From positions 160,001-224,000 of the forward strand of contig CAWABA010000009.1 in the NCBI GenBank assembly GCA_963780185.1: 64,000 bases of DNA, written 5' to 3'. Positions 1-64,000 of the stretch are shown here, one piece after another (within the stretch, counting starts at the first letter, position 1; the number at the start of each line of letters is the position of its first letter). Source of the DNA: Candidatus Bathyarchaeota archaeon. Lineage in GTDB: Archaea > Thermoproteota > Bathyarchaeia > Bathyarchaeales > Bathycorpusculaceae. The position numbers were made by a program, and so were the translations under genes. Below the pieces are notes generated by a model. The model ran no database searches. It saw nothing but the letters and a program-made list of their open reading frames with translations, and had not been told where the DNA came from.

Positions 1-452
1 TCTTCATAACATCCAAAGGCGACATAGTTATCCAAATGCGAAATGACAAACCAATCACAACCGCCAACTTCATCAAGCTGGTTAACATGGGCTACTACAA
101 CAACACCATCTTCCAGCGAGTTATCGCGGGCTTCATGATTCAGGGCGGAGAAGGAAAAACAACCCAGCCAACCATCAAGAACCTCGAGAGCGGAGATGGC
201 AACAGCAACCTCAACATGACCATCGCGATGGCGAACGCAGGCGGTGCGAACACAGCAAGCACGCAGTTCTTCATCAACGTAGCCGACAACAGCGACCTCA
301 ATTCCGGATACACAGTCTTCGGGCAAGTCATCTACGGGCAAAACGTTGTGATGGCGATTTCGAACACGCCTGTAGGGTACAGCACCGAATACCAAGCAAA
401 CGTTCTGCCGATAACGACGGTAACTATCACGGGCGCAGTTGTCATGCCCTAG
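1..452 (+). CDS. Cyclophilin-type peptidyl-prolyl cis-trans isomerase, 5'-truncated by the window edge
   Basis: The frame is open from position 3 (FITSKGDIVIQM...). Cyclophilin motifs FQRVIAGFMIQGG, IAMANAG, TQFFIN and YTVFGQV are present. Confidence 0.93.
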   Translation, partial: FITSKGDIVIQMRNDKPITTANFIKLVNMGYYNNTIFQRVIAGFMIQGGEGKTTQPTIKNLESGDGNSNLNMTIAMANAGGANTASTQFFINVADNSDLNSGYTVFGQVIYGQNVVMAISNTPVGYSTEYQANVLPITTVTITGAVVMP

Positions 453-720
453 GTTCCTCTAACTTCTTATTTTTTTTTAGATATTCCAAAAAACGTCTGG
501 AACCTTTAGCTACGTGAGTCAAGTTATGGGTTGAATGGGGTAGCTAGCAAATAAACGTGGTTTTGGAATTTAGAAATTTTGAATTCGAAACGTAAAAGCA
601 TAGAATGTGTATTTTTGTTTAACTAATCCTGCGTTTTACCTCTCATGCATAAGGCTTATAAATCAAAAATCATGATTTCAAATAAATAACAAGGGCTAAA
701 AAGCTAAGAGTTGAACCTTT

Positions 721-2151
721 ATGTTTAGAAACATTTCAAAAAAGAAAGTGTTTTTCGTCTCGGCGTTATTATTGTCAATCGTTTTCCTTGTCAGCATATG
801 CATTGGATTTGCTTCGGCTCAAACGGCGAGTCCTTCGCCAACGCCCCCGACAAGCACCGTGACGCCTTCATTCAACATGTACGCTTGCCCGTCTTCATTC
901 TCGGCGGTAGCTGGAACAACCCAAACCTCAACCATAAAAGTTTACTCAGTCGCCAAATTTGCAGGCACACTCGACTTGTCCTGTTCCACTAGCAACGGAA
1001 TAACCTGCAGCCTAGCCTCAGCATCGTTAACACTCAAAAGCAATCAGGCTAAAACGGCAACTGCCACAATAACTATTCCGTCAACGACCGTAGCTGGCAA
1101 ATACCAAATAACAGTGATGGCAAAAAGCGAAGTCGGAACTCTAACCCGGTCCGCATCCATCGTGGTCCAGGTGATAAAACCAGACTTTAACATCCAAGCT
1201 CGTCCCTCTTGCCTCTCGATTGCCAGCGGAACAACGGAGAACGTAATCATCAGTGCAAACTCGCTTAGCCGATTCAACGGAACCGTAGCGTTAACGGCTT
1301 CAGCTCCAAGCGGCTGGCAAACCCCAGTCCTCGCTAAATCCTTTTTGAAGCTCACTTACAATCAAGCTGACAGCACTTCGCTTGCTATTTCGGTGCCTGC
1401 TCAAACAGCCTCTGGAAAATACGCGGTGGTGGTCACTGGAATCAGCGGTTCGCTGTCTCACTCCGTGACCTTAACGGTGGAAGTTTTAAACCCCGACTTC
1501 AACATTTATGCCTCCCCATCATGCCTTAGCCTCGTAGCTGGAACAACTGGAACCTCAACCATACATGTAGGTCCCGTCAACCGATTCAACGGAACAGTCG
1601 CTTTGGCGACGTCAGGTCCCTCAGGTTGGAGTACACCTGCTTTAGCGTCATCTTCAGTCGCAATCACTTACGCCACCAGCGCCACAACCACCTTATCCAT
1701 CGCCGTGCCCTCAGACGCAGCAGCGGGAACATACGCCGTAACGGTGACAAGCACAAGCGGCTCGCTCAGCCGCACTGCAACTGTTAACATCCAAGTCATT
1801 AGACCAACCATCACACTCAAATCGTCCCCAACTCAAATTGCGATACCTGCAGGATCAACTAAAAGCGTGACAATTGGAGTGGTGGGCGGCGGCCGCTACA
1901 ACGGCACGATCTCGCTTTCTGTAACTGCGCCATCCACTTGGACAACCACGCTCGCAAAGCCAACTCTTACCGTTAAGTACAACCAATGCACCGACTCTAC
2001 AAGCCTGCAAATAACAGTTCCAGCAGGCGCATCGGCGGGCAAATACTCAGTAACCATCACGGGAACAAGCAATCCTCTAAGCCTAACCAGCAGCACAGCC
2101 ATAACCGTCACAGTTACCGGTACCGGTACATACCACCCCCTAAAGGCATAA
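721..2151 (+). CDS. Secreted Ser/Thr-rich protein with about four tandem ~100-aa Ig-like beta-sandwich repeats
   Basis: Signal peptide ending ASA-Q and a PT-rich linker. Repeats of the form PDFNI.A.PS.LS..AGTT...RFNGTVAL....P.GW...AGKY.VTVTG.SGSLS. No C-terminal TM helix. Confidence 0.8.
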   Translation: MFRNISKKKVFFVSALLLSIVFLVSICIGFASAQTASPSPTPPTSTVTPSFNMYACPSSFSAVAGTTQTSTIKVYSVAKFAGTLDLSCSTSNGITCSLASASLTLKSNQAKTATATITIPSTTVAGKYQITVMAKSEVGTLTRSASIVVQVIKPDFNIQARPSCLSIASGTTENVIISANSLSRFNGTVALTASAPSGWQTPVLAKSFLKLTYNQADSTSLAISVPAQTASGKYAVVVTGISGSLSHSVTLTVEVLNPDFNIYASPSCLSLVAGTTGTSTIHVGPVNRFNGTVALATSGPSGWSTPALASSSVAITYATSATTTLSIAVPSDAAAGTYAVTVTSTSGSLSRTATVNIQVIRPTITLKSSPTQIAIPAGSTKSVTIGVVGGGRYNGTISLSVTAPSTWTTTLAKPTLTVKYNQCTDSTSLQITVPAGASAGKYSVTITGTSNPLSLTSSTAITVTVTGTGTYHPLKA

Positions 2152-2363
2152 ATTGAAATAAAAACTATCCTTCCCCATCTTTTTTGGGACTTGCTTAAAA
2201 AGCGCCTTTTTCGCCCAGCGGAAATTAGGCAGCTTTTTTGTCTTTTTATTTGGGAATTTGGAAAAAAGGGGTGTTTTGTGCTTAAATATTTGGTTGACGC
2301 TATTGTGAATCTAAGAAATTAATTAACTGAATCATTGCCTGAATCTCGTTTGGAGTTGATTTA

Positions 2364-3593
2364 GTGAAGTACATCCTGGTTGTTGGAGATGGAATGGCTG
2401 ATTGTCCTGTCCCTGAACTCGGAGGCAAAACCCCTCTTCAAGTCGCATACAAACCCAACATGGATTCAATCGCCGCCAACGGGCAAAGCGGACTGCTAAG
2501 AACCGTTCCCGACGAATGCGTCCCAGGCTCAGACACCGCGATCTGCTCCTTGATGGGGTACGACCCGAGGATTTACAACACAGGCAGAGGACCACTCGAA
2601 GCCCCCACAAGAGGCATAAAACTTGGAGCAAACGACGCGGCATACAGGTGCAACTTGATAACTGAAGCAGACGAAGCCATCCTTGATTACTCTTCGGGAC
2701 ACATAACCAGCGAGGAAGCTTCCCAACTGATAGGCGCCGTGGAAGAAGCGTTTGGCAAGCGAGGCAAAATCGAGTTTTACTCTGGGATGGGATACAGACA
2801 CTTCTTGATACTGCGCAACTTCCCACACCCTGAACTGGTAGAATGTACTCCGCCGCATGACGCCATAGGCGTGAAGGTTTCAGCGGTTATGCCGAAAGCC
2901 AAAGCAAAAAAAGCCGAAAAAGACGCTCAACTACTCCGAGACATGATCGAGGGTTCACGAGATATCCTGCGAAGCCACCCCGTCAATGTCACGCGTGAGA
3001 AAGCGGGCAAAAGGCCTGGCAACCTGATTTGGCCTTGGGGCGGAGGCAAAAAACCGTCCATGCCGACTTTGAAGGAAAAATTCGGGTTAACAGGCGCCGT
3101 CATATCTGCAGTTGACTTGGTTAAGGGCATCGGCACTTACGCTGGCATGGAAATCATAAAGGTTCCCGGCGCAACAGGCTTGTACGACACCGATTACGAG
3201 GGCAAAGCAGACGCGACGCTTAGAGCATTGCGAAATGTAGATTTGGTTTTCGTCCACGTTGAAGCGCCCGACGAGGCAGGTCACGCAAAAGACGCTAAGC
3301 TTAAAGTGAAGACGATTGAGGATTTAGATAAGAGACTTCTCGGCAGAATTCTCGGCGGCTTAACGGAGCCTTACGCAATTTCGATTTCACCCGACCACCC
3401 AACACCCGTTGGAACTGGCACCCATTCAAGAGAACCCGTGCCGTTCGCGATCAAGTCGCCTGGGCTTGAGCCTGACGGAGTCAAAAAGTTCGATGAGGAA
3501 TCCGCTAAAAAAGGCGCCTTCGGCACAGTAACCGACGACTACTTGATTTCAATGCTTGTCAACGCAGGCAAGCAGGTTCCGCCAAAAGAATAG
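2364..3593 (+). CDS. apgM: Cofactor-independent phosphoglycerate mutase, archaeal ApgM type
   Basis: Motifs DGMAD, GKTPL, PGSD, GRGPLEA, HVEAPDEAGH, SPDHPTP and TH...PVPF. Confidence 0.93.
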   Translation: MKYILVVGDGMADCPVPELGGKTPLQVAYKPNMDSIAANGQSGLLRTVPDECVPGSDTAICSLMGYDPRIYNTGRGPLEAPTRGIKLGANDAAYRCNLITEADEAILDYSSGHITSEEASQLIGAVEEAFGKRGKIEFYSGMGYRHFLILRNFPHPELVECTPPHDAIGVKVSAVMPKAKAKKAEKDAQLLRDMIEGSRDILRSHPVNVTREKAGKRPGNLIWPWGGGKKPSMPTLKEKFGLTGAVISAVDLVKGIGTYAGMEIIKVPGATGLYDTDYEGKADATLRALRNVDLVFVHVEAPDEAGHAKDAKLKVKTIEDLDKRLLGRILGGLTEPYAISISPDHPTPVGTGTHSREPVPFAIKSPGLEPDGVKKFDEESAKKGAFGTVTDDYLISMLVNAGKQVPPKE

Positions 3594-3625
3594 CCAACCT
3601 CCGGGGCTTTGGGTTTTTGTTCTCG

Positions 3626-4210
3626 CTATTTCTTGAGTAGACCCACTATTCCCTTCTTGTAGATTGCAGCTAGGGCGAGAGCATTTATCGCTATGAGGTA
3701 CGCTGGAAACGCATATTCTGAAAAGGTCCACATGGTAGCGGCGGCGAAGCTTGTTGCAGGGGCGAAGGAACCCACTACGAAGGGCCACGGCGACTCCGAC
3801 TCAGGGTAGCTCCAACTCTTTGTTAGCGTTGGGACGGCGGCTAGGGCGTCGCTTGCAATTGCCAAGGTTATCGCCAGGTTCGGATCCCTTGTGACGAGCC
3901 AAAGGATTATGGCGAGGGCTGAGAGGACGCCGCAGGCGTAGTCGAAGGACGAGATTTTCCAGGTTCCCTTTGTGAAGAAAGAAGCAACAAAAATCAGGAA
4001 GGGACCGAACCCCGACATGAAAACTGGAAGAACTGCCCACCCCACGCCGCTGCTAACAGCCGCCGCCGTCGCGATAAACGGCGCAATAGTCCACATAAAC
4101 CAGCTAATCCTGTTGGGTTTGGCGCCTCCCCTGAACATCGAACGTATATAAACCGCTGCTGCAAGCAACGAAATCGCTGCGGCAACGAACACAAGGTACT
4201 CAAGCGCCAT
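3626..4210 (-). CDS. Multi-pass membrane protein of unknown function
   Basis: About six hydrophobic segments and KPN..SW..W / PT..K.W..P..E motifs, reminiscent of PQ-loop-like small membrane proteins. ATG at 4210; an in-frame TTG lies at 4219. Confidence 0.75.
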   Translation of the reverse strand: MALEYLVFVAAAISLLAAAVYIRSMFRGGAKPNRISWFMWTIAPFIATAAAVSSGVGWAVLPVFMSGFGPFLIFVASFFTKGTWKISSFDYACGVLSALAIILWLVTRDPNLAITLAIASDALAAVPTLTKSWSYPESESPWPFVVGSFAPATSFAAATMWTFSEYAFPAYLIAINALALAAIYKKGIVGLLKK

Positions 4211-4399
4211 GCGAGCCAAATCCGACTTATGGTTGCCTCTCAGTTTGCAGCTTTAACCTTAAATTCTTATGCGAAACACTCTCGACTTTCGGACGGTTTT
4301 CCGAAGCGTGGCGCAAGTTAGGTTTTTGGCTTTTTAGGCTGGCTTTTTTGCTGAAGTTTTGCTAGGTGCTGGGTTCCATGAGGCATGTGGCTAGCTGTT

Positions 4400-4708
4400 T
4401 TAGCAGCCTGCTTGGATGTTTTTGTGGTCGATGTCTTTTATTCGTTTGCTGATGGCTTTCTGGATGTCTGGGTCTCCCTCGACATGTTTGGCTTCAACCA
4501 GAAGGTCTTTTGCGACGCATAGGCTTTTTTCGCCGAATATGTTGGCGAAGTTGCTGGATCGTTTCTCAAGAAGACGCAGGTATCTGGGTAGGATGCAGAC
4601 GAAGTTGAGCGGGTAACGTTTTCCCTTATCTAAGTCTACGACGACTAGTTGGACGTTCCTGTCGAGTTTCTGGTTGCCTTTTTTGACTGCATACAGTTTT
4701 AGGTTCAT
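4400..4708 (-). CDS. Hypothetical protein, 102 aa
   Basis: ATG preceded by a GGTGGGG RBS-like sequence. Plausible composition. Confidence 0.7.
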   Translation of the reverse strand: MNLKLYAVKKGNQKLDRNVQLVVVDLDKGKRYPLNFVCILPRYLRLLEKRSSNFANIFGEKSLCVAKDLLVEAKHVEGDPDIQKAISKRIKDIDHKNIQAGC

Positions 4709-4966
4709 TTTTCCCCACCGACCGCTAACTTGTCAAGTTTTTGTTCACCGCAAGTTTAACTTTTCTTCACCCTTGTTTGCGCCTCTAGCAAATATTAAGT
4801 TTCTTGCAAAGCCCAATCAGGTAATTTGTTAAATCCAATTCCTACCATGAATCCTCAACAGCTAACCAAGCCCACCAACCATAAACGGTTGGTTTTTCAG
4901 GCAGAAGCCCCCATTTTCAAAGTAAAAGGTTAAAACACGCCGCAAACAGATGAAGCCTCAGGAAAA

Positions 4967-7858
4967 ATGCAGAATCAACCCACCGTTTTCAATTTGCTTG
5001 CTGCACCTGTTCAAAAAGCGTTAGCCGAGCTTGGCTTCATCGACCCCACTTCTCCGCAGACCCAAGCGTTCCCAGCGGTGATCGAAGGCAAAAACGTTCT
5101 TCTAATTGCCCCAACCGGAAGCGGAAAAACAGAGGCAGTTCTTCTACCCGTCTTCTCCAAGCTGATTGAACAGCCAACCCAAGGTCAGAAGGGAATAAGG
5201 GTGCTCTACATTACGCCTCTTCGCGCCTTAAACCGCGACATGCTAAAACGCCTGACACTTTGGGCGCAGAAACTTGGCTTTACCGTGGAAGTCCGTCATG
5301 GCGACACCGAGCAGAAAACGCGGCGAATGCAAGCCAAAAACCCGCCGACCCTGCTGGTTACCACACCTGAAACCCTGCAGGCAGTGCTTCCCGGAGCCCA
5401 AATGCGTCAGCACCTGCGAAACGTCGAAGTCGTCATCGTGGACGAGGTGCATGATTTGGCTTCAAGCAAACGCGGCGCCCAACTTTCCATTGCTCTTGAG
5501 CGGCTACAGTTGGTTACGGGCAGGGGCTTCCAGAGAATCGGTTTGTCAGCAACTGTCGGGAACCCGCAGGAAATCGCCAAGTACATCGCTGGAGATCGCC
5601 GAAAAATAAGCATCATAGAAGCCTCGCCTCAGAAAAGCTACCGCTACAACGTAGAAAACCCAACGCCGACCGAAGCTGATTACGAGTTGGCTGGAAAGTT
5701 GGAGACGTCGCCTGAAGCTGCGGCAAGGATTAAGCGGATTTTGGAGCTTGTGGATTCGCATAAGTCAACGCTTGTTTTCGTTAACAGCCGCACGGTCGCG
5801 GAGGTTTTGGGGCATAAGCTTCAGCAGCTTAAACGGGACGACATCGCGGTTCATCATGGCTCCATCAGTAAAGAGGAAAGAATCGCGATTGAAGACGAGT
5901 TCAAGGCTGGGCAACTGAAAGCCATCATTTGCACGAGTACTTTGGAGTTGGGCATAGACATCGGCAACGTGGATTTGGTTGTCCAGTATATGTCGCCTCG
6001 GCAGGTAAACAGCCTCATTCAACGAGTCGGCAGAAGTGGACACAGCTTAGACAGGGCTTCTGAGGGCACTATAATCACGGTTTACCCCGACGACACCTTG
6101 GAAGCTTTGGCGTCGATAAAAAACGCCAAAAACAACCTGATTGAACCCGTGCTGATGCATGAGGGGGCGCTTGATGTTTTGTCGCATCAAATCGCTGGGC
6201 TGCTAATGGATCTGCAACAGGTCAGTCTGGATGAGTTGTCGCGTCTGCTGCATAGGTCGTATCTGTACCGAAACTTGGGGAAAAATGAGTTGCTGGACAT
6301 GATACACTTTTTAGATAGCCTAAACCATTTAAGATTCGACGAAGTCGACCAAGTTTTGACTAAAACACGCCGAACCCGCGAATACTACTACAGCAACCTC
6401 TCGATGATTCCAGACGAACGACGCTACCCCGTCATAAACATCCTCTCCGACCGAAAAATCGGCACGTTAGGAGACGAATTCATGGCGTTGCATGCGCGGG
6501 TGGGGTTGAATTTCATCATGAAGGGCAAGGTGTGGCGTATTGTGCAGATTGAAGATGAAGCGGGAACCGTGCATGTGTTGCCGTCTGAAGACCCGTTTGC
6601 GTCTGTTCCCGGCTGGGACGGAGAAATCTTGCCTGTGCCCTTCGAGCTTGCCCAGCAAACAGGGCGCAACAGGGAACGAATTGCGCAGGTGCTCAGGGAG
6701 ACTGGAGAAGTTAAGGCTGCTGCTGAGGTTTTAGCCAAGGAATTAGGCTCAGACAAAGACAGCATGCTTGAGGCAATCTCCGAGGTTGACGAACAAATAA
6801 GGCAGAACGCGCCTCTGCCCACTGAGAAACATGTTGTTCTGGAGGTTTACGACAAATACCTGATTGTTCACGCTTGCTTCGGTGAGTTGGTTAACAAGAC
6901 ACTGGGCGGCGTCTTCGACACAGTGCTGTCCGAGCGCGAACTCATCACGGGTTGGTGGACAGACGGCTACCGAATCCTACTTGAGTTGGCGCGCAAACCC
7001 AACAAGGAAGAAGTCGCCGAGCTTCCCAAAACCCTGTTCGGGCTCAGTGACAAAGCGGTTGACTCGGCGTTTGAGAAGTATTTGGAAGCCAAGTTCCCGT
7101 TCGGCTACAAGATGAAGGCGGTGGCGGAGCGCTTCGGCGTTTTGCCCCGTGGAAAAACGATGAGTCACGAGCGGCAAGCTGAGCTGCGGGCGCGGTTTGA
7201 CAACACGCCTGTTTACCGTGAAACCATCCGCGAAGCAATGATGGAAAAAGTCGATTTGCCCCAAACCAAACAAATCATGCATGACGTGGCAGCGGGAAAA
7301 ATCAAACTAACAACCTACCTAAGCTACGAAAAACCGACGCCTTTAGCCTACCATATTCTGTCAAAATACGCCGACGTCACCGAGTTGATGGCTCCTGAAC
7401 GAGTCATCGTGAACAATATTGACAAGCTCAAGATGGCGATAGATGCCCGAACGATAACGTTGATTTGCCTGAAATGTTCTCAGTGGACGGGACAGGAAAA
7501 AATCAAGGATTTGCCCATGCAGCCCCAGTGCCCCAAATGCGGTTCTGGACTTTTGGCGCCGCTTTACCGCAGCCAAGACGCCAACCAACTGTGGGATGCT
7601 TTGGCGCGAAGACGAGAAGGCAAAGAACTAACCCCGGAAGAACTCAAAGAGCTTAGCCAAGCGCGGCGGAAGGCGGATTTGATTTTGAGTTACGGCAAGG
7701 ACGCTGTGCGGGCTCTGCAGGTGAAGGGTGTGGGTCCCGAGACGGCGTCGCGGATACTGGGCAAGATGCACTCGGATGAAGACGGGTTCTACATGGACCT
7801 GCTCAAAGCGAAGGTTCAGTACCTGCGGACAAGAGAATATTGGGACAAACAAAATTGA
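4967..7858 (+). CDS. lhr: Lhr-family DEAD/DEAH-box SF2 helicase with a C-terminal Zn-finger
   Basis: Motifs APTGSGKT, TPLRAL, TTPETL, DEVH, GLSAT, HHGS, TSTLELGID and QRVGRSGH. C-terminal CxxC...CPKCG. Confidence 0.95.
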   Translation: MQNQPTVFNLLAAPVQKALAELGFIDPTSPQTQAFPAVIEGKNVLLIAPTGSGKTEAVLLPVFSKLIEQPTQGQKGIRVLYITPLRALNRDMLKRLTLWAQKLGFTVEVRHGDTEQKTRRMQAKNPPTLLVTTPETLQAVLPGAQMRQHLRNVEVVIVDEVHDLASSKRGAQLSIALERLQLVTGRGFQRIGLSATVGNPQEIAKYIAGDRRKISIIEASPQKSYRYNVENPTPTEADYELAGKLETSPEAAARIKRILELVDSHKSTLVFVNSRTVAEVLGHKLQQLKRDDIAVHHGSISKEERIAIEDEFKAGQLKAIICTSTLELGIDIGNVDLVVQYMSPRQVNSLIQRVGRSGHSLDRASEGTIITVYPDDTLEALASIKNAKNNLIEPVLMHEGALDVLSHQIAGLLMDLQQVSLDELSRLLHRSYLYRNLGKNELLDMIHFLDSLNHLRFDEVDQVLTKTRRTREYYYSNLSMIPDERRYPVINILSDRKIGTLGDEFMALHARVGLNFIMKGKVWRIVQIEDEAGTVHVLPSEDPFASVPGWDGEILPVPFELAQQTGRNRERIAQVLRETGEVKAAAEVLAKELGSDKDSMLEAISEVDEQIRQNAPLPTEKHVVLEVYDKYLIVHACFGELVNKTLGGVFDTVLSERELITGWWTDGYRILLELARKPNKEEVAELPKTLFGLSDKAVDSAFEKYLEAKFPFGYKMKAVAERFGVLPRGKTMSHERQAELRARFDNTPVYRETIREAMMEKVDLPQTKQIMHDVAAGKIKLTTYLSYEKPTPLAYHILSKYADVTELMAPERVIVNNIDKLKMAIDARTITLICLKCSQWTGQEKIKDLPMQPQCPKCGSGLLAPLYRSQDANQLWDALARRREGKELTPEELKELSQARRKADLILSYGKDAVRALQVKGVGPETASRILGKMHSDEDGFYMDLLKAKVQYLRTREYWDKQN
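7824..7849 (+). repeat. Direct repeat copy 1: 3' end of lhr
   Basis: TGCGGACAAGAGAATATTGGGACAAA, 24/26 identical to 8600-8625. Confidence 0.9.
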
Positions 7859-7869
7859 ATGTCTTGAAG

Positions 7870-8304
7870 TTAACAGAGTGGGAAGCGATTAATTTCTCTT
7901 ACAACGTCAAAATCTTGGTCGTCGCTAATTATCGTGTTTAGTTTCTTATCAATCGCTGAAGCGACATGGATGGCGTCGCGTGGTTTCAAATCATAGCGGT
8001 TCATTACCGCTTGCGCTTGACTGAGGATGTTTTCGTCAACACTTATTAATTGTAGATTTACGAAACCAAGCAGCTTTTGACCCTCGTTAACGCTTTCACT
8101 CTTGCCCAGCGTCTTTCTTACTGCCCAGACCACTTCATCCCAAGTTAGCGTCGACGTAAACGCCGCAAACTCGGCCTTCGCTATACCCTTCAAGATTTCT
8201 GAAGCGTTTTTTACTCGAATGTCTACTTCTTCAGCGTATAATATTGGGTAAATGAAAACATTTGAGTCAATGTATGCGGGTTCGTTCTTCCACTTCATTT
8301 TCAA
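7870..8304 (-). CDS. vapC: VapC-type PIN-domain toxin
   Basis: PIN acidic motifs YIDSNVF, WDEV, RDAIHVASA and ISDDQDFD. Overlaps the 3' end of the antitoxin gene. Confidence 0.92.
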   Translation of the reverse strand: MKMKWKNEPAYIDSNVFIYPILYAEEVDIRVKNASEILKGIAKAEFAAFTSTLTWDEVVWAVRKTLGKSESVNEGQKLLGFVNLQLISVDENILSQAQAVMNRYDLKPRDAIHVASAIDKKLNTIISDDQDFDVVREINRFPLC

Positions 8305-8518
8305 TTAACTCTTTAATGTTTATCCATTTCTTCAATTTTGGGGATGATGTTTGAGTGAAGTATTCCGCGTAACTTCCGTTAATTTGAGGTTTTTTTATGA
8401 CTATTTCTTGGTCGCGCATCTCGAGGGTAATTTCGACACCTGGCTTTAAACCCAGGGCATCTCTCATCTGTTTGGGGATTACAACCTGTCCTTTTGGTCC
8501 AACATTTCTTTTGGGCGT
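8267..8518 (-). CDS. vapB: AbrB/MazE-type antitoxin (VapB), start uncertain
   Basis: The frame extends upstream of the track ATG as PKRNVGPKGQVVIPKQMRDALGLKPG, an AbrB signature. The likely start is ACG at 8518 after a GGTGA RBS; the alternative is ATG at 8532 with a 1-nt frameshift. Confidence 0.85.
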   Translation of the reverse strand, partial: TPKRNVGPKGQVVIPKQMRDALGLKPGVEITLEMRDQEIVIKKPQINGSYAEYFTQTSSPKLKKWINIKELIENEVEERTRIH

Positions 8519-8599
8519 ACTATCACCGACATATCAATTGGTTCCACCAAGATTTATACTTTCCAACTAATGAGTTATACTTTTCATTCTGGTATGCCT

Positions 8600-8625
8600 T
8601 GCGGACAAGAGACTACTGGGACAAA
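8600..8625 (+). repeat. Direct repeat copy 2: orphaned alternative 3' end of lhr
   Basis: TGCGGACAAGAGACTACTGGGACAAA. 8599-8634 reads LRTRDYWDKNK*, versus LRTREYWDKQN* in lhr. Confidence 0.9.
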
Positions 8626-8673
8626 AACAAGTAACTCGGTCATTTCGTTGTTTGTTAGCGGTTTTCTGGTGCC

Positions 8674-9480
8674 TCAATGGTGCCGCAACAGAAAATTTTG
8701 CCTTTTAATGATAAACAATAGGGCAATAATTACAGCCAACAAGCTTGCAATCACTATTAGAGCTATAGAGCTCATGATTAGCCAAAGGGAAGTGGACGGA
8801 GAACCGCTGGAACCGCCAGCAGTTGAAGTTGGCTTGGATGTGGACGTTTGCGTTGGAGCTGGAGACTGTGTGGACGTTTGAGAGGATGAGGGCGTTGATG
8901 TGTAGCTTAACGGAGTGATTACGTCTATGACAGTTACTGTTTGATTTCGGCTCCATGCGCTTGCTTGACCGGAGAAAGCAGAAGGTATGGGTGGAAAATT
9001 ATGACCCCACGATATGACCCCTATCATTGCTTCAACTTGGATGTTCACTGTTCGGTTGAGAAAAGTTGACATGCTGTAGATTGGAAGGGTAATATTTGTG
9101 TAGCTGCCACTTGAAGCAGTCGGGTATGTACCGGCATCGAACAATTCGGTCCAACCCCAACTAGACTGGTCGACGGTTATTCGTACGTTGTACAAGAGGC
9201 TTCCCGAATTAGCAGGAACATTCTGATTTACAACAACCAAGGTAATAGTGTTGTACCACTCATTCTGGCCAAGTTGAGCCACAATTTGTCCTGTCAGGGG
9301 GTCTAACGAATATGTGGTTGGCACATCGCTATGCGCAATCCCCATTACAACGGTGAATTGTGGGACAGACGGTGTAGGTGTCGTCTGTGCGTATGCAAAT
9401 CTAACGACCAATGGACTCAAGCTTGAAATAGCGATAGTGAGAGTAAGAATCAATGCCACGCTTCTGCAGAGTTTACCCAT
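8674..9480 (-). CDS. Secreted, C-terminally membrane-anchored surface protein
   Basis: Signal peptide, PSVPQFTV N-terminal motif, S/T/P linker, and a C-terminal TM helix followed by basic residues. Confidence 0.8.
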   Translation of the reverse strand: MGKLCRSVALILTLTIAISSLSPLVVRFAYAQTTPTPSVPQFTVVMGIAHSDVPTTYSLDPLTGQIVAQLGQNEWYNTITLVVVNQNVPANSGSLLYNVRITVDQSSWGWTELFDAGTYPTASSGSYTNITLPIYSMSTFLNRTVNIQVEAMIGVISWGHNFPPIPSAFSGQASAWSRNQTVTVIDVITPLSYTSTPSSSQTSTQSPAPTQTSTSKPTSTAGGSSGSPSTSLWLIMSSIALIVIASLLAVIIALLFIIKRQNFLLRHH

Positions 9481-9519
9481 ACTTAGCCATTAGCGACCAA
9501 AGACGATAAAAGGCTATTC

Positions 9520-9559
9520 GTAAAGGTTCCTTGACTAAGCAGGTCAAGGTTTCTTGACT
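9520..9559. promoter_or_regulatory. Tandem palindromic operator candidates between divergent genes
   Basis: GTAAAG-GTTC-CTTGAC (9520-9535) and GTCAAG-GTTT-CTTGAC (9543-9558), 23 bp apart. Confidence 0.55.
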
Positions 9560-9634
9560 GTTCCTTCTCGTCGTCAAAAAAGGATGCGATAAGGATTTTA
9601 ACCCTGCCTAAACCTATGTTTTAGGAAAATTCCG

Positions 9635-10354
9635 ATGACCCTCAAAGCTGTCTTGTTTGACATGTTCGATACGTTGATGATGATTAGGAAAAACAACGAT
9701 TTCGCAAGCCCCTCCATGCTGCATATGTACCAGTTCCTGGTCAAAAACGGGGTAGATGTTCCGTTGGAGCGGTTTCAAGCGGCGTACAGCAAAGCCCGCG
9801 ATGTGCTTTACGCGAAGGCTGACCCCAAGCTGGAGGAGCCTCATTTTAACGTTCGAATCGCGTTGGCTCTGAAGATGCTGAGCTACAGCTACGACGCCTA
9901 CAGCCCTCTCGTCGTGTCTGCCAGCGCCGTTTTCTGTGAAGAATTCATGAACCACGTCTACTTGGACGGCGACGCTGAAGCCGTGCTGCGTAGCCTGCAT
10001 GGCAAGTACAAGCTGGGTATTGTTTCGAATTATGCTATTCCCGAATGCGTCTTCGAACTGCTCAAAACACACGGCTTAGACGCCCTGTTTGACGCGGTTG
10101 TGGTGTCGGGAGCGGTTAACAAACGCAAGCCCAGCCCAGAAATCTTCAACCGAACCCTGAAAGCCATGGGCATTTCAGCGGCTGAAGCGGTTTTTGTCGG
10201 CGACACCTTGGATGCAGACGTTGAAGGCCCCAAATCAGTCGGCATGAAAACAATCTACATCAAAAGACGCGAGGAAAAGCCGATTAAAAACGTCAAGCCA
10301 GACGTAACCATAACCAGCTTAACTGAACTTCCATTGCTTCTTCAGCAGTTATAA
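9635..10354 (+). CDS. HAD-superfamily hydrolase (IA)
   Basis: Motifs LFDMFDTL, IVSN, KPSPEIF and FVGDT..AD. Confidence 0.92.
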   Translation: MTLKAVLFDMFDTLMMIRKNNDFASPSMLHMYQFLVKNGVDVPLERFQAAYSKARDVLYAKADPKLEEPHFNVRIALALKMLSYSYDAYSPLVVSASAVFCEEFMNHVYLDGDAEAVLRSLHGKYKLGIVSNYAIPECVFELLKTHGLDALFDAVVVSGAVNKRKPSPEIFNRTLKAMGISAAEAVFVGDTLDADVEGPKSVGMKTIYIKRREEKPIKNVKPDVTITSLTELPLLLQQL

Positions 10355-10389
10355 AAAGTGGAAGCAAAGAAGGGCTCAAACATCTGCCG

Positions 10390-11952
10390 TTACGACCCAT
10401 TCTGGTTCACATGAAATCCGAAGTTTGTGGCGAGTTGTCTTCTAAATTTTTCTGCAAATGCCTCGTAATCCAGCTGGGTTGCAACTGCAGGCGCTGCAAT
10501 CGCCGCGATTCTGTCGAGGTCCATGTGTTTTTCTGCCATTTCGATGGCTTTGGCGCCGAATTCTTCGTAACGGATTTCCACTTCGGGGATGCTGCCTCGC
10601 CCTACAACGTCAATGCGGGGCACGAGGCCTAATAGTTCGATGCCTGCGCTTTGGAAAGACTGATTCAGCAGCTTTTTCGTTTCTCCAGTAAGGTAGGCTA
10701 AGAACGCCTTGTTGAGTATGACACCTGCAACTTTGACTCCGAGGCTATGCATGAGGTTAACGTATCCCAGCGCGTTTACCATGGCGCCTTCTATGCCCTC
10801 GTTGTCGCAGGCAACCACCACAACCGTGGGAGCACCCAGCATCGCTGCAACTTCAGCCGTGGAGCTAGGCCCCTCAACCTTATCCATAAGCAACCCCGTA
10901 AACGCGCTCATGGCACCTTCCACCAAAACCAAATCGTAGTCTTTGCTGGCTTGCTCGACAACGCCGAACAATTCTTTCCAGCCGCTTTCACAAATCCTAA
11001 TCGACGAGTACTCCTGCATGGGTTCTTTGGTAAGGTACAGTGCGGGCACGATGTCTCGGATGTCTCCGCCGACTTTGACGACGCCGACGTTTACGCCGCG
11101 TTTTCTTAGGGCGCCAGCTATGCCCGTGACGACGAAGGTTTTCCCTGAACCGCTTCCCAGCGCCGTAACCACAAGCATCGAGGCGGTCTTCGCCTTTTTT
11201 GCGGCGGCTTTTTTTGCCCAGACATTGGTTCCGACGCCTACCTCGCCCCTGATGTTTTCAAGCAGCTTCGCGTTTGCCACATGTATTTGGGTAAGTTGGG
11301 TTGGGGTTATGTTGAGCGATTTTGAAATGCCTTCTATGATGAGCGGGTTTCGGTCAAGCAAAGCGTGCAGTGTTATGCCTACGACGTTGCCTTCTTTGTT
11401 GGCGACGCCTGAGACAAGGTCCTGCTCATGCTTGAAGTAGTTCAGATGCTTCACATGCGAGACAAGGATAGGTTTCGCCGCTTTATGCAGATGCAGGTCC
11501 CCATAGGTGTGGCAGTGAAACCCCGTAACTTCCCTGCCTAACTCATCCGTCAACATGCTTTCTCCAACAACCGTGGCGGCTACTTGGTTGGTGCAGATAA
11601 GCGGCGTGAACTCCGCGTCTAAGAGCCCTAAACCTTCCCGCATAATCGGTGCAGCAGAGAGGCGCCCAATGTCGGTTCCCCTCGACAGGACCTGAAAACC
11701 CGAGCAGATGCCCAACACGAATTTTCCTCTGTCAGCCATCTTGAGGATTTGCTGCGTTATCGGAGTTTTTAGAGTTCGGGATTCGACGAGGCTTCCGCCT
11801 GGGATAATTATCATGTCCAGAACCTCAGAAGCGGCTCTGCCGTCTACAAGCCCGTTTTCCCTGACCAGGTCAGTAGGCAAGCCTCCGAACGCTTCGAAAC
11901 AAGGCAACGCTCCTGGCAAATAGATTAACCCGATTCTGCGGCTTTGGTTTAT
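10390..11952 (-). CDS. Class I glutamine amidotransferase domain fused N-terminally to a CbiA/CobB/CobQ-like P-loop ATPase domain
   Basis: GATase motifs PGG, GICSGFQ and GFHCH..G. ATPase motifs SGSGKT, LVEGAM and ILNK. The track start (TTG 12006) lies upstream of the TATA box, so the probable start is ATA at 11952 after GAGGG. Confidence 0.8.
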   Translation of the reverse strand: MNQSRRIGLIYLPGALPCFEAFGGLPTDLVRENGLVDGRAASEVLDMIIIPGGSLVESRTLKTPITQQILKMADRGKFVLGICSGFQVLSRGTDIGRLSAAPIMREGLGLLDAEFTPLICTNQVAATVVGESMLTDELGREVTGFHCHTYGDLHLHKAAKPILVSHVKHLNYFKHEQDLVSGVANKEGNVVGITLHALLDRNPLIIEGISKSLNITPTQLTQIHVANAKLLENIRGEVGVGTNVWAKKAAAKKAKTASMLVVTALGSGSGKTFVVTGIAGALRKRGVNVGVVKVGGDIRDIVPALYLTKEPMQEYSSIRICESGWKELFGVVEQASKDYDLVLVEGAMSAFTGLLMDKVEGPSSTAEVAAMLGAPTVVVVACDNEGIEGAMVNALGYVNLMHSLGVKVAGVILNKAFLAYLTGETKKLLNQSFQSAGIELLGLVPRIDVVGRGSIPEVEIRYEEFGAKAIEMAEKHMDLDRIAAIAAPAVATQLDYEAFAEKFRRQLATNFGFHVNQNGS

Positions 11953-11986
11953 GTTTGTCCCTCGTTTTCGTTTATTGCGGTACGCA

Positions 11987-11994
11987 TTATATAA
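11987..11994 (-). promoter_or_regulatory. TATA box of the GATase-ATPase gene
   Basis: TTATATAA about 35 nt upstream of the inferred start. Confidence 0.6.
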
Positions 11995-12042
11995 GTTGGG
12001 TGGCAAATCACGCTCCCTATAGGGAACTTACTATAAAATCTA

Positions 12043-12069
12043 GGTTGTTAAGGTTCTTAGGGTTCTTAA
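12043..12069. repeat. Three tandem 9-bp repeats just inside the left end
   Basis: GGTTGTTAA GGTTCTTAG GGTTCTTAA. Confidence 0.7.
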
Positions 12070-12159
12070 CGATTAAATAGTTTTTTTTGGTTCATTTTCA
12101 TTTATCCTTATCTGTAACGAGACACAAGGCAAATGTAAGCGTATCTGTAATTGTGACGC

Positions 12160-12327
12160 ATGCGAAACAAAATCTTGACGGACAGAGAAAAGAAAATGCT
12201 TGTACAGTTTCTTGATAACAACGAAACCTCAGAGACTTTCCGAATGCTAAAAATGCGAATAAAGAAGGCTTATCCCAAATTAATGGAAGACTATGAACTA
12301 ATCAAGAAAAGCGTTGAAAAGTTTTAG
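12160..12327 (+). CDS. 55-aa helical micro-protein, not in the ORF track
   Basis: MRNKILTDREKKMLVQFLDNNETSETFRMLKMRIKKAYPKLMEDYELIKKSVEKF*. Resembles small basic proteins of archaeal mobile elements. Confidence 0.65.
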   Translation: MRNKILTDREKKMLVQFLDNNETSETFRMLKMRIKKAYPKLMEDYELIKKSVEKF

Positions 12328-12405
12328 TGAGCTATTCCTCGAATTAAACGACTGATTAAAAATAACCAAACTGCCAAAAAGTCAAAAAAAATGGGCTGCT
12401 ATGTT

Positions 12406-12534
12406 CTAATCAGAATATAAATCAATATTCTTGCATTTTGGGCATTGATAAATGGCTAAATGTGGTTCAGGTGCGTTGACGGCTCCTTTTCGCTCCATTT
12501 CAGCACCGCATTTTGCGCATCTCGTCATAGTCAT
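12406..12534 (-). CDS. 42-aa single Zn-finger micro-protein, not in the ORF track
   Basis: MTMTRCAKCGAEMERKGAVNAPEPHLAIYQCPKCKNIDLYSD*. Two CxxC knuckles and a GGTGA RBS. Confidence 0.75.
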   Translation of the reverse strand: MTMTRCAKCGAEMERKGAVNAPEPHLAIYQCPKCKNIDLYSD

Positions 12535-12765
12535 CAGTTTTCACCAACTATCTATTCTATCCTTTGCAGATTTAAGATTTGCTAAGGGCTAAAAAAAGGG
12601 GGTTCCCTATCTGAAAAAGTATAATAATAAAGGCAATATTCACAGAGAGAGCACATAACACAAACTGTAAGCTCTAAGCATACAACAACCTAATGATGCG
12701 TAACCCCCCCTAATACAGCATAATACCTACGTGGCTTGTTATCTTCTATCTTATTGGTTGGTTGG

Positions 12766-12810
12766 TTAATCGATTGATTAAAAAAGAACAATAGTTAATC
12801 AGTTGATTAA
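12766..12810. repeat. Two 16-bp imperfect palindromes, with a third copy at 12344-12359
   Basis: TTAATCGATTGATTAA (12766-12781), TTAATCAGTTGATTAA (12795-12810) and TTAAACGACTGATTAA (12344-12359). Confidence 0.7.
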
Positions 12811-12840
12811 GACTTTGCCAAACTGCTAAAAAAGAAGAGT

Positions 12841-13308
12841 TTAGAGTGTAGCTTTTTTCTTACATTCAGGGCAATAGTTTGTTGTGAGTTTTGGGTCATG
12901 AGAAACTTTTTCAGGGTCGAACCACTTCTTACATCCCATGCATTGTTTATATTCTAACTTTCCAAGAATGCTCACGGCTAATAGTGTATCAGCTTGCGTT
13001 AATGGTGGGGAAATTGAGCCTTGAAGGTTTTCTGATAGAGAATCAAGAATCACCTCAATTTCTTCGTAGTCTTCGGGAATTTCAGATTTTGTCCACGGAA
13101 TAGGGGGTACTAAGTTCGGCAACGGGGAGCGCAAGTGTTTCCCGTGGCGTTCCGCATAATCTTTGAGAAATTCGAATTCTTCGCTTGTTCCATCTTTAAG
13201 TTTTTCTTGAAGATATAGAAATATACCTTCGAGATAGGTTTTTTTGGCTTGTCGGGTTGTTTCTTCATATTTTTCTTTCAAATCGTTAAACCATTTCGTT
13301 TCAATCAC
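12841..13308 (-). CDS. Hypothetical protein with a C-terminal CxxC..CxxC Zn-finger
   Basis: CMGC...CPEC. Apparently coupled to the upstream gene (4-nt gap). Confidence 0.75.
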   Translation of the reverse strand: MIETKWFNDLKEKYEETTRQAKKTYLEGIFLYLQEKLKDGTSEEFEFLKDYAERHGKHLRSPLPNLVPPIPWTKSEIPEDYEEIEVILDSLSENLQGSISPPLTQADTLLAVSILGKLEYKQCMGCKKWFDPEKVSHDPKLTTNYCPECKKKATL

Positions 13309-13312
13309 CTAC

Positions 13313-14443
13313 CTATGGCGCTGTTGCCGTAATACTAAGGATTTGGTTTGTACTTGTAGTTACCGTTATAGTATAAGATTCTCCACTTTGCCAATTATAA
13401 GATAAATACTGTACGTTTCCTGATTGACCTGAAAGAGAAGTATAACAATTAACCCCATTAACAGTAACATCAATAATATTAGGACAACTGTTAACCATCA
13501 CGTTGAAAGTTAATAGAATAACTTTGCTTGACGACTCTTGAGAAAAACTTACACTTAGAGGTGGTGTCGGAGTTGGTGAAGGACTTGGTTGTGGTGTAGG
13601 TGTCCATAATGGTGAGGTTGCTGTGTATGTGCAATTTCCGACATATTCCATTAGAACATTATCGGTAAATGTTGAAACTATATCTTGTTTATACATTAAT
13701 TGAATAGTGTAGCTTGTGCCGTTAATCCAATTGAAATAGCAACCCGTATAAGGTAAACCATTTTCATCGCCTAATTGCATTTGTACGCCGTTAATGGTAA
13801 GTGAAGTTATGTAGTAAGTGTTATCAAGATTAGTTGTTATGTCAATATAGTTTCGCGGGTTTGGGACATCTGAATTGTCTTTAACGAATGTTACGTTTAA
13901 TATTTGTCCGTAAGTTGTAACTTGTGGTGCTGGTGTTGCGGTTGGAGCGGTTGCCGTGACGCTCATAAAATAAATCGTTTGTTGTGTTGGAGTTGCCGTT
14001 GTTGTTAGTGTTTGCCCCTCATTAAATGTTAAAGTTATAGTGTAGCTTTGGTTTAATTGCCATGTACAACCTAAAGTTATATCGCATGTATCATAAGTTT
14101 CGCCGCTATACCAGATATTCTGATTATAAGATGTTCCGTTTATTAAAACGGAAACGACTGAGTTTGAATAATCTGTTGAGGTAAAGCTAACTACGATATT
14201 TTCTTCAAGATATGTGTTCGTTCCGTCAGCAGAAGAAATGTTATTACCATATGTGAAGCCTATTTTAGTTATCTGTATTTGTGCTCTTGGTCTTGGTGTT
14301 GCCGTTGGGGTTGGTGTTGGGTTTAACTGAGCGTTTAATTGGCTTGTTTGTTGAGTGGTATTTAGGTTCAGGCCAATTGCAACAGCAGAAACGATTATTG
14401 CAATGATTGAAACTAAACTGATTATTTTTGTTATCGTATTCAT
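13313..14443 (-). CDS. N-terminally anchored/secreted Thr/Asn-rich surface protein with three repeated beta-domains
   Basis: N-terminal hydrophobic helix, PT linkers, and three copies of V.(I/V)NG...W..(G/Q).SYTI.(L/V). Confidence 0.8.
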   Translation of the reverse strand: MNTITKIISLVSIIAIIVSAVAIGLNLNTTQQTSQLNAQLNPTPTPTATPRPRAQIQITKIGFTYGNNISSADGTNTYLEENIVVSFTSTDYSNSVVSVLINGTSYNQNIWYSGETYDTCDITLGCTWQLNQSYTITLTFNEGQTLTTTATPTQQTIYFMSVTATAPTATPAPQVTTYGQILNVTFVKDNSDVPNPRNYIDITTNLDNTYYITSLTINGVQMQLGDENGLPYTGCYFNWINGTSYTIQLMYKQDIVSTFTDNVLMEYVGNCTYTATSPLWTPTPQPSPSPTPTPPLSVSFSQESSSKVILLTFNVMVNSCPNIIDVTVNGVNCYTSLSGQSGNVQYLSYNWQSGESYTITVTTSTNQILSITATAP

Positions 14444-14589
14444 ATTTGTTTACCGTTTATTCCAAGTAACATACTTAAAAAAGCATAATACGCTTTATGA
14501 ATCCTGAATCCACCGAATTCAAAGTTCCTCATACTTAATCAACGTAATAAGCTATAGAACTAACTCCCGTGCTTTGACCCCATATACGG

Positions 14590-14902
14590 CTCCATGCCCT
14601 AAATGCTAATGGTAAATTGTTTCTGTTGAAAAATGAAGAAACAACTTTTAAATGGTCCTGAATCCTTTATGTGTACCCGTGCTTTCCATGCTTTCTTTAT
14701 AGGCTCTCCATTTATCCTCAAAAAGCATCTTTCCGTTATGTCCGTGCTTGTTAAGTCATGCATTCTTTTGTTGATTTGCTCAGAGGGCTTAAACCTATAA
14801 AAGTCATCCAGTCTTCCCAAAGAGACGGATAACCCTTTTTTGTTTTTTGGCGAGACCAGTATGCCAGCGTTTAACGTATATGTCGTTTTTGTCCAGCGTC
14901 AT
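14590..14902 (-). pseudogene. Truncated, multiply frameshifted N-terminal fragment of a tyrosine recombinase/integrase-like gene
   Basis: Joining frames gives MTLDKNDIYVKRWHTGLAK-TKKGYPSLWEDWMTFIGLS-SEQINKRMHDLTSTDITERCF-EDKWRAYKESMES...HLKVVSSFFNRNNLPL. This resembles the core-binding region of archaeal integrases. No catalytic domain follows. Confidence 0.55.
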
Positions 14903-15120
14903 TTAAGCCACATCTTCTATAGTGTGTAAATTCACTAACCTAAAGCTTGCGATTAAATAGTAAAAACGCCCTGTAGGTTTAATGCTATAAAATAGGCAGT
15001 TCCCTATAGGCATCAATATTTTGCTTATCACCCACCTGGTGCCGTGTTCCAGATTTGGAACAGTTTGTTCCTTGGATAGAACTAAATATCATATAACCCT
15101 CACAGTCGAATGGCGATTAG

Positions 15121-16131
15121 ATGGGTAAATGGCTTGAAAAATATGCGGGTTCCCTGAGGTTTTGGGTTCTAATTGTTGCTTGCGTCTATTTCGGGTACAG
15201 CGTTTACTTTGCTTGGGCTGGGTTACGCGACAGCTTAGGCATGCTTACTAACTCGTACATTTACAGTTCTCTTAGGCAGGGTCCATGGTGGTGGCTTGTC
15301 TCCTTCTACAGCAGCGAAGGCGTCTCGGGCTCGGTTGCAATTGTGAGCCGCGCCGTTGCGGGGGTCTTTGCGGTTTGGGCAGGCTACCTTTTTTGGCGAA
15401 AAACCGACAGCGTCAAGCTCAGCCTACGTCAAAGCACATGCATGGCGATGCTCTTCGAAGCGATCTTTCTATTGGCATTCGTCCCCTCTATCTTAACCGC
15501 CATCGTCTACAATTCGACGAGTCAGCAACTATTCTACTTCGGGCATACCCCAAACATCCTCATCGTCTTAGGTACGCTAGTCCCGCTTACGGGGTTTGTC
15601 GTTGTCTGCACGCCGCCGCTGCTTAAGCTCAGATCAGCCGTCAAAAACTACGCCCCCAAAGAAGAGGTCATGAAGTGGGCGTGCCTCACAGGCGTAGGTT
15701 ACCTCTTCGCGATGTTCTGGTTCAACTACACCATGCTGTGGGCTGGAGAAGCGGTGCCGTACACGAGGGTTTACGAGCAGTGGGGATGGAGCTTTGTGCT
15801 GGAACCCGCCAACTTCGCCAGTTTCCTGCTCACCGTGGGAGGCTTGTTCGCTTTGGCTGCGGCGGCTTTGGCTGTGACTTACCCTGCGATCAAGAAGCGG
15901 GTTGAGTTGCCGAATTTGACTTGGGTCGGCGTCTTCATGGTTGCTCTTGGCGGCTACTTCGTCTTCAACCTGTTCTACTACTACCTCACAGGCGCCTACC
16001 CAGCCCACCCCAGCGTCTGGTACGAAGTCATAGGTCCACTGCATAACCCGAACCTGTGGGCAATAGCTTTGCTGTTCCTCGGTGCACCCTTGATTGCCTA
16101 CGGAAAAATCAAAAAAGACGGCGAAACATAA
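15121..16131 (+). CDS. Polytopic membrane protein of unknown function (about 8 TM)
   Basis: Long hydrophobic ORF with host-like codon usage. Confidence 0.8.
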   Translation: MGKWLEKYAGSLRFWVLIVACVYFGYSVYFAWAGLRDSLGMLTNSYIYSSLRQGPWWWLVSFYSSEGVSGSVAIVSRAVAGVFAVWAGYLFWRKTDSVKLSLRQSTCMAMLFEAIFLLAFVPSILTAIVYNSTSQQLFYFGHTPNILIVLGTLVPLTGFVVVCTPPLLKLRSAVKNYAPKEEVMKWACLTGVGYLFAMFWFNYTMLWAGEAVPYTRVYEQWGWSFVLEPANFASFLLTVGGLFALAAAALAVTYPAIKKRVELPNLTWVGVFMVALGGYFVFNLFYYYLTGAYPAHPSVWYEVIGPLHNPNLWAIALLFLGAPLIAYGKIKKDGET

Positions 16132-16186
16132 ACAAAATATTTTTTTTTAAAAAAGTTGGTTAATAAAAGAAAGAGGGGTTAAGCTC

Positions 16187-16414
16187 TTATTGGTAGGGTT
16201 CTTTTTTGCCAGTCATGTATGCCCAAGCGCCAACTAGCACAACTGTTAGGCATGCACCCGCAAAACCTGAAATCAAGTAGGTTGATGCGCCAGCCAATGA
16301 CGGCAGAACATTGATGACCCATGGAATGAAGAAGCTCGCGGTGAGTTGGGCTATGATGCCTGCTACGAAGCCTAAAAGAGCTATTAATCCGAATATTTTC
16401 AATCTGCTATTCAT
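16187..16414 (-). CDS. Small two-TM membrane protein, divergent from the cdv operon
   Basis: 75 aa, two hydrophobic helices, GGTGA RBS. Confidence 0.75.
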   Translation of the reverse strand: MNSRLKIFGLIALLGFVAGIIAQLTASFFIPWVINVLPSLAGASTYLISGFAGACLTVVLVGAWAYMTGKKEPYQ

Positions 16415-16641
16415 TCAATTCACCTTTTTATTTTTACCATTACTTCGCCGAGCTTTTTAGTCTAACTTACACATTTCTGTCTAAACAGAATAGCGCTGAC
16501 ATCATCTTTAACTCTTATACCGCAAGCCCAATGGACTTTTTTTCAGCGTGTATATCTGTACATATATACGTGCATATTCTCGACATATTAACAATGTATA
16601 AGATTGTACTCCGCATTTCTGTCTCTGCAGAGGTAATCAAA

Positions 16642-17301
16642 TTGTCAGAAAACTTCGCAAAAAAGTGGGAAAGCAAGCGGGATGACACTCCATTCCAAAA
16701 CCGCCTTAAAGACGCAGTAAAGCCACCGGGGCCACTAAAGCCACGACTAGACTTTGCAGTCAGACGCATCGATCTTCAAGTCCAGAAGCTTGACCAAGCA
16801 ACTGACAGGTTCAGCCAAAGAGACAAAGCAATTTTCGCAAGAATTGTTGACGCATACGCAAAACATGACAGTGCACGCGCAAATGTCTTCGCAAACGAAC
16901 TAGCTGAAGTACGCAAAATGTCAAAATTAATCATGAACGCTAAACTTGCACTCGAACAGATCACTTTACGTTTACGAACAGTATCCGAGCTAGGCGACGT
17001 AGTTTCAACCTTAGGTCCAGCCGTTGGAGTTCTACGTTCCGTCCGATCAGGCTTAGTAAGCGTGTTCCCAGAAGCAGAAAATGAACTGGGCGAAATCGGC
17101 AACATGCTAAGCGGAATAATGATCGAAGCAGGCCAAGGAAGCGGAATGACACTGAACTTTGACACAGTAAACGAGGATGCATCAAAGATACTCACCGAAG
17201 CCGCAACAGTCGCAGAGCAGAAGATAAAAGACAAGTTCCCAGATCTGCCGCCTGGAATGCCAGCAACCCCACAAACAGAGAAATCCACACAGGGTTTCTA
17301 A
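16642..17301 (+). CDS. cdvB: ESCRT-III (Snf7-family) CdvB paralogue without a winged-helix domain
   Basis: Snf7 core ARANVFANELAEVRK...LEQITLRLRTVSELGD and a C-terminal FPDLP. Start moved to TTG 16642 after a GAGGT RBS. Confidence 0.9.
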   Translation: MSENFAKKWESKRDDTPFQNRLKDAVKPPGPLKPRLDFAVRRIDLQVQKLDQATDRFSQRDKAIFARIVDAYAKHDSARANVFANELAEVRKMSKLIMNAKLALEQITLRLRTVSELGDVVSTLGPAVGVLRSVRSGLVSVFPEAENELGEIGNMLSGIMIEAGQGSGMTLNFDTVNEDASKILTEAATVAEQKIKDKFPDLPPGMPATPQTEKSTQGF

Positions 17302-17320
17302 AATAGGAGGATAAAACACA

Positions 17321-18037
17321 ATGTCCAACTCCAATCTTTTTCTTTATATTGGTAAACCCGTAAAGAACGAGTATGGCCGAGTAATCGGTAAAATTGCTTC
17401 ATTTGCACTAACACCCAGTGGAAAATTCGATGCTGTCTACGTTGAATTTGGCGATGGCCAGTTCACGAAGCAGCCCATGGAAAGCTTACGCTTTAATGGC
17501 GCTGAAATCACTTTCATCACAAAAATCAAATCCCAATCAGGCATCTTATGCGACCACATACCCTTGATCTGGCGCAAAGACCAAGCTCTCAAAGACCTTC
17601 TGGACAAGAAAAAGATCACTCCGGAAGTCTTCCAGGACCTTCACAACAGCTTCACCAACGTGCTCTCCTCACTTAGGAAAGACGCTCAGGAAATCGTCGA
17701 CGACGCAACCGTTGAAATCGAACGGTGCAAAGACGAAATAACCTCTCTTAGCTACGCCATCGCTAACCTGGAAATTGAGCATGAGATAGGCAAGGTAGAT
17801 GAAGAAAACTACAAGAATGCCTTTGCCGCGCTTCAAGATGCCCTTAGACGTGCAACTTCAGAAAGAACAGACTACGAACTGACGAAAAGCAAAGTTTCAA
17901 GCGTGCTCCTCGGCGACAACCAAGATGTTCTACAACGATCGAAGACTTACGCTGAACAAGTGAACAATGCAGCTCAGAAACTGCCTGAACCCCCAGTTGT
18001 TGTCTACGTTAAAGAAGTAGGGAAAGCGGGCATCTAA
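17321..18037 (+). CDS. cdvA: Cell division protein CdvA
   Basis: N-terminal PRC-barrel-like IGKPVKNEYGRVIGK, coiled-coil middle, C-terminal PVVVYV peptide. Located in the cdv operon. Confidence 0.9.
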   Translation: MSNSNLFLYIGKPVKNEYGRVIGKIASFALTPSGKFDAVYVEFGDGQFTKQPMESLRFNGAEITFITKIKSQSGILCDHIPLIWRKDQALKDLLDKKKITPEVFQDLHNSFTNVLSSLRKDAQEIVDDATVEIERCKDEITSLSYAIANLEIEHEIGKVDEENYKNAFAALQDALRRATSERTDYELTKSKVSSVLLGDNQDVLQRSKTYAEQVNNAAQKLPEPPVVVYVKEVGKAGI

Positions 18038-18078
18038 TCGCCCAAACAAAGTGGAGACGCCACGCGGAGGGATAAGGC

Positions 18079-18975
18079 ATCAAAGTACTAAGCAACCCCA
18101 CCCCTCCCCCTATCCGTGAAGTCGCCACAAAATCAATAACCACACTAAAAATTCAACAAGGCAAACTTGAACAAGCCAGTTACCGCCTCAAAGAAAGAGA
18201 CCGAATACTTTTTGAATCGTGCATGGGCGCACTGAAAAAAAATAACCGTGAAAAAGCCGCCATATGCGCGACGGAACTGGCTGAAGTAAGAAAACTTGTA
18301 AAGTTTCTCTACAACGTCCAATTAGCTATTGAACGAGTAATGATGCGCCTCGAAACCATAAGAGAACTAGGCGACATCGTTACTGATCTAAAGCCTGCCC
18401 TGCGTTTACTGCAAGGCGTTTCCCAAGAGCTGTTCCAGGTTCTTCCCGACGTCAGCTCGGAGCTTGACAGCGTTAACGTCGCAATCCAAGACACGTTGCA
18501 CGCAGCCAGCATCACAACTGACGAAAACGTGATTCCTGTCGGCAAAAAAACCGAGGGCGGCGAAGCAATCCTTAAAGAAGTTACATCGTTCATGCAGCAG
18601 AAAATATCTGAAACCCTTCCTGAGCCTCCGATTGGAGCGCCGCAGGTGAAGGAAAAGACCCCCATCAGGGAGATGGTTGCCTTAACCGCAACTTCTTCGC
18701 AGATGATCGGGCACAAAACCACGGAGGAAACCGGGTTTGACCCCGAGAAGTCCCTGTTTTCCTACAAGAAGCAGGAGATAAAAGAGTTCTCGCTTAGAGT
18801 TCAGAACCAGTCGCTTGAAGACGTCTTGATGGAGTATGTCCGCAAGACCAACGGGGAAATCGACCTCAGCCGATGCTCAAGTGAACTTCAAACTTCAAAC
18901 GAAGAAATAGAGCGTGCCCTCGAAAGTTTAGGAACAAAGGGCAAAATAAAAATTGAGTTAAAATCGCCAGAGTAG
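18079..18975 (+). CDS. cdvB: ESCRT-III CdvB with a C-terminal winged-helix domain
   Basis: Snf7 core, LPEPP MIM2-like motif and a wH tail (YVRKTNGEIDL...ALESLGTKGKIKI). The Snf7 helix extends 48 codons upstream of ATG 18223 to ATC 18079, which sits 8 nt after GGAGG. Confidence 0.88.
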   Translation: MKVLSNPTPPPIREVATKSITTLKIQQGKLEQASYRLKERDRILFESCMGALKKNNREKAAICATELAEVRKLVKFLYNVQLAIERVMMRLETIRELGDIVTDLKPALRLLQGVSQELFQVLPDVSSELDSVNVAIQDTLHAASITTDENVIPVGKKTEGGEAILKEVTSFMQQKISETLPEPPIGAPQVKEKTPIREMVALTATSSQMIGHKTTEETGFDPEKSLFSYKKQEIKEFSLRVQNQSLEDVLMEYVRKTNGEIDLSRCSSELQTSNEEIERALESLGTKGKIKIELKSPE

Positions 18976-19002
18976 GAAAAAGGAGAAGGAGAGAGAAAAT
19001 AG

Positions 19003-20178
19003 ATGAGCGCTTCAAACGAACTTGAAAAAGCAGCGACAGCGTATGCCTTGGATGCTGTACGTTTAGATAAGCAAGGCCAAAAGGGAAGAGCAATCACACT
19101 TTACCAAAAAGCAATCGAAGCCCTCTTGCAGCTTGTCCAACTTTACCCCGAATACGGTTTAAACAAAGTCTACGTTCAGCGAGCAATCGCCTACCAGGAA
19201 AGAATCAAAGCGTTGCAGGGAGCCGTTTCCTCTACAGAGATGAATGAGGCGGCAAACAACAGCGAAGGCGGAGGAGCCACAATGGACGCCAGCGGCGGAG
19301 TCTCAAAGCCAAATGAAGAGCTTGTCATGACTGAGAAACCTAAAGTAAACTGGGACGAAGTAGTAGGTTTAGACGTCGCAAAAAAAGCCGTCAAAGAAGC
19401 TATCGTTTATCCAGTTCAAAGACCCGACCTGTTCCCGCTAGGTTGGCCGCGAGGTATACTGCTTTTCGGTCCTCCAGGCTGCGGCAAAACCCTGTTGGCA
19501 GCGGCGGTTGCAACGGAGATCGACGCCAACTTCTACTCGATTGATGCAGCTTCCATCATGTCTAAGTGGCTTGGGGAAGCAGAACAGAACGTCGCTAAAC
19601 TTTTCGGTTCAGCCCGCAAATCCGCAATCGAAGGCAGACCAGCAATCGTGTTCGTCGACGAGTTAGATTCTTTGATGGGTGCGCACTCAAACGAAGTCGG
19701 CGGAGAAATCCGTGTCCGCAACCAATTCCTCAAAGAAATGGACGGCATAGTGGACAAAGGCAAAAACCTTCACGTTTACGTCATCGGCGCAACCAACAAG
19801 CCGTGGGATCTGGACTGGGCATTTATCCGTCGGTTCCAGAAGAGAATCCTTGTCCCGCTCGCAGACAACGCAACAAGACTCAACATGTTCAAAGTTTACA
19901 CGAGCACTCTGCAGATCGCCGGCGACGTTGAACTCGACGAGTTGGCGCGGATTTCCGAAGGCTTCTCAGGAAGCGACATACGGGACGTTTGCCAATCAGC
20001 ACAGCTTAGTCTGATAGGAGAATTCTTCGAGTCAGGCCAAGCAATGGACAAAGCAGCGAATCCGCGGGCTCTGACGATGGCTGACTTCCGACAGATCCTT
20101 GAAGAACGCAAACCAAGCGTCTCCCTTGACATGCTAACGGCATATAACCGTTGGTTCGAAGCATTCAAAGCACTCTAA
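19003..20178 (+). CDS. cdvC: Vps4-like AAA+ ATPase CdvC (MIT + AAA)
   Basis: N-terminal MIT domain (AVRLDKQG...AITLYQKAI), GPPGCGKT, FVDELDS, ATNKPWDLD and RRFQKRI. Confidence 0.95.
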   Translation: MSASNELEKAATAYALDAVRLDKQGQKGRAITLYQKAIEALLQLVQLYPEYGLNKVYVQRAIAYQERIKALQGAVSSTEMNEAANNSEGGGATMDASGGVSKPNEELVMTEKPKVNWDEVVGLDVAKKAVKEAIVYPVQRPDLFPLGWPRGILLFGPPGCGKTLLAAAVATEIDANFYSIDAASIMSKWLGEAEQNVAKLFGSARKSAIEGRPAIVFVDELDSLMGAHSNEVGGEIRVRNQFLKEMDGIVDKGKNLHVYVIGATNKPWDLDWAFIRRFQKRILVPLADNATRLNMFKVYTSTLQIAGDVELDELARISEGFSGSDIRDVCQSAQLSLIGEFFESGQAMDKAANPRALTMADFRQILEERKPSVSLDMLTAYNRWFEAFKAL

Positions 20179-20465
20179 TGGAGGGCAAAAACAAAACCGA
20201 AAAATGGGTTGGGTGGAAAGGCCTGGAGACTTATGTTTTTTACGCTCTCCCTTCTCCCCCCTCAAATTATCTCCAGACCCCACAACCCAACAAAATTTTT
20301 TTGAACGAACCGTTGAGACTTGTTTTTTGGCTTTCCCAAAAGTCAAAAAATAGGAAAAAAAGAATTAGTTAACGCAATCCAAGCAAACGTAACGAGTTTT
20401 GTCTGAATTACAACTATACAAAACTTAAAGACAAAGTCACGTAATAAGAGATAGCGGTGTCGCTC

Positions 20466-21226
20466 TTGGCTGACCCAACAACCGAATTAGCGAAGGAATT
20501 CTTGGAGATAAACAATTACATAGTGAGAAAGGAAACTAAATTTAAAAAGAACAAGAAGAAACAGGGAACTCCTAGTCGATATTGACATTATTGCAATAAG
20601 TCCTAAAGGTATTCAAACAAAAGAGCTACAGCTCGGTGAATGCGTACTAGCTGAAGTCAAGAACTGGTCTATACGAAATAAGATAACTTTGGATGAAGTG
20701 TACAAAGATAAGTTTCATTTCATTGAGTCACAGAAACAATCTGCTTGGTCGCAATTGAAAGAACTCATGCCAACTAGAAAGTTTGATAGGGTAATCTTCT
20801 GTTTTGCGACAAACCAATCTACATATGATTATGCATTGAACAAGTATGGCATTAAAATGATAACAACGGGTCAAATGATTAAGAGCATAGCAAGTGCTGT
20901 AAAAACTTGTGGGAACTTCACCTATTACCCTGAAAGATACAATTATCATGTCATAAGAAGCTTAATGCAATATTTGTACAAGTGTAGTCTTTACAAAGAC
21001 GAGTCTGACTTTAGAAGACATAGTCTGGATAGACTCGTATAACGAGAAGAGATACAGGAACATGTTTGCTGACCGAAACTCCAAATTTTTTGAAGAATTC
21101 GTTTATCAGCAATCATCTGGTGAAATTTTCTCCAAACTTCTTGAACGCTGTGAAAAAAATGACCCTGATTGGTTAAAGCGCAAACTAAAAGAGAACCCGC
21201 AGTTTTGGAAATACTTAACCAGTTAG
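20466..21226 (+). pseudogene. Frameshifted PD-(D/E)xK restriction-endonuclease-like gene
   Basis: Joining frames gives MADPTTELAKEFLEINNYIV...DIDIIAISP...LAEVKNW...FWKYLTS*. Frame breaks lie near 20575 and 21000-21045. AT-rich. Confidence 0.65.
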
Positions 21227-21272
21227 CAAACCATACAACCTTAAAGCTGAAAAAGAATTAAGAGAAAGGGCA

Positions 21273-21382
21273 CATGGGCATGCTTGGAATTTAGACTGAC
21301 GCTTTCACCTGAGGCGTTCCGAAATGGAAATACTTTCTGCAGGGGTTCGCAGGTTCGAATTCTGCCCGCAGAATTGCCCATG
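21273..21382 (+). ncRNA. Putative structured RNA or degenerate tRNA 3' half with a T-arm
   Basis: Closing stem CATGGGCA/TGCCCATG, two internal hairpins, and TTCTGC/GCAGAA enclosing a T-arm GCAGG-TTCGAAT-TCTGC. TTAAAG lies upstream and a T-run downstream. Confidence 0.45.
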
Positions 21383-21609
21383 AGTTTTCTTCGTTGAAGT
21401 TTTGGTTGTCTCATTTGGGAATTTAGTGCCTAAGCTTTGAATGCGGCAATCTATGAGTTCGGTTTATGTGTTCGGCAAAGCTGGAAATGCTTCTTTTTTT
21501 TAACGCGGAATTCAATGCTGGAAGTCGTAGCTTAATCTAAACAAAGAAACCGTGAAAAGTGAAATTTAGACAGGCAGATGTTCAAATAATCAAACGTTAA
21601 TTCATGCTT

Positions 21610-21939
21610 TTAGATGTCTGTTCGGTTTCTCTGGAATTCCGCTCCGCATGCCAATAATCCGCTCAGGTGGTTTTCGACTTTGAACCTGTATGTTTGGGCG
21701 TTTCCTATTTTTCTTGTTTGGGCGACTAACCCCATTTTCTCCAGTTTTTCAAGTGCCGTTTTGGTTGTTTTATAGGATTGGTTGGTTGATTCTGCCAAAA
21801 TAGAAATTGTTTGCTCCATGTTCCCAACGATTAGGGCTTGGTCAAGGAGGCGCGCGACTGGTCCACCAAATACGCTTGTAAATGGTCCTCTTGTGGCGTA
21901 TTCTTCGGCATCTTTTGATTCTTTTTTAAGTAGTTGCAT
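21610..21939 (-). CDS. Winged helix-turn-helix DNA-binding protein
   Basis: TISILAESTNQSYKTTKTALEKLEKMGLV..TRKIGNAQTY wHTH pattern, GGAG RBS. Confidence 0.8.
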   Translation of the reverse strand: MQLLKKESKDAEEYATRGPFTSVFGGPVARLLDQALIVGNMEQTISILAESTNQSYKTTKTALEKLEKMGLVAQTRKIGNAQTYRFKVENHLSGLLACGAEFQRNRTDI

Positions 21940-21968
21940 TTGGCTAGTCCTTACTCCCGCTTTAATAA

Positions 21969-21997
21969 TGCGTTAATCTTGCGTTACTAATGCGTTA
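21969..21997. promoter_or_regulatory. Three TGCGTTA direct repeats with 11-bp period (operator array)
   Basis: TGCGTTA at 21969, 21980 and 21991, abutting TTATAA and just upstream of the wHTH gene. Confidence 0.7.
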
Positions 21998-22104
21998 TAA
22001 TTATGGCGGAAGTGCCACATAAGTTTTACTATTCTCCAATGAGATTGTAAAAAATTCCAATTAACCAAAAAGCTTAAAACAATTTCAACTCAAACTTTGT
22101 AAAC

Positions 22105-22455
22105 ATGCCCAATAATCGGCTCTCCTCACTAAAGCCAAAAGAGCGCATGCTTGCAGGGTTCATTCTACATAAACTGTGGCTAGACAGGTATTGGTGTGGT
22201 GAAGGCAGAAGGCAGCATTTGGGCCATACTTCCATCCAAAACTTGCCAAAGGGGCTTCCTAGAAGTGATGCTGGAGACGTTATGCAGGTTGCAGAGAAGC
22301 TCCGTCGGCTTGGATTTATCAGTTTTGTAAGCGCAACAGGGGACACTCATGTTTGCGCCAGTAGAGCGTCTGATATTATAGGTGAGGGACTTGTGGTTGT
22401 GAACGAGTATCGAGTGAACCATGGGTTGCCGCCGCTTCAGAGAAATCAAATATAA
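22105..22455 (+). CDS. Small hypothetical protein, probable wHTH-like fold
   Basis: HTSIQNLPKGLP...AEKLRRLGFI motif. Divergent from the wHTH gene. Confidence 0.7.
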   Translation: MPNNRLSSLKPKERMLAGFILHKLWLDRYWCGEGRRQHLGHTSIQNLPKGLPRSDAGDVMQVAEKLRRLGFISFVSATGDTHVCASRASDIIGEGLVVVNEYRVNHGLPPLQRNQI

Positions 22456-22766
22456 TGCTTATCGCAAAAACTTTACCCTGCACCCTAAAAGCCGCGTCCA
22501 TATCCGACAATGTCCGACAATAACTTCAACATAGCGTCAACATGGAAAGTCGCAATCCGCCCATCCCAAACGGGCACTGTTCAAACAGAAGCTAAGCCTA
22601 AACCAAAAAAGCAACCCAAAACACAAAGACCCAACGCGGAAAGTCGCAACTTTCACCAAACCAAAAGTCGCAACTTAAAAAAAGCTAAAAGCCAGCCAGC
22701 GCAGGTAAAAATCTTTTCGGTGGGTACAGTCAATGTTAAATATTTCGTGCATACTCTGGTTTGTTT

Positions 22767-23627
22767 ATGACATATAGATCTCAAGGTGGTTCACCGCGTA
22801 AAGATGCGACGCGGCAATCGTCAAAGTCCGCACGCGAAAAGAAGACGAAAGAGAAAAAGCAACGGGCTGCAGGAAAATACTTGGAAGAAGAAACCCAAGT
22901 TACACCGCAACAAATCGTTGAAAAAACCCTCGGCTGCTTAAGCAGGTTGGGCAGCCAGATTTTTGCTCTCTCACCTTTCAGCCAATACTTTGACCCTTGG
23001 ATCGTGAACCTGCGGCAAATCATCTTTGAATTCGAATCGAACCCCGCCATAAAAGCGGACGAGCAGTTTGTTAAGGAACGCACGCAGGTTTTCCTTGACG
23101 TTGAAGCAGCGCTCGCGGAGAAAAGGGTTCAGGAAGGAAGCCTAACCGGTGAAGCCAAAGAATTAGTAGACAATAACCATCTGCTGGTGGAAACCGACAA
23201 AGAATACGCGGAGAAAACGCGGCAGTTAAGCAACAAACGCAACGTCGATGTGCAACGTTTAAGCACGGAAATCCGTGAGATGGAAGATGATGTGGCAAGT
23301 CAGGAACAAATCAAATTCAGCTTCTACAAGTTCAACGCCAAAAAGAAGGCGGCGGAAAACCTTGCCCAAGCGAGGCAGGCGCTCAAATCTAAGAAAGCAG
23401 AGCTGGAAGTGACACTTTCAAGCTTCACTGCTGACCAAGAAAAACTGCATGACAGCTACGAGAAAAAGAAGCAGGATATCACAGATAAAATCGATAGCCT
23501 ACATAAGACCCTTGAAAAACTTGAAACCGACACATCCGTTGAACCGCGCCAAGCAGCATGCAACGCATTGGCAAATTCGGTAAACGCCCTTCTGCAAAGA
23601 ACCCCGCCGACGACTGAAGAGCAGTAA
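22767..23627 (+). CDS. Coiled-coil protein of unknown function
   Basis: Basic disordered N-terminus, a helical domain and a long heptad-rich region. ATG at 22767. Confidence 0.8.
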   Translation: MTYRSQGGSPRKDATRQSSKSAREKKTKEKKQRAAGKYLEEETQVTPQQIVEKTLGCLSRLGSQIFALSPFSQYFDPWIVNLRQIIFEFESNPAIKADEQFVKERTQVFLDVEAALAEKRVQEGSLTGEAKELVDNNHLLVETDKEYAEKTRQLSNKRNVDVQRLSTEIREMEDDVASQEQIKFSFYKFNAKKKAAENLAQARQALKSKKAELEVTLSSFTADQEKLHDSYEKKKQDITDKIDSLHKTLEKLETDTSVEPRQAACNALANSVNALLQRTPPTTEEQ

Positions 23628-23653
23628 ACGCGGCAAGCGCTAAACTGCCGAAC

Positions 23654-23878
23654 TTAGTTGGCTTTAAGCGGGTTTACGCTTGGCTGCTCACTTAGTTGCT
23701 GTTGCCCCATCAGGGTCTTAAGAGTTTTAGCTTCTTCCCGCAGAGAAGCAACCTCAGATTCCAACGCGGAGGCTTTTGCATCAGCCATTTTTTTGAGGTC
23801 ATCAATTTCAGCAAGAAGACTCTTCTTTTCAGCTTCCAAATTCTTGATTTTCTCAATCGTGTTTTGCAGGCTACTCAT
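23654..23878 (-). CDS. Small coiled-coil protein
   Basis: 74 aa with a continuous heptad pattern, GAGGGG RBS. Confidence 0.75.
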   Translation of the reverse strand: MSSLQNTIEKIKNLEAEKKSLLAEIDDLKKMADAKASALESEVASLREEAKTLKTLMGQQQLSEQPSVNPLKAN

Positions 23879-24113
23879 TCCAGTTACCCCTCAGCGGTTA
23901 TACATTTACCCGATGCACACTTAAGACTTTTGCAAAACCCAACTTTCCGAGCAAGCCGCGAAGGAAAACTTTTGCGGAAAAAGTTTGCGAAAGTGAGTTA
24001 GGGCTGTTTTGCCAAGGCAGAAAGCGGCGTTGTGGGTTGATAATGTAGTTTTTATATAGGCATTCGCAGATTAAACATATTGCTTAACGTTCATATTGTT
24101 GGATTGTGTCGGA

Positions 24114-25460
24114 ATGAGGAAGACCATATTTAAGAAGTTGGAAGCTCAAGGGCTAATCGCCAACTATAACCGTTTGAGAAAGAATTTGCCTCCTAAGCTT
24201 CCTGACCGCGCTTTTATTTGGGATGAAACTTTTCGGGAAGGCATCAAGGCGCCGACGGTTTATTTGACTTATTCGGAGCAGGTTAGGCTTGCCAAGCTGA
24301 TGGACGAGGCAGGCATCTCTTTAATCAATGTTGGTTTCCCCGCTTTATCCGAAGACGAGAAACGCAATGTTAAACGCATCGTGAACGAAAGCTTCAGCAA
24401 CGTCAAACTTACCGCGTCCGCGGAACCGACCAAAAACAGCATCAACGCCTGTTTAGAATGCGGAATCAAAGAAATCACCATTGAAACACCCATTAACGGA
24501 TTAAACCTGCAGCATAAACTTAAGCTAACTAAAGCTCAGGCTCTTGATCGGCTTGCTGACGGCATAGATTACGCGAAGAAACATGGGGCAACCGTAGACT
24601 TCGTGCTGGTTGACGGAACCCGAACAGTGCTTGAAGACATCTTGGATATTTTCGGAGTTGCAGCTAAGGCAGGAGCAAAAACCTTGGGATTAGCCGACAG
24701 CGTGGGATTCATTAGACCCCTTTCGATGCGTTATTTGATAGCTCATGTACGCGACGGGTTGCCTGACTCGATACGAAGCAAAGTCCCCTTGTCAATTCAC
24801 TGTCACAACGATTTCGGCTTGGCTACAGCTAACACGTTAGCCGCGATGGAAGAAGGCGTCGCTTACCTGCACACCTGCATCGCTGGCTTTGGTGAACGCG
24901 CTGGAATCGCGCCGTTTGAAGAAGTAGTTACAGGGGCAGAACTGCTCTACAACATTGACACTGGCATAGACATGGGAAAGATTTACCGCCTCGCCCAAGC
25001 AGCAGAAAAAGCATTCGCGCTCCCAATCCAATTCCACAAACCCATAATCGGAGAAAACATCTTCACTCATGAGGTCGAGGAAGAAGTTGAGGAAATGATG
25101 GCTCAACCCCTACTATACGAGCCGTTCCCACCTGAAATCGTAGGCAGAGAAACAACCATCTTCATAGGCAGAAGCACAGGGCAAACCTTGATTCAGAAGC
25201 TTTTAGAAAAAGCTGGAGTCCGTGCGTCTCCCCGCCAAATGGACGAGCTTTTCCGCCGTATCAAGGGTCCGCAGGAAAACCTGGACAAAGGCGAAGCGCA
25301 AATGACGTATTATCAAGTGAAACGGCTCATGAAGGACCTGCTTAAAGGCTACACGATGGATGAGTTCTGGCGACTTGTTGAGCAAGTGACAAGGCAGAAA
25401 CCGAAGCTTCCTAAAGACGAAAAGAAATCTACTCAAACCGCTGACCAACTAGTTACTTAA
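24114..25460 (+). CDS. Homocitrate/isopropylmalate synthase-like (DRE-TIM) protein with altered active-site motifs
   Basis: DETFREG, LADSVG, HCHNDFGLATAN, GFGERAG and KPIIGENIFTHE. Confidence 0.85.
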   Translation: MRKTIFKKLEAQGLIANYNRLRKNLPPKLPDRAFIWDETFREGIKAPTVYLTYSEQVRLAKLMDEAGISLINVGFPALSEDEKRNVKRIVNESFSNVKLTASAEPTKNSINACLECGIKEITIETPINGLNLQHKLKLTKAQALDRLADGIDYAKKHGATVDFVLVDGTRTVLEDILDIFGVAAKAGAKTLGLADSVGFIRPLSMRYLIAHVRDGLPDSIRSKVPLSIHCHNDFGLATANTLAAMEEGVAYLHTCIAGFGERAGIAPFEEVVTGAELLYNIDTGIDMGKIYRLAQAAEKAFALPIQFHKPIIGENIFTHEVEEEVEEMMAQPLLYEPFPPEIVGRETTIFIGRSTGQTLIQKLLEKAGVRASPRQMDELFRRIKGPQENLDKGEAQMTYYQVKRLMKDLLKGYTMDEFWRLVEQVTRQKPKLPKDEKKSTQTADQLVT

Positions 25461-25620
25461 ACAATTGCCTAAACGGTTGGAAACGACCAAACTTCCCCAA
25501 CCATTTGATTTTTTGATGGCTCCTAGCAAACGATTTGATTTTTTCGATAGCTAACTCTGAATCTGGTTTGGCTAACCAAAGAGCATAAAAAGTAAGCATG
25601 CGATAGAAGAGTGGTCTAAT

Positions 25621-26223
25621 ATGAGCCCTAAATGGCTATCAAAAACACCCGGTCAACCTGTGCCGCCTAACGCCCAGCTTCAGTTGACTTCGGAGAGGAG
25701 CCAGTTTACACTGGGAGACCACGTCAAGGGCGGAATCAAAATTGTTTCTCAAGAAGAATTCGACGTTAACCAGGCGCTTGTTTGCTTATCCTGTAACGAA
25801 AACGTCCGAAGAAACAAAGTTTGGACAAACCAATTCGGCGTTCAGCAAAGTGACTACTGGGAGAACGCAGTCACCTACAGCACCACCTTCAAACTGTTTG
25901 AATTCGTACATATCCCGCAGGGCTTCTGCGCCAGCTACCAATATGACTTGGAAATTTCACCCGCCGCAAGAGAAACACTCTACAGCATAGACCACTACGT
26001 CAAATGGCTGCTGTCCGCAGTTCTCCAAGTAAAAGACCGCCCAAACATCCTAACCCAAAACTATGAAATACAAGTCGAAAAACCAGCAGTCGACCAAGCG
26101 ACACCCGTCATCACGAAAGAGGTGGAGCGAGAAATAGTGTTAATCCCCTGCAGCTACTGCGGTTCGCTGATGCCTCAATCCGCAATCTTTTGCCCAAACT
26201 GCGGCGCTAGAAAGAAATCGTAA
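25621..26223 (+). CDS. Arrestin-N/SpoOM-like beta-sandwich protein with a C-terminal Zn ribbon
   Basis: Patterns F.LGD.V.G.I.I...EEF and YS....VKW.L.A.L....RP. C-terminal CSYCG...FCPNCG. Confidence 0.65.
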   Translation: MSPKWLSKTPGQPVPPNAQLQLTSERSQFTLGDHVKGGIKIVSQEEFDVNQALVCLSCNENVRRNKVWTNQFGVQQSDYWENAVTYSTTFKLFEFVHIPQGFCASYQYDLEISPAARETLYSIDHYVKWLLSAVLQVKDRPNILTQNYEIQVEKPAVDQATPVITKEVEREIVLIPCSYCGSLMPQSAIFCPNCGARKKS

Positions 26224-27223
26224 ATTGCCGCCAAATGGACTCTAACTCTTTCTCCGTTGGCTTTCGCGGATAATTGTAGATTGGCCCGCTGGGCTTCTCA
26301 TTGTAGAAAGGTCGGTTGCAATCTGCGCAGCCTGAAGTCAGAAAAGGTTCACCCGAACGAACCGCATCTTCTAAGGCTTTTTTGGCTAATCCAAAACCTG
26401 CAATTTTTCCATCATCATCAAAACGCATGCCGTCCCCCCTCGCTAATCCCTTAACAATCAAGAATCTGGCAAGTTGAACCCGCCTGTAAGATTCCAGCGG
26501 CGGCGGAGTGTTCTTTTCCAATGCGGTTCCCCGAACAGGCGTGAAGGCAAAAAGAGCAGGCAAAACCCCAAGGTCTACGCACCGCTGAATCACCTGCACT
26601 GCCTCCCGTTCACTCTCCCCTAGACCAACAATCACATGCGTGCTGATGTTGCCTTTCCCAAAAACCGCCAGCGCCTCGGCAAGCATACGGAACTGGCGGT
26701 CCCAGCTATAAGAGTCGCCTGCGCCTTCCCCCTTAACCCTGCTGAACAGCGTCTCAGTTGCCGCATCCAAAGCTACCCCTAACCTGTCAACGCCTGCATT
26801 CGATAGAAGCTCAATGTTTGCTCTGTTAAGAGGTTGGCAGGAAACCGAAATAGGAATGCGTGCTTCCTTTTTTATTTCTTTGACGAGGGCTTCAAGATGC
26901 TTGAACACATCTGGGTAGTTTAGGGCTTGGATGCAGACCCGCCTGATTTTGCCCATCCTGAACCCGTTTCCGATCGCCGACAGGACTTTTGGGGTTGGAA
27001 AGGTTGGCCACGTAACTCTGGAAAGCATCTCTGCACTGCTTTTGCTGCTTCGGGCTTGGGGGCAGAAGCCGCAGTTAGCCGTGCATTTGCCTAGCTTGTA
27101 GGTCATCAGGTACGCCGTTGTCGGCTCAGCATCCAACTTGCCTTCCAGCAACCCGAGAACGATGGCGGTGCCTGATGAAACGCGGATTATGTTCGGGAAC
27201 TGGGAGACGTTTTCTTGCTCCAA
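26207..27223 (-). CDS. lipS2: Radical SAM protein, LipS2 subunit of archaeal-type lipoyl synthase
   Basis: CTANCGFC, LSRVTWP and a C-terminal TSGCADCNRP that matches the TxGCPxC(N/D)RP motif of LipS2. Confidence 0.8.
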   Translation of the reverse strand: MEQENVSQFPNIIRVSSGTAIVLGLLEGKLDAEPTTAYLMTYKLGKCTANCGFCPQARSSKSSAEMLSRVTWPTFPTPKVLSAIGNGFRMGKIRRVCIQALNYPDVFKHLEALVKEIKKEARIPISVSCQPLNRANIELLSNAGVDRLGVALDAATETLFSRVKGEGAGDSYSWDRQFRMLAEALAVFGKGNISTHVIVGLGESEREAVQVIQRCVDLGVLPALFAFTPVRGTALEKNTPPPLESYRRVQLARFLIVKGLARGDGMRFDDDGKIAGFGLAKKALEDAVRSGEPFLTSGCADCNRPFYNEKPSGPIYNYPRKPTEKELESIWRQFTISF

Positions 27224-27348
27224 TTGGGCAAACTACCGTGCCAAAAAGAAGCAACTGGTCGATTTATTGATAATGGTTCTCACAACAGAAAGGTATGAAA
27301 AAGCGGAGTCGACTAAAGTACAAAATGCTTTTCCCCATCACCCAGATT

Positions 27349-27732
27349 TTAGACAACAAATTCAACGCCTTCTAAATTCTTGAACCATTTGTCTCCCGTG
27401 AGAAATTTCACCTCAGATTTGAGCGCGAGATAGTATCCCAGTGCATCCGCGTAAGATATGTCGAAGCCGTTTTTCTTTAACTTCAATCGAAGCTTCATAG
27501 AGCCTTCGATGTCAGCTAGTCCAAAGTCTACTGTGTATTTCGCAAATGTTTTAGTTACTTTTGAAGCCGCCTCTGTCCCATGAACTTGGAGAGTGCGGAA
27601 ATATATTTCCAACAAATTGAGTTTGGTTAAAAAACCATCGTTTTCTTCAAAATAGGCGATGTATTTGGGGTTATCACTTAAGTATGCAAGAACAGCATAG
27701 CTATCATAGAAGAAGCGTTTGGTTTTCTGCAA
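27349..27732 (-). CDS. vapC: VapC-type PIN-domain toxin
   Basis: FYDSYA, NLLE, SYADALGY and LTGD motifs. Confidence 0.9.
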   Translation of the reverse strand: MQKTKRFFYDSYAVLAYLSDNPKYIAYFEENDGFLTKLNLLEIYFRTLQVHGTEAASKVTKTFAKYTVDFGLADIEGSMKLRLKLKKNGFDISYADALGYYLALKSEVKFLTGDKWFKNLEGVEFVV

Positions 27733-27735
27733 GAT

Positions 27736-27942
27736 TTATCCCCAGCCGCGTCTCATTTCGTCTTTTTCGTGCTGCAAATCCTTGAACGGATACTTACCTC
27801 TAAGACTGCGTACATCAAACATTTTTCTAACTGTTATCTCGACTTCTTCCCCTTCCTTGAGCCCTTCTTCCTCAACCATTCCTTTCGGTAGAACGATGCC
27901 CAGTGAATTTCCCCAACATTTGATTTTTGCCTTAGTATTCAT
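27736..27942 (-). CDS. vapB: AbrB/MazE-type antitoxin
   Basis: KIKCWGNSLGIVLPK...GLKEGEEVEI. ATG at 27942. Confidence 0.9.
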   Translation of the reverse strand: MNTKAKIKCWGNSLGIVLPKGMVEEEGLKEGEEVEITVRKMFDVRSLRGKYPFKDLQHEKDEMRRGWG

Positions 27943-28175
27943 AGTTATACTTGTATAACTAATTGCTTTAAAGTCTTTCTGCAAAAACTTCTACCCCAGT
28001 TTCAAGTATCAGTTCTGTCTTTTCTTAAAACCAGCAAAACACAGTAATCGCGGTCAGGCTGGCTATGCTCCGATATTTACCTCTTTTTGTTAGATTGATT
28101 CTGAGTTTGGGTTGACCCAAGCATAAGCTCTCACCCTTCTTATCAAGCCTGTAATAAAGCTGGGGTGAATCCTAT

Positions 28176-28688
28176 TTAGGCGGGTTTTTTTGTCAGGCTT
28201 AAGGCTCGGCTTGCAAGCGACAACAAGAAGAATCCGAGGAACGCGTACTCAACAAACGCAAATGTTGCCTGCGACGGGAGAACAAGCGTGAGCACGACGC
28301 CGATGTACAGTGCGCTGCCCGTGTACCTGCCGATGGGGTCATAGAGTTTCTTGGCGTAGACGCTTGAGGCTAAGAACTGAGCGAACGCTGCGGTTATCAG
28401 GAGTAGGAGCCAAACTGAGTAGAACCCTTCCAAGCAGAAGAAGCCGAAGATGCCCATTACGAGGATAAAGTCGGTTGCAGCATCGTAGTATGCGCCGAAC
28501 CTTGATGTCACTTTCAATTTCCGCGCCAAGTAGCCGTCGAAAAAGTCACTTAATGCACATGCAGCGAACAGGACCAAGCACAATGCAATGTTTCCAGTGG
28601 CGTAGAGGTAGAAGAAGAGGGGCAGAACTGCAATTCTGACTGAGCTGATGGCGAGCGGGATAAGGATTGGTTTCTGCATCGGCGACAA
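28176..28688 (-). CDS. CDP-alcohol phosphatidyltransferase family protein
   Basis: SDFFDGYLARK...SRFGAYYDAATD matches the DxxDGxxAR...GxxxDxxxD signature. Confidence 0.9.
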   Translation of the reverse strand: MSPMQKPILIPLAISSVRIAVLPLFFYLYATGNIALCLVLFAACALSDFFDGYLARKLKVTSRFGAYYDAATDFILVMGIFGFFCLEGFYSVWLLLLITAAFAQFLASSVYAKKLYDPIGRYTGSALYIGVVLTLVLPSQATFAFVEYAFLGFFLLSLASRALSLTKKPA

Positions 28689-28769
28689 GTCGATATTTAC
28701 TCTTGATTTTTAAGTTAAATGTCTGCCTATGAAAATTCGTACAATTTCAGGTAAAACTTGAAAGTGCCG

Positions 28770-30146
28770 TCAGCGCATAACCTGGAAAGCCACATCTGTT
28801 AAACGTTCAACAGGCTCACCTAAGACGCCGTAGACGAGTCTTCCAAGATGTTTCCGTCCGTAAAACTGCGCATGCGCCTTGCCGATGGCGAATTTTAGTT
28901 TTCCTTCGCTGAAACCTGACGCGTAAAGGAGCTTGTGCCTTATTAAACGGTAGTTTTTTGGCTCTTCCCAATCCTCAATCGCGACGCCTTTGTCCTTGAC
29001 CCGGTCGTAGAGGGGTGTTCCAGGAATCGGGTAAGGCAACGTGAAAGACATGTAATCAAGCGGCAAACTCGAGGCGAAACGTACCGTGTCCAGCACCGTT
29101 TTGTTGCTTTCTCCTGGGTACCCGACGATGAAGAAGGCGCCGACTTTGAGCCCCGCAGCTTTAGTCGCGTACACCGCCTTCTTCGCTTGCTGAGTCGTTA
29201 TGCTTTTGTTCATTAAGCCTAAGACCGAGTCGTTGCCGGATTCTATCCCGAAGAACACGCGTAGGCACCCCGCACGTTTCATGCCTTCCGCCACTTTGGC
29301 GTCCATCGTGTCCACACGCGAAAGACATTCCCAGTCGGCATCTACTCGGCGGCGCACCAATTCGTCACACACGTTTAGGAGGTGGTTTCGGTTCAGGGTA
29401 AAACAGTCGTCCGCGAACCAGACACGTGAATACCCCAGCGACTTAATCTGCTCCACCTCGCCCACGATGCTTTGGACGCTGCGGCTTCTCATGTCAACCC
29501 CGAAGATTGGTCGACTGCAGAAATCACAGGAAAACGGGCACCCCCGCGAAGTAATCATCGACGACGTAGAATAGCCGAAATGGTGAAGGTAGTATTTTTT
29601 GTATGCGTCGTTGTCAAATAGTTCGCGGGAAGGAAGCCCCAGGCTGTCTAAGTCGCGGATGAATGGTCTGGGCTCAGTGTGCACAAGGTGGTCGCCGTCC
29701 CTGAAGACAAGCCCTCTAACGTTCGAGAACGCCGTTCCAGACGCGACGCAGCTGGCAAGTTCAACGATGGTTTCTTCGCCCTCACCCACCGCGACCGCGT
29801 CAAAAGTGCCAAGGAAACTTTCAGGCGACCAAGAAGGCATTGGACCGCCAACCACAAACAACCCGCAGTCCCCCATGCATTCGCCCTTAATCGCCGCCGC
29901 CAGCTCCAACGTCGTTTTCTTCATCGAAAACATCGAGTAAAAACCAACAATCTGCGCCTTCGCCCGCTTCACCCTTTCCACGGCTTCCCTGAACTGCATG
30001 AAAGTGCAGTCCACCAACTCAACTTCAAAACCATGCTTTTTCAAGGCGGCTGCTAAGTAGCCTAAACCCAGCGGCGGAAAACGAAAAATCGAATTATCAT
30101 TCTCCGGGTGAAAATACGGGTAAACAAGCGCTACCTTAGTCGTCAA
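28770..30146 (-). CDS. B12-binding radical SAM protein
   Basis: PPLGLGYLAA, VVGG, GEGE, SRGCPFSCDFC, FADDCF, GIESG and FFIVGYPGE. Confidence 0.92.
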   Translation of the reverse strand: MTTKVALVYPYFHPENDNSIFRFPPLGLGYLAAALKKHGFEVELVDCTFMQFREAVERVKRAKAQIVGFYSMFSMKKTTLELAAAIKGECMGDCGLFVVGGPMPSWSPESFLGTFDAVAVGEGEETIVELASCVASGTAFSNVRGLVFRDGDHLVHTEPRPFIRDLDSLGLPSRELFDNDAYKKYYLHHFGYSTSSMITSRGCPFSCDFCSRPIFGVDMRSRSVQSIVGEVEQIKSLGYSRVWFADDCFTLNRNHLLNVCDELVRRRVDADWECLSRVDTMDAKVAEGMKRAGCLRVFFGIESGNDSVLGLMNKSITTQQAKKAVYATKAAGLKVGAFFIVGYPGESNKTVLDTVRFASSLPLDYMSFTLPYPIPGTPLYDRVKDKGVAIEDWEEPKNYRLIRHKLLYASGFSEGKLKFAIGKAHAQFYGRKHLGRLVYGVLGEPVERLTDVAFQVMR

Positions 30147-30338
30147 AGAAGTTTTTCACCGCCGGAATGTGTTCTCAAAAATGGAAGCCTCGGAAATCAC
30201 TACGAAAAATAGAGCATGCAACCCTTTAAAAACCTTCCACACCGCGCCATATCGCGCCGATAACTTGCCATTTAATAGCCAGAGGCAGTGTTGGCAAAAC
30301 TTAATTATCACAACCTTCTAGGTCAACTGGGTTGTTCG

Positions 30339-30986
30339 ATGGCTAAGCTCACCGATTTAGGCTTCCAAAAAGGCGCAATCGCAGAAACCATAGTCTCCAC
30401 CTACAACAGCGACGGGTCGCCAAACGCTGCCCCCATGGGCGCCACCATCAAAAACCAGCAGCAGCTAACCATCGACCTATACAATTCATCCACAACGCTT
30501 GTCAACATAAAATCATGCAGATGCGCCGTCGTAAACTTGACCAGCAACATAGAAGTCTATTACAAAACAGCCTTCAAAGAAGCAAACTCAGACGGTGCGC
30601 TCCCCCAGGAATGGTTCACAAAAGCCCAAGCTGTAAACGCACCCAAACTACGCTTTGCGGAGGCGTCGGTTGAGGTTTCCGTGGCTGATTTGACGGCGGT
30701 TGGCGCGGAAAAAACAAGGGCGGTTCTTGACGTGGAGTTGCTGAAGGCGGAAAAGGTTTACCCGCAGGTTTACTGTCGCGCGTTTGGCTTGACGCTTGAA
30801 GCCATCGTCAACGCGACCCGCGTAAAAGCATTGGTAGGCGACCGAAAAGAACAGGTTCATGTCGGCGAGTTGGTGGGAAAAATTCGTGACTGCAACGTTT
30901 TGGTCGGTAGGGTTGCGCCAAACTCACCATATTCCGCGGTTATGGCTGATTTGATGAAAAGAGTTGAGGTGTGGAGTCAAAAATGA
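30339..30986 (+). CDS. DUF447-family protein (FMN-binding split-barrel-like)
   Basis: ETIVST...PNAAPMG...S.TL.N...LEA.V.ATR. Confidence 0.85.
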   Translation: MAKLTDLGFQKGAIAETIVSTYNSDGSPNAAPMGATIKNQQQLTIDLYNSSTTLVNIKSCRCAVVNLTSNIEVYYKTAFKEANSDGALPQEWFTKAQAVNAPKLRFAEASVEVSVADLTAVGAEKTRAVLDVELLKAEKVYPQVYCRAFGLTLEAIVNATRVKALVGDRKEQVHVGELVGKIRDCNVLVGRVAPNSPYSAVMADLMKRVEVWSQK

Positions 30987-32543
30987 AAGTTCTCCTTGTA
31001 ACCAGCGCGCTCGAGAAGGATGCGGTTGAAGGCTACGCCAAACAAAGCCAGGTGGAAACCGATGTGCTGGCGCTAAACGTCGCCGTCGCCGCCTTCCTAA
31101 CGCCTAAAACCATCAGCGAAGCCCTCAAAAAAACCAACATCAAAAGCTACGACTTAATCCTTACCCCCGGCTTAATCTGCGGCGACACCTCAGCCATCAC
31201 AAAAGCCGTCGGCACCCCCGCGTTTAAGGGTCCACGCTACGCCGCCAACCTGCCGCTTGTGCTGGATATGCTTGGGCAAGTTAAGCTTTCAACTGTTGAG
31301 CCAGCCTGCGACCTGCTTCGCGAGAAACTGCAGGAAAAAGCGTTGAAGGAAATAAAGAAAACCGAGCAAAACCGCTTGGAACTACTCAAGAAACCAGGCA
31401 GCATGCTCATCGGCGGCTTGGCTGTAGGCAAAGATTTTCCGATGCGTGTCCTCGCCGAAATCGTGGACGCACCCCAAATGACCGATGACGCCATTGTGCG
31501 GCTTGCGAAACGGTACGTGAAGGCAGGAGCAGACCTCGTCGACGTAGGCATGGTTGCTGGAGAATCTTACCCTTCTGAAGCCAAACGGATTGTGGCGCTT
31601 GTTAAACGGGCGGTGGATGTGCCTGTGAGTATTGATTCGCTTGACCCAGCAGAAATCCGCGAAGCCGTCCGCGGAGGCGCAGACTTGGTTTTAAGCGGCG
31701 ACGCAGGCAACCTCGAAGAGATCTCGCCCTTCGCCTCAAAAGTCGCCGTCGTCGTGATTCCGACAAACCAGCGGCAAGGGGTCTTTCCCAAAAAAGCCGA
31801 GGAACGCGTGGCTTTTCTCGAGGAAACAATCGCGAAGGCAAAACGGCTCGGTATATCAAAATGCGTCGCTGACCTTATTCTTGACCCAACCGACGTTTTG
31901 GAGTCTTTCACCGCTTTCAGAATGTTCGCCCAAAGAAACCCCGATGTGCCCCTGTTCGTGGGTGTTTCAAACGTGACTGAACTGATGGATGCGGATTCCG
32001 TCGGGGTGAACGCGTTGCTGGCGCGTTTGTCTTCGGAGGTGGGGGCAAGCATCTTGTTGGCAACGGAGAAAAGTGACAAGGTACAAGGCAGCGTAGGCGA
32101 GGAAGCCACGGCGGCTAAAATGATGTTTCTTGCGAAAAAACGCGGCTCTGTACCGAAAGACCTCGGTGTGGACCTGCTTGTTTTCAAGGACAAAAGAAAC
32201 CGTGAGGAACCTTACGACAAGACGCTGGAGCAGAAGGCACCTGTAATCTGCGCGGAAAAACCGTTTGCTGCTGAACTTGATTCGTCGGGGTGTTTCAGAA
32301 TCGTTCTTGACCGCCTCGGCGGAGACATAGTGGCGCTGCATTTTCCCAGCCAAAAGACGGATAAGCCTGACAGAATCGTTAAGGGCGAAACGGCGGACGC
32401 CCTCTACACGGAAATCGCCCAGCTCGGGTTTAGCGCCGCAGCCCCTTCACTTAGCCTATCTGGGACGTGAGTTGGCGAAGGCAGAAATCGCCCTGAAAAC
32501 GGGGAAAGAGTACATTCAGGACAAGCCAATGTTCACAAAGTAG
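30983..32543 (+). CDS. Dihydropteroate synthase-like protein with a C-terminal DUF4346-like region; 1-nt frameshift near 32426
   Basis: [21 protein letters not shown] and [12 protein letters not shown]. The conserved tail [25 protein letters not shown] continues in the +1 frame to TAG 32543. Confidence 0.85.
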
Positions 32544-32655
32544 CAAATAAAAACTCCCAGAAAATTTATGCACCATTTCAATCCAATTTTTGCCACAAAA
32601 AGAAGCTTTATCTTTTAAGTTGTGCAAACTAGTTTTAGGAAAGGTGACTTAAAAT

Positions 32656-33579
32656 TTGGAAAGCAATCCGTTACGCGTAAGCCTCGCTGGATTGGAGTTG
32701 CCGAACCCGACGATTCTTGCCTCAGGCGTGTTGGGGTTCTCAGCGGAATCCTTCAACCGCGTGGCAAAGGGCGGCGCAGGCGCAGTGGTTTCGAAATCCA
32801 TCGGCGTAGAACCCCGATTTGGCTACCCGAACCCCACGGTGGTTCAAGCTGACTCTGGGTTGATAAACGCGATGGGTTTGCCGAACCCAGGCATCGACGA
32901 GTACAAAGGCGAAATAGAGTACGCAAAAACCATCCTTAAAATCCCGCTTATCATAAGCGTCTTCGGCTACACAGCGGAAGAGTACGCAGCCGTCGCCGAA
33001 AAAGCCGTCAAGGCAGGCGCGGACGCCGTGGAACTCAACGTTTCATGCCCCCACGTTCAGTTCACGGGTTCCGAAATCGGTCAAAACCCCAAGATTCTCT
33101 CGCAGGTGGTTGAGCAAGTTAAGGCGGCAGTCAGCAAACCCGTCATCGTTAAGCTTACGCCAAACGTCGCAGACATCGCTGTGTCAGCTAAGGCGGCGGT
33201 TGAAGCAGGCGCAGACGCGTTAACGGCGGTGAACACGCTTAAGGCAATGGCGATTGACGCAGAGACGACGCGTCCAGTTTTAAGCAACATCAAAGGCGGC
33301 TTGTCAGGTGCAGCCATCAAGCCTGTCTCGTTAAGATGCGTCTTTGATATTCGTGAAGAGTTGCCTGACGTGCCCATCATCGGCTGCGGAGGCATAAGCG
33401 GCTGGCGCGACGCCGTCGAGTTCATGCTTGCTGGCGCTTCAGCCGTGCAGGTCGGCACCGCCGTAGCTTGGGAGGACACGTCTGTTTTCCAAGACATAAC
33501 TAAAGGCTTAGAAGTTTACTTAAGAAAGAAGCATTTTGGGAGTGTGAAAGAAATTGTCAACCTCGCTCATCGCAGCTAA
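32656..33579 (+). CDS. pyrD: Dihydroorotate dehydrogenase, family 1B catalytic subunit
   Basis: NPTILASG, NAMGLPNPG, ELNVSCPH, KLTPN, GGLSG and GCGGI. Confidence 0.96.
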   Translation: MESNPLRVSLAGLELPNPTILASGVLGFSAESFNRVAKGGAGAVVSKSIGVEPRFGYPNPTVVQADSGLINAMGLPNPGIDEYKGEIEYAKTILKIPLIISVFGYTAEEYAAVAEKAVKAGADAVELNVSCPHVQFTGSEIGQNPKILSQVVEQVKAAVSKPVIVKLTPNVADIAVSAKAAVEAGADALTAVNTLKAMAIDAETTRPVLSNIKGGLSGAAIKPVSLRCVFDIREELPDVPIIGCGGISGWRDAVEFMLAGASAVQVGTAVAWEDTSVFQDITKGLEVYLRKKHFGSVKEIVNLAHRS

Positions 33580-34372
33580 TACGATTAGAACCTCAGAAAT
33601 CGTGCGGGTCATAACGGAAAGCCCAACCGTAAAAACCTTCACAATCTACGACAAGCTATGCTCAAAGGCTAAGCCGGGGCAATTTTTGATGCTTTGGCTG
33701 CCGGGCATAGACGAAATCCCGCTGAGCATAATGGATGTTGGAAAAGACTTGGTTTCCGTCTCGGTGAAGCAGGTCGGCGACGCCACTCGGCATCTGCACA
33801 GCATGAAAGCAGGCGCAACCGTCGGCGTGCGGGGACCCTTCGGGAACAACTTCACTGAAAGCCGAGGCAGAGTCCTGCTGGTCGGCGGAGGCACAGGAAC
33901 GGCGCCTCTTCTGTTTTTGGCAAAGCAACTTGCCGCCAAAACCGAAAAGTTATCTTTCGTGGAAGGCGCAAAAACCAAAGACGAACTCCTCTTCATACGT
34001 GAGCTCAAGGGCGTCTGCAACGAAAAAACCCTGACCACAACCACGGAAGACGGCACCTACGGCTTACAATGCATGGTAACTGAACCCTTAGCCAAACTGC
34101 TGGAACGCGAAAAATTCGACATGATCTACACCTGCGGACCCGAAGTCATGGTCAAAAAAATCTTCGAACTCACCGAAACGCGGAAGCTACCGTTGGAAGC
34201 GAGCCTTGAGCGGCTTATGCGTTGCGGCATCGGCTTGTGCGGAAGCTGCGTAATCGGCAAGTACCGCGTCTGCAGGGACGGACCCGTTTTCACGGCGGCG
34301 CAACTGCGGGAAGTCAAGGACGAACTTGGGATTTCCAAGCTGGGCTTTGACGGCGCCAGAATACCCTTCTAA
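33554..34372 (+). CDS. pyrK: Dihydroorotate dehydrogenase electron transfer subunit
   Basis: PGQF, RGPFGN, GGGTG and CGP, plus the 2Fe-2S motif MRCGIGLCGSC...VCRDGPVF. Confidence 0.96.
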   Translation: MSTSLIAANTIRTSEIVRVITESPTVKTFTIYDKLCSKAKPGQFLMLWLPGIDEIPLSIMDVGKDLVSVSVKQVGDATRHLHSMKAGATVGVRGPFGNNFTESRGRVLLVGGGTGTAPLLFLAKQLAAKTEKLSFVEGAKTKDELLFIRELKGVCNEKTLTTTTEDGTYGLQCMVTEPLAKLLEREKFDMIYTCGPEVMVKKIFELTETRKLPLEASLERLMRCGIGLCGSCVIGKYRVCRDGPVFTAAQLREVKDELGISKLGFDGARIPF

Positions 34373-34382
34373 GGCATACGTC

Positions 34383-34691
34383 ATGTCGCTGAGCCAAGAG
34401 GAACTCGAGCAACAGGTCAAAAGAGCAGTTGCCCTCTACAACAGGCTCCGAAGCCCCGAAGTGACGGTTAAGCTGGTTTCCGCTTCGCCGTTGACCGTGA
34501 CGGTTTCGTTTTCAGGCGGCTTCTGCTACGGCTGCGGCGTCATGGACTACGTGGACGGCTTCGCAGAGCAGTTCAAGCTCTTGAGCGGAAAAGCAGAGTT
34601 AAAGGTTGGCAAAACAAGGCAGATAAACCCTAGAAACTTCGAAGCAGACTACAACATTGAGGGCCGAAGGAAAACCTTGACTTTTGAGTAA
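34383..34691 (+). CDS. Small hypothetical protein with a NifU-like F.G.FCxxCG motif
   Basis: YNRLRSPEV...FSGGFCYGCGVMDY. ATG at 34383. Confidence 0.75.
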   Translation: MSLSQEELEQQVKRAVALYNRLRSPEVTVKLVSASPLTVTVSFSGGFCYGCGVMDYVDGFAEQFKLLSGKAELKVGKTRQINPRNFEADYNIEGRRKTLTFE

Positions 34692-34807
34692 AAGAAAACA
34701 TGACTGAACTCATAACCGAATACCTAAACGACCCAGACGCAGGACCACACTACTCCATTGAAAAGCTAAAAAAAGCTTAAAAGTAACAGGCTCAACAGGA
34801 ATTAATT

Positions 34808-35026
34808 ATGCAGAGACGATTGGTTATTGCGGGAGTCTTCGTTCTCGCGGTTTTCCTAGTTGTTGAGATACTTTTTACGCAATTTAGGGTTTTCTGGTAT
34901 CTTGGTTACTTCGGTAATGCAGGTTACATACTCGGTTCAGGGGTCTCTTTTTTCACAGGTCTTCTTGCAGTCTATTTAGTTTATTTTGGGGTAAAAAGCA
35001 CCAAATCAAAGGATGCCGCGAACTAA
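34808..35026 (+). CDS. Small two-TM membrane protein
   Basis: 72 aa, hydrophobic. Confidence 0.65.
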   Translation: MQRRLVIAGVFVLAVFLVVEILFTQFRVFWYLGYFGNAGYILGSGVSFFTGLLAVYLVYFGVKSTKSKDAAN

Positions 35027-35175
35027 ATCTAAGACGGTTATCCACGGAGAGTTCTCTTTCGTGAAAAAGAAATCTAACTGTTAAATTCACATCCCCATTT
35101 AATGTTTGGGGGTTTTCAAACCAAAACACACATAGGCAAACCCCACAATTGAATTGGGCAATAGGAAGAAGGAAC

Positions 35176-35655
35176 TTGGCAGAGTTAGCGGGCAGCTGTG
35201 AGTATTTCTCAACCGAGAAACTATGCGAAATGCTTACTGAAAGTGAGAAAGCGAGAGCAAGAAGGCAGGTTCATTGCCAAAATAGCGAGAATATGACCTG
35301 CTGCTACGTTTGCTCGTTTAGACGAGATTGCGATATAAAATGCAGATATTTGGGTAACATCGAGAATGAATCCTCACAAACTGAGGCAGATAAAAGCGAG
35401 GTCGAACCCACAGTTATCAACGGCAAAAAAACCGAAATGAACCAAACAGAAAATGCCCCAGTTTTCTTTTGCTCAGAATGCAATGTCGAGATGTCCCTGG
35501 CTAGAACCAAGTTTAGGATTAGCGGTTGGGAAAAAGGGTTACCTCTAAAACCTGCTGAGGGCGATTCGGGGAAACTTGGAGATGAAATACTGCCTGTAAT
35601 AGTTTATCTGTGTCCAAAATGCGGCAAAATGGAGTTTAGGGCAGACGAGAAATAG
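35176..35655 (+). CDS. Cys-rich protein with a C-terminal Zn ribbon
   Basis: N-terminal multi-Cys cluster and C-terminal CSEC...YLCPKCGKMEF. TTG at 35176 after AAGGA. Confidence 0.7.
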   Translation: MAELAGSCEYFSTEKLCEMLTESEKARARRQVHCQNSENMTCCYVCSFRRDCDIKCRYLGNIENESSQTEADKSEVEPTVINGKKTEMNQTENAPVFFCSECNVEMSLARTKFRISGWEKGLPLKPAEGDSGKLGDEILPVIVYLCPKCGKMEFRADEK

Positions 35656-35901
35656 CCATCAAGACTTTTTCAGGTGAATCCTTGATTGCTGGTCAGATAA
35701 TCATGGATTTTTGTTGTTAAGGGTTTTTTCGGCTTCAATTGGGGGATTGCACGGTCAAATCTAGTTATTTGATAGCATAGCCCTTTATAGGGCGTGCATG
35801 TTCACGTAGTTGAAATGCGAGGATCGCATCATTCACTTTTCTAACCTTTTTGGGCTTAAGTGATTTAGTGACGATTCTGGGCAAATAAAAGAGAGAAAAA
35901 T

Positions 35902-36858
35902 ATGAGTATAACTATAGAAGTCCCGAAAGTTCAAAATCACTTAGCTGAAGTGTGCCCTGAATGCACAAGCAAAAATCTTGTTCACGACTACGACACAGGC
36001 GAAACCATATGTGGCGACTGTGGTCTGGTCTTGTACGAGCAAATGATGGATAAAGGTCCCGAATGGCGCGCTTTTACCCAACAAGAAAAGGCTTCCCGAA
36101 GCCGCGTGGGCATGCCGACATCATATTCAATTCACGACAAAGGATTATCCACCGCAATCAGCCAAGTTGACAGAGATGCGTTCGGAAGGAAACTGCCGCT
36201 TTCAACTAGATTGCAGATGTGGCGTCTTAGGAAATGGCAAATACGCAGCCGAGTGCACTCATCCATCGACCGAAACCTTGCACAAGCTATGTCTGAACTT
36301 GAACGTTTATCAGGAAAAGTTTCCATTTCCCCTCCTATAAGAGAAAAAGCTTCAGTCGTTTACAGAAAAGCTCTCGACAAAGGACTAGTCCGCGGAAGAT
36401 CAATCAACTCTATCGTTGCGGCTTCGCTTTATGCTGCTTGCCGCAAAAGCGGCGTACCCAGAACCCTCAGCGAAATTTCTGAAGCAAGTCTTGTCGATAA
36501 GAAAGATGTTGCAAGATGTTATAGACTGCTGTTGCAAGAGCTCGATTTTCACATGCCCGTTGCTGACGCGCTGACATACGTCTCTAAAATAGCTGAGAAA
36601 AACGGAATTTCAGGCAAAACACAGGGCGCGGCCATAACAATACTTGCTGAGGCGCGGCGAAAAAGATTTGCGGCAGGAAAAGACCCCATGGGCTTGGCTG
36701 CAGCAGCGCTCTACATAGCTTGTCTTCAGCTGAATGAAAAGATAACGCAAAAAGAAATAGCGGAAGCGGCAGGAGTCACTGAGGTCACGGTTCGAAACAG
36801 ATACAAGGCACTTAAGAGACAGCTGAATCTCGAATTCCCTGATCGAGCAAATAGTTAG
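35902..36858 (+). CDS. tfb: Transcription initiation factor IIB
   Basis: CPEC...ICGDCGLV Zn ribbon, GPEWRAF, two cyclin repeats, and VTEVTVRNRY. Confidence 0.97.
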   Translation: MSITIEVPKVQNHLAEVCPECTSKNLVHDYDTGETICGDCGLVLYEQMMDKGPEWRAFTQQEKASRSRVGMPTSYSIHDKGLSTAISQVDRDAFGRKLPLSTRLQMWRLRKWQIRSRVHSSIDRNLAQAMSELERLSGKVSISPPIREKASVVYRKALDKGLVRGRSINSIVAASLYAACRKSGVPRTLSEISEASLVDKKDVARCYRLLLQELDFHMPVADALTYVSKIAEKNGISGKTQGAAITILAEARRKRFAAGKDPMGLAAAALYIACLQLNEKITQKEIAEAAGVTEVTVRNRYKALKRQLNLEFPDRANS

Positions 36859-37002
36859 GTCGTCTTCTCTGACGTCTTTTTTCATTTTTTAGAGCTTCTT
36901 TGTGATTCTTTTTCCCACAACTCATAAAAAACCGTATTCACTTAATCATAACCACGGGAAACGATGCGTGGAGTCGTTTCTTTTTCGTAAGGAGATAACC
37001 AG

Positions 37003-37128
37003 ATGAGTAGGAAAGGAGAAACAGGCGAACAAGATCGGGGGAAACCTCAGCCTCGAAAAAAGAAAGAACGGGAAGACGCCCGCAAAAAGAAGAAACTTGA
37101 CCGAGCTGAAAGACAAAAGTCAAGATAG
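37003..37128 (+). CDS. 41-aa highly basic micro-protein, not in the ORF track
   Basis: AAGGAG RBS, then MSRKGETGEQDRGKPQPRKKKEREDARKKKKLDRAERQKSR*. Confidence 0.55.
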   Translation: MSRKGETGEQDRGKPQPRKKKEREDARKKKKLDRAERQKSR

Positions 37129-37229
37129 GCTTGGACAGATTAAATCTTAGTGGTGCTGTCAAAATCAAATAGGAAAGAGACAGAAGGTTGCCTTTTTCGA
37201 ATGTTTCTTCTAATTATGTTCACTTTTTT

Positions 37230-38066
37230 TCAGGGTTGTCCAAGCTTGCTTGCTGCCGAATTAAGCACATTTAACTGAATATTCATGTAGTCTTGGGCGT
37301 TGTGCCACTCGTTTTCGAATGTTGTCTGTGCCATTTTTACAAATTGACGGTTATTGGTCCACATACTGGGCACCTCCGACGAATTACCCGATATGCATAT
37401 GTCCACTTCTTTATCGTTGAAAATCGCTAAGCCAAATTCGAGGGGTGAACAAGAGAATCTTATCTGGAAAAAAGGGCTTTTTGTTAAAGCTTCCAGTTTT
37501 TTGCTTACTAGCGGTCTTAAGTCCTCTTTTTCGGTGACGATGCGGATTTTTGCACTTTTTGCTAAAGCAATTTTCATGTCTTCAAAAAGATTGAAAATGA
37601 CAAAATTCCACGCGAATGCAGGAAAAATCAAGTCGCAAGTCGCGGCTTCTATGAACGATGTCTGAAATTTCTTCACTAAGAGTTGTCTTCCCGAAATGAT
37701 TATGAATTCAGTCGACTCCTCATGGATTATCGAATCAAAATTTTCGTTGTTGCCGTTATTCAAGATGCTTTTCACTTTTTTCCGCAGCATCGTATCCTCA
37801 GATGTCCTCTTCTGAAGAAGCATCTTGAAGCCCTCTTCCCGCGGCGTAGCTTTGTACAATACGGGTGTTGCAACTATTTTCTCTACTAGACCGATTTTTT
37901 CAAGTGTCGGCATTATCCGGTAGATGTCTTGTCGGGCAACGTTAGAAGCCTTGGATATCGTTCTTGCATCCGCTCTGTCCAACTGAGTCAACGCTAAATA
38001 AGACTTCGCTTGTAGACAAGTGAGTCCCAAACTCATTAGTGCTTCAAGCATTTTGTCTCTTTGCAA
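37230..38066 (-). CDS. TrmB-family transcriptional regulator
   Basis: LGLT..QAKSYLAL...ISKASNVARQDIYRIMPTLEKIGLVEK, plus a C-terminal effector domain (IFNDKEV...W.N....F...W). Confidence 0.88.
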   Translation of the reverse strand: MQRDKMLEALMSLGLTCLQAKSYLALTQLDRADARTISKASNVARQDIYRIMPTLEKIGLVEKIVATPVLYKATPREEGFKMLLQKRTSEDTMLRKKVKSILNNGNNENFDSIIHEESTEFIIISGRQLLVKKFQTSFIEAATCDLIFPAFAWNFVIFNLFEDMKIALAKSAKIRIVTEKEDLRPLVSKKLEALTKSPFFQIRFSCSPLEFGLAIFNDKEVDICISGNSSEVPSMWTNNRQFVKMAQTTFENEWHNAQDYMNIQLNVLNSAASKLGQP

Positions 38067-38243
38067 GGGTTCCGTTCTCCCTTACTAAGTGAGCATTCGT
38101 GAGTTCTGAGATTTCGTATTTAACACTTTGGAAAAGCTGAGTCAAAGCGTCCTTTTAGCTGCCGTTTTTCAAAAAAACAGGTAATATTGTCGACAAAAAT
38201 TAATTAAAAAAAGGGAAGGGTGAAGTTTCTGTTTTCCTTCGCT

Positions 38244-40823
38244 TTATGGTCGTTTTCTTTGCATCAGAATTGCCAAGATGGCGACGCAGACCACTATTAC
38301 AACTACTATCGCTGCGAATCCGTACATGATGGTGTTCTGGGTTGTTGTCATGCTCAGAGGTGATGCGGTTGGTGCCTGTGTCGGTGCCGTGGCGCTTGCG
38401 TAGAGGTAGGTCGTGGCTGACGATCCATAGTATGATTGTGTGCCTGCAAAGGTAGCGGTGATTGTGAAGTTGCCTGGAATCTCAGGTGTCCAAGTTATAC
38501 CGTAGTCACCCGCGGCGGATGTTGTAGTTGTGGTGATTGCTCTAGTGTTGTGGTTGGAGTCTGTGACAAAGATTGTTACTGGGACACCGGTTGTGTTGGT
38601 TGGCATTGGCTGCTGCTCGTAAACTGCCTCCATGAACTGTGTCATGCTTGCGTCTGAAACGCATGGTAGTCCCTGTGGGAAGTTTGCTGCAACTGCGTCT
38701 TGTTTTGTGCCTGCGGAGATGTCAGTAACTCTGCCCGAGACGGTTATTGGAGTTGCTGTTGTAACGCCGACGTTAGGTGCTGTGATGGTTGTCTTACTGG
38801 GTCCGAGACCGAAGGCGTATATTTGTCCGTCGTAGCCGTTCCATCCCATTAATTCACCGTCAGCGATAGGCGATGGATCTCTCTGGAAAGCGCCGTTTAT
38901 TTGCCAAACTAGACGACCGTCACTGCAATTCAATGCGATTTTTTCTCCTCCTGGGAATAGCGGCGGGTCATAGCAGCGCCCTTCCGAGAGGAATAGCATT
39001 CCGTCAGCGATGCTTTGAGTATCGAAGACCCATAGTGGATAGACACCGTATGGTGTGTTGTATCCTGCGCTTCCTGTGTTCCATGTCCAATCGAGTTTTC
39101 CAGAAGATAAGTCTACGGCGTTGACGAAGCCTCCTATGTCCCAAATGTATGCTTTGCCGTAAGCGATTGCCGCGCCTCCGTACAGAGTGCTCAACCCGTT
39201 CCCTACGAGTTGGGTTGGTCCCCAGAGTTTAGCGCCCGATATCATCGAATAGCCGTACACTTGGTCTGTGTCTTTATCCATGTTGATGTATGTGCCATTG
39301 CCACCTGCCATAATGCTGAAGTTATGATTTTCTATCAGCGTTTGGTTTGTCGGTCCGAAAAGAACTGCGCCCGTAATGGGGTTGAACGCCATGGCTGTTT
39401 CATAGGATGAACTCCACTGTGAGAACATTGCTCCAAAAGAACTGGCAGCAACGCTTTTCGGTTGTGATGTCAAAAGTATTGCTTGATTGGTTTCTGAAGA
39501 GATGCCAAAAGCTGGGTTAGCATTCGGAACGGGTTTTGTCCACTGGACGCCTACTGTGAAATTGTACGTTCCTGAAGGCTTGAAGTCACCTACATAGTTT
39601 TCAGCGGAGGGACCAACTGCATTTGGACCCGCAAGGCAAAGTGACGAATTCCACATGTTCAGGTAAGCGCCTGTGGCGTTTGAGGTAGTATAATAGATCA
39701 GTATTGAGCCTATGCAGTTAGGTTCGTTGGAGTCTATCAATGCGTTTGTTGATGTTGAGAAGAGGCCTGCTATGCTGCTTGGCACGCTAGTTACCTGCGC
39801 CATAAAGTTGCCTGTAAACGGATCCAGTATGTCGTAGTAGCCGGTTCCGGGGTTGTAGCACCATAAGAATGCTTGAGAACCGAATTCCTCAACTGTGTGG
39901 AAAGAGAGCACTTGACCGTAGACCAGTGTGTCATTGGTGTTCTTTACCCACAATGTTTGTCCATTGAAGAGGTTAACTGCAACAATGCCTGCATAGTCGG
40001 TTTGAGCTGGATACCAACTGTAGAAGAGAATTCCATCCAGAATTATCGGCTCGAAGGTGTGGTAGAGAGGCGAGTTTGCAGCGAAGGAGGTCATTTCGTT
40101 AGCTGGGGTTTCGCCGCCAGGTATGCCTCCGGTTGTGATTAGTTTGGTCCAAACTACGTGAGCCGTCGTTGGTGCGGTGCTGTAGGGTTGGAAGTTGTTT
40201 CCTGAGCCGTCGTATCCGCCTGTATTGTCAAATCCTGGTCTTCCTAAGCCATACCAGTTTCCACCAATCGATTGCGCCCACCAGTAGTTTGATGAGTAGA
40301 TTGGTGTGGTCCAGTAGCTTGTTGGGAGAGGCGTGACTGACCAGTAAGGTATCGGCGATTGTTGCACAACAACTTGTACGGATGGGCTCAATGCGGAATT
40401 TAGCTTGTAGGTTACTCCGCTAAGGGTTCCCAGCGTTTGTCCTGGATATATCCCTTGGAATGTGTAGTTTCCTGCAACTTGAGGCTGGAATTCAACTGCT
40501 GGAACTCCTCCTGTTGTGTCCGTTTCGTATGGTCCGAGAGTCTGGTTGGTTCCGTCTGGCTTAATGATGTTGATTTTCAGGTTTGTGAATGTGTCTCCCA
40601 TCGAGAAGCCAGTGTCGAGTCGCGGTACAGGTTTGGTGAAGAAGAGGGTTATGTAGACGGTTTGGCCGACGCCGACTGGAGTAGGTGATGCATTGATGTA
40701 TAGAAACGTTGGAAGGTTCGTCGTGGTGGTTGTTTGCGCGGATGTTTGTCCTAGCATCATTAGCATTGGAGCTACTAATACTATCATAAGAACTAAAGCA
40801 AAAAAACGATTTTTGTTTTTCAT
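38244..40823 (-). CDS. Large membrane-anchored PQQ-binding-like beta-propeller surface protein
   Basis: Signal peptide, PTPVGVGQ, repeated A.D..G..LW motifs, IADG, GQIYAFGLGPS, and a C-terminal TM helix with an RKRP tail. Confidence 0.88.
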   Translation of the reverse strand: MKNKNRFFALVLMIVLVAPMLMMLGQTSAQTTTTTNLPTFLYINASPTPVGVGQTVYITLFFTKPVPRLDTGFSMGDTFTNLKINIIKPDGTNQTLGPYETDTTGGVPAVEFQPQVAGNYTFQGIYPGQTLGTLSGVTYKLNSALSPSVQVVVQQSPIPYWSVTPLPTSYWTTPIYSSNYWWAQSIGGNWYGLGRPGFDNTGGYDGSGNNFQPYSTAPTTAHVVWTKLITTGGIPGGETPANEMTSFAANSPLYHTFEPIILDGILFYSWYPAQTDYAGIVAVNLFNGQTLWVKNTNDTLVYGQVLSFHTVEEFGSQAFLWCYNPGTGYYDILDPFTGNFMAQVTSVPSSIAGLFSTSTNALIDSNEPNCIGSILIYYTTSNATGAYLNMWNSSLCLAGPNAVGPSAENYVGDFKPSGTYNFTVGVQWTKPVPNANPAFGISSETNQAILLTSQPKSVAASSFGAMFSQWSSSYETAMAFNPITGAVLFGPTNQTLIENHNFSIMAGGNGTYINMDKDTDQVYGYSMISGAKLWGPTQLVGNGLSTLYGGAAIAYGKAYIWDIGGFVNAVDLSSGKLDWTWNTGSAGYNTPYGVYPLWVFDTQSIADGMLFLSEGRCYDPPLFPGGEKIALNCSDGRLVWQINGAFQRDPSPIADGELMGWNGYDGQIYAFGLGPSKTTITAPNVGVTTATPITVSGRVTDISAGTKQDAVAANFPQGLPCVSDASMTQFMEAVYEQQPMPTNTTGVPVTIFVTDSNHNTRAITTTTTSAAGDYGITWTPEIPGNFTITATFAGTQSYYGSSATTYLYASATAPTQAPTASPLSMTTTQNTIMYGFAAIVVVIVVCVAILAILMQRKRP

Positions 40824-41234
40824 TTCTGTTTTTCTCCAATTTCAGAGTCTGCCAAAAAATGTTTTAAGCGTTTGCAAGAAGTGCCTCTTCTGACAACAAA
40901 CACTTCGAGACCCCCAAACAACTAAACAGTTGTCCTCGACCGCACGGCAGAAACCACCGAACCCTCGTCAAATTTGCCGAAAACCACCCGGACCCTGAAA
41001 AAATGTTCACTGCGATTAGACACTAAAACAGTTTTAGACTAAACGAAATAGGAGTTGCAGAAAGAAGGAAAAATGGCTTGTTGCCTCATGCCTGTCCTAG
41101 ATATAAAATAACACAAAACTGAACTTATCTTCAACCGAATCCCTATCTTCTTGATGAATTGTTGGATCCTGATTTTTCTGGAGGCTTTGTGGAGGGGTTA
41201 CTACTTTTTTCGGCTGGAATACCATGTTAAAAAC

Positions 41235-41933
41235 TCAATTCGACGCATTTTTAGTTAATCTCTCAAGCGACGCTTCTCTATCAATACATGCACCACATTG
41301 GTGGCATGGTTGTCCATCTTTTGGCTGGTAACAACTCCACGTCATATCTATTATTCTCTTGAAATTCCTGAAATCTTCAAGCAACTTTCCTTTTCCATCT
41401 TTGCCGTATCCTATAATTGGCGTCTCAATAATGATTGTCTTGTCATTTTCGTTCAGAAGGTAAGCAAATATTTCGTTCATAAGCTTTACAAATTGTACTG
41501 TTGTATCAACGTATTCGTCTCTGAATCCAGTAACTAATACACTTACTTCGCCCCTACTCATCTGACTCTCAATAAAGGAAGCAGCAATTGATAGCAAGAT
41601 CATGTTTCGATTCTCAAGACAAGGGTTGGGACCGAAATTTCCTTGGATTAATTGACATTTGCTCCAACCAAATATGCGATTTTGTTTTTCTACATTTTCG
41701 GCTAATAAGATGCGCTTTGGTTTTTCTATGCGTACCGCTGTGTCCTTAATAATTGAAGGTAATTCTTTGGAAATATTGCATACAGCCTTCCACTCCTCGT
41801 TCCTCGCTTTTTGGCCATAATCCAAGAATATTGGTTGAAACTCAATGAAGTCTTTCTTATCCTGTATTCGTTTTAATGTTGCAAGGGTAGAGTCTATTCC
41901 CCCTGACAATAAAGAGTATAACTTTCTAACCAA
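41235..41933 (-). CDS. queC: Divergent QueC-like PP-loop ATP pyrophosphatase (7-cyano-7-deazaguanine synthase family)
   Basis: SGGIDS, DYGQ, RN.ILLS.A and TWSCY...PCHQCGACIDR. AT-rich. Confidence 0.8.
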   Translation of the reverse strand: MVRKLYSLLSGGIDSTLATLKRIQDKKDFIEFQPIFLDYGQKARNEEWKAVCNISKELPSIIKDTAVRIEKPKRILLAENVEKQNRIFGWSKCQLIQGNFGPNPCLENRNMILLSIAASFIESQMSRGEVSVLVTGFRDEYVDTTVQFVKLMNEIFAYLLNENDKTIIIETPIIGYGKDGKGKLLEDFRNFKRIIDMTWSCYQPKDGQPCHQCGACIDREASLERLTKNASN

Positions 41934-42009
41934 GGGTTACCCATCTGTATTACGTATTGTTGATATCTCTGTATTTACGTTTGCTGATTAGATGGCGAGT
42001 AAGGGTCGT

Positions 42010-42414
42010 TTATGGGTTTTTATTGTTGAGTGTTTTTCGTATGTCGTTGATTTTGTCAAGCAGTTTTGTTTCGGTGTTTTCTTGGGGTTTGGCTTCGGGT
42101 GGGGGTGCGGGGTTTGCTGGCTCTTCGTTTGTCGGGCTGATTGTAACTTCGAAAATGCAGCCTGTGAGGTCTTTTTCTTCTTTTTCCTGCAGGATTTCCA
42201 TCACGAGTTTGGGGATGGTTAGGCGTCCGTCGGTTGCCATTTTTGCGAGGAATTCTTCTTCTTCGCCGAAGTTTACTGGGCTGAGGGGTTTGGCGCGTAC
42301 GTTTAGGAGTTGGGTGGGTTCGATTTTGTAGCGCCAGCGGAGGAGTTTGGGGATGGTGATTCGGTTGTGGCGTTGCAGCCGAGTTTTGAATGTTGCTTGT
42401 TCAGTCAGCGGCAT
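42010..42414 (-). CDS. Protein with two tandem AbrB/SpoVT-like domains
   Basis: F.TRLQRHNRITIPKL and FLAKMATDGRLTIPKL repeats. Confidence 0.75.
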   Translation of the reverse strand: MPLTEQATFKTRLQRHNRITIPKLLRWRYKIEPTQLLNVRAKPLSPVNFGEEEEFLAKMATDGRLTIPKLVMEILQEKEEKDLTGCIFEVTISPTNEEPANPAPPPEAKPQENTETKLLDKINDIRKTLNNKNP

Positions 42415-42420
42415 GTACAA

Positions 42421-42490
42421 TTCACCTTTCTGTACCGTTTAGTATCGTTTTATACCTTTTTACACCTTTTTAAACCTTCTTTCACCCTAA
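42421..42490. repeat. Seven degenerate 10-bp tandem repeats upstream of the double-AbrB gene
   Basis: TTCACCTTTC TGTACCGTTT AGTATCGTTT TATACCTTTT TACACCTTTT TAAACCTTCT TTCACCCTAA. Confidence 0.65.
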
Positions 42491-42702
42491 CCTAAACGCA
42501 AACCAAGCCCCAAAACAAAAAAACAACCCAAAACACAAACAACAAAAAACGACACCCTACCCCAATCTTACAACAACCACACAAGCATAAAACTGCACCT
42601 TCCTCCATCAAGCCTAGCCCAGTTTAAGTGAACGCCAGCCGCCGACCCTGACTGTCGACAGAATAGCTAACGGACACAAACTACGCTAAACAGCAACTAA
42701 AC

Positions 42703-42909
42703 TTAGAGAAAACCCAGAATACGCATGACTACAGTGACCAAGAAGCCTAAGCCGCAGCCCAACGCCGTCACCCGCAAGACACCTTTGTCGAGAGGTAGGC
42801 GTGAGGCAAAGTCCGGCAGCGAATACAGCAGCTCAGAGGTGACAAGCAGCACCACAGCGGTTACTGCGAGCCACAGGCTAAGGTCGGATACGCCGAGAGG
42901 AAAAAACAT
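42703..42909 (-). CDS. Small membrane protein of the glycan cluster
   Basis: 68 aa, two TM helices, SLWLA..A..LL.TSELL. Confidence 0.75.
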   Translation of the reverse strand: MFFPLGVSDLSLWLAVTAVVLLVTSELLYSLPDFASRLPLDKGVLRVTALGCGLGFLVTVVMRILGFL

Positions 42910-42920
42910 GCCGTGTGCAC

Positions 42921-43718
42921 CTAGATAAAGTTGAATACCGCGTGGACGCCGCCGTTGACGGGAAAGAAAACCTGCTCCTTGACGACGACAGTTTTGCCCG
43001 AGGCTTTAGCAAGTATGCTTGCGACAGCGCTAACAACTGGGCAACCCAAAATACCGACGCTTCTCATAGGAGGATCAGCACGGTACAGGTTCTGATACAG
43101 AAGCCCCGTCGCGTCTAAGCTAACCCCGTTTTCTGTCAGCGACACCTCAGCGGATTTAGCTAAATTAAACGTCTCCGTTAAGCACCTGGGCAGAAAATCC
43201 ATCAACTCACGAACTTCGACTTTGCTAAAGTCCACGTTAACCTTCTTTTCCATCTGAGCCATAAGCTCCGAACCTGGACAAGTGATAAACACGCCGCGGG
43301 CTTTCTCCGACATAAACTTCCCCTCAGCCAACTCATCAGCCGAAGGCTTCCCATCGAAATCGTCAGAAATGAAAACAACAGGCTCCCTTAAGTTTTCAAG
43401 GTACTGTGGAAGGAAGACGCCTTGAGGGTAAGGAGGAATATAGTAGCCTTTGCCTTCAAACTTCAAATCTTTAATCATTCGGTCAAACGTCGAGTAAGCC
43501 GATTTTGCTGTGCTATCCAGAAGCCCCCGTTCAACGTACCTGTCGTTTCGGGCAAGGGCAAAGACGGCGCCCCAGAAAACTAAGCCTAACCCGACAAAAG
43601 CCGCAACCTCCAGCTCAAAAATCACGGAGACAGCAAGCACCATGATGCCTAGGGCTAAGAAAAAAGCAGCAACCGTTAGGGCGTTACTTCTTATTTTGTT
43701 TTCAGATTTCAATAACAA
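42921..43718 (-). CDS. N-terminally membrane-anchored hypothetical protein
   Basis: Two N-terminal TM helices and a soluble domain with GCPVVSAVA. GAGGTG RBS. Confidence 0.8.
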   Translation of the reverse strand: MLLKSENKIRSNALTVAAFFLALGIMVLAVSVIFELEVAAFVGLGLVFWGAVFALARNDRYVERGLLDSTAKSAYSTFDRMIKDLKFEGKGYYIPPYPQGVFLPQYLENLREPVVFISDDFDGKPSADELAEGKFMSEKARGVFITCPGSELMAQMEKKVNVDFSKVEVRELMDFLPRCLTETFNLAKSAEVSLTENGVSLDATGLLYQNLYRADPPMRSVGILGCPVVSAVASILAKASGKTVVVKEQVFFPVNGGVHAVFNFI

Positions 43719-43820
43719 AACACCTCAAAACTGAACAACCCAAAAAACCTTAGCGTCCTGAACATCAGTGTCCTAAGCCGAGTTTAAGGATTTTGACAGG
43801 GACCTTCTTGATTCTGCCTA

Positions 43821-45920
43821 TCATGGAACCTCGCCTTCATACACTTGGTTTGCGCCGTTGGAGTAGATAAGATCGGTTTGGTTAAGAATAGGCACCAAGG
43901 TGTTGTTCCAAGCCATTTTCTGATTGTTTACGCTGAGGGAGCTTAAACTCACGAATTGCCCTGGAGATACATAGGTTGTGTTAGAGATGTCCTGCATGTA
44001 TCCAGGCCAGATGAGACCGTAGCCTGTGAGAGCGGAAGCAATTCCGTGGTCGATTATTATGCCTTTTTGGTAGGGAACGTTGCCGTAGATCCATTGAGCG
44101 CAGCATACGCTGCTGCCGTCAACGATTCTGAAATGGTCGTAGAGCATCAGTGGGCTCATTCGGTATCCGCTGAGGGGAAGAGACCAGCTTTCAGTCTTAG
44201 CTACTTCATAAACGAAATTTGTCTGAAACAGAAAATACGGAACCAAAATAACCACGATCAACAACGCAAAAAGCAGTTTCTTCTCACGTTTAAAAACCGC
44301 CTGAATCGCCGTCCACATGCCCACTATGCAGAAAGGCGCCAAAAATATTAGAAGTATATGGTAGAACCGCGTCATGTTCAAAGTATCAGCTAACCCCGGA
44401 ACCACCACCAAAGCAACCAAAAAAGCCACAGCAATCAAGCTAAATACCGTATATTCTCTGTCGAAACGAAAATGAGTCTTCTTCAAAAGCAAAGCAGCTA
44501 TACCAACTACAATGAACAGTTCAGTCAGGTACGCAAAGCCTCTGCTGATGGTGTTAAGCATCGAGGGCGACTGCGCTAAGCCTAACCCAGCTAAAACTTC
44601 CTGTCCTCTGGAAGCGGGCGTAAAGATTCCGCCAAATTGAGAAGCAACCGTGGTTGCGAACGAAGTAAAGCTGTTGAAGACGACGGAGCCTGAAGTGAAA
44701 ATGTACCAGGCAAACATTGCTACCAAGAAAAACAGAATCATGTTTGATTTCAAAGTAAAATTTGGGTGCTTCAGATAAATCGACGCCAGCCACGCGACGA
44801 AAATTAGCAGGAGAAAGATTTCTGCCAATGCGTAATGGGAAAAGATTAAGGCGACGCTGAAGACCGCGAAACTGGTGAATTTGACCCCGCCTTTGATCTT
44901 CTTGTTTACTAAAAGAAGCAGCAACAGGACAAAGAATAATTCGCCGACCATCTGGCGGTTTAGACCGGGTAGTTCTGTGAAGAATGTTATGTCAGCCATG
45001 AATAGGAAGGCTGCGAAGAAAGAGAGTTTCTTGCCGATGTAGGGATGCCACAGAGCGTAGAGACCGAGGGGCACTAATGCGAAAAGGAGTGGAGTAATTA
45101 TTTTGTAAACCCAGGTTAACGAGAAACCCAGCATGTTTGAGTACACTGTTGGGAGGATTGTGATGCTGAGCATTGCGTTGTATCTGCCGAACACGAGGTC
45201 GGAGGGTGAGAACACTGGGTTCCAATGTGAAAGCAGCTGAGTTTGTCCAGCTACCAGCAACTCGTTTGCTGAGTCGCTTCCGCCTGGCTGAACAAAGTTA
45301 GAGATCAAGGATGTCTGAAACAGCAATGCTAAGGCAATCATGCAGATGGCGAAGGGGTAGACGCTTGTGGCCTTTGAATAAAACGCCACTGCAGTGAACA
45401 GCAAGGCGATGGAAACTATCATCAGCAACAGGAAAGAACTGTTGCCTGTTACGTTGACAAGGTAGGTTCCAAAAATGCTTAAGAGGGGAATTAGAGATAG
45501 CAGCAAGAACGACGGCGAAAAGTCTTGATTTCGGGGTGCAGAAGTGGGTTCTTCTTTTCTCTGCCGAGCATATGCTACAGTCGCGCCGACAAGAATCAGG
45601 GTATTTATGAATAAGGACAAAGGCAAGGTTGAAAGCGGGAAGCCAAAACCAACGATTGAGCCAACCTCGTTTATCGCTAGTCCTGAAAGCATGATGAAAG
45701 CTACGCTGAAGCCGACAGCGTAGAGAATGTATTCGGTAGTGCCTAATTCAAGTTTTAGAAGTTTTATGAAAATGATGCCTGGGATGAAAGTCAGGTAGAT
45801 TAGACCGACTGTTTCTCTGACAGCGGGTAAATTGAGGAAGAGCGAAATGTACATTATGATTTGTAGAAAAACCACAATGAATAGAAAGTTACTCGGAAAG
45901 TATTTTGAACTAAGACCCAT
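43821..45920 (-). CDS. DUF2206-family polytopic membrane protein (GT-C-like)
   Basis: Many TM helices, YLTFIPG, VGFSV, MLSITILPTVYS, WVYKII.P and RQMVGELF. Confidence 0.8.
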   Translation of the reverse strand: MGLSSKYFPSNFLFIVVFLQIIMYISLFLNLPAVRETVGLIYLTFIPGIIFIKLLKLELGTTEYILYAVGFSVAFIMLSGLAINEVGSIVGFGFPLSTLPLSLFINTLILVGATVAYARQRKEEPTSAPRNQDFSPSFLLLSLIPLLSIFGTYLVNVTGNSSFLLLMIVSIALLFTAVAFYSKATSVYPFAICMIALALLFQTSLISNFVQPGGSDSANELLVAGQTQLLSHWNPVFSPSDLVFGRYNAMLSITILPTVYSNMLGFSLTWVYKIITPLLFALVPLGLYALWHPYIGKKLSFFAAFLFMADITFFTELPGLNRQMVGELFFVLLLLLLVNKKIKGGVKFTSFAVFSVALIFSHYALAEIFLLLIFVAWLASIYLKHPNFTLKSNMILFFLVAMFAWYIFTSGSVVFNSFTSFATTVASQFGGIFTPASRGQEVLAGLGLAQSPSMLNTISRGFAYLTELFIVVGIAALLLKKTHFRFDREYTVFSLIAVAFLVALVVVPGLADTLNMTRFYHILLIFLAPFCIVGMWTAIQAVFKREKKLLFALLIVVILVPYFLFQTNFVYEVAKTESWSLPLSGYRMSPLMLYDHFRIVDGSSVCCAQWIYGNVPYQKGIIIDHGIASALTGYGLIWPGYMQDISNTTYVSPGQFVSLSSLSVNNQKMAWNNTLVPILNQTDLIYSNGANQVYEGEVP

Positions 45921-45968
45921 TTTTGCACCAGAACTAGACTGATTCTTGCAGAATGCTAACTACCCAAT

Positions 45969-46925
45969 TTAGCTGATTCTTCGACGTTCAAAAGAGGAGA
46001 AGTTGCCTACCTTTATCTCTTTTAGATGCCTCAGCATGTTAATTTGTGCTTTAATGGTGAAAAAGGTAGACTTGGCATTTCTACCCAAGAGGTTGATCAT
46101 GAGACGACCGAAAAAGATACCGTAGATAAAATTGATGACATTCCAAGGGGTTTGTTTTATGTTTTTGAAGAAGAAGTAGGTGTGATAAGATATTTCCATT
46201 TGAACTCTGTATTCAGGGGTTATTCTTCCCAGCTGCGAACCCTTATGGATCAACTTCGCCTGCGGGATCAAGTATAAGGAGTTGGGGTAGCTTTTTTGTA
46301 CGCGATAAGAGATATCCATATCCTCGCAGAGGGAATACTTCTTCAAGTTTTCGTCCCATCTAATCGTATTCAATATTTTTCTTTTGAAACATGAATTTGC
46401 TCCGGGAAGCCACTGTGAATTGATTGTTCGCGTCAGGGGTATCGGATAGGAAATCGCTGTAGGCAGCACTCGGCACTTGTCTTTTTCATAGAAGTAAAAT
46501 AGGAAAGTTCTGTTAATCGCGTTTGTGCGGGGGTTCGGCCAGTAATCGGGGCTTCGTATGTATCCGCCTACGCCTAAAGCATCGGGATGATTGCCGTGAA
46601 ACTCCAATATTTCCTTCAAGTAGTTTTTGTCTAAAACAACGTCGTCGTCCAAGCTGACGTGAATTTCGCATGTTGAATGCGCTAGTCCTATGTTTCGAGC
46701 TTCTGCCAGACCTTTTCCTTTGCCACGGACATACTCAATCTCAATGTTCTTTTCCGAAAAGTCTCCCGCAACGCGATTCACCAGCTTCTCAGTCTCCTGG
46801 TTTTTGCTGTCATCTACGATAATTACTTTTTTGGGAAGCACTGTTTGTTCCAGAATAGATGATAGAAGTGACTCTATGACTTCAGCACGGTTTAGGGTCG
46901 GGATAGCAATCGAACAATCAGCCAT
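45969..46925 (-). CDS. Glycosyltransferase family 2
   Basis: IPTLNR, IVDDS, ARN.G, LDDD and EDMDISYR. Confidence 0.9.
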   Translation of the reverse strand: MADCSIAIPTLNRAEVIESLLSSILEQTVLPKKVIIVDDSKNQETEKLVNRVAGDFSEKNIEIEYVRGKGKGLAEARNIGLAHSTCEIHVSLDDDVVLDKNYLKEILEFHGNHPDALGVGGYIRSPDYWPNPRTNAINRTFLFYFYEKDKCRVLPTAISYPIPLTRTINSQWLPGANSCFKRKILNTIRWDENLKKYSLCEDMDISYRVQKSYPNSLYLIPQAKLIHKGSQLGRITPEYRVQMEISYHTYFFFKNIKQTPWNVINFIYGIFFGRLMINLLGRNAKSTFFTIKAQINMLRHLKEIKVGNFSSFERRRIS

Positions 46926-47303
46926 CTCAAAACATCCGTTGGCTTTCGTTTTTAACTACATGCCTAGTTTATTTGACTCGTATTTGTGATGGAATTTTGA
47001 TGTAAATACTGATACCCCCTCCCCTCGGTCTTTGAAGCCATTTTTACCTCGGTTTTTAGATGTAAAAATGGGGGACCCTTCTTGGGTAGGTGGTTTTTGG
47101 TTAGGGGTTGTTTCGGGCTGGATCTTTATTTTAGAGCCCAAATCAAGCAGAATGTGACCGCGTTCTCAAGGCGGAAAACAAATGGACTGCTTATTCTTTT
47201 AGGTATAAACCCATTCATACCTTCTCCCGATGACGTCTGATTTAAAGCGGGCTTTTTTCAGGTCGCCTTTTTGGTTTAGGGCTTGAACCGTTTGCAGGTG
47301 ACT

Positions 47304-48218
47304 TCAGGGTCGGGTTGTTGAATCTTGGATTTGACCCTTCATAAACCCCAGGGTCCAAGCGGTCAGTTTCAATCCGAAGTGAAGAGGCAGCAGAAACACG
47401 CTTTTCTTATACAGCAACTTGTAGGCCTGAAGTGAATACAGCGCGCCCGCAACTAGCCCCGCTAGAGGAGTCATGCGAGGAATCGAAAACGCCTCCCCAG
47501 TCGTGCTCACCGTCCGTTGGCATCCGTAACCGTACCAGAAATACTTCTTCCACAAATCCTTAGGCTTCGACAATCCGCCATGCAACTCATAGAGTTCCGT
47601 CATATTGGGTTTTATTTGCCAGCCTGCCCTCTTGATTCTTAAAACCAGGTCGGTGTCTTCGCTTGAACCCTGGATTTTTTCGTCAAAACCGTTCACCTGC
47701 CTTAAAGCTGTGACTCGAAAGGCTGTGCCTCCGGTTCCTACGAGCTTGGCAGTTTTCCACAGGAAACTTCTGGGGTTCAGGTAGTTTCGTTGGTTAACGA
47801 TGTGAGGGATGACTTCAAGGTTAAGCATCAAGTTGCCAGGCACTGTTTTGAAAATTCCCGAGGTTATACCCACATGAGGGTTAGTCTCCATCACGTCGAC
47901 TTGCGCCGTAATGTAGCCACGTGTCAAAACCTCATCGGCATCCACGAAAAGCACGTATTCGCCGTCAGCGTTGTTCACGATTAGGTTTCTTGCGTGTCCC
48001 AACCCTTGACCAGTGGTTCTGAGGGCTTTTGCGTTGGATCCAAACTGGGAAACGTAATCGGCAATGATTTGGGGCGTCCTGTCGTGGCTTCCGTCGTCAA
48101 CAAAAATGAGTTGTAAACTTTCAACGGGATAATCTTGGTTGATGACGCTTTTCACGGCGTTTTGAAGCATACCTTCACCGTTGCGAACGCAGAAACCAAC
48201 GGTGACAAGAGGCTTCAT
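47304..48218 (-). CDS. Glycosyltransferase family 2
   Basis: VDDGSHDRT, ARN, FVDAD and GFDE...SEDTDL. Confidence 0.9.
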   Translation of the reverse strand: MKPLVTVGFCVRNGEGMLQNAVKSVINQDYPVESLQLIFVDDGSHDRTPQIIADYVSQFGSNAKALRTTGQGLGHARNLIVNNADGEYVLFVDADEVLTRGYITAQVDVMETNPHVGITSGIFKTVPGNLMLNLEVIPHIVNQRNYLNPRSFLWKTAKLVGTGGTAFRVTALRQVNGFDEKIQGSSEDTDLVLRIKRAGWQIKPNMTELYELHGGLSKPKDLWKKYFWYGYGCQRTVSTTGEAFSIPRMTPLAGLVAGALYSLQAYKLLYKKSVFLLPLHFGLKLTAWTLGFMKGQIQDSTTRP

Positions 48219-48272
48219 TGATAATCCTTCTACGCAAGTGCTTTGATTAAATCGCTTGGACGGAAGGCGTTG

Positions 48273-48692
48273 TCATTTGAAGAATTTGACGGGTTTTGCT
48301 GGGACGCCGACTGCCAAGCAGTTTGATGGAATGTTTTTGGCGACTACTGCGCCTGCTCCGATGACGGAGTTTTCGCCGATGGTTACGCCGGGAAGGATTG
48401 TGACGTTAATGGATACACGAACACCGTTCTTGATTACAACTGGCCTAATTCTGCCTTCACCCGCCTTGTAACCCTTCAAAACATTCGAATGAGACAGAAT
48501 GTAGTCATAGCCAGCTAAGATTACGTCGTCGCCGATTGTGATATTGGAAAACATAACGTCTAGGAAAATGTGGCTTCCGAACAAGGTACGTTGCCCAATT
48601 TTGATTCCGGCGCTTCGATACATTTTTACCCTAAGGTTTTCCATCGGCGCGTACATGCCGAAGAAGCGCTTCAGCATCAAAAACACAGTCAT
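48273..48692 (-). CDS. Hexapeptide-repeat (LbH) acyltransferase
   Basis: ILPGVTIGENSVIGAGAVV...GVPAK. Confidence 0.9.
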   Translation of the reverse strand: MTVFLMLKRFFGMYAPMENLRVKMYRSAGIKIGQRTLFGSHIFLDVMFSNITIGDDVILAGYDYILSHSNVLKGYKAGEGRIRPVVIKNGVRVSINVTILPGVTIGENSVIGAGAVVAKNIPSNCLAVGVPAKPVKFFK

Positions 48693-48694
48693 GC

Positions 48695-49639
48695 CTAAAT
48701 CCCCGCGGAAAGGCTGCTTCGAAGTTGATGCCCATATCCTTTAATGTGTGCATTGCAGAAACCAGAGAGCCAAGCTATCCGTTTGAAAGTGTAGTGGATC
48801 GGCAACAAAAAGAAAGATTTTTTATGGGTAAGCAGAAAAGCTCCTGGTGAACGCAAAACTCCCGCGATGAAACCTGCCATAGGCGTCATTTTCAAAAGAC
48901 TAAGCATGTTTGGGTCCTTATGGTAGATGTAATGACCTCCGCGTCCATACCAAACATATTGGTTCCACAAGGAAAACCATGATGCCCTCGTAGACTCCGT
49001 AAACATTTCTTCAGTTACAGCCAAAGCCCATCCATGCGCCTTCACCCGGAAAGCCATCTCCGTATCTTCTGCTGCACCGTTTATTCGAGTATCAAAACCG
49101 CCAACTTGGCGAACCGAGTCAACCCTGTAAATTGCCCCTTCCGCACCTGGCAAATACCCAAACTTTGACGCTTCAGCTTTCTGCCCGAAAACCGAATCAA
49201 CGGCGTAAACGATGTTTTCCAAGTCGGCTACCAAGCCGTATCCAGTATTGACGTTGTATTTTCCTCCAGCAATTCCGACTTGAGGAGATTTTTCCATGAA
49301 GAGAACTTGGTTTTCCAAGTAATCAGACGGCAGAATCATGTCCGCATCGAGCCAAACAATGTATTTTCCGCTTGCCTTGTTGACCACAATTTGTCTTGCA
49401 ATTCCAAGTCCGCTGCTTTCACTGAAAATCTTCACCTTGAAAGCGACGCGTTGAAGACCGTTTCTGATTATTTCAAGAGTGGCATCTTTGCTGTTGCCGT
49501 CGACAACGATTACCTCAACGTTTTTGTGCGGGAAAGTCTGGTCAACCAAACTATTCACTGCTTTGGCTATCGTAGGCTGCGCGTTTTTCACGCATAGCCC
49601 CACGGTTACGGTTACAGGCTGTGACAGCAAAAGGCTCAC
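48695..49639 (-). CDS. Glycosyltransferase family 2
   Basis: VDGNSKDAT, WLDAD and GGFD...AEDTE. Paralogue of 47304..48218. Confidence 0.9.
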   Translation of the reverse strand: MSLLLSQPVTVTVGLCVKNAQPTIAKAVNSLVDQTFPHKNVEVIVVDGNSKDATLEIIRNGLQRVAFKVKIFSESSGLGIARQIVVNKASGKYIVWLDADMILPSDYLENQVLFMEKSPQVGIAGGKYNVNTGYGLVADLENIVYAVDSVFGQKAEASKFGYLPGAEGAIYRVDSVRQVGGFDTRINGAAEDTEMAFRVKAHGWALAVTEEMFTESTRASWFSLWNQYVWYGRGGHYIYHKDPNMLSLLKMTPMAGFIAGVLRSPGAFLLTHKKSFFLLPIHYTFKRIAWLSGFCNAHIKGYGHQLRSSLSAGI

Positions 49640-49655
49640 TCAAAAACTGTCAATT

Positions 49656-50825
49656 TTAGATTAGCTTTTTTTCTTTAAGCAGGGATTCGCTCAACACGAA
49701 TCTTGATTCCTGGATAGGCTTCCACAAATTGAATTTCCGATTTGTCAAATGCGAGCTTAGGGCGGCAAGCAGGATAAAATTGCTCTGGAAAACTTCAAGA
49801 AACGTTGTCCTCACCTTTCTGTCCAGTAATGCTGCAATAGTAATCAATGCGAGTGTTAACATGGGAAGCGGATAAAGAAACAAGGCAAAACCAGACAGCA
49901 CGAATAATGCGACCAGCAGCGTTGGATTAAAAATGTGCAGTAATATTTCTGGGATTGCGATGCGTTTTGGTATCGCTAACTTGCCGTGTACAAGTAAGTT
50001 TAGGCATCTGCCCCAAAGTTGTTGAAGCTGGCTCGCGCGCCTGATTTTTATGGCGATTTTGTTTCTCCAAATTGTGGGGCTGGTTGTGTAGAACCCGATT
50101 TCAGGAATTAAGATGGCACGTTTTCTTTTTTGAATGACATCTAACGCTGTGCCTGAATCGTCCGTTGAATCGTTGAATTCTTCAAGCATGCTTCGTTTGA
50201 ACGCGGCAAAACCGCCTTGGAAAAAAAGTGTTGAATGGAGCTTTGATTCGCCGACCCTCATTGTCTGGACTGTATCGTTATAAAATTGTTCACCAACTGT
50301 AACCCATGTATCTTTAGGGTTTAGAAGCAATTCACGTGCCGTTATTGCTCCGACGTCTGGGTCAGATAAGTAAACTAAAGCCTTCTGAAGTATGTCATGA
50401 GGCCAAAAGCAGTCGGCGTCGGAAATTATCACAACGTCAGCGCTGACGTTTCTCAGGGCGCAGTTGAGGCACCCAGTTTTTCCCAGATGTTCTTTGCTGT
50501 CAAATATGCTTATTTTTTGGGATGGATTATTCTTGATGTACTCGTTTACTTCTTTGAGAGTGTTGTCTTTTGACGAATCGTTAACTATTATTATTTCCAT
50601 TTTGTCTGATGGATAAGAGACTTTAGACAAGTTCTCCAATTTCAGAGGGATGGTTTTCTCTTCATTATAAACTGGCACAAAAATGGCTGTTGTAGGAACA
50701 TAGTCGGTTTTTTTATCCAAGTTCCAAACAGCCGCTGAACGCTTCTTCATGTACAAAAAGTAAAAGCCTGGGACCCCGAGAAAAAATAAAGCCACAAAAA
50801 ACCAAGCGAATAAAATAAAGTCCAT
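49656..50825 (-). CDS. Membrane-associated glycosyltransferase family 2 (strand mislabelled in the ORF track)
   Basis: The + strand reads ...AAAGTCCAT ending at 50825, so the minus strand reads ATGGACTTT (MDF), with the stop at 49656-49658. Motifs VPVYNEE, NDSSKDNT, SDAD and TDD, with N- and C-terminal TM helices. Confidence 0.92.
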   Translation of the reverse strand: MDFILFAWFFVALFFLGVPGFYFLYMKKRSAAVWNLDKKTDYVPTTAIFVPVYNEEKTIPLKLENLSKVSYPSDKMEIIIVNDSSKDNTLKEVNEYIKNNPSQKISIFDSKEHLGKTGCLNCALRNVSADVVIISDADCFWPHDILQKALVYLSDPDVGAITARELLLNPKDTWVTVGEQFYNDTVQTMRVGESKLHSTLFFQGGFAAFKRSMLEEFNDSTDDSGTALDVIQKRKRAILIPEIGFYTTSPTIWRNKIAIKIRRASQLQQLWGRCLNLLVHGKLAIPKRIAIPEILLHIFNPTLLVALFVLSGFALFLYPLPMLTLALITIAALLDRKVRTTFLEVFQSNFILLAALSSHLTNRKFNLWKPIQESRFVLSESLLKEKKLI

Positions 50826-50858
50826 TAAAATTCTCCAAAAAACTGTTAAAAAAAGAGG

Positions 50859-51090
50859 TTACGGCTCAAGAAAAGGTAGAAGAACGTCGCCTGACGCCTT
50901 CACAAAAAAAGTTAATCAGCTTCAACTGAAAATCCCAAGAAATCGAATGCAGCCGATGGCTATAATGAGGAAAAGTCTTTATCACATCGGCCATTTTAAC
51001 GCCGTCTTCAATAACCTTGATGTTTTCTGTTCCGCCAAGCTTTTCTTCGGCTGCCAGACTGAGGTATTGAACTTTTTTGGGTTGAAGCGC
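50859..51090 (-). pseudogene. C-terminal remnant of a DUF362-like gene
   Basis: Reads PKKVQYLSLAAEEKLGGTENIKVI...KTFP, then after a frameshift WDFQLKLINF...LLPFLEP*. This parallels the C-terminus of the DUF362 protein at 53979. Confidence 0.45.
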
Positions 51091-51138
51091 ATTAACGCCA
51101 AACTCAAAAAAAAGTGAATTTGCAGGTTAATTTCTAAA

Positions 51139-51903
51139 TTAGAATTTTATGCTTTCAAAAAGAATTCTCTTCATTATTCCCAAACCGTGTCTGAGCTTCA
51201 GCTTTTTCTCGCCCAGCCGAATTCGGTAATTAATCGGAATTTCCACAATTCGGTAACCGCTACGCCCGACAACAGCGTTCATTTCAGCCTCCACATCGAA
51301 GCCTTTGCTTTTGGGTTTCCACCCGTCAAGAAGTTCGCTTCGAACAATTCGCAGGCCAGACAGGGGATCATCAAGTTTAACACCGTTCAGCACCAGCTGG
51401 GCAAACGCCAACATTTTGTTGCCTAAATAAAACGGGTTCATCACCGATTTGCTGTTGTTTTGACCTTTGAATCTGTTGCCGATAACCATACCGACATCGG
51501 GGTTTTGCTCTAAAACCTCAACCATTCTCGGAACGTACTCAGCAGGATAAGTGTAATCTGCGTCGGTAAAAACGACGTAGGGTACTTTTGAGCGTAGATT
51601 TTGGAAGCCTTGAAACATTGCGTCCCCCTTGCCTTTCCCCCCTTGAAGCAAAACATCGGCGCCCATGTTTTTGGCTATTTCAATGGTTCTGTCCACGCTG
51701 TTGCCGTCCACGATGACCAAGTAGGGGTTGTCGAGTTGTTTCTGCAATTCTTCAATGGTGGGCCCTATTCCTTCTTCCTCGTTTAGCGTTGCAATAACCA
51801 CGGAAACGCTTGGCCGATGCTCTTTAGAAAGAGATGACTCAAAAGCAGTTTCTTCATGGATTGATGTAATAACCACTGAATCATTTAGTCGAATTTCGGT
51901 CAT
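51139..51903 (-). CDS. GT2, dolichol-phosphate glycosyltransferase (DPM1-like)
   Basis: TLNEEEGI, VDGNSVDRT, GKG.A, TDADYTYP, DPLSG, GFDVEAE and R.GEKKL. Confidence 0.9.
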   Translation of the reverse strand: MTEIRLNDSVVITSIHEETAFESSLSKEHRPSVSVVIATLNEEEGIGPTIEELQKQLDNPYLVIVDGNSVDRTIEIAKNMGADVLLQGGKGKGDAMFQGFQNLRSKVPYVVFTDADYTYPAEYVPRMVEVLEQNPDVGMVIGNRFKGQNNSKSVMNPFYLGNKMLAFAQLVLNGVKLDDPLSGLRIVRSELLDGWKPKSKGFDVEAEMNAVVGRSGYRIVEIPINYRIRLGEKKLKLRHGLGIMKRILFESIKF

Positions 51904-52095
51904 GAATAGACCTCCGAAAATTAAAAATAGCGTTATGAACTATGCAGAGAAAACAAACATTTAAAGTCGTAAGGACTAAAGCTACCGAACAATCAAATAA
52001 TGTTCTATAACTTTTCATCCAAAGTCAACACTGAGTGATTTTCAGGTATTCTAACAAAAAGTAACCGTTCAAGGAAGCTTTAACCTAGGCTGAAA

Positions 52096-52770
52096 TTACT
52101 TGTAGAAAAACTCTTTCTTTTCAAGATGCCCCTTAGTACTCACTACGACTCTTTTTTGGAAGGCTAAGTACAACTGGGTTTCGCTTCTGAATTTTTTAAC
52201 AGCCTGCTTCTTGATATCCAAGTATTCTGAAATGTCGACCACTCTTGTTCGATTAGTCAAAAAGCCGATTACTTTTTCTAATCGTGGTCCAACATGAGAC
52301 AGCATGTGGATTATAGAATATTGAAATGCGCAGTTTTCCAATCCGTGTTTCTGCAGGCTACGCATAATTATTCTGTTTGCGGCTCGGTGGTCAGGGTGAC
52401 CGTCGCGTTTTATGGGGAAATAAACTTCGTCGGGTAAATGACTCCCCAAGAAGGCAGATACTGCTTGCCCAACTTCTGCCTCATGCTCTGAAAGAGTGTA
52501 ATCCTCGAAATCGAAGAAAAACAGGTTGCTTTTTGGAACGCCCAGTGTGGAAACCGCTTCAGTCACTTCTTCCTTTCGAATCTGCTTTATTTCTTCCGGC
52601 GTAGGGTTGGTTGTCACGTTGAAGGTTTTTGAGAACGCGTGCCTGCCGTCAGTCAAAATGACAATGAAAACTCTGTAGCCTTCGGCCTTCCTTTTCGCAA
52701 TGGTTCCTCCACAGCCCAGAGTTTCGTCGTCTGGATGCGGAGCAAAAAAAATCGCTGTTTTCTGCTTCAT
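52096..52770 (-). CDS. PIG-L/LmbE family deacetylase
   Basis: APHPDDETLGCGG, R..E and HPDH. Confidence 0.92.
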   Translation of the reverse strand: MKQKTAIFFAPHPDDETLGCGGTIAKRKAEGYRVFIVILTDGRHAFSKTFNVTTNPTPEEIKQIRKEEVTEAVSTLGVPKSNLFFFDFEDYTLSEHEAEVGQAVSAFLGSHLPDEVYFPIKRDGHPDHRAANRIIMRSLQKHGLENCAFQYSIIHMLSHVGPRLEKVIGFLTNRTRVVDISEYLDIKKQAVKKFRSETQLYLAFQKRVVVSTKGHLEKKEFFYK

Positions 52771-52846
52771 AAAAAGGCTGTCCCTTACGCTTAGATACTA
52801 GAAAGCGAATTATCCTATTGGTCTTCAGGCTTGCTTCGAAAAATGT

Positions 52847-53971
52847 TCAGCCGCTTCGCTTCAGGGAAATCTTCAGTTTTGTAGCAATGTTCTCGACAGT
52901 TGGTCCCCAGGTGACCCAATCGTAGAGTTCGCTGGTTAATTTCTTGCGGACAAGTCTGACTTCGAAGTTTCGTCTAAATTTGTTGGTCCACTGCATCTTG
53001 TAGGGTTCGTCTCCCCGTGTCATGTCATATTCAGTGAACCCTTTTTCAATACATTGTTTCAAAAGAAACATAATCAGCAGGTTTCCAACGGAGTAGTCAG
53101 AGTATTTCGGGTCAAACCCCGCCAAGTAATAATACATTTTGTGACTGTATTCAAAGGTGTATTGTGCCGCGGCAGGTTCGCCGTCAACCATAAGGAAGTA
53201 AAGACCCAGCCAACCTTTTTTGGCAAAGGATTCCGCTACATCCATGTGAAAGTTTCTGAACTCATCCTCAATGAAGGCTCCGAGCTTTCCCTCTGAGTTC
53301 CACTTCATTTCATGCAACTTTATGAACAGATTCATCGCTTCTTTAACCGTGAAACCTGCATCATCAAACCTCTTCAGCTCCACGTTGTGGTCTCCCTCAA
53401 TTTTTCTGCTGTACCGATTCAGGTTTTGTCGAAGATTTCGGCTGAACCCTTTTTTCAGGCTTTCGTATTTTTTAGGCACTGAGATGTAGGGGCATAGGTT
53501 GCAGACGCGTTCTTTGAACTCCAGTTTTAGGGAAGTATCCGAAAATAGCTGTGAATAGTTGATGTTTTCTGGGATTTCTTTTAATTCAATCCAATCCCAA
53601 TCTTCGACTTCGTTAAGGTAGTCTGTAATGCATTTTACGCCCTCTTTTTCTTTTCTGGAAATGATAAAGTTGTTGTAGTCGGAGTGGCGTGTTCCCAGAA
53701 ACTCGATTTTGCGGATTGAACCGAAAGCAGGCATCTTGTATCGGGTCAGCATTAATGGGGCTATCCCCAGAATCTGGTTGTTTTCTTCAAGCTTTAGGAG
53801 AGAAAGTTTTCGTTGCCTGCCGAAATGCTTCCACCAAGTAGACAACCAATCCACGGTTAAGAAAACGTTGTTACCAAAACGGTTTTCCGCAAGAACCTGG
53901 TCCCAAACGTCTCGAACACTTTCGAAATCACGAACTTCAGTAACCCTCATTATTTTGCCCCAGCTAGACAC
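52847..53971 (-). CDS. GNAT-family acyltransferase (CelD/BcsL, FemAB-like fold)
   Basis: FLT.DWLSTWWKHF, GIAPL, DY, YYLAGFDP.Y..YSVG and DMTRGDEPYK. Confidence 0.88.
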   Translation of the reverse strand: MSSWGKIMRVTEVRDFESVRDVWDQVLAENRFGNNVFLTVDWLSTWWKHFGRQRKLSLLKLEENNQILGIAPLMLTRYKMPAFGSIRKIEFLGTRHSDYNNFIISRKEKEGVKCITDYLNEVEDWDWIELKEIPENINYSQLFSDTSLKLEFKERVCNLCPYISVPKKYESLKKGFSRNLRQNLNRYSRKIEGDHNVELKRFDDAGFTVKEAMNLFIKLHEMKWNSEGKLGAFIEDEFRNFHMDVAESFAKKGWLGLYFLMVDGEPAAAQYTFEYSHKMYYYLAGFDPKYSDYSVGNLLIMFLLKQCIEKGFTEYDMTRGDEPYKMQWTNKFRRNFEVRLVRKKLTSELYDWVTWGPTVENIATKLKISLKRSG

Positions 53972-53978
53972 TACAAAA

Positions 53979-54857
53979 TCAGCTTTCGTTGAACAATTTC
54001 AAGTAAATACCGACAGCTGTCGCACGCAAATTGTCTTTCAGCTTTCTGCTTGGAAATTGATTCTTGAAATATTCGAATTCGCCTATTGGTGAAAAACCGG
54101 AAGTCCCAAGTCCTTTTTTAACAGCCAAAGCAATCGCACCGATCGAATGCGGCGTCATCCCCAGCAGGGTTGCAACAGCACTGTCTGCCGCCACAGGGTC
54201 TTCACTTGACATCACCAAGTTCAATCGTTTTGTGTAGGTTCCGACTACGGTTAACCCGTCGAGAACAACAAGATGTGTCTTTATGTTTTCGTTTATTGCA
54301 ACTATGGCGTCGTCGATTACTTTGTGGTAAATGAACTTCTTCGGGTAACCGTTACATCCATAAAAGTTCTTAAGGGCACAACTAAGTTTGACGCTTTCCA
54401 TGTACTTCGGCTTAGGAACGTTCACAATCAGGTCGGCTTCAGAAAACAAATCAGGTATATGAAACTTGAATTCGCGGCCGCCAAACGACTGGGTGACGAT
54501 TCTACATTTTTCCTCGGCTAAGTTAACCAGCTCCACATTTTTTTCAGCAGCCAACTTGTCGTACCCAAGCATGCCGAACGCGTTTTTGCATTTCATAGCC
54601 GAAGCGTCCGACTCGACAACAACAATTTCTGAAACATCAAGGTTTTCCCTGAAAACGTCAATTAGGGCGCCTACAAACCGCGGGTCAGTTACTTCCCCTG
54701 TGGAAGGATGATAATAATAGCACATGTTGGGTTTAATGACGATTTTTCGGGCTTTTCTTTCAAAGTCAAACCGTATTAGGTCCAGCGATGCCTTGATGGC
54801 GTTTTTTAAAGGTTCAGGGTCGCAGTTTTCTGCACGAACAAAACTGACAAGACTCAA
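53979..54857 (-). CDS. DUF362-domain protein
   Basis: VIKPN, TDP, VVESD, NVPK.K, ALKN.YG and DPVAAD. Start moved to TTG 54857 because the track start overlaps the upstream gene. Confidence 0.85.
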   Translation of the reverse strand: MSLVSFVRAENCDPEPLKNAIKASLDLIRFDFERKARKIVIKPNMCYYYHPSTGEVTDPRFVGALIDVFRENLDVSEIVVVESDASAMKCKNAFGMLGYDKLAAEKNVELVNLAEEKCRIVTQSFGGREFKFHIPDLFSEADLIVNVPKPKYMESVKLSCALKNFYGCNGYPKKFIYHKVIDDAIVAINENIKTHLVVLDGLTVVGTYTKRLNLVMSSEDPVAADSAVATLLGMTPHSIGAIALAVKKGLGTSGFSPIGEFEYFKNQFPSRKLKDNLRATAVGIYLKLFNES

Positions 54858-54886
54858 AATGTCTTTTTCCCCTGTGCTTTTGTTTT

Positions 54887-55882
54887 TTATTCGACTGTCT
54901 GAGCGTTTTGGTAGGCTGAAAAAATAGCTTGCAATCCGCGGAGCCCTTCCTCTCCTGAAGGTTGCGGCTGCTCGTCTCTTTGTAGGCAGGTAACGAAATG
55001 CTGTATTTCCGCAAGTCTCGGGTCGCTTTTGCCTTGGCCAAATTTCTTGGCGATGCCGCTCCATACTATTTTGGAGGCGCTTGTGGGCGAGAGTTGAAGT
55101 GAGATGCTTTTGGCTGTACCGCAGAGTTGGACAGATTCAATGAAGCCTTTCGAAAACCAGCCAGCTTTCGCGACTGCAACGGTACCGTTTTTGAAATGAA
55201 GTATAGCGGTTGCCGCGTCTTCCAGGTCTGTTCTGAAGATGTGTTTTAGGTAGCTGCTTGCTGAAGCAACTTCGCCGAAGTACCAGATGAACAAGTCGAC
55301 AAGGTGCGAACCCAAATCCAGAAGGGCGCCTCCCCCGACAAGTTCCCTGTCAAGCCACCATGAAGGCACCTGAACAGGCCCCGCGCTGTCTCCTCTCGGA
55401 GAAAAAGGCCCGCCGCTAATGTTAGTCGCCTCAGCAATTTGCACGTCACCGAAAAAACCATCCGCCAACTGATCATGAATTTTGATGATAGTCGGTTCGA
55501 AACGCATGTCGTAACCAATCATTAATTTCACAGAGGCGTTCTTGGCTGCGGAAAGAATCCTCTCGCCTTCCCCGACGGTCCGAGCTAAGGGTTTTTCCAA
55601 AAGAATATGTTTCCCATACTCCGCTGACTTCACGGCGGCTTCTTCATGAAGAAAATTAGGCAGGCTAATAACGACACCGTCGATGTTGGGGTCTTTAAGG
55701 AGATCTTCGTATTTTTCATAGGTGTTTTTGACGCCCATGTCTTTCGCTGCGTTTCTTGCCTTCGGAGATAAGTCTGCTGCGGCTTCAACTTTAGTTTCTT
55801 TCAGTCTTAAGCAGTTCTGCAACATTAATTTGCCTTCGTTGCCAAGGCCTATGACCCCTAAATTGATCTGCTTCACAAACAT
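54887..55882 (-). CDS. Gfo/Idh/MocA-family NAD(P)-dependent oxidoreductase
   Basis: GVIGLG, LPNFLH, LEKPLA and GGGALLDLGSH. Confidence 0.93.
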   Translation of the reverse strand: MFVKQINLGVIGLGNEGKLMLQNCLRLKETKVEAAADLSPKARNAAKDMGVKNTYEKYEDLLKDPNIDGVVISLPNFLHEEAAVKSAEYGKHILLEKPLARTVGEGERILSAAKNASVKLMIGYDMRFEPTIIKIHDQLADGFFGDVQIAEATNISGGPFSPRGDSAGPVQVPSWWLDRELVGGGALLDLGSHLVDLFIWYFGEVASASSYLKHIFRTDLEDAATAILHFKNGTVAVAKAGWFSKGFIESVQLCGTAKSISLQLSPTSASKIVWSGIAKKFGQGKSDPRLAEIQHFVTCLQRDEQPQPSGEEGLRGLQAIFSAYQNAQTVE

Positions 55883-56002
55883 AACCTCAAAAAAAGTTGT
55901 TGTTTAACTCAAAGATTTAGAATTAAATTAACTTTTCCCAGATTTGATTACAAAGAGACAACAAATCAGATTTTTGACGTTGCATCCCGCGAAAAATATT
56001 GA

Positions 56003-57295
56003 TCAAAAACTTACGCGGGGGGGACTCCATGCGCGGCTTTTATCTTTTAGGAACCTTATCAGCCCTAAGGGCGATAATGCCGTGCTAAAGAAGAAAGGCA
56101 AAGGATCCTTCACTTCAAAAAAGTCGTAAAACAAACCTGGTTCATAAAACTTAAGCCAATCCGCAAACAACTTCAAATCGCGACGCCATGCAGAGGAGTT
56201 CGCTGGGACATCCTTGATTAAACTCGCCAAATAAAGGATTTCCTGCTCCAAATATCTGCCTTTGACACCGACTTTATAGTTGAATGTTCCTTTGGTGTCT
56301 CCGTCCATCGTTATCTTGTATAGAAGGTACGGGAAATCCACGCCGGCTTTGATGGCGACACAAAGTGAACCCCAGAACCGCGGATTTATCTCCATTAACT
56401 TAGGGGTGTTGTCGCGGGGGTCAAGCTTAAACTCGACTTCGGCAATTCCATGCCAATTCAAAGCTTCAAGCAGCTTTTCAGCGTATTTCTTCATACGAGG
56501 GTCAAGAGGAGCGCTTTCGCGGAAGCAGCTATTGCCTCCATTGCGAGGCCATGCCCTCTGAACTTTTATGCTGCAAAACGCTCTGGGCTTTCCTTTATTG
56601 TACACCGTGGCAATCGAGTAGTTTACTCCCGGAACATATTCTTGAATTAGCGGATACGGAAAATACTGGTGTATACTGTTGTATGTTGCGATAAGCTCAG
56701 AAGGTGAATTAACGAATCCGCCTCTTCTGTCAAAAGCACGGTCTTTTTGCCAAACCATCGACCAACGAGGCTTAACAACGCAGGGATACGTCATTTCTTC
56801 AGCTGCAAGTTTCAGTTCCGAAGTGTCTTTCACTTGACGTGTAAGCGGGACAGGTACATCTTGTTCTTCAGCCAACTTGAGGGTCGAACGTTTATCGAAA
56901 CATGCAAGAATTGATTCGTGACTGGCTAGGGGCAGTTTTACCCGAGGTGCAATTTTGTCTCTGTTTTTGGAAATCGGCATCAAAGACCATTCGGAAAGTG
57001 GGAAAAGCATGTCAAACTTTACTTTTCTAACAATTTTTTCCACTGCTTGGACGTATTCATTTTCAAGACTAGTGGAGGGAACTAAAAACTGTTTTTTGCA
57101 GTATTTGGAGAAACGGGAGGTATACACGCTAAAACTCGTGAGAACAGCTGTGTTCACAGCCTTTTTTCCCAGAGACCTAATAACTGGGAGGCACGTCGGG
57201 ACGTAACCTTCAGCAATCAAAACGCCGCTGCTTGTCAGAATCTTGACCCCGCCGATTTTTGGATTAGATAGACATCGAATCTTCTTAAGATTCAT
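56003..57295 (-). CDS. ATP-grasp carboxylate-amine ligase
   Basis: IRSLG, DK, YPCVVKP, IQEYVPG, EVEFK and LMEINPRFWGS...AGVDFP. ATG at 57295 overlaps the upstream stop. Confidence 0.88.
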   Translation of the reverse strand: MNLKKIRCLSNPKIGGVKILTSSGVLIAEGYVPTCLPVIRSLGKKAVNTAVLTSFSVYTSRFSKYCKKQFLVPSTSLENEYVQAVEKIVRKVKFDMLFPLSEWSLMPISKNRDKIAPRVKLPLASHESILACFDKRSTLKLAEEQDVPVPLTRQVKDTSELKLAAEEMTYPCVVKPRWSMVWQKDRAFDRRGGFVNSPSELIATYNSIHQYFPYPLIQEYVPGVNYSIATVYNKGKPRAFCSIKVQRAWPRNGGNSCFRESAPLDPRMKKYAEKLLEALNWHGIAEVEFKLDPRDNTPKLMEINPRFWGSLCVAIKAGVDFPYLLYKITMDGDTKGTFNYKVGVKGRYLEQEILYLASLIKDVPANSSAWRRDLKLFADWLKFYEPGLFYDFFEVKDPLPFFFSTALSPLGLIRFLKDKSRAWSPPRVSF

Positions 57296-57990
57296 TTGCT
57301 TCTGAGAATGGCGTATATTCTTATCGTAGCCCATTCCTCTTTAAGCCGGGCATCGTATTGACCGACATCTATTACCTCGTACCTGTGATCCATCAATAAC
57401 TTCAACATAGCATTGTAACCCTTAAGATGCGATGAACGCGTTACCGCCGCTTCTTCCACAAATGGGCTCTCGATTGTAGGCGCCTTTTCGATGCTTCTGT
57501 TTGTCTCCAGGAAGAACAGCCGCGGCTTGTTTTTATTCAAAAGTTCAGCTATTGAAGAAGTAAAAGAAGGCTGGAAACATAGCTCGAAGGCTCCGAGAAG
57601 AAGAAAAACGGAAAATGGGGAATCATCGTCGGATTGGAGTTTGAAACCGTCGTATGAAGAGCGAACCCAGTTGCCGCCTGGATAAAGCCTTTTAAGGTCT
57701 TTTACCGCGTTGCGATTGTCATCAAAACCTGTTATTTTGTACCCTGACTTGAGCAGCGGCCCTGCCAACGGAGAGTACCCACACATTATATCCAAAAAAT
57801 TGTCGCCCAATTTGAGATGCGATTTCATTATGGCGAAAAGAGTTTCTCCCCTGGATGCTACACCTTTTAGGTAAGGATATTCATAACGCGCAGTAATCTT
57901 ATTTAAAATTACTATAGCTGGCTTTTCCAACCGCAAAGCCTGCAAGATTTTGTGACTAAAACTCTTTTTTGCTTCATTCAAATCTTCCAC
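57292..57990 (-). CDS. Class I SAM-dependent methyltransferase-like protein
   Basis: FLDIMCGYS...ITGFD resembles motifs I/II. Confidence 0.65.
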   Translation of the reverse strand: MEDLNEAKKSFSHKILQALRLEKPAIVILNKITARYEYPYLKGVASRGETLFAIMKSHLKLGDNFLDIMCGYSPLAGPLLKSGYKITGFDDNRNAVKDLKRLYPGGNWVRSSYDGFKLQSDDDSPFSVFLLLGAFELCFQPSFTSSIAELLNKNKPRLFFLETNRSIEKAPTIESPFVEEAAVTRSSHLKGYNAMLKLLMDHRYEVIDVGQYDARLKEEWATIRIYAILRSK

Positions 57991-58054
57991 CTTCAGAAAT
58001 CAGCAATTTGCCTTACGAATCGCAACTAAACCTGAAAACGCCGTTTTAATTCGC

Positions 58055-59167
58055 TTAGTGAATTTTTGCCACGGAAAGATGCTTTCCAAGCGAGGTTACC
58101 AATGGCGTCAACACTTCTTTCTTGGTAATAAAATCGTAAACTATCGGAACAAATCTCCTTTTTACCGCGCGCACCTCAAGATTGTTTCTAATCAGCGTAT
58201 TCCACTGCTGCTTGTAGCTTTCGTCACCCCTCATGAAATCGAATTCACTCAGTCCTTTTTCAATAGAGTCCTTTATCGAGTACAAGAAAAGAAGGTGCCC
58301 TACGCGATACTCAGAGTATTTTGGGTCAAACCCTGTAAGATAATTGAACATCTTGTTTCGATATTTGAATGCATAAATCGCTGAGACAGGCTCATCGTTT
58401 AACGTGAGGAAACAAAGATTTAGCCAGCCATTTTCGGCGAAAGACCTCGCGACGCTTAAATGAAATTCGCGAAACTTTTGATTGGCAAAAACACCCGCAC
58501 GATTTTCTGACTGCCATTTTATTTGATGCAAATAAAAGAATTTTCTCATGGCTTTGTCAAGAGTATTCAAATCTTTATGAACGTGGAAATCGAGTTTGAA
58601 ATCGCTTTGTGTCTTCTTTTCCCATCGACGGAGGTTTCTTCGAAAATTGGAGCCCAGCCCCTGCAGGTAATCTTCGAATCGAGTTGGCAAGGTTATGTAA
58701 GGACAGATATTCAAGTTTCTTTCCTCAAACTTGAGTTTTTGCGGGGAGCATGCGTCTAGAGTCTTCAGGGTCTCGGAGTCTTCCGGAACATCTTCAAATT
58801 CTATGCAGTCCCAACGTGAACCTTTCCCGCTTACATAATCCAACATCAAACTTGCACACTCAGCTTTCTTGTCGGCCAACAAAAAGGTTTGATAGTCAGC
58901 TGCGGGAGTTCCTACGAACTCCATTTTAGTCAGCTTTAATCCGGCTAACTTGTATTTGGAACTCATCAAGGGAGCTGCTGCAATCAGCTTTTCGCCGTCG
59001 CAAACAGTAATCAACCGGAATATGCGTTCGTTGCCAAAATGCTTCCACCATGTTGATAACCATTCCCACGTGAGAAATATGTGGTTGTCGCCGCTTCTTT
59101 GAAGGGCATCGTCCCAGTCAGCTTTATAGTCCAAAAATTGCTCAAAGTTTAATTCGTCTACCTTCAT
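58055..59167 (-). CDS. GNAT-family acyltransferase (CelD/BcsL), paralogue of 52847..53971
   Basis: FLTWEWLSTWWKHF, AAPL, GFDPKY and FDFMRGDESYK. Confidence 0.88.
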   Translation of the reverse strand: MKVDELNFEQFLDYKADWDDALQRSGDNHIFLTWEWLSTWWKHFGNERIFRLITVCDGEKLIAAAPLMSSKYKLAGLKLTKMEFVGTPAADYQTFLLADKKAECASLMLDYVSGKGSRWDCIEFEDVPEDSETLKTLDACSPQKLKFEERNLNICPYITLPTRFEDYLQGLGSNFRRNLRRWEKKTQSDFKLDFHVHKDLNTLDKAMRKFFYLHQIKWQSENRAGVFANQKFREFHLSVARSFAENGWLNLCFLTLNDEPVSAIYAFKYRNKMFNYLTGFDPKYSEYRVGHLLFLYSIKDSIEKGLSEFDFMRGDESYKQQWNTLIRNNLEVRAVKRRFVPIVYDFITKKEVLTPLVTSLGKHLSVAKIH

Positions 59168-59213
59168 GCAGTATCCCTCGCGTCTACATCATATTTCAAT
59201 TTTCCAACTTGCA

Positions 59214-60356
59214 TCATTGCTTGTTTTCCCGCAAACATTCACTGTAAATGCCAGCGGTCATCTTAGCCACTTTTTCCCAAGAGAAAGTTTCAGCTCTTTT
59301 CCGCTCCATTGTTGAAAATCTTTCTCTCAAAGTGGGTTCATCCAGTAACTTCGTCATAGCTAAAGCCAAAGCCTTGGGATCCTTCGGCGGAACAAGTAAT
59401 CCTTCCCCGCCCAAATACTCCGGGACGCCTCCTATGTTTGAGGCTATGACTGGAGTGGCATTAGCCATCGCTCTTGTAACCACGTTGCTTCCAGACACAG
59501 GAAACGAGTAAACTGCTAGAGTGAACACGCTTTCTTGCATCTTTTTATCGAATTCTGCCTCACTAAGTCGATTTCCCCAAACAACCAAATCCGAAACGCC
59601 GATTTGCGCCGCCACTTTGGTTGCTTCATTTTTTTCAGCGTCGCTGTAAATGCCGTAAACATGTAACTGTATGGCCCGATTTTGGTCCCTTAATATTTTC
59701 ATTGACTGCAGAATTGTCCAGAAGCCTTTGCCTTTGGTTGGGGATCCAAAAAAGGTGATTTCCGTTCGATTTGTCTTTAAAAGCCGAGGGAGCTTCGTGC
59801 CATGAGGTACCAATCTTATTCTTGACTCTGGAACGGCCAGAGACATCATTTTTTCCTTCATTTCCTTTGAATGGACAAGTATCAAGTTTGCATTTTTGTA
59901 AGAACGACTCAAGAATCGAAATCTGGTCATGGGGTCAATAGAGTGAACGGTAACTACGCGCTTCTTCATTACGGGAATTGAAAGAAGCATGCATAACGTG
60001 TTCATCCCGAATGATTGTGCTGAGCTTTGCTGAAAATGAATTATGTCGCTGTCTTTGCATTTTGCCAAGTAAGCGATTCCTCTAAGCGATTGGAGAAACA
60101 ATGTTGTGACAGAAATCAATGGATGAAGGAAACGGGGGCTGGAACCCTCTTCCAACGCAGGTATGAATGGCGGGAAAGAAACAAATTTGCAGTTGTCTTG
60201 AAGAAAACTCTTTCGCCCTTTGTACCGTTTAGAGCAGCCGCAATGTGACGAGATTATTTGCCAATCTATTTCAGCACCTAAGGCATCGCGCAAGTTGGTC
60301 GAGTAGTTTGCCATTGAAATGTCCTTGTACCAGCAGGTGATCATTGCTACCTTCAT
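59214..60356 (-). CDS. Glycosyltransferase family 4 (GT-B)
   Basis: TVH, VPHG, KG, AMA..TPVIASNIGGVPE and FSWE. Confidence 0.9.
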   Translation of the reverse strand: MKVAMITCWYKDISMANYSTNLRDALGAEIDWQIISSHCGCSKRYKGRKSFLQDNCKFVSFPPFIPALEEGSSPRFLHPLISVTTLFLQSLRGIAYLAKCKDSDIIHFQQSSAQSFGMNTLCMLLSIPVMKKRVVTVHSIDPMTRFRFLSRSYKNANLILVHSKEMKEKMMSLAVPESRIRLVPHGTKLPRLLKTNRTEITFFGSPTKGKGFWTILQSMKILRDQNRAIQLHVYGIYSDAEKNEATKVAAQIGVSDLVVWGNRLSEAEFDKKMQESVFTLAVYSFPVSGSNVVTRAMANATPVIASNIGGVPEYLGGEGLLVPPKDPKALALAMTKLLDEPTLRERFSTMERKRAETFSWEKVAKMTAGIYSECLRENKQ

Positions 60357-60585
60357 TGCAGATTCACCTAATGTTTTGAAGACGGGATCAATATTTTTCT
60401 AAGAGACATACAACTCTTCTAAATCTCTAATGGTCAGCGCAGGAAGCCGATCATTGCTGCTGGAATCGGGACTGGATTTTCACAGACGTAAACCGACAGG
60501 CAAGCCGTCGCTTGATTACTCAGCCACCCCAGCTATGTTTTTGAACTTTCAGCGATAGTCTTTTTAGAACGCCGCTTACTGTGGG

Positions 60586-61185
60586 TCATAGTGTCATGTT
60601 TAGCCATAGACTCACGTAACGCTGGTTATATTGGAAAGCATTAGCTGTGCTGTTGAAAAGCCATAATTCGAAAACCAAGTTACCATAATAACCCGCCTTT
60701 TGAGGATCCCAAGCAATCGTCGTTGGACTAAGGTTCAGCGAGAAACCGTTGACAACAATATTTTGCATGTCAACTTGACCAGTGATGTTCAGGTGAGGCG
60801 TGTAGTAAAAGGAAACAGTGATTGGCAACTCGACCGCTTGGTTATTAGCCACGCAAACTGAAAGAGCACATAAAGACGGAAGGGCACTGGCGGTTTGTGT
60901 GAAGCTGTTTGGGGCAGATTGCGTTTCGTTTCTGAATTTTACCTCAACCTGGTAATAGGCGACTGATTTTAAATGGTTGTTAATTTTCAGGTAAAGGGGA
61001 TAATTTTGCCCTGCTGTAACGTTGAAGGGATAAGTGGGGTTATGGTAAGATCCCAAAACCGACAGTTCAGTTAAGCCAGCCATTTGAGGGGCGACAACAA
61101 ATCGTTGAATGGCAGGCGAAGCGGTGAATAACGCTAAAACAACTGTTACAACAAGAATTGTTGTTTTGTATTGTTGAATTGGCAT
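60586..61185 (-). CDS. DUF1616-domain membrane-anchored protein
   Basis: N-terminal TM helix, TEL..LG....YP.NV, Y...VK, L.FELW and C-terminal LWLN.T. Confidence 0.75.
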   Translation of the reverse strand: MPIQQYKTTILVVTVVLALFTASPAIQRFVVAPQMAGLTELSVLGSYHNPTYPFNVTAGQNYPLYLKINNHLKSVAYYQVEVKFRNETQSAPNSFTQTASALPSLCALSVCVANNQAVELPITVSFYYTPHLNITGQVDMQNIVVNGFSLNLSPTTIAWDPQKAGYYGNLVFELWLFNSTANAFQYNQRYVSLWLNMTL

Positions 61186-61629
61186 TCAGCTTTTCCCGCC
61201 TCTCTTGTTCAAAATTTCCCAAGCCCCTACGCCGACATTCAAAATGGCAACAGAAACTATTATCGATAAAGCGGTAATCAAGAGATTCTGATTATTCGTA
61301 TTGACGGCGTTGTCATGAAGAGTTGAAGCTTCAGAAACAACACCGTTCAGCGAGCTTTGGCTTTGGTTTGCATAAGTTAAAGCCAAGCTGTAATCGTTAC
61401 TTGAATACGCCAGCTGAGCCTTAGACAATGAATCTGCCGCGTAGTTAAGGGTAGACACAAGCGAATCCACGTTTGCTCCGGCATCCTGCGCCTGTTCAAC
61501 AGCTTCATAACAGCTCTTCAGGCTGTTCTGCGCCGAAGTAATCGCTTCCTTTGCGCTGTTCTGGGCGAAAACCGGAGAAGCAAACAGTGAAGCCGCCACG
61601 AAAAAGAGGACAACGGCTGGGGCGCACAT
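61186..61629 (-). CDS. Secreted helical protein with a C-terminal TM helix, start approximate
   Basis: Signal peptide, Ala-rich helices (A..AGANV..L...LN.A) and a C-terminal hydrophobic segment. Confidence 0.7.
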   Translation of the reverse strand: MCAPAVVLFFVAASLFASPVFAQNSAKEAITSAQNSLKSCYEAVEQAQDAGANVDSLVSTLNYAADSLSKAQLAYSSNDYSLALTYANQSQSSLNGVVSEASTLHDNAVNTNNQNLLITALSIIVSVAILNVGVGAWEILNKRGGKS

Positions 61630-61664
61630 TTTTAAGCGTTTAATCAGACAAAACCCAACCAAAA

Positions 61665-62021
61665 CTAGACATCTATCGTTTCTCGTGCCGCCGTGAAGGA
61701 TAGGAACTCTTTGATTGGGCACAAGTTTTCCAAGACTTTTCTTTTTGTGGAAAAATCGTTAATGTGTTTTTCCATGTTTCTGCTACATCGCGCGTACTCT
61801 TTGTATGCGTCCAAATACTCCTGTCCCTTGACCGTCAGTTTGTATCGTTGATCACGATTTTCGAACATGACCAGCGAGGCATCGACAATTTCAGCCAAAT
61901 AACGTTGCAAGACCTTATAGCTTAAGTTAGCTTGGTACATTATTCGTGTTTTTTTTGCGTCTTGGCTTGCAACATTTAGAATGTCAGCTATTATGTCAAG
62001 TCTATCTCTATAATTGCCCAA
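61665..62021 (-). CDS. Archaeal winged-helix transcriptional regulator (HTH_45-like)
   Basis: YRDRLDIIADIL...KKTRIMYQANLSY...Y.LT.KG..YL. Confidence 0.88.
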   Translation of the reverse strand: MGNYRDRLDIIADILNVASQDAKKTRIMYQANLSYKVLQRYLAEIVDASLVMFENRDQRYKLTVKGQEYLDAYKEYARCSRNMEKHINDFSTKRKVLENLCPIKEFLSFTAARETIDV

Positions 62022-62060
62022 GCGGAGTTTCCCCTAAAATCTTTTTTAATCTTTAGAATT

Positions 62061-62444
62061 TTAGACGTGCAGCCATCCTCGGCCACTCTTTTTCAACTGC
62101 TGTTTTTCCTTCTTTTCCTCAGAGCAAAGTTGTTGGGAACGTTGTCTCTGCGTTTTTTGGCTCGTGATGTTCGTTTTCACGAATTTTGCCCATCCGCCGA
62201 CATGTGGGTCAGGTGGAACGTATCTTTCCGCGTTCATGACTTTGTGTTCTTCAAGGATTTCTTTGAAATTTAATGCTTTGAAGTCCCGTGTCGCGTGGAT
62301 TACTGTGCCTTTGTCTACGAAAAGTCCGTTGTAATCGTTGACTGCTACGCCTTCAGCCCTCACTCTGTCATCTAGCCGCTCTATCCAGAGCCGTTTCCAC
62401 TCGATTTTTAGTTCTTCAACGAATTCTTTCTGGTTCAAGCTCAC
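62061..62444 (-). CDS. Hypothetical protein at the head of the glycan cluster
   Basis: 127-aa ORF with W..LW.ER.DD.VRAEG and GGW motifs. Confidence 0.75.
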   Translation of the reverse strand: MSLNQKEFVEELKIEWKRLWIERLDDRVRAEGVAVNDYNGLFVDKGTVIHATRDFKALNFKEILEEHKVMNAERYVPPDPHVGGWAKFVKTNITSQKTQRQRSQQLCSEEKKEKQQLKKSGRGWLHV

Positions 62445-62865
62445 TGCTTACGAATCCCTCCATGTTAGAAGCGGATAAGAAAAACAAGTTTTCGATGTTT
62501 TATGTCTGCAAAACTAGAATGAGGACTAATTCCTCAAATACCTAAATGCATATGAACCCTTATAAATGGACAGGAAGAATTGTTCTATTCTTATCTAAAA
62601 TTAACTTGGGTTTTCTGTATCTTATGTTATTTTATGGCTGTTTATGTTATTATTTGCTATAGAACAAACCATGTTTGCAGAAGAAGAATTTTACTCGGTA
62701 GCTGCGGCGACGAAGAGACTCACCGAGGGAAAAGTCTCCCTGCAGAAATCAATTGATAGCTAAAGAAACGTGCTTCTAATAAGTGTTATTGATTGCTTAC
62801 TTGCACGCTTAGCCTCCTTGCAACATTTAAATGCCTCTCTTACAATTATTTCAGAAGGGATTATT

Positions 62866-64000
62866 ATGGCACGTTCAATTTCCGCTGAAGATGTTTATTC
62901 AAAAGAATACCGAAGCGTACAAGAAAACGATACGCTTTCCCGATGCTTAGAAGCCTTCGAAAAAGGTATGCTCCCCGTCTTAGCCGTTTTAAACGACAAA
63001 GGAAAATACGAGGGCATGATTACCCGCCGAGCGGTTTTAAGGTCAAGGCTTGACCTCAACGCTACAAAAGTTAAAACGTTGATGAAAACTGCACCGCCGG
63101 TAAACCTTGACTTTTCAGTGAGCAAAACAGCAAAGTTAATGATTGAAAGCGGGTTGAGGCAGCTTCCGGTTCTTGAGAAAAACAAGCTTTCAGGCTTCAT
63201 CACCGACGAAAACATAATCCATTCTGCAGTTACGCAGGATTGGGGAGCCACCAAAATCGAAACCATCATGACCCGAGCTCCCCACACTCTTGAAGCAAAT
63301 CGTTCAGTAGGAGCGGTTCTCAGCTTAATGCGGGAGTACGGTGTTTCGCATGTTCCTATCATGGACAGCGGAAAACTTGTTGGCATGATTGGCATTGAGG
63401 ATATTTTGGAGAGTATTTATTGGCCGCAGAGGCGTCAGACAACTGGGGACATTGTTGGAGAAAAGATTGAAACGTTAAGCGTTCCCGCTAAAGGTATTCT
63501 GAGAAACCCAGTGGTGACGGTTGAGCCGCAGACTAGTTTGCGTGACGCCGAGAAAATGATGCATGATCATGACGTTTCCTGTTTAGCAGTAACGTCGAAG
63601 GAGCGCTTGGTTGGTGTTGTGACGAAGCTTGATTTTCTTGAACCTATCAGCCAGCTTGAAACCGCTGAACGCAAATTGTCGATTCAGTTCGGCGTTAAAG
63701 AGGTTGATATAACGCCTGAGCAGCAAGCCTTCATGATGGGTGAATTCGACTCATTCACACACAAATATCAAGAAGCATTCCAGCTAGGCACACTATTCGT
63801 GTACATGAAAAGCCACGGTAACACAACCCAGCGGGAAACACCTATGATCCACTGCCGCCTCCAATTCAGAACCGTCAGAGGCACTTTCTACGGCGCATCG
63901 GAGGGCTGGGGGATCGAACCCACATTCCGAGTCGCATTAGACCGCCTAGACCGCAGATTGCTAAGAAGCAAAGAGTTGCTGGCATACAATCCACGGTACG
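62866..64000 (+). CDS. Four-CBS-domain protein with a C-terminal HPF/RaiA-like domain (candidate ribosome hibernation factor), 3'-truncated by the window edge
   Basis: Not in the track because there is no stop in the window. ATG at 62866 (MARSISAEDV...). CBS motifs LRQLPV, VSHVPI and LVGVVT..D. The C-terminus ends ...GASEGWGIEPTFRVALDRLDRRL. Confidence 0.85.
   Translation, partial: MARSISAEDVYSKEYRSVQENDTLSRCLEAFEKGMLPVLAVLNDKGKYEGMITRRAVLRSRLDLNATKVKTLMKTAPPVNLDFSVSKTAKLMIESGLRQLPVLEKNKLSGFITDENIIHSAVTQDWGATKIETIMTRAPHTLEANRSVGAVLSLMREYGVSHVPIMDSGKLVGMIGIEDILESIYWPQRRQTTGDIVGEKIETLSVPAKGILRNPVVTVEPQTSLRDAEKMMHDHDVSCLAVTSKERLVGVVTKLDFLEPISQLETAERKLSIQFGVKEVDITPEQQAFMMGEFDSFTHKYQEAFQLGTLFVYMKSHGNTTQRETPMIHCRLQFRTVRGTFYGASEGWGIEPTFRVALDRLDRRLLRSKELLAYNPRY

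Follow-up and report, generated by a model that had tools for sequence, protein, structure and literature searches.

A vapBC cassette bracketed by two copies of the lhr gene end in an archaeal genome

Prophages e14 and 21 reside in icd of Escherichia coli; the element carries an alternative 3' end for the gene, which stays functional, and the old end lies downstream. Both are bacterial prophages that encode an integrase of their own, and their inserts are far larger than the cassette considered here. Toxin-antitoxin pairs are common cargo of integrated elements, and chromosomal integrons contain promoter-bearing toxin-antitoxin cassettes that have no recombinase of their own and are mobilised in trans. 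While integron cassettes are bacterial and are defined by the attC hairpin and IntI, the repeats at our locus are copies of a host gene end. Host recombination can also act with no dedicated enzyme, as in homology-facilitated illegitimate recombination and Campbell-type integration; the locus appears to resemble these in that its anchor in lhr is one-sided or short, its borders vary, and no dedicated enzyme is involved. Our literature search found no account of host recombination as a recurrent route for toxin-antitoxin pairs at one gene end.

In archaea, NitEve-E2 of Nitrososphaera evergladensis is an integrated element in the 3'-distal region of a protein-coding gene (Krupovic et al. 2019, PMC6563490). 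As the relevant passages of that paper describe them, such elements have a direct-repeat bracket, replace the gene end including the stop codon with element sequence that brings a new stop, have an empty site in a relative, and form arrays where a site is used repeatedly; our locus resembles them in these respects, the arrays having a parallel in the relative G063. The elements described there are multigene, usually encode an integrase or Cas1, and have in one example an att site of 13 bp, whereas the insert here spans 0.75 kb, holds vapBC only, encodes no recombinase, and comes with a duplication of ~26 to ~230 nt. The targets that section 8 of that paper names do not include lhr. In Sulfolobus islandicus, vapBC pairs occur at tRNA insertions and in variable regions acquired by horizontal transfer (PMC3718332), and they are reported to be flanked by degenerate IS copies or to belong to larger clusters; a bracket made from the target gene's own end is not described for them in the pertinent passages of that source. 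Elements that integrate into archaeal protein genes in their 3'-distal part have thus been described before; the novel form here is a cassette that consists of a toxin-antitoxin pair alone and has no recombinase.

The window, the whole stretch of 64,000 nucleotides that was analyzed, comes from genome G000; the other G numbers denote genomes of relatives, and the compared genomes include metagenome-assembled ones. The features of the locus are listed in Table 1.

Table 1 Features at the lhr 3' end, in window coordinates
Feature	Position	Strand	Basis
lhr, Lhr-family DEAD/DEAH helicase, 963 aa, intact	4967..7858	+	ORF; Pfam domains
copy 1, working lhr end	7824..7858	+	26-nt core 7824-7849, TGCGGACAAGAGAATATTGGGACAAA, then CAAAATTGA; repeat comparison
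vapC, PIN-domain toxin gene (predicted)	7870..8304	-	Pfam PF01850 PIN E=1.6e-16, 61.4 bits (cut-off 23.6)
vapB, AbrB/MazE-type antitoxin gene (predicted)	8267..8518	-	Pfam MazE_antitoxin E=9.2e-11; NCBIfam AbrB domain TIGR01439
vapBC upstream region, presumed archaeal promoter/operator	8535..8599	-	two 15-nt direct repeats; conserved in relatives
copy 2, relic, very probably the displaced original lhr end	8600..8634	+	26-nt core 8600-8625, TGCGGACAAGAGACTACTGGGACAAA; in-frame stop 8632-8634; homologues in G109, G101
predicted secreted/membrane protein gene, 268 aa	8674..9480	-	ORF, no Pfam match; between copy 2 and HAD
HAD-family hydrolase gene	9635..10354	+	genus-conserved right-hand neighbour of lhr

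The lhr product has Pfam matches to the DEAD (5.7e-38) and Helicase_C (5.1e-24) core, the Lhr winged helix (WH_Lhr, 1.8e-10), and DEAD_assoc (1.7e-23), the domain set of the Lhr family, while its best NCBIfam match, PRK13767, and the NCBIfam equivalog scores are under their respective cut-offs. The last codons of the gene recur 776 nt downstream on the same strand. As the sequence-only reading of this DNA had stated, the cores of copy 1 and copy 2 are identical at 24 of 26 positions, and the alignment can be extended to 27 of 31 and then to 29 of 36 positions. With up to three mismatches allowed, the core has two matches in the window, a number that 0 of 100 dinucleotide shuffles reached, so chance does not explain the repeat. 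Moreover, the two copies are the sole occurrences of the core in the whole genome (2.75 Mb), which rules out a dispersed 26-mer.

Copy 1 encodes the lhr end LRTREYWDKQN-stop, and copy 2 reads LRTRDYWDKNK-stop in the same frame; the core mismatches are GAA to GAC (Glu to Asp) and TAT to TAC (synonymous Tyr). The final two codons of lhr (QN) arise from a change of the stop TAA to CAA relative to G109. The clean frame of copy 2 noted earlier is thus present with its two conservative changes, but it is no evidence of use, because the open frame terminating in copy 2 (46 codons, 8494-8634) crosses the vapB start and promoter in antisense and has no relation to lhr. The earlier proposal that lhr has two alternative tails did not hold: lhr is joined to copy 1 only, and copy 2 is a non-coding relic.

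Between the two copies, vapC and vapB on the minus strand are the sole ORFs, in agreement with the AbrB-VapC pair first proposed. vapC is convergent with lhr, has a probable ATG start at 8298, and its stop lies 11 nt past the lhr stop. The acidic residues D11, E55, D88, E89, D108, D126, D127, and D131 of its product are invariant in 18 of 18 aligned relatives, as would be expected of a PIN active site. vapB lies directly upstream, and its stop at 8267 overlaps the vapC start (8298/8304). The codon homologous to the vapB start (8518-8516) is ACG, and the first canonical in-frame start is an ATG at 8467; among 30 cassettes, the start codon is ATG in 25, GTG in two, CTG in one, and ACG in two (G000 and G109). 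vapB is strongly constrained (dN/dS 0.03). The PIN domain, the acidic residues, and the overlapping antitoxin gene suggest a type II VapBC pair, which would have toxin-antitoxin activity. The direct repeats of the upstream region (8551-8565 and 8572-8586) contain TTTATAC/GTTATAC boxes, and the region probably functions as a promoter. It also forms the right-hand end of the conserved cassette, as identity between G000 and G109 falls just after ~8575. We found no inverted repeats at the cassette ends and no transposase ORF; the only inverted pair in the cassette, 17 nt at 82%, lies ~50 nt inside each end. The bracketing repeats are imperfect and are copies of a gene end, and in this they are unlike the target-site duplication of a transposon or insertion sequence.

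The neighborhood from lhr to HAD is kept in 15 of the 17 genus genomes compared, with an lhr-HAD gap ranging from 58-59 nt (G005, G014, and G015) to 4487 nt. The three genomes with the smallest gap carry empty sites, in which the next gene follows at that distance from the lhr stop, so the empty allele anticipated by the sequence-only reading exists in congeners. When copy 2 of G101 and the DNA downstream of it are aligned with the empty lhr-end/permease junction of G013, 115 of 144 columns match, whereas the control, copy 1 with the DNA downstream of it, gives 85 of 150. This colinearity indicates that copy 2 is very probably the displaced original lhr end. Likewise, copy 2 of G109 is followed by the HAD promoter region, the same as at empty sites.

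The same lhr-tail bracket is present in G000, G109, and G101 (3 of 120 genus genomes), and the architecture also occurs in the metagenome contig L089 and in a contig of sequencing run X4. Among 29 cassettes tested, the flank-repeat z score was 12-20 in these three genomes, 52.6 in G092 (a 74-nt repeat at a non-lhr locus), 6.7 in G078 (a low-complexity T/A run), and at most 3.6 in the other 24. The tail motif occurs in 71 of the 120 genomes, with two copies in four of them (G000, G109, G101, and G063). In every lhr-adjacent locus examined, 12 of the genus (with copy 1) and 12 from metagenomes, vapBC alone adjoins the lhr end; copy 2 is missing in nine of the genus loci and in nine of the 10 testable metagenome loci, and G016 has a cassette close to that of G101 but without copy 2. 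In G000, G109, and G101, the right-hand junctions cluster in a narrow band, between 28 and 42 nt ahead of the original stop, and this would also fit a preferred, site-specific crossover. The duplicated length varies (~26-31, ~28, 38-42, and ~230 nt), and the last lhr codons are included in all cases.

The cassette is younger than its flanks. Between G000 and G109, dS is 0.16 for vapC and 0.33 for vapB, compared with 1.08 for the 3' part of lhr, 1.64 for HAD, and 0.50-1.03 for four genes of the Cdv region. Similarly, pS between G101 and G016 is 0.38 for vapC and 0.37 for vapB versus 0.74 for lhr and 0.75 for HAD. By its flanks, G051 is nearest to G000 (dS 0.24-0.81 in six of eight flanking genes, 1.18 and 1.41 in the other two), and it carries a different, saturated vapBC allele (vapC dS 2.6 versus G000). 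Cassette values this far below those of the flanks argue for horizontal exchange between species, and the comparison points to the cassette as the unit that is exchanged within the genus. In G000 versus G109, the young segment has one border just past the vapB promoter and the other within the last 30-60 codons of lhr, where pS toward the stop falls through 0.81, 0.55, and 0.35 in successive 30-codon windows (genus medians 0.69-0.75); a changepoint at 7739 in the raw data is confounded by general conservation of the lhr C-terminus. In G101 versus G016, the segment reaches at least 90 codons into lhr. Such variable left borders are expected of homologous crossovers inside lhr. The spacer between promoter and copy 2 differs by indels (17 nt in G000, 29 nt in G109), so copy 2 was not simply cotransferred with the 93%-identical cassette.

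Both the cassette and other cargo land repeatedly at the lhr 3' end. Alternative cargo, which the sequence-only reading had suggested seeking, was found in G063, where two lhr 3' segments of ~230 nt (205 of 230 positions identical) enclose 3.4 kb with three secreted-protein genes and no recombinase. The proposed search for other bracketed toxin-antitoxin pairs was also productive: a second pair in G000 lies between tRNA-Ala and a 48-nt fragment of its 3' part. Among the metagenome loci with a VapC of this family, 66 could be tested, and seven of them carry flanking direct repeats; two of these repeats are tRNA 3' parts, and the rest are sequences of 40-160 nt. G066 has a related cassette at a distance of 119 nt from a pair of 65-nt repeats; the pair encloses a fragment of a tyrosine recombinase, next to a conjugation-type ATPase-like ORF. 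G094 carries the cassette beside RuBisCO, and a tail relic, GAGAGAATACTGGGACAAACAA, precedes the vapC stop by 28 nt; the contig is only 2.5 kb, and an intact lhr lies on a separate contig.

We consider it highly probable that a cassette was inserted into the lhr end and displaced the original end, copy 2. A 0.75-kb vapBC cassette with its own promoter would have entered the last ~10-14 lhr codons of a Cdv-bearing (TACK) archaeon. The incoming DNA would have supplied the replacement end, copy 1, that now terminates the gene, while the original end would have been pushed downstream to persist as a relic. Most likely, the lhr-tail copies serve as portable homology and make a dedicated recombinase unnecessary: a tail copy on incoming or excised DNA would recombine with the resident lhr tail and insert the cassette. 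This could proceed through one crossover of the Campbell type or through two, with lhr 3' sequence and copy 2 as the arms of the double crossover, and both routes would regenerate the bracket. Toxin-antitoxin addiction would hinder loss of the cassette, and copy 2 would decay or be deleted in old insertions. We infer both the recombination pathway and any excision. The explanation as a whole, insertion followed by horizontal movement through lhr-tail homology with no dedicated recombinase, has in our judgment an even chance of being right. The G016 cassette that lacks copy 2, the short contig of G094, and the use of metagenome-assembled genomes count against it. Arms of 26-42 nt are short for homologous recombination and speak against the host-recombination route, as do the tRNA-linked brackets around cassette relatives, which are a classical tyrosine-integrase signature.

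That signature bears on a rather unlikely alternative, in which the cassette integrates as a non-autonomous element and depends on a tyrosine recombinase whose gene lies elsewhere: the enzyme would join an attP-like tail on a circular cassette to an attB in lhr, copy 1 being attL and copy 2 attR. The sequence-only reading had advanced such an attL/attR-like insertion; the bracket, the empty sites, and the colinearity of copy 2 stand, but because the duplicated length varies, mobilisation in trans at an att site is one of three mechanisms. The rebuilt end with its new stop, together with the bracket and the empty sites, matches 3'-distal protein-gene integration as set out in the passages cited above (PMC6563490), and the narrow junction band in three genomes, the tRNA 3' part brackets around cassette relatives and the second G000 pair, and the recombinase fragment near the G066 cassette are also in its favor. 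However, no recombinase was found within or beside the G000 cassette, nor at any of the lhr-adjacent loci examined, the repeats are unequal in length and the copies non-identical, and the young segment has its left border at varying points within lhr. In addition, viral and plasmid contigs gave 0 matches to the tail motif and 0 confirmed VapC relatives among 111 candidate stretches. No excision product, circle junction, or empty-site variant appeared in the low-share contigs of four sequencing runs, a weak test in which the best of the runs holds only 0.16 of the sampled words. The remaining mechanism, which we regard as improbable, is decay of a larger plasmid or virus, whose attL and attR would form the bracket and of which all but the toxin-antitoxin pair would have been deleted, the pair surviving because its loss kills the cell. 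This would agree with the occurrence of S. islandicus vapBC in horizontally acquired clusters and tRNA insertions, as far as the pertinent passages go (PMC3718332), with repeats around little beyond vapBC in the seven metagenome loci, and with the mobile-element genes near the related cassette of G066. It is opposed by the lack of intermediates with extra element genes in the 12 genus and 12 metagenome loci, by the recently exchanged G000/G109 segment, which is already minimal and ends at the promoter side of the cassette, and by the lack of a second tail copy within 8 kb downstream in 16 of 16 other genomes.

Vertical inheritance of vapBC beside lhr, with copy 2 as a local accident of slippage or gene conversion, is strongly disfavored. 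vapBC beside lhr is widespread and divergent in the genus and most carriers lack copy 2, as this reading would have it, but in two species pairs the synonymous divergence of the cassette does not agree with that of its flanks, copy 2 runs on into DNA colinear with empty junctions, three distant genomes share the bracket, and empty sites are present. It is exceedingly improbable that the bracket is an assembly artefact of G000. While no independent reads back the copy 2 junction of G000, which among the read contigs is covered by a G109-type contig only, an imperfect repeat of 26 nt is not long enough to mislead an assembler, G109, G101, L089, and the X4 contig share the architecture, and run X2 yielded a 151-nt contig that crosses the copy 1/vapC junction with 0 differences.

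Insertion through lhr-tail homology, our preferred reading, leads to a broader and tentative possibility, namely that the toxin-antitoxin pairs here form a class of recombinase-free 'homing' cassettes that carry the 3' end of their target as homology. Such a cassette would invade the same site in related genomes and rebuild its target, with the displaced end as a transient scar. The target could be a protein-gene tail or a tRNA 3' part, the lhr tail being one landing pad, and the tRNA-Ala bracket in G000 and the bracketed metagenome loci would be further cases. The locus itself offers a concrete, datable case of a chromosomal toxin-antitoxin pair spreading between species, with landing site, scar, and old and young insertions visible within one genus. 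If the cassette does move without its own recombinase, this would be a simple route for selfish toxin-antitoxin modules into archaeal chromosomes, and one that keeps the target gene working.

The analysis also marks out the lhr 3' end as a hotspot for insertions. The secreted/membrane protein gene downstream of copy 2 is found at that place in G000 only and is missing there in 16 of 16 congeners compared, and its paralogues are located upstream of RuBisCO; it is separate cargo at the same hotspot. Many cassette carriers have a frameshifted or truncated lhr or lack the gene altogether, which may be a cost that the host bears.

In G000, the genome holding the window, the lhr end occurs twice, and only the first occurrence is joined to the gene. 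The core of the working end (copy 1) and that of a second lhr-tail copy (copy 2) lie on the same strand 776 nt apart and are identical at 24 of 26 positions, just as the sequence-only reading had placed them, and their match can be extended to 27/31 in a repeat search and to 29/36 in a separate comparison. When up to three mismatches are allowed, the 26-mer occurs at two sites in the window, two matches being obtained in 0 of 100 dinucleotide shuffles, and these are its only two sites in the 2.75-Mb G000 genome. A dispersed repeat, which the sequence-only reading had named as speaking against itself, is thereby excluded. Copy 2 reads in frame as LRTRDYWDKNK*, with the E>D and synonymous Tyr changes that had been claimed for it, and the frame ending there is only a 46-codon ORF that crosses the vapB start and promoter in antisense. 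The terminus ...WDK* is present in all 16 other lhr genes compared. The QN extension of G000 lhr (7850-7858) corresponds to a stop change, TAA>CAA, relative to the related genome G109 (GACAAGTAAAACTGA in comparison with GACAAACAAAATTGA), and copy 2 ends (8626-8634) with six more nucleotides ahead of its stop than the genus consensus ...GGGACAAATAA.

Between the two copies, ORF calls in G000 gave no recombinase or any further ORF beside vapC and vapB, and the ORF and domain searches thus bear out an AbrB-VapC pair as the sole content. An Rfam scan of the window returned no matches. At the position homologous to the vapB start (8516-8518, minus strand), both G000 and G109 have ACG; across 30 cassettes this codon is ATG in 25, GTG in two, CTG in one, and ACG in two. 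In G000, a TGA lies five codons upstream of the ACG, and the earliest canonical in-frame start is an ATG at 8467, with which the AbrB fold would lose its first strand. Despite the ACG, vapB is strongly constrained (dN/dS 0.03, G000 vs G109).

Coordinates of the lhr-tail copies, the cassette, and related features (window positions unless a contig, genome, or locus is named)
Feature	Position or size	Strand	Detail
lhr	4967-7858		963-aa ORF ending in copy 1; DEAD, Helicase_C, WH_Lhr, and DEAD_assoc domains
Copy 1 core	7824-7849
vapC, PIN ORF	7870-8304	minus	E=1.6e-16
vapB, MazE/AbrB ORF	8267-~8518	minus	E=9.2e-11; overlaps vapC
Two 15-nt direct repeats	upstream of vapB/vapC ORFs		with TATA-like boxes; repeat search
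Copy 2 core	8600-8625
HAD hydrolase gene	9635-10354	same as lhr
lhr-HAD gap, G005, G014, G015	58-59 nt
lhr-HAD gap, G020, G009	105-121 nt
lhr-HAD gap, G010, G001, G013, G022, G023	~1.4-1.6 kb		amino-acid permease
lhr-HAD gap, G012	4.5 kb		881-aa secreted protein and permease
G063 lhr 3' direct repeats	L083 (G063:C6) 2711-2945 and 6331-6561
C1 pair, whole unit	G000 contig C1 318170-319026		outside the window
tRNA-Ala 3' fragment	C1 318170-318217		48 nt; 36/48 match to intact gene
PIN gene of C1 pair	C1 318240-318668	minus
AbrB-type gene of C1 pair	C1 318669-318908	minus
Intact tRNA-Ala(TGC)	C1 318949-319026	minus
tRNA-like direct repeats in G000	C6 735376/738787; C6 894033/897142/899572; C1 11551-14320; C10 52458/53463

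On sequence grounds, copy 2 is best read as the displaced original end of lhr. A motif scan found the tail in 71 of the 120 genus genomes and twice in four of them (G000, G109, G101, and G063). The second copy stands beyond the vapB promoter in G109 (28 nt) and G101 (38-42 nt), and G063 retains a ~12-nt remnant at the same place. The flank repeats of G000, G109, and G101 reached z values of 12, 13, and 20, respectively, while 24 of the other 26 cassettes tested scored 3.6 or less; G092 scored 52.6, its 74-nt repeat lying at a locus other than lhr, and G078 scored 6.7 due to a low-complexity T/A run. Aligned with the empty junction between the lhr end and the permease promoter in G013, copy 2 of G101 and the next 100 nt matched in 115 of 144 columns, compared with 85 of 150 for the control, copy 1 of G101 and its downstream DNA. 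Likewise, the DNA beyond copy 2 of G109 is the HAD promoter region, the arrangement seen at empty sites. Among the metagenome loci with enough right flank, one of 10, a G109-like locus, has copy 2, which, together with the few genus genomes, marks it as rare.

An lhr orthologue is present in most congeners searched, and HAD lies downstream of it on the same strand in 15 of 17 genus genomes when 9 kb are compared. Since the size of the lhr-HAD gap varies widely, empty sites exist and the place is a hotspot; the relatives with the shortest gaps supply the empty alleles that the sequence-only reading had proposed looking for. In G000, a gene for a 268-aa secreted protein lies between copy 2 and HAD, and all 16 congeners compared lack it at this place. 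Upstream of it, at 9504-9560, is a ~57-nt sequence (CGATAAAAGG...TTGACTAAGCAGGTCAAGG...) that has at least 12 sites in G000, including one upstream of RuBisCO on contig C7, and that recurs, in each of the four public read runs (X1-X4), on many unrelated contigs; it is probably a promoter/operator module common to the 268-aa secreted-protein gene family. Further along the window, CdvB-like, CdvA, CdvB-like, and CdvC genes follow in a row (16531-20178), with clear NCBIfam family matches that score below the equivalog cut-offs. As CdvA, CdvB, and CdvC are encoded here, the host is a Cdv-bearing (TACK) archaeon.

A genus scan found VapC relatives at 58-90% identity. Among the loci compared, the cassette directly follows the lhr tail in 12 genomes (G000, G109, G063, G110, G101, G002, G079, G016, G047, G112, G071, and G051), many of the genomes compared being metagenome-assembled and the relatives not independent, and it does so at 12 metagenome loci. 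G087 and G019 also carry the cassette at this locus, lhr itself being deleted or truncated there; G004 has only degraded cassette remnants, and the same is probably true of G023. Many genomes with the cassette at this locus have a damaged lhr (orthologues L021, L022, L024, L051, L057, L060, L061, L059, L068, and L083), in counts to which non-independent relatives and possibly sequencing errors contribute. The gene is frameshifted in G002, G016, G004, and G079, truncated or multiply broken in G063, G047, G051, and G019, and absent in G087; G016 and G004 have one 1-nt insertion in common. In all 12 cassette-free genomes compared, the 3' 1.1 kb of lhr is unbroken.

Sequence divergence indicates that the cassette is younger than its surroundings. 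A 30-cassette tree pairs G000 with G109 (93% nucleotide identity) and G101 with G016 as sisters. Nei-Gojobori dS between G000 and G109 is 0.16 for vapC and 0.33 for vapB, against 1.08 for the lhr 3' region, 1.64 for HAD, and 0.50-1.03 for four Cdv-region genes, values near or above 1 being rough. By its flanks, the closest genome to G000 is G051 (dS 0.24-0.81 in six of eight flanking genes; 1.18 and 1.41 in the other two), whereas the G051 cassette is saturated relative to that of G000 (vapC dS 2.6). Similarly, pS between G101 and G016 is 0.38 for vapC and 0.37 for vapB, compared with 0.74 for lhr and 0.75 for HAD. Because the contrast between cassette and flanks recurs in two independent pairs, the cassette was exchanged after speciation. 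The three genomes with copy 2 (G000, G109, and G101) all fall in these two young pairs.

On the promoter side, the identity between G000 and G109 drops from 92% to 75% and 64%, with indels, just past ~8575. On the lhr side, their pS per 30-codon window decreases toward the stop (0.81, 0.55, and 0.35); the genus median for lhr-end windows is 0.69-0.75, and the last G000/G109 window is in the lowest 1% of all pairs. For G101 and G016, pS is low throughout the last 90 lhr codons (0.33-0.49). The low pS at the lhr end in both pairs therefore indicates that the incoming DNA included the lhr end and had a variable left border. Cotransfer of the lhr end into G016 and G004 had first been read from C-terminus identity (82-84% vs 58%); this argument was dropped in favor of the synonymous-site test, the last 300 nt of lhr being better conserved in all genomes. 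A raw mismatch changepoint at 7739 is confounded by the same C-terminus conservation and serves as a rough bound only.

Different cargo at the same site, another expectation of the sequence-only reading, is present in G063, where two ~230-nt lhr 3' segments (205/230 identical) flank a 3.4-kb insert that encodes three secreted or Kelch-repeat proteins and is free of recombinase genes. Of the two segments, vapC is joined to the second, and upstream of the repeats G063 lhr is broken into several frames. In G094, the evidence for a travelling tail is one short contig of 2.5 kb, on which the cassette lies between another PIN/RHH pair and RuBisCO and an lhr-tail relic (GAGAGAATACTGGGACAAACAA) precedes the vapC stop by 28 nt. 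G094 also has an intact lhr (85% identity), on a separate contig with no vapBC within the next 1.5 kb, and RuBisCO and lhr are on different contigs in G000. No such relic was found at the non-lhr cassettes of G041, G066, G003, G072, G104, and G100 (scores of 20 or less).

The unit at the lhr end thus consists of a toxin-antitoxin pair only, is bracketed by a working and a displaced tail, and has been exchanged between species at a reused site. Vertical inheritance of the cassette combined with an accidental repeat is disfavored and very improbable. An assembly artefact, also disfavored, is hardly credible; the copy 2 junction of G000 is known from the assembly, without independent read support. 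No recombinase was found in or beside the lhr-adjacent cassettes. Jointly with this structural model, our first choice, at about even chances, is that the host recombines the tail copies without any dedicated enzyme, a pathway that we infer: the host machinery would recombine the copies and thereby insert a cassette that has no enzyme of its own. We prefer it because the duplicated length varies from ~26 to ~230 nt, because the left border varies inside lhr, and because the unrelated G063 cargo is also without a recombinase.

A tyrosine recombinase acting in trans, the mobilization that the sequence-only reading had entertained, is plausible, if rather doubtful; in its favor are the right-hand junctions, which in three genomes lie 28-42 nt from the stop, and the tRNA-linked brackets around cassette relatives. 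It is unlikely that the cassette is the remnant of a larger decayed element, since no intermediate was seen and the young copies are already minimal. Viral contigs gave no hits to the tail motif, and none of 111 candidate VapC relatives on them was confirmed. No empty-site or circle joint was seen in the contigs of X1-X4, which is a weak test, as even the best run contained no more than 0.16 of the sampled words; these contigs comprised short identical pieces and one G109-type contig.

Excerpts of a study of Thaumarchaeota (PMC6563490) describe elements that integrate into the 3'-distal part of protein genes, where element sequence takes the place of the stop codon and relatives have empty sites; reused sites build arrays, and 14 of 68 elements target protein-gene 3' parts. 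The lhr cassette has the same architecture as the elements in these excerpts. However, it holds vapBC only, and because it carries no recombinase, it lacks one defining feature of such elements. In Sulfolobus, vapBC is known as horizontally acquired cargo, according to excerpts of another report (PMC3718332). The literature searched gave no description of a toxin-antitoxin-only unit bracketed by the end of its target gene, which is not proof of absence. The architecture of integration at a gene 3' end and vapBC as cargo are hence known, and the vapBC-only content without a recombinase appears to be new.

Brackets also surround other toxin-antitoxin pairs. A VapC-family profile identified 10 PIN ORFs in G000, two of which have significant flank repeats: the lhr cassette and a PIN/AbrB pair on contig C1 bracketed by tRNA-Ala and its 3' fragment, a second case of the kind that the sequence-only reading had proposed to scan for. 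Among the metagenome loci of the VapC family, seven of 66 testable ones have flank repeats with z of at least 5; the repeats are tRNA 3' parts at two and sequences of 40-160 nt at the others. In G092, repeats of ~74-95 nt lie 1.12 kb apart around a more distant vapBC (L171, G092:C4 5214-6429), and a third, partial copy follows after another 1.6 kb. In G066, the vapB of a related cassette is 119 nt from a pair of 65-nt direct repeats, 98% identical, that enclose a 146-aa tyrosine-recombinase fragment (L169, G066:C17 1226-2413); nearby, an ATPase-like ORF of 631 aa contains a Walker-type GKSGSGKS motif. Tandem paralogues and tRNA genes, together with a CRISPR array, account for most of the direct repeats across G000 among the matches listed. 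At several places in G000, direct repeats that resemble all or part of a tRNA lie 1-3.4 kb apart, with ARAGORN tRNA calls at some of them only, and may represent more small integrated units or tandem tRNA genes.
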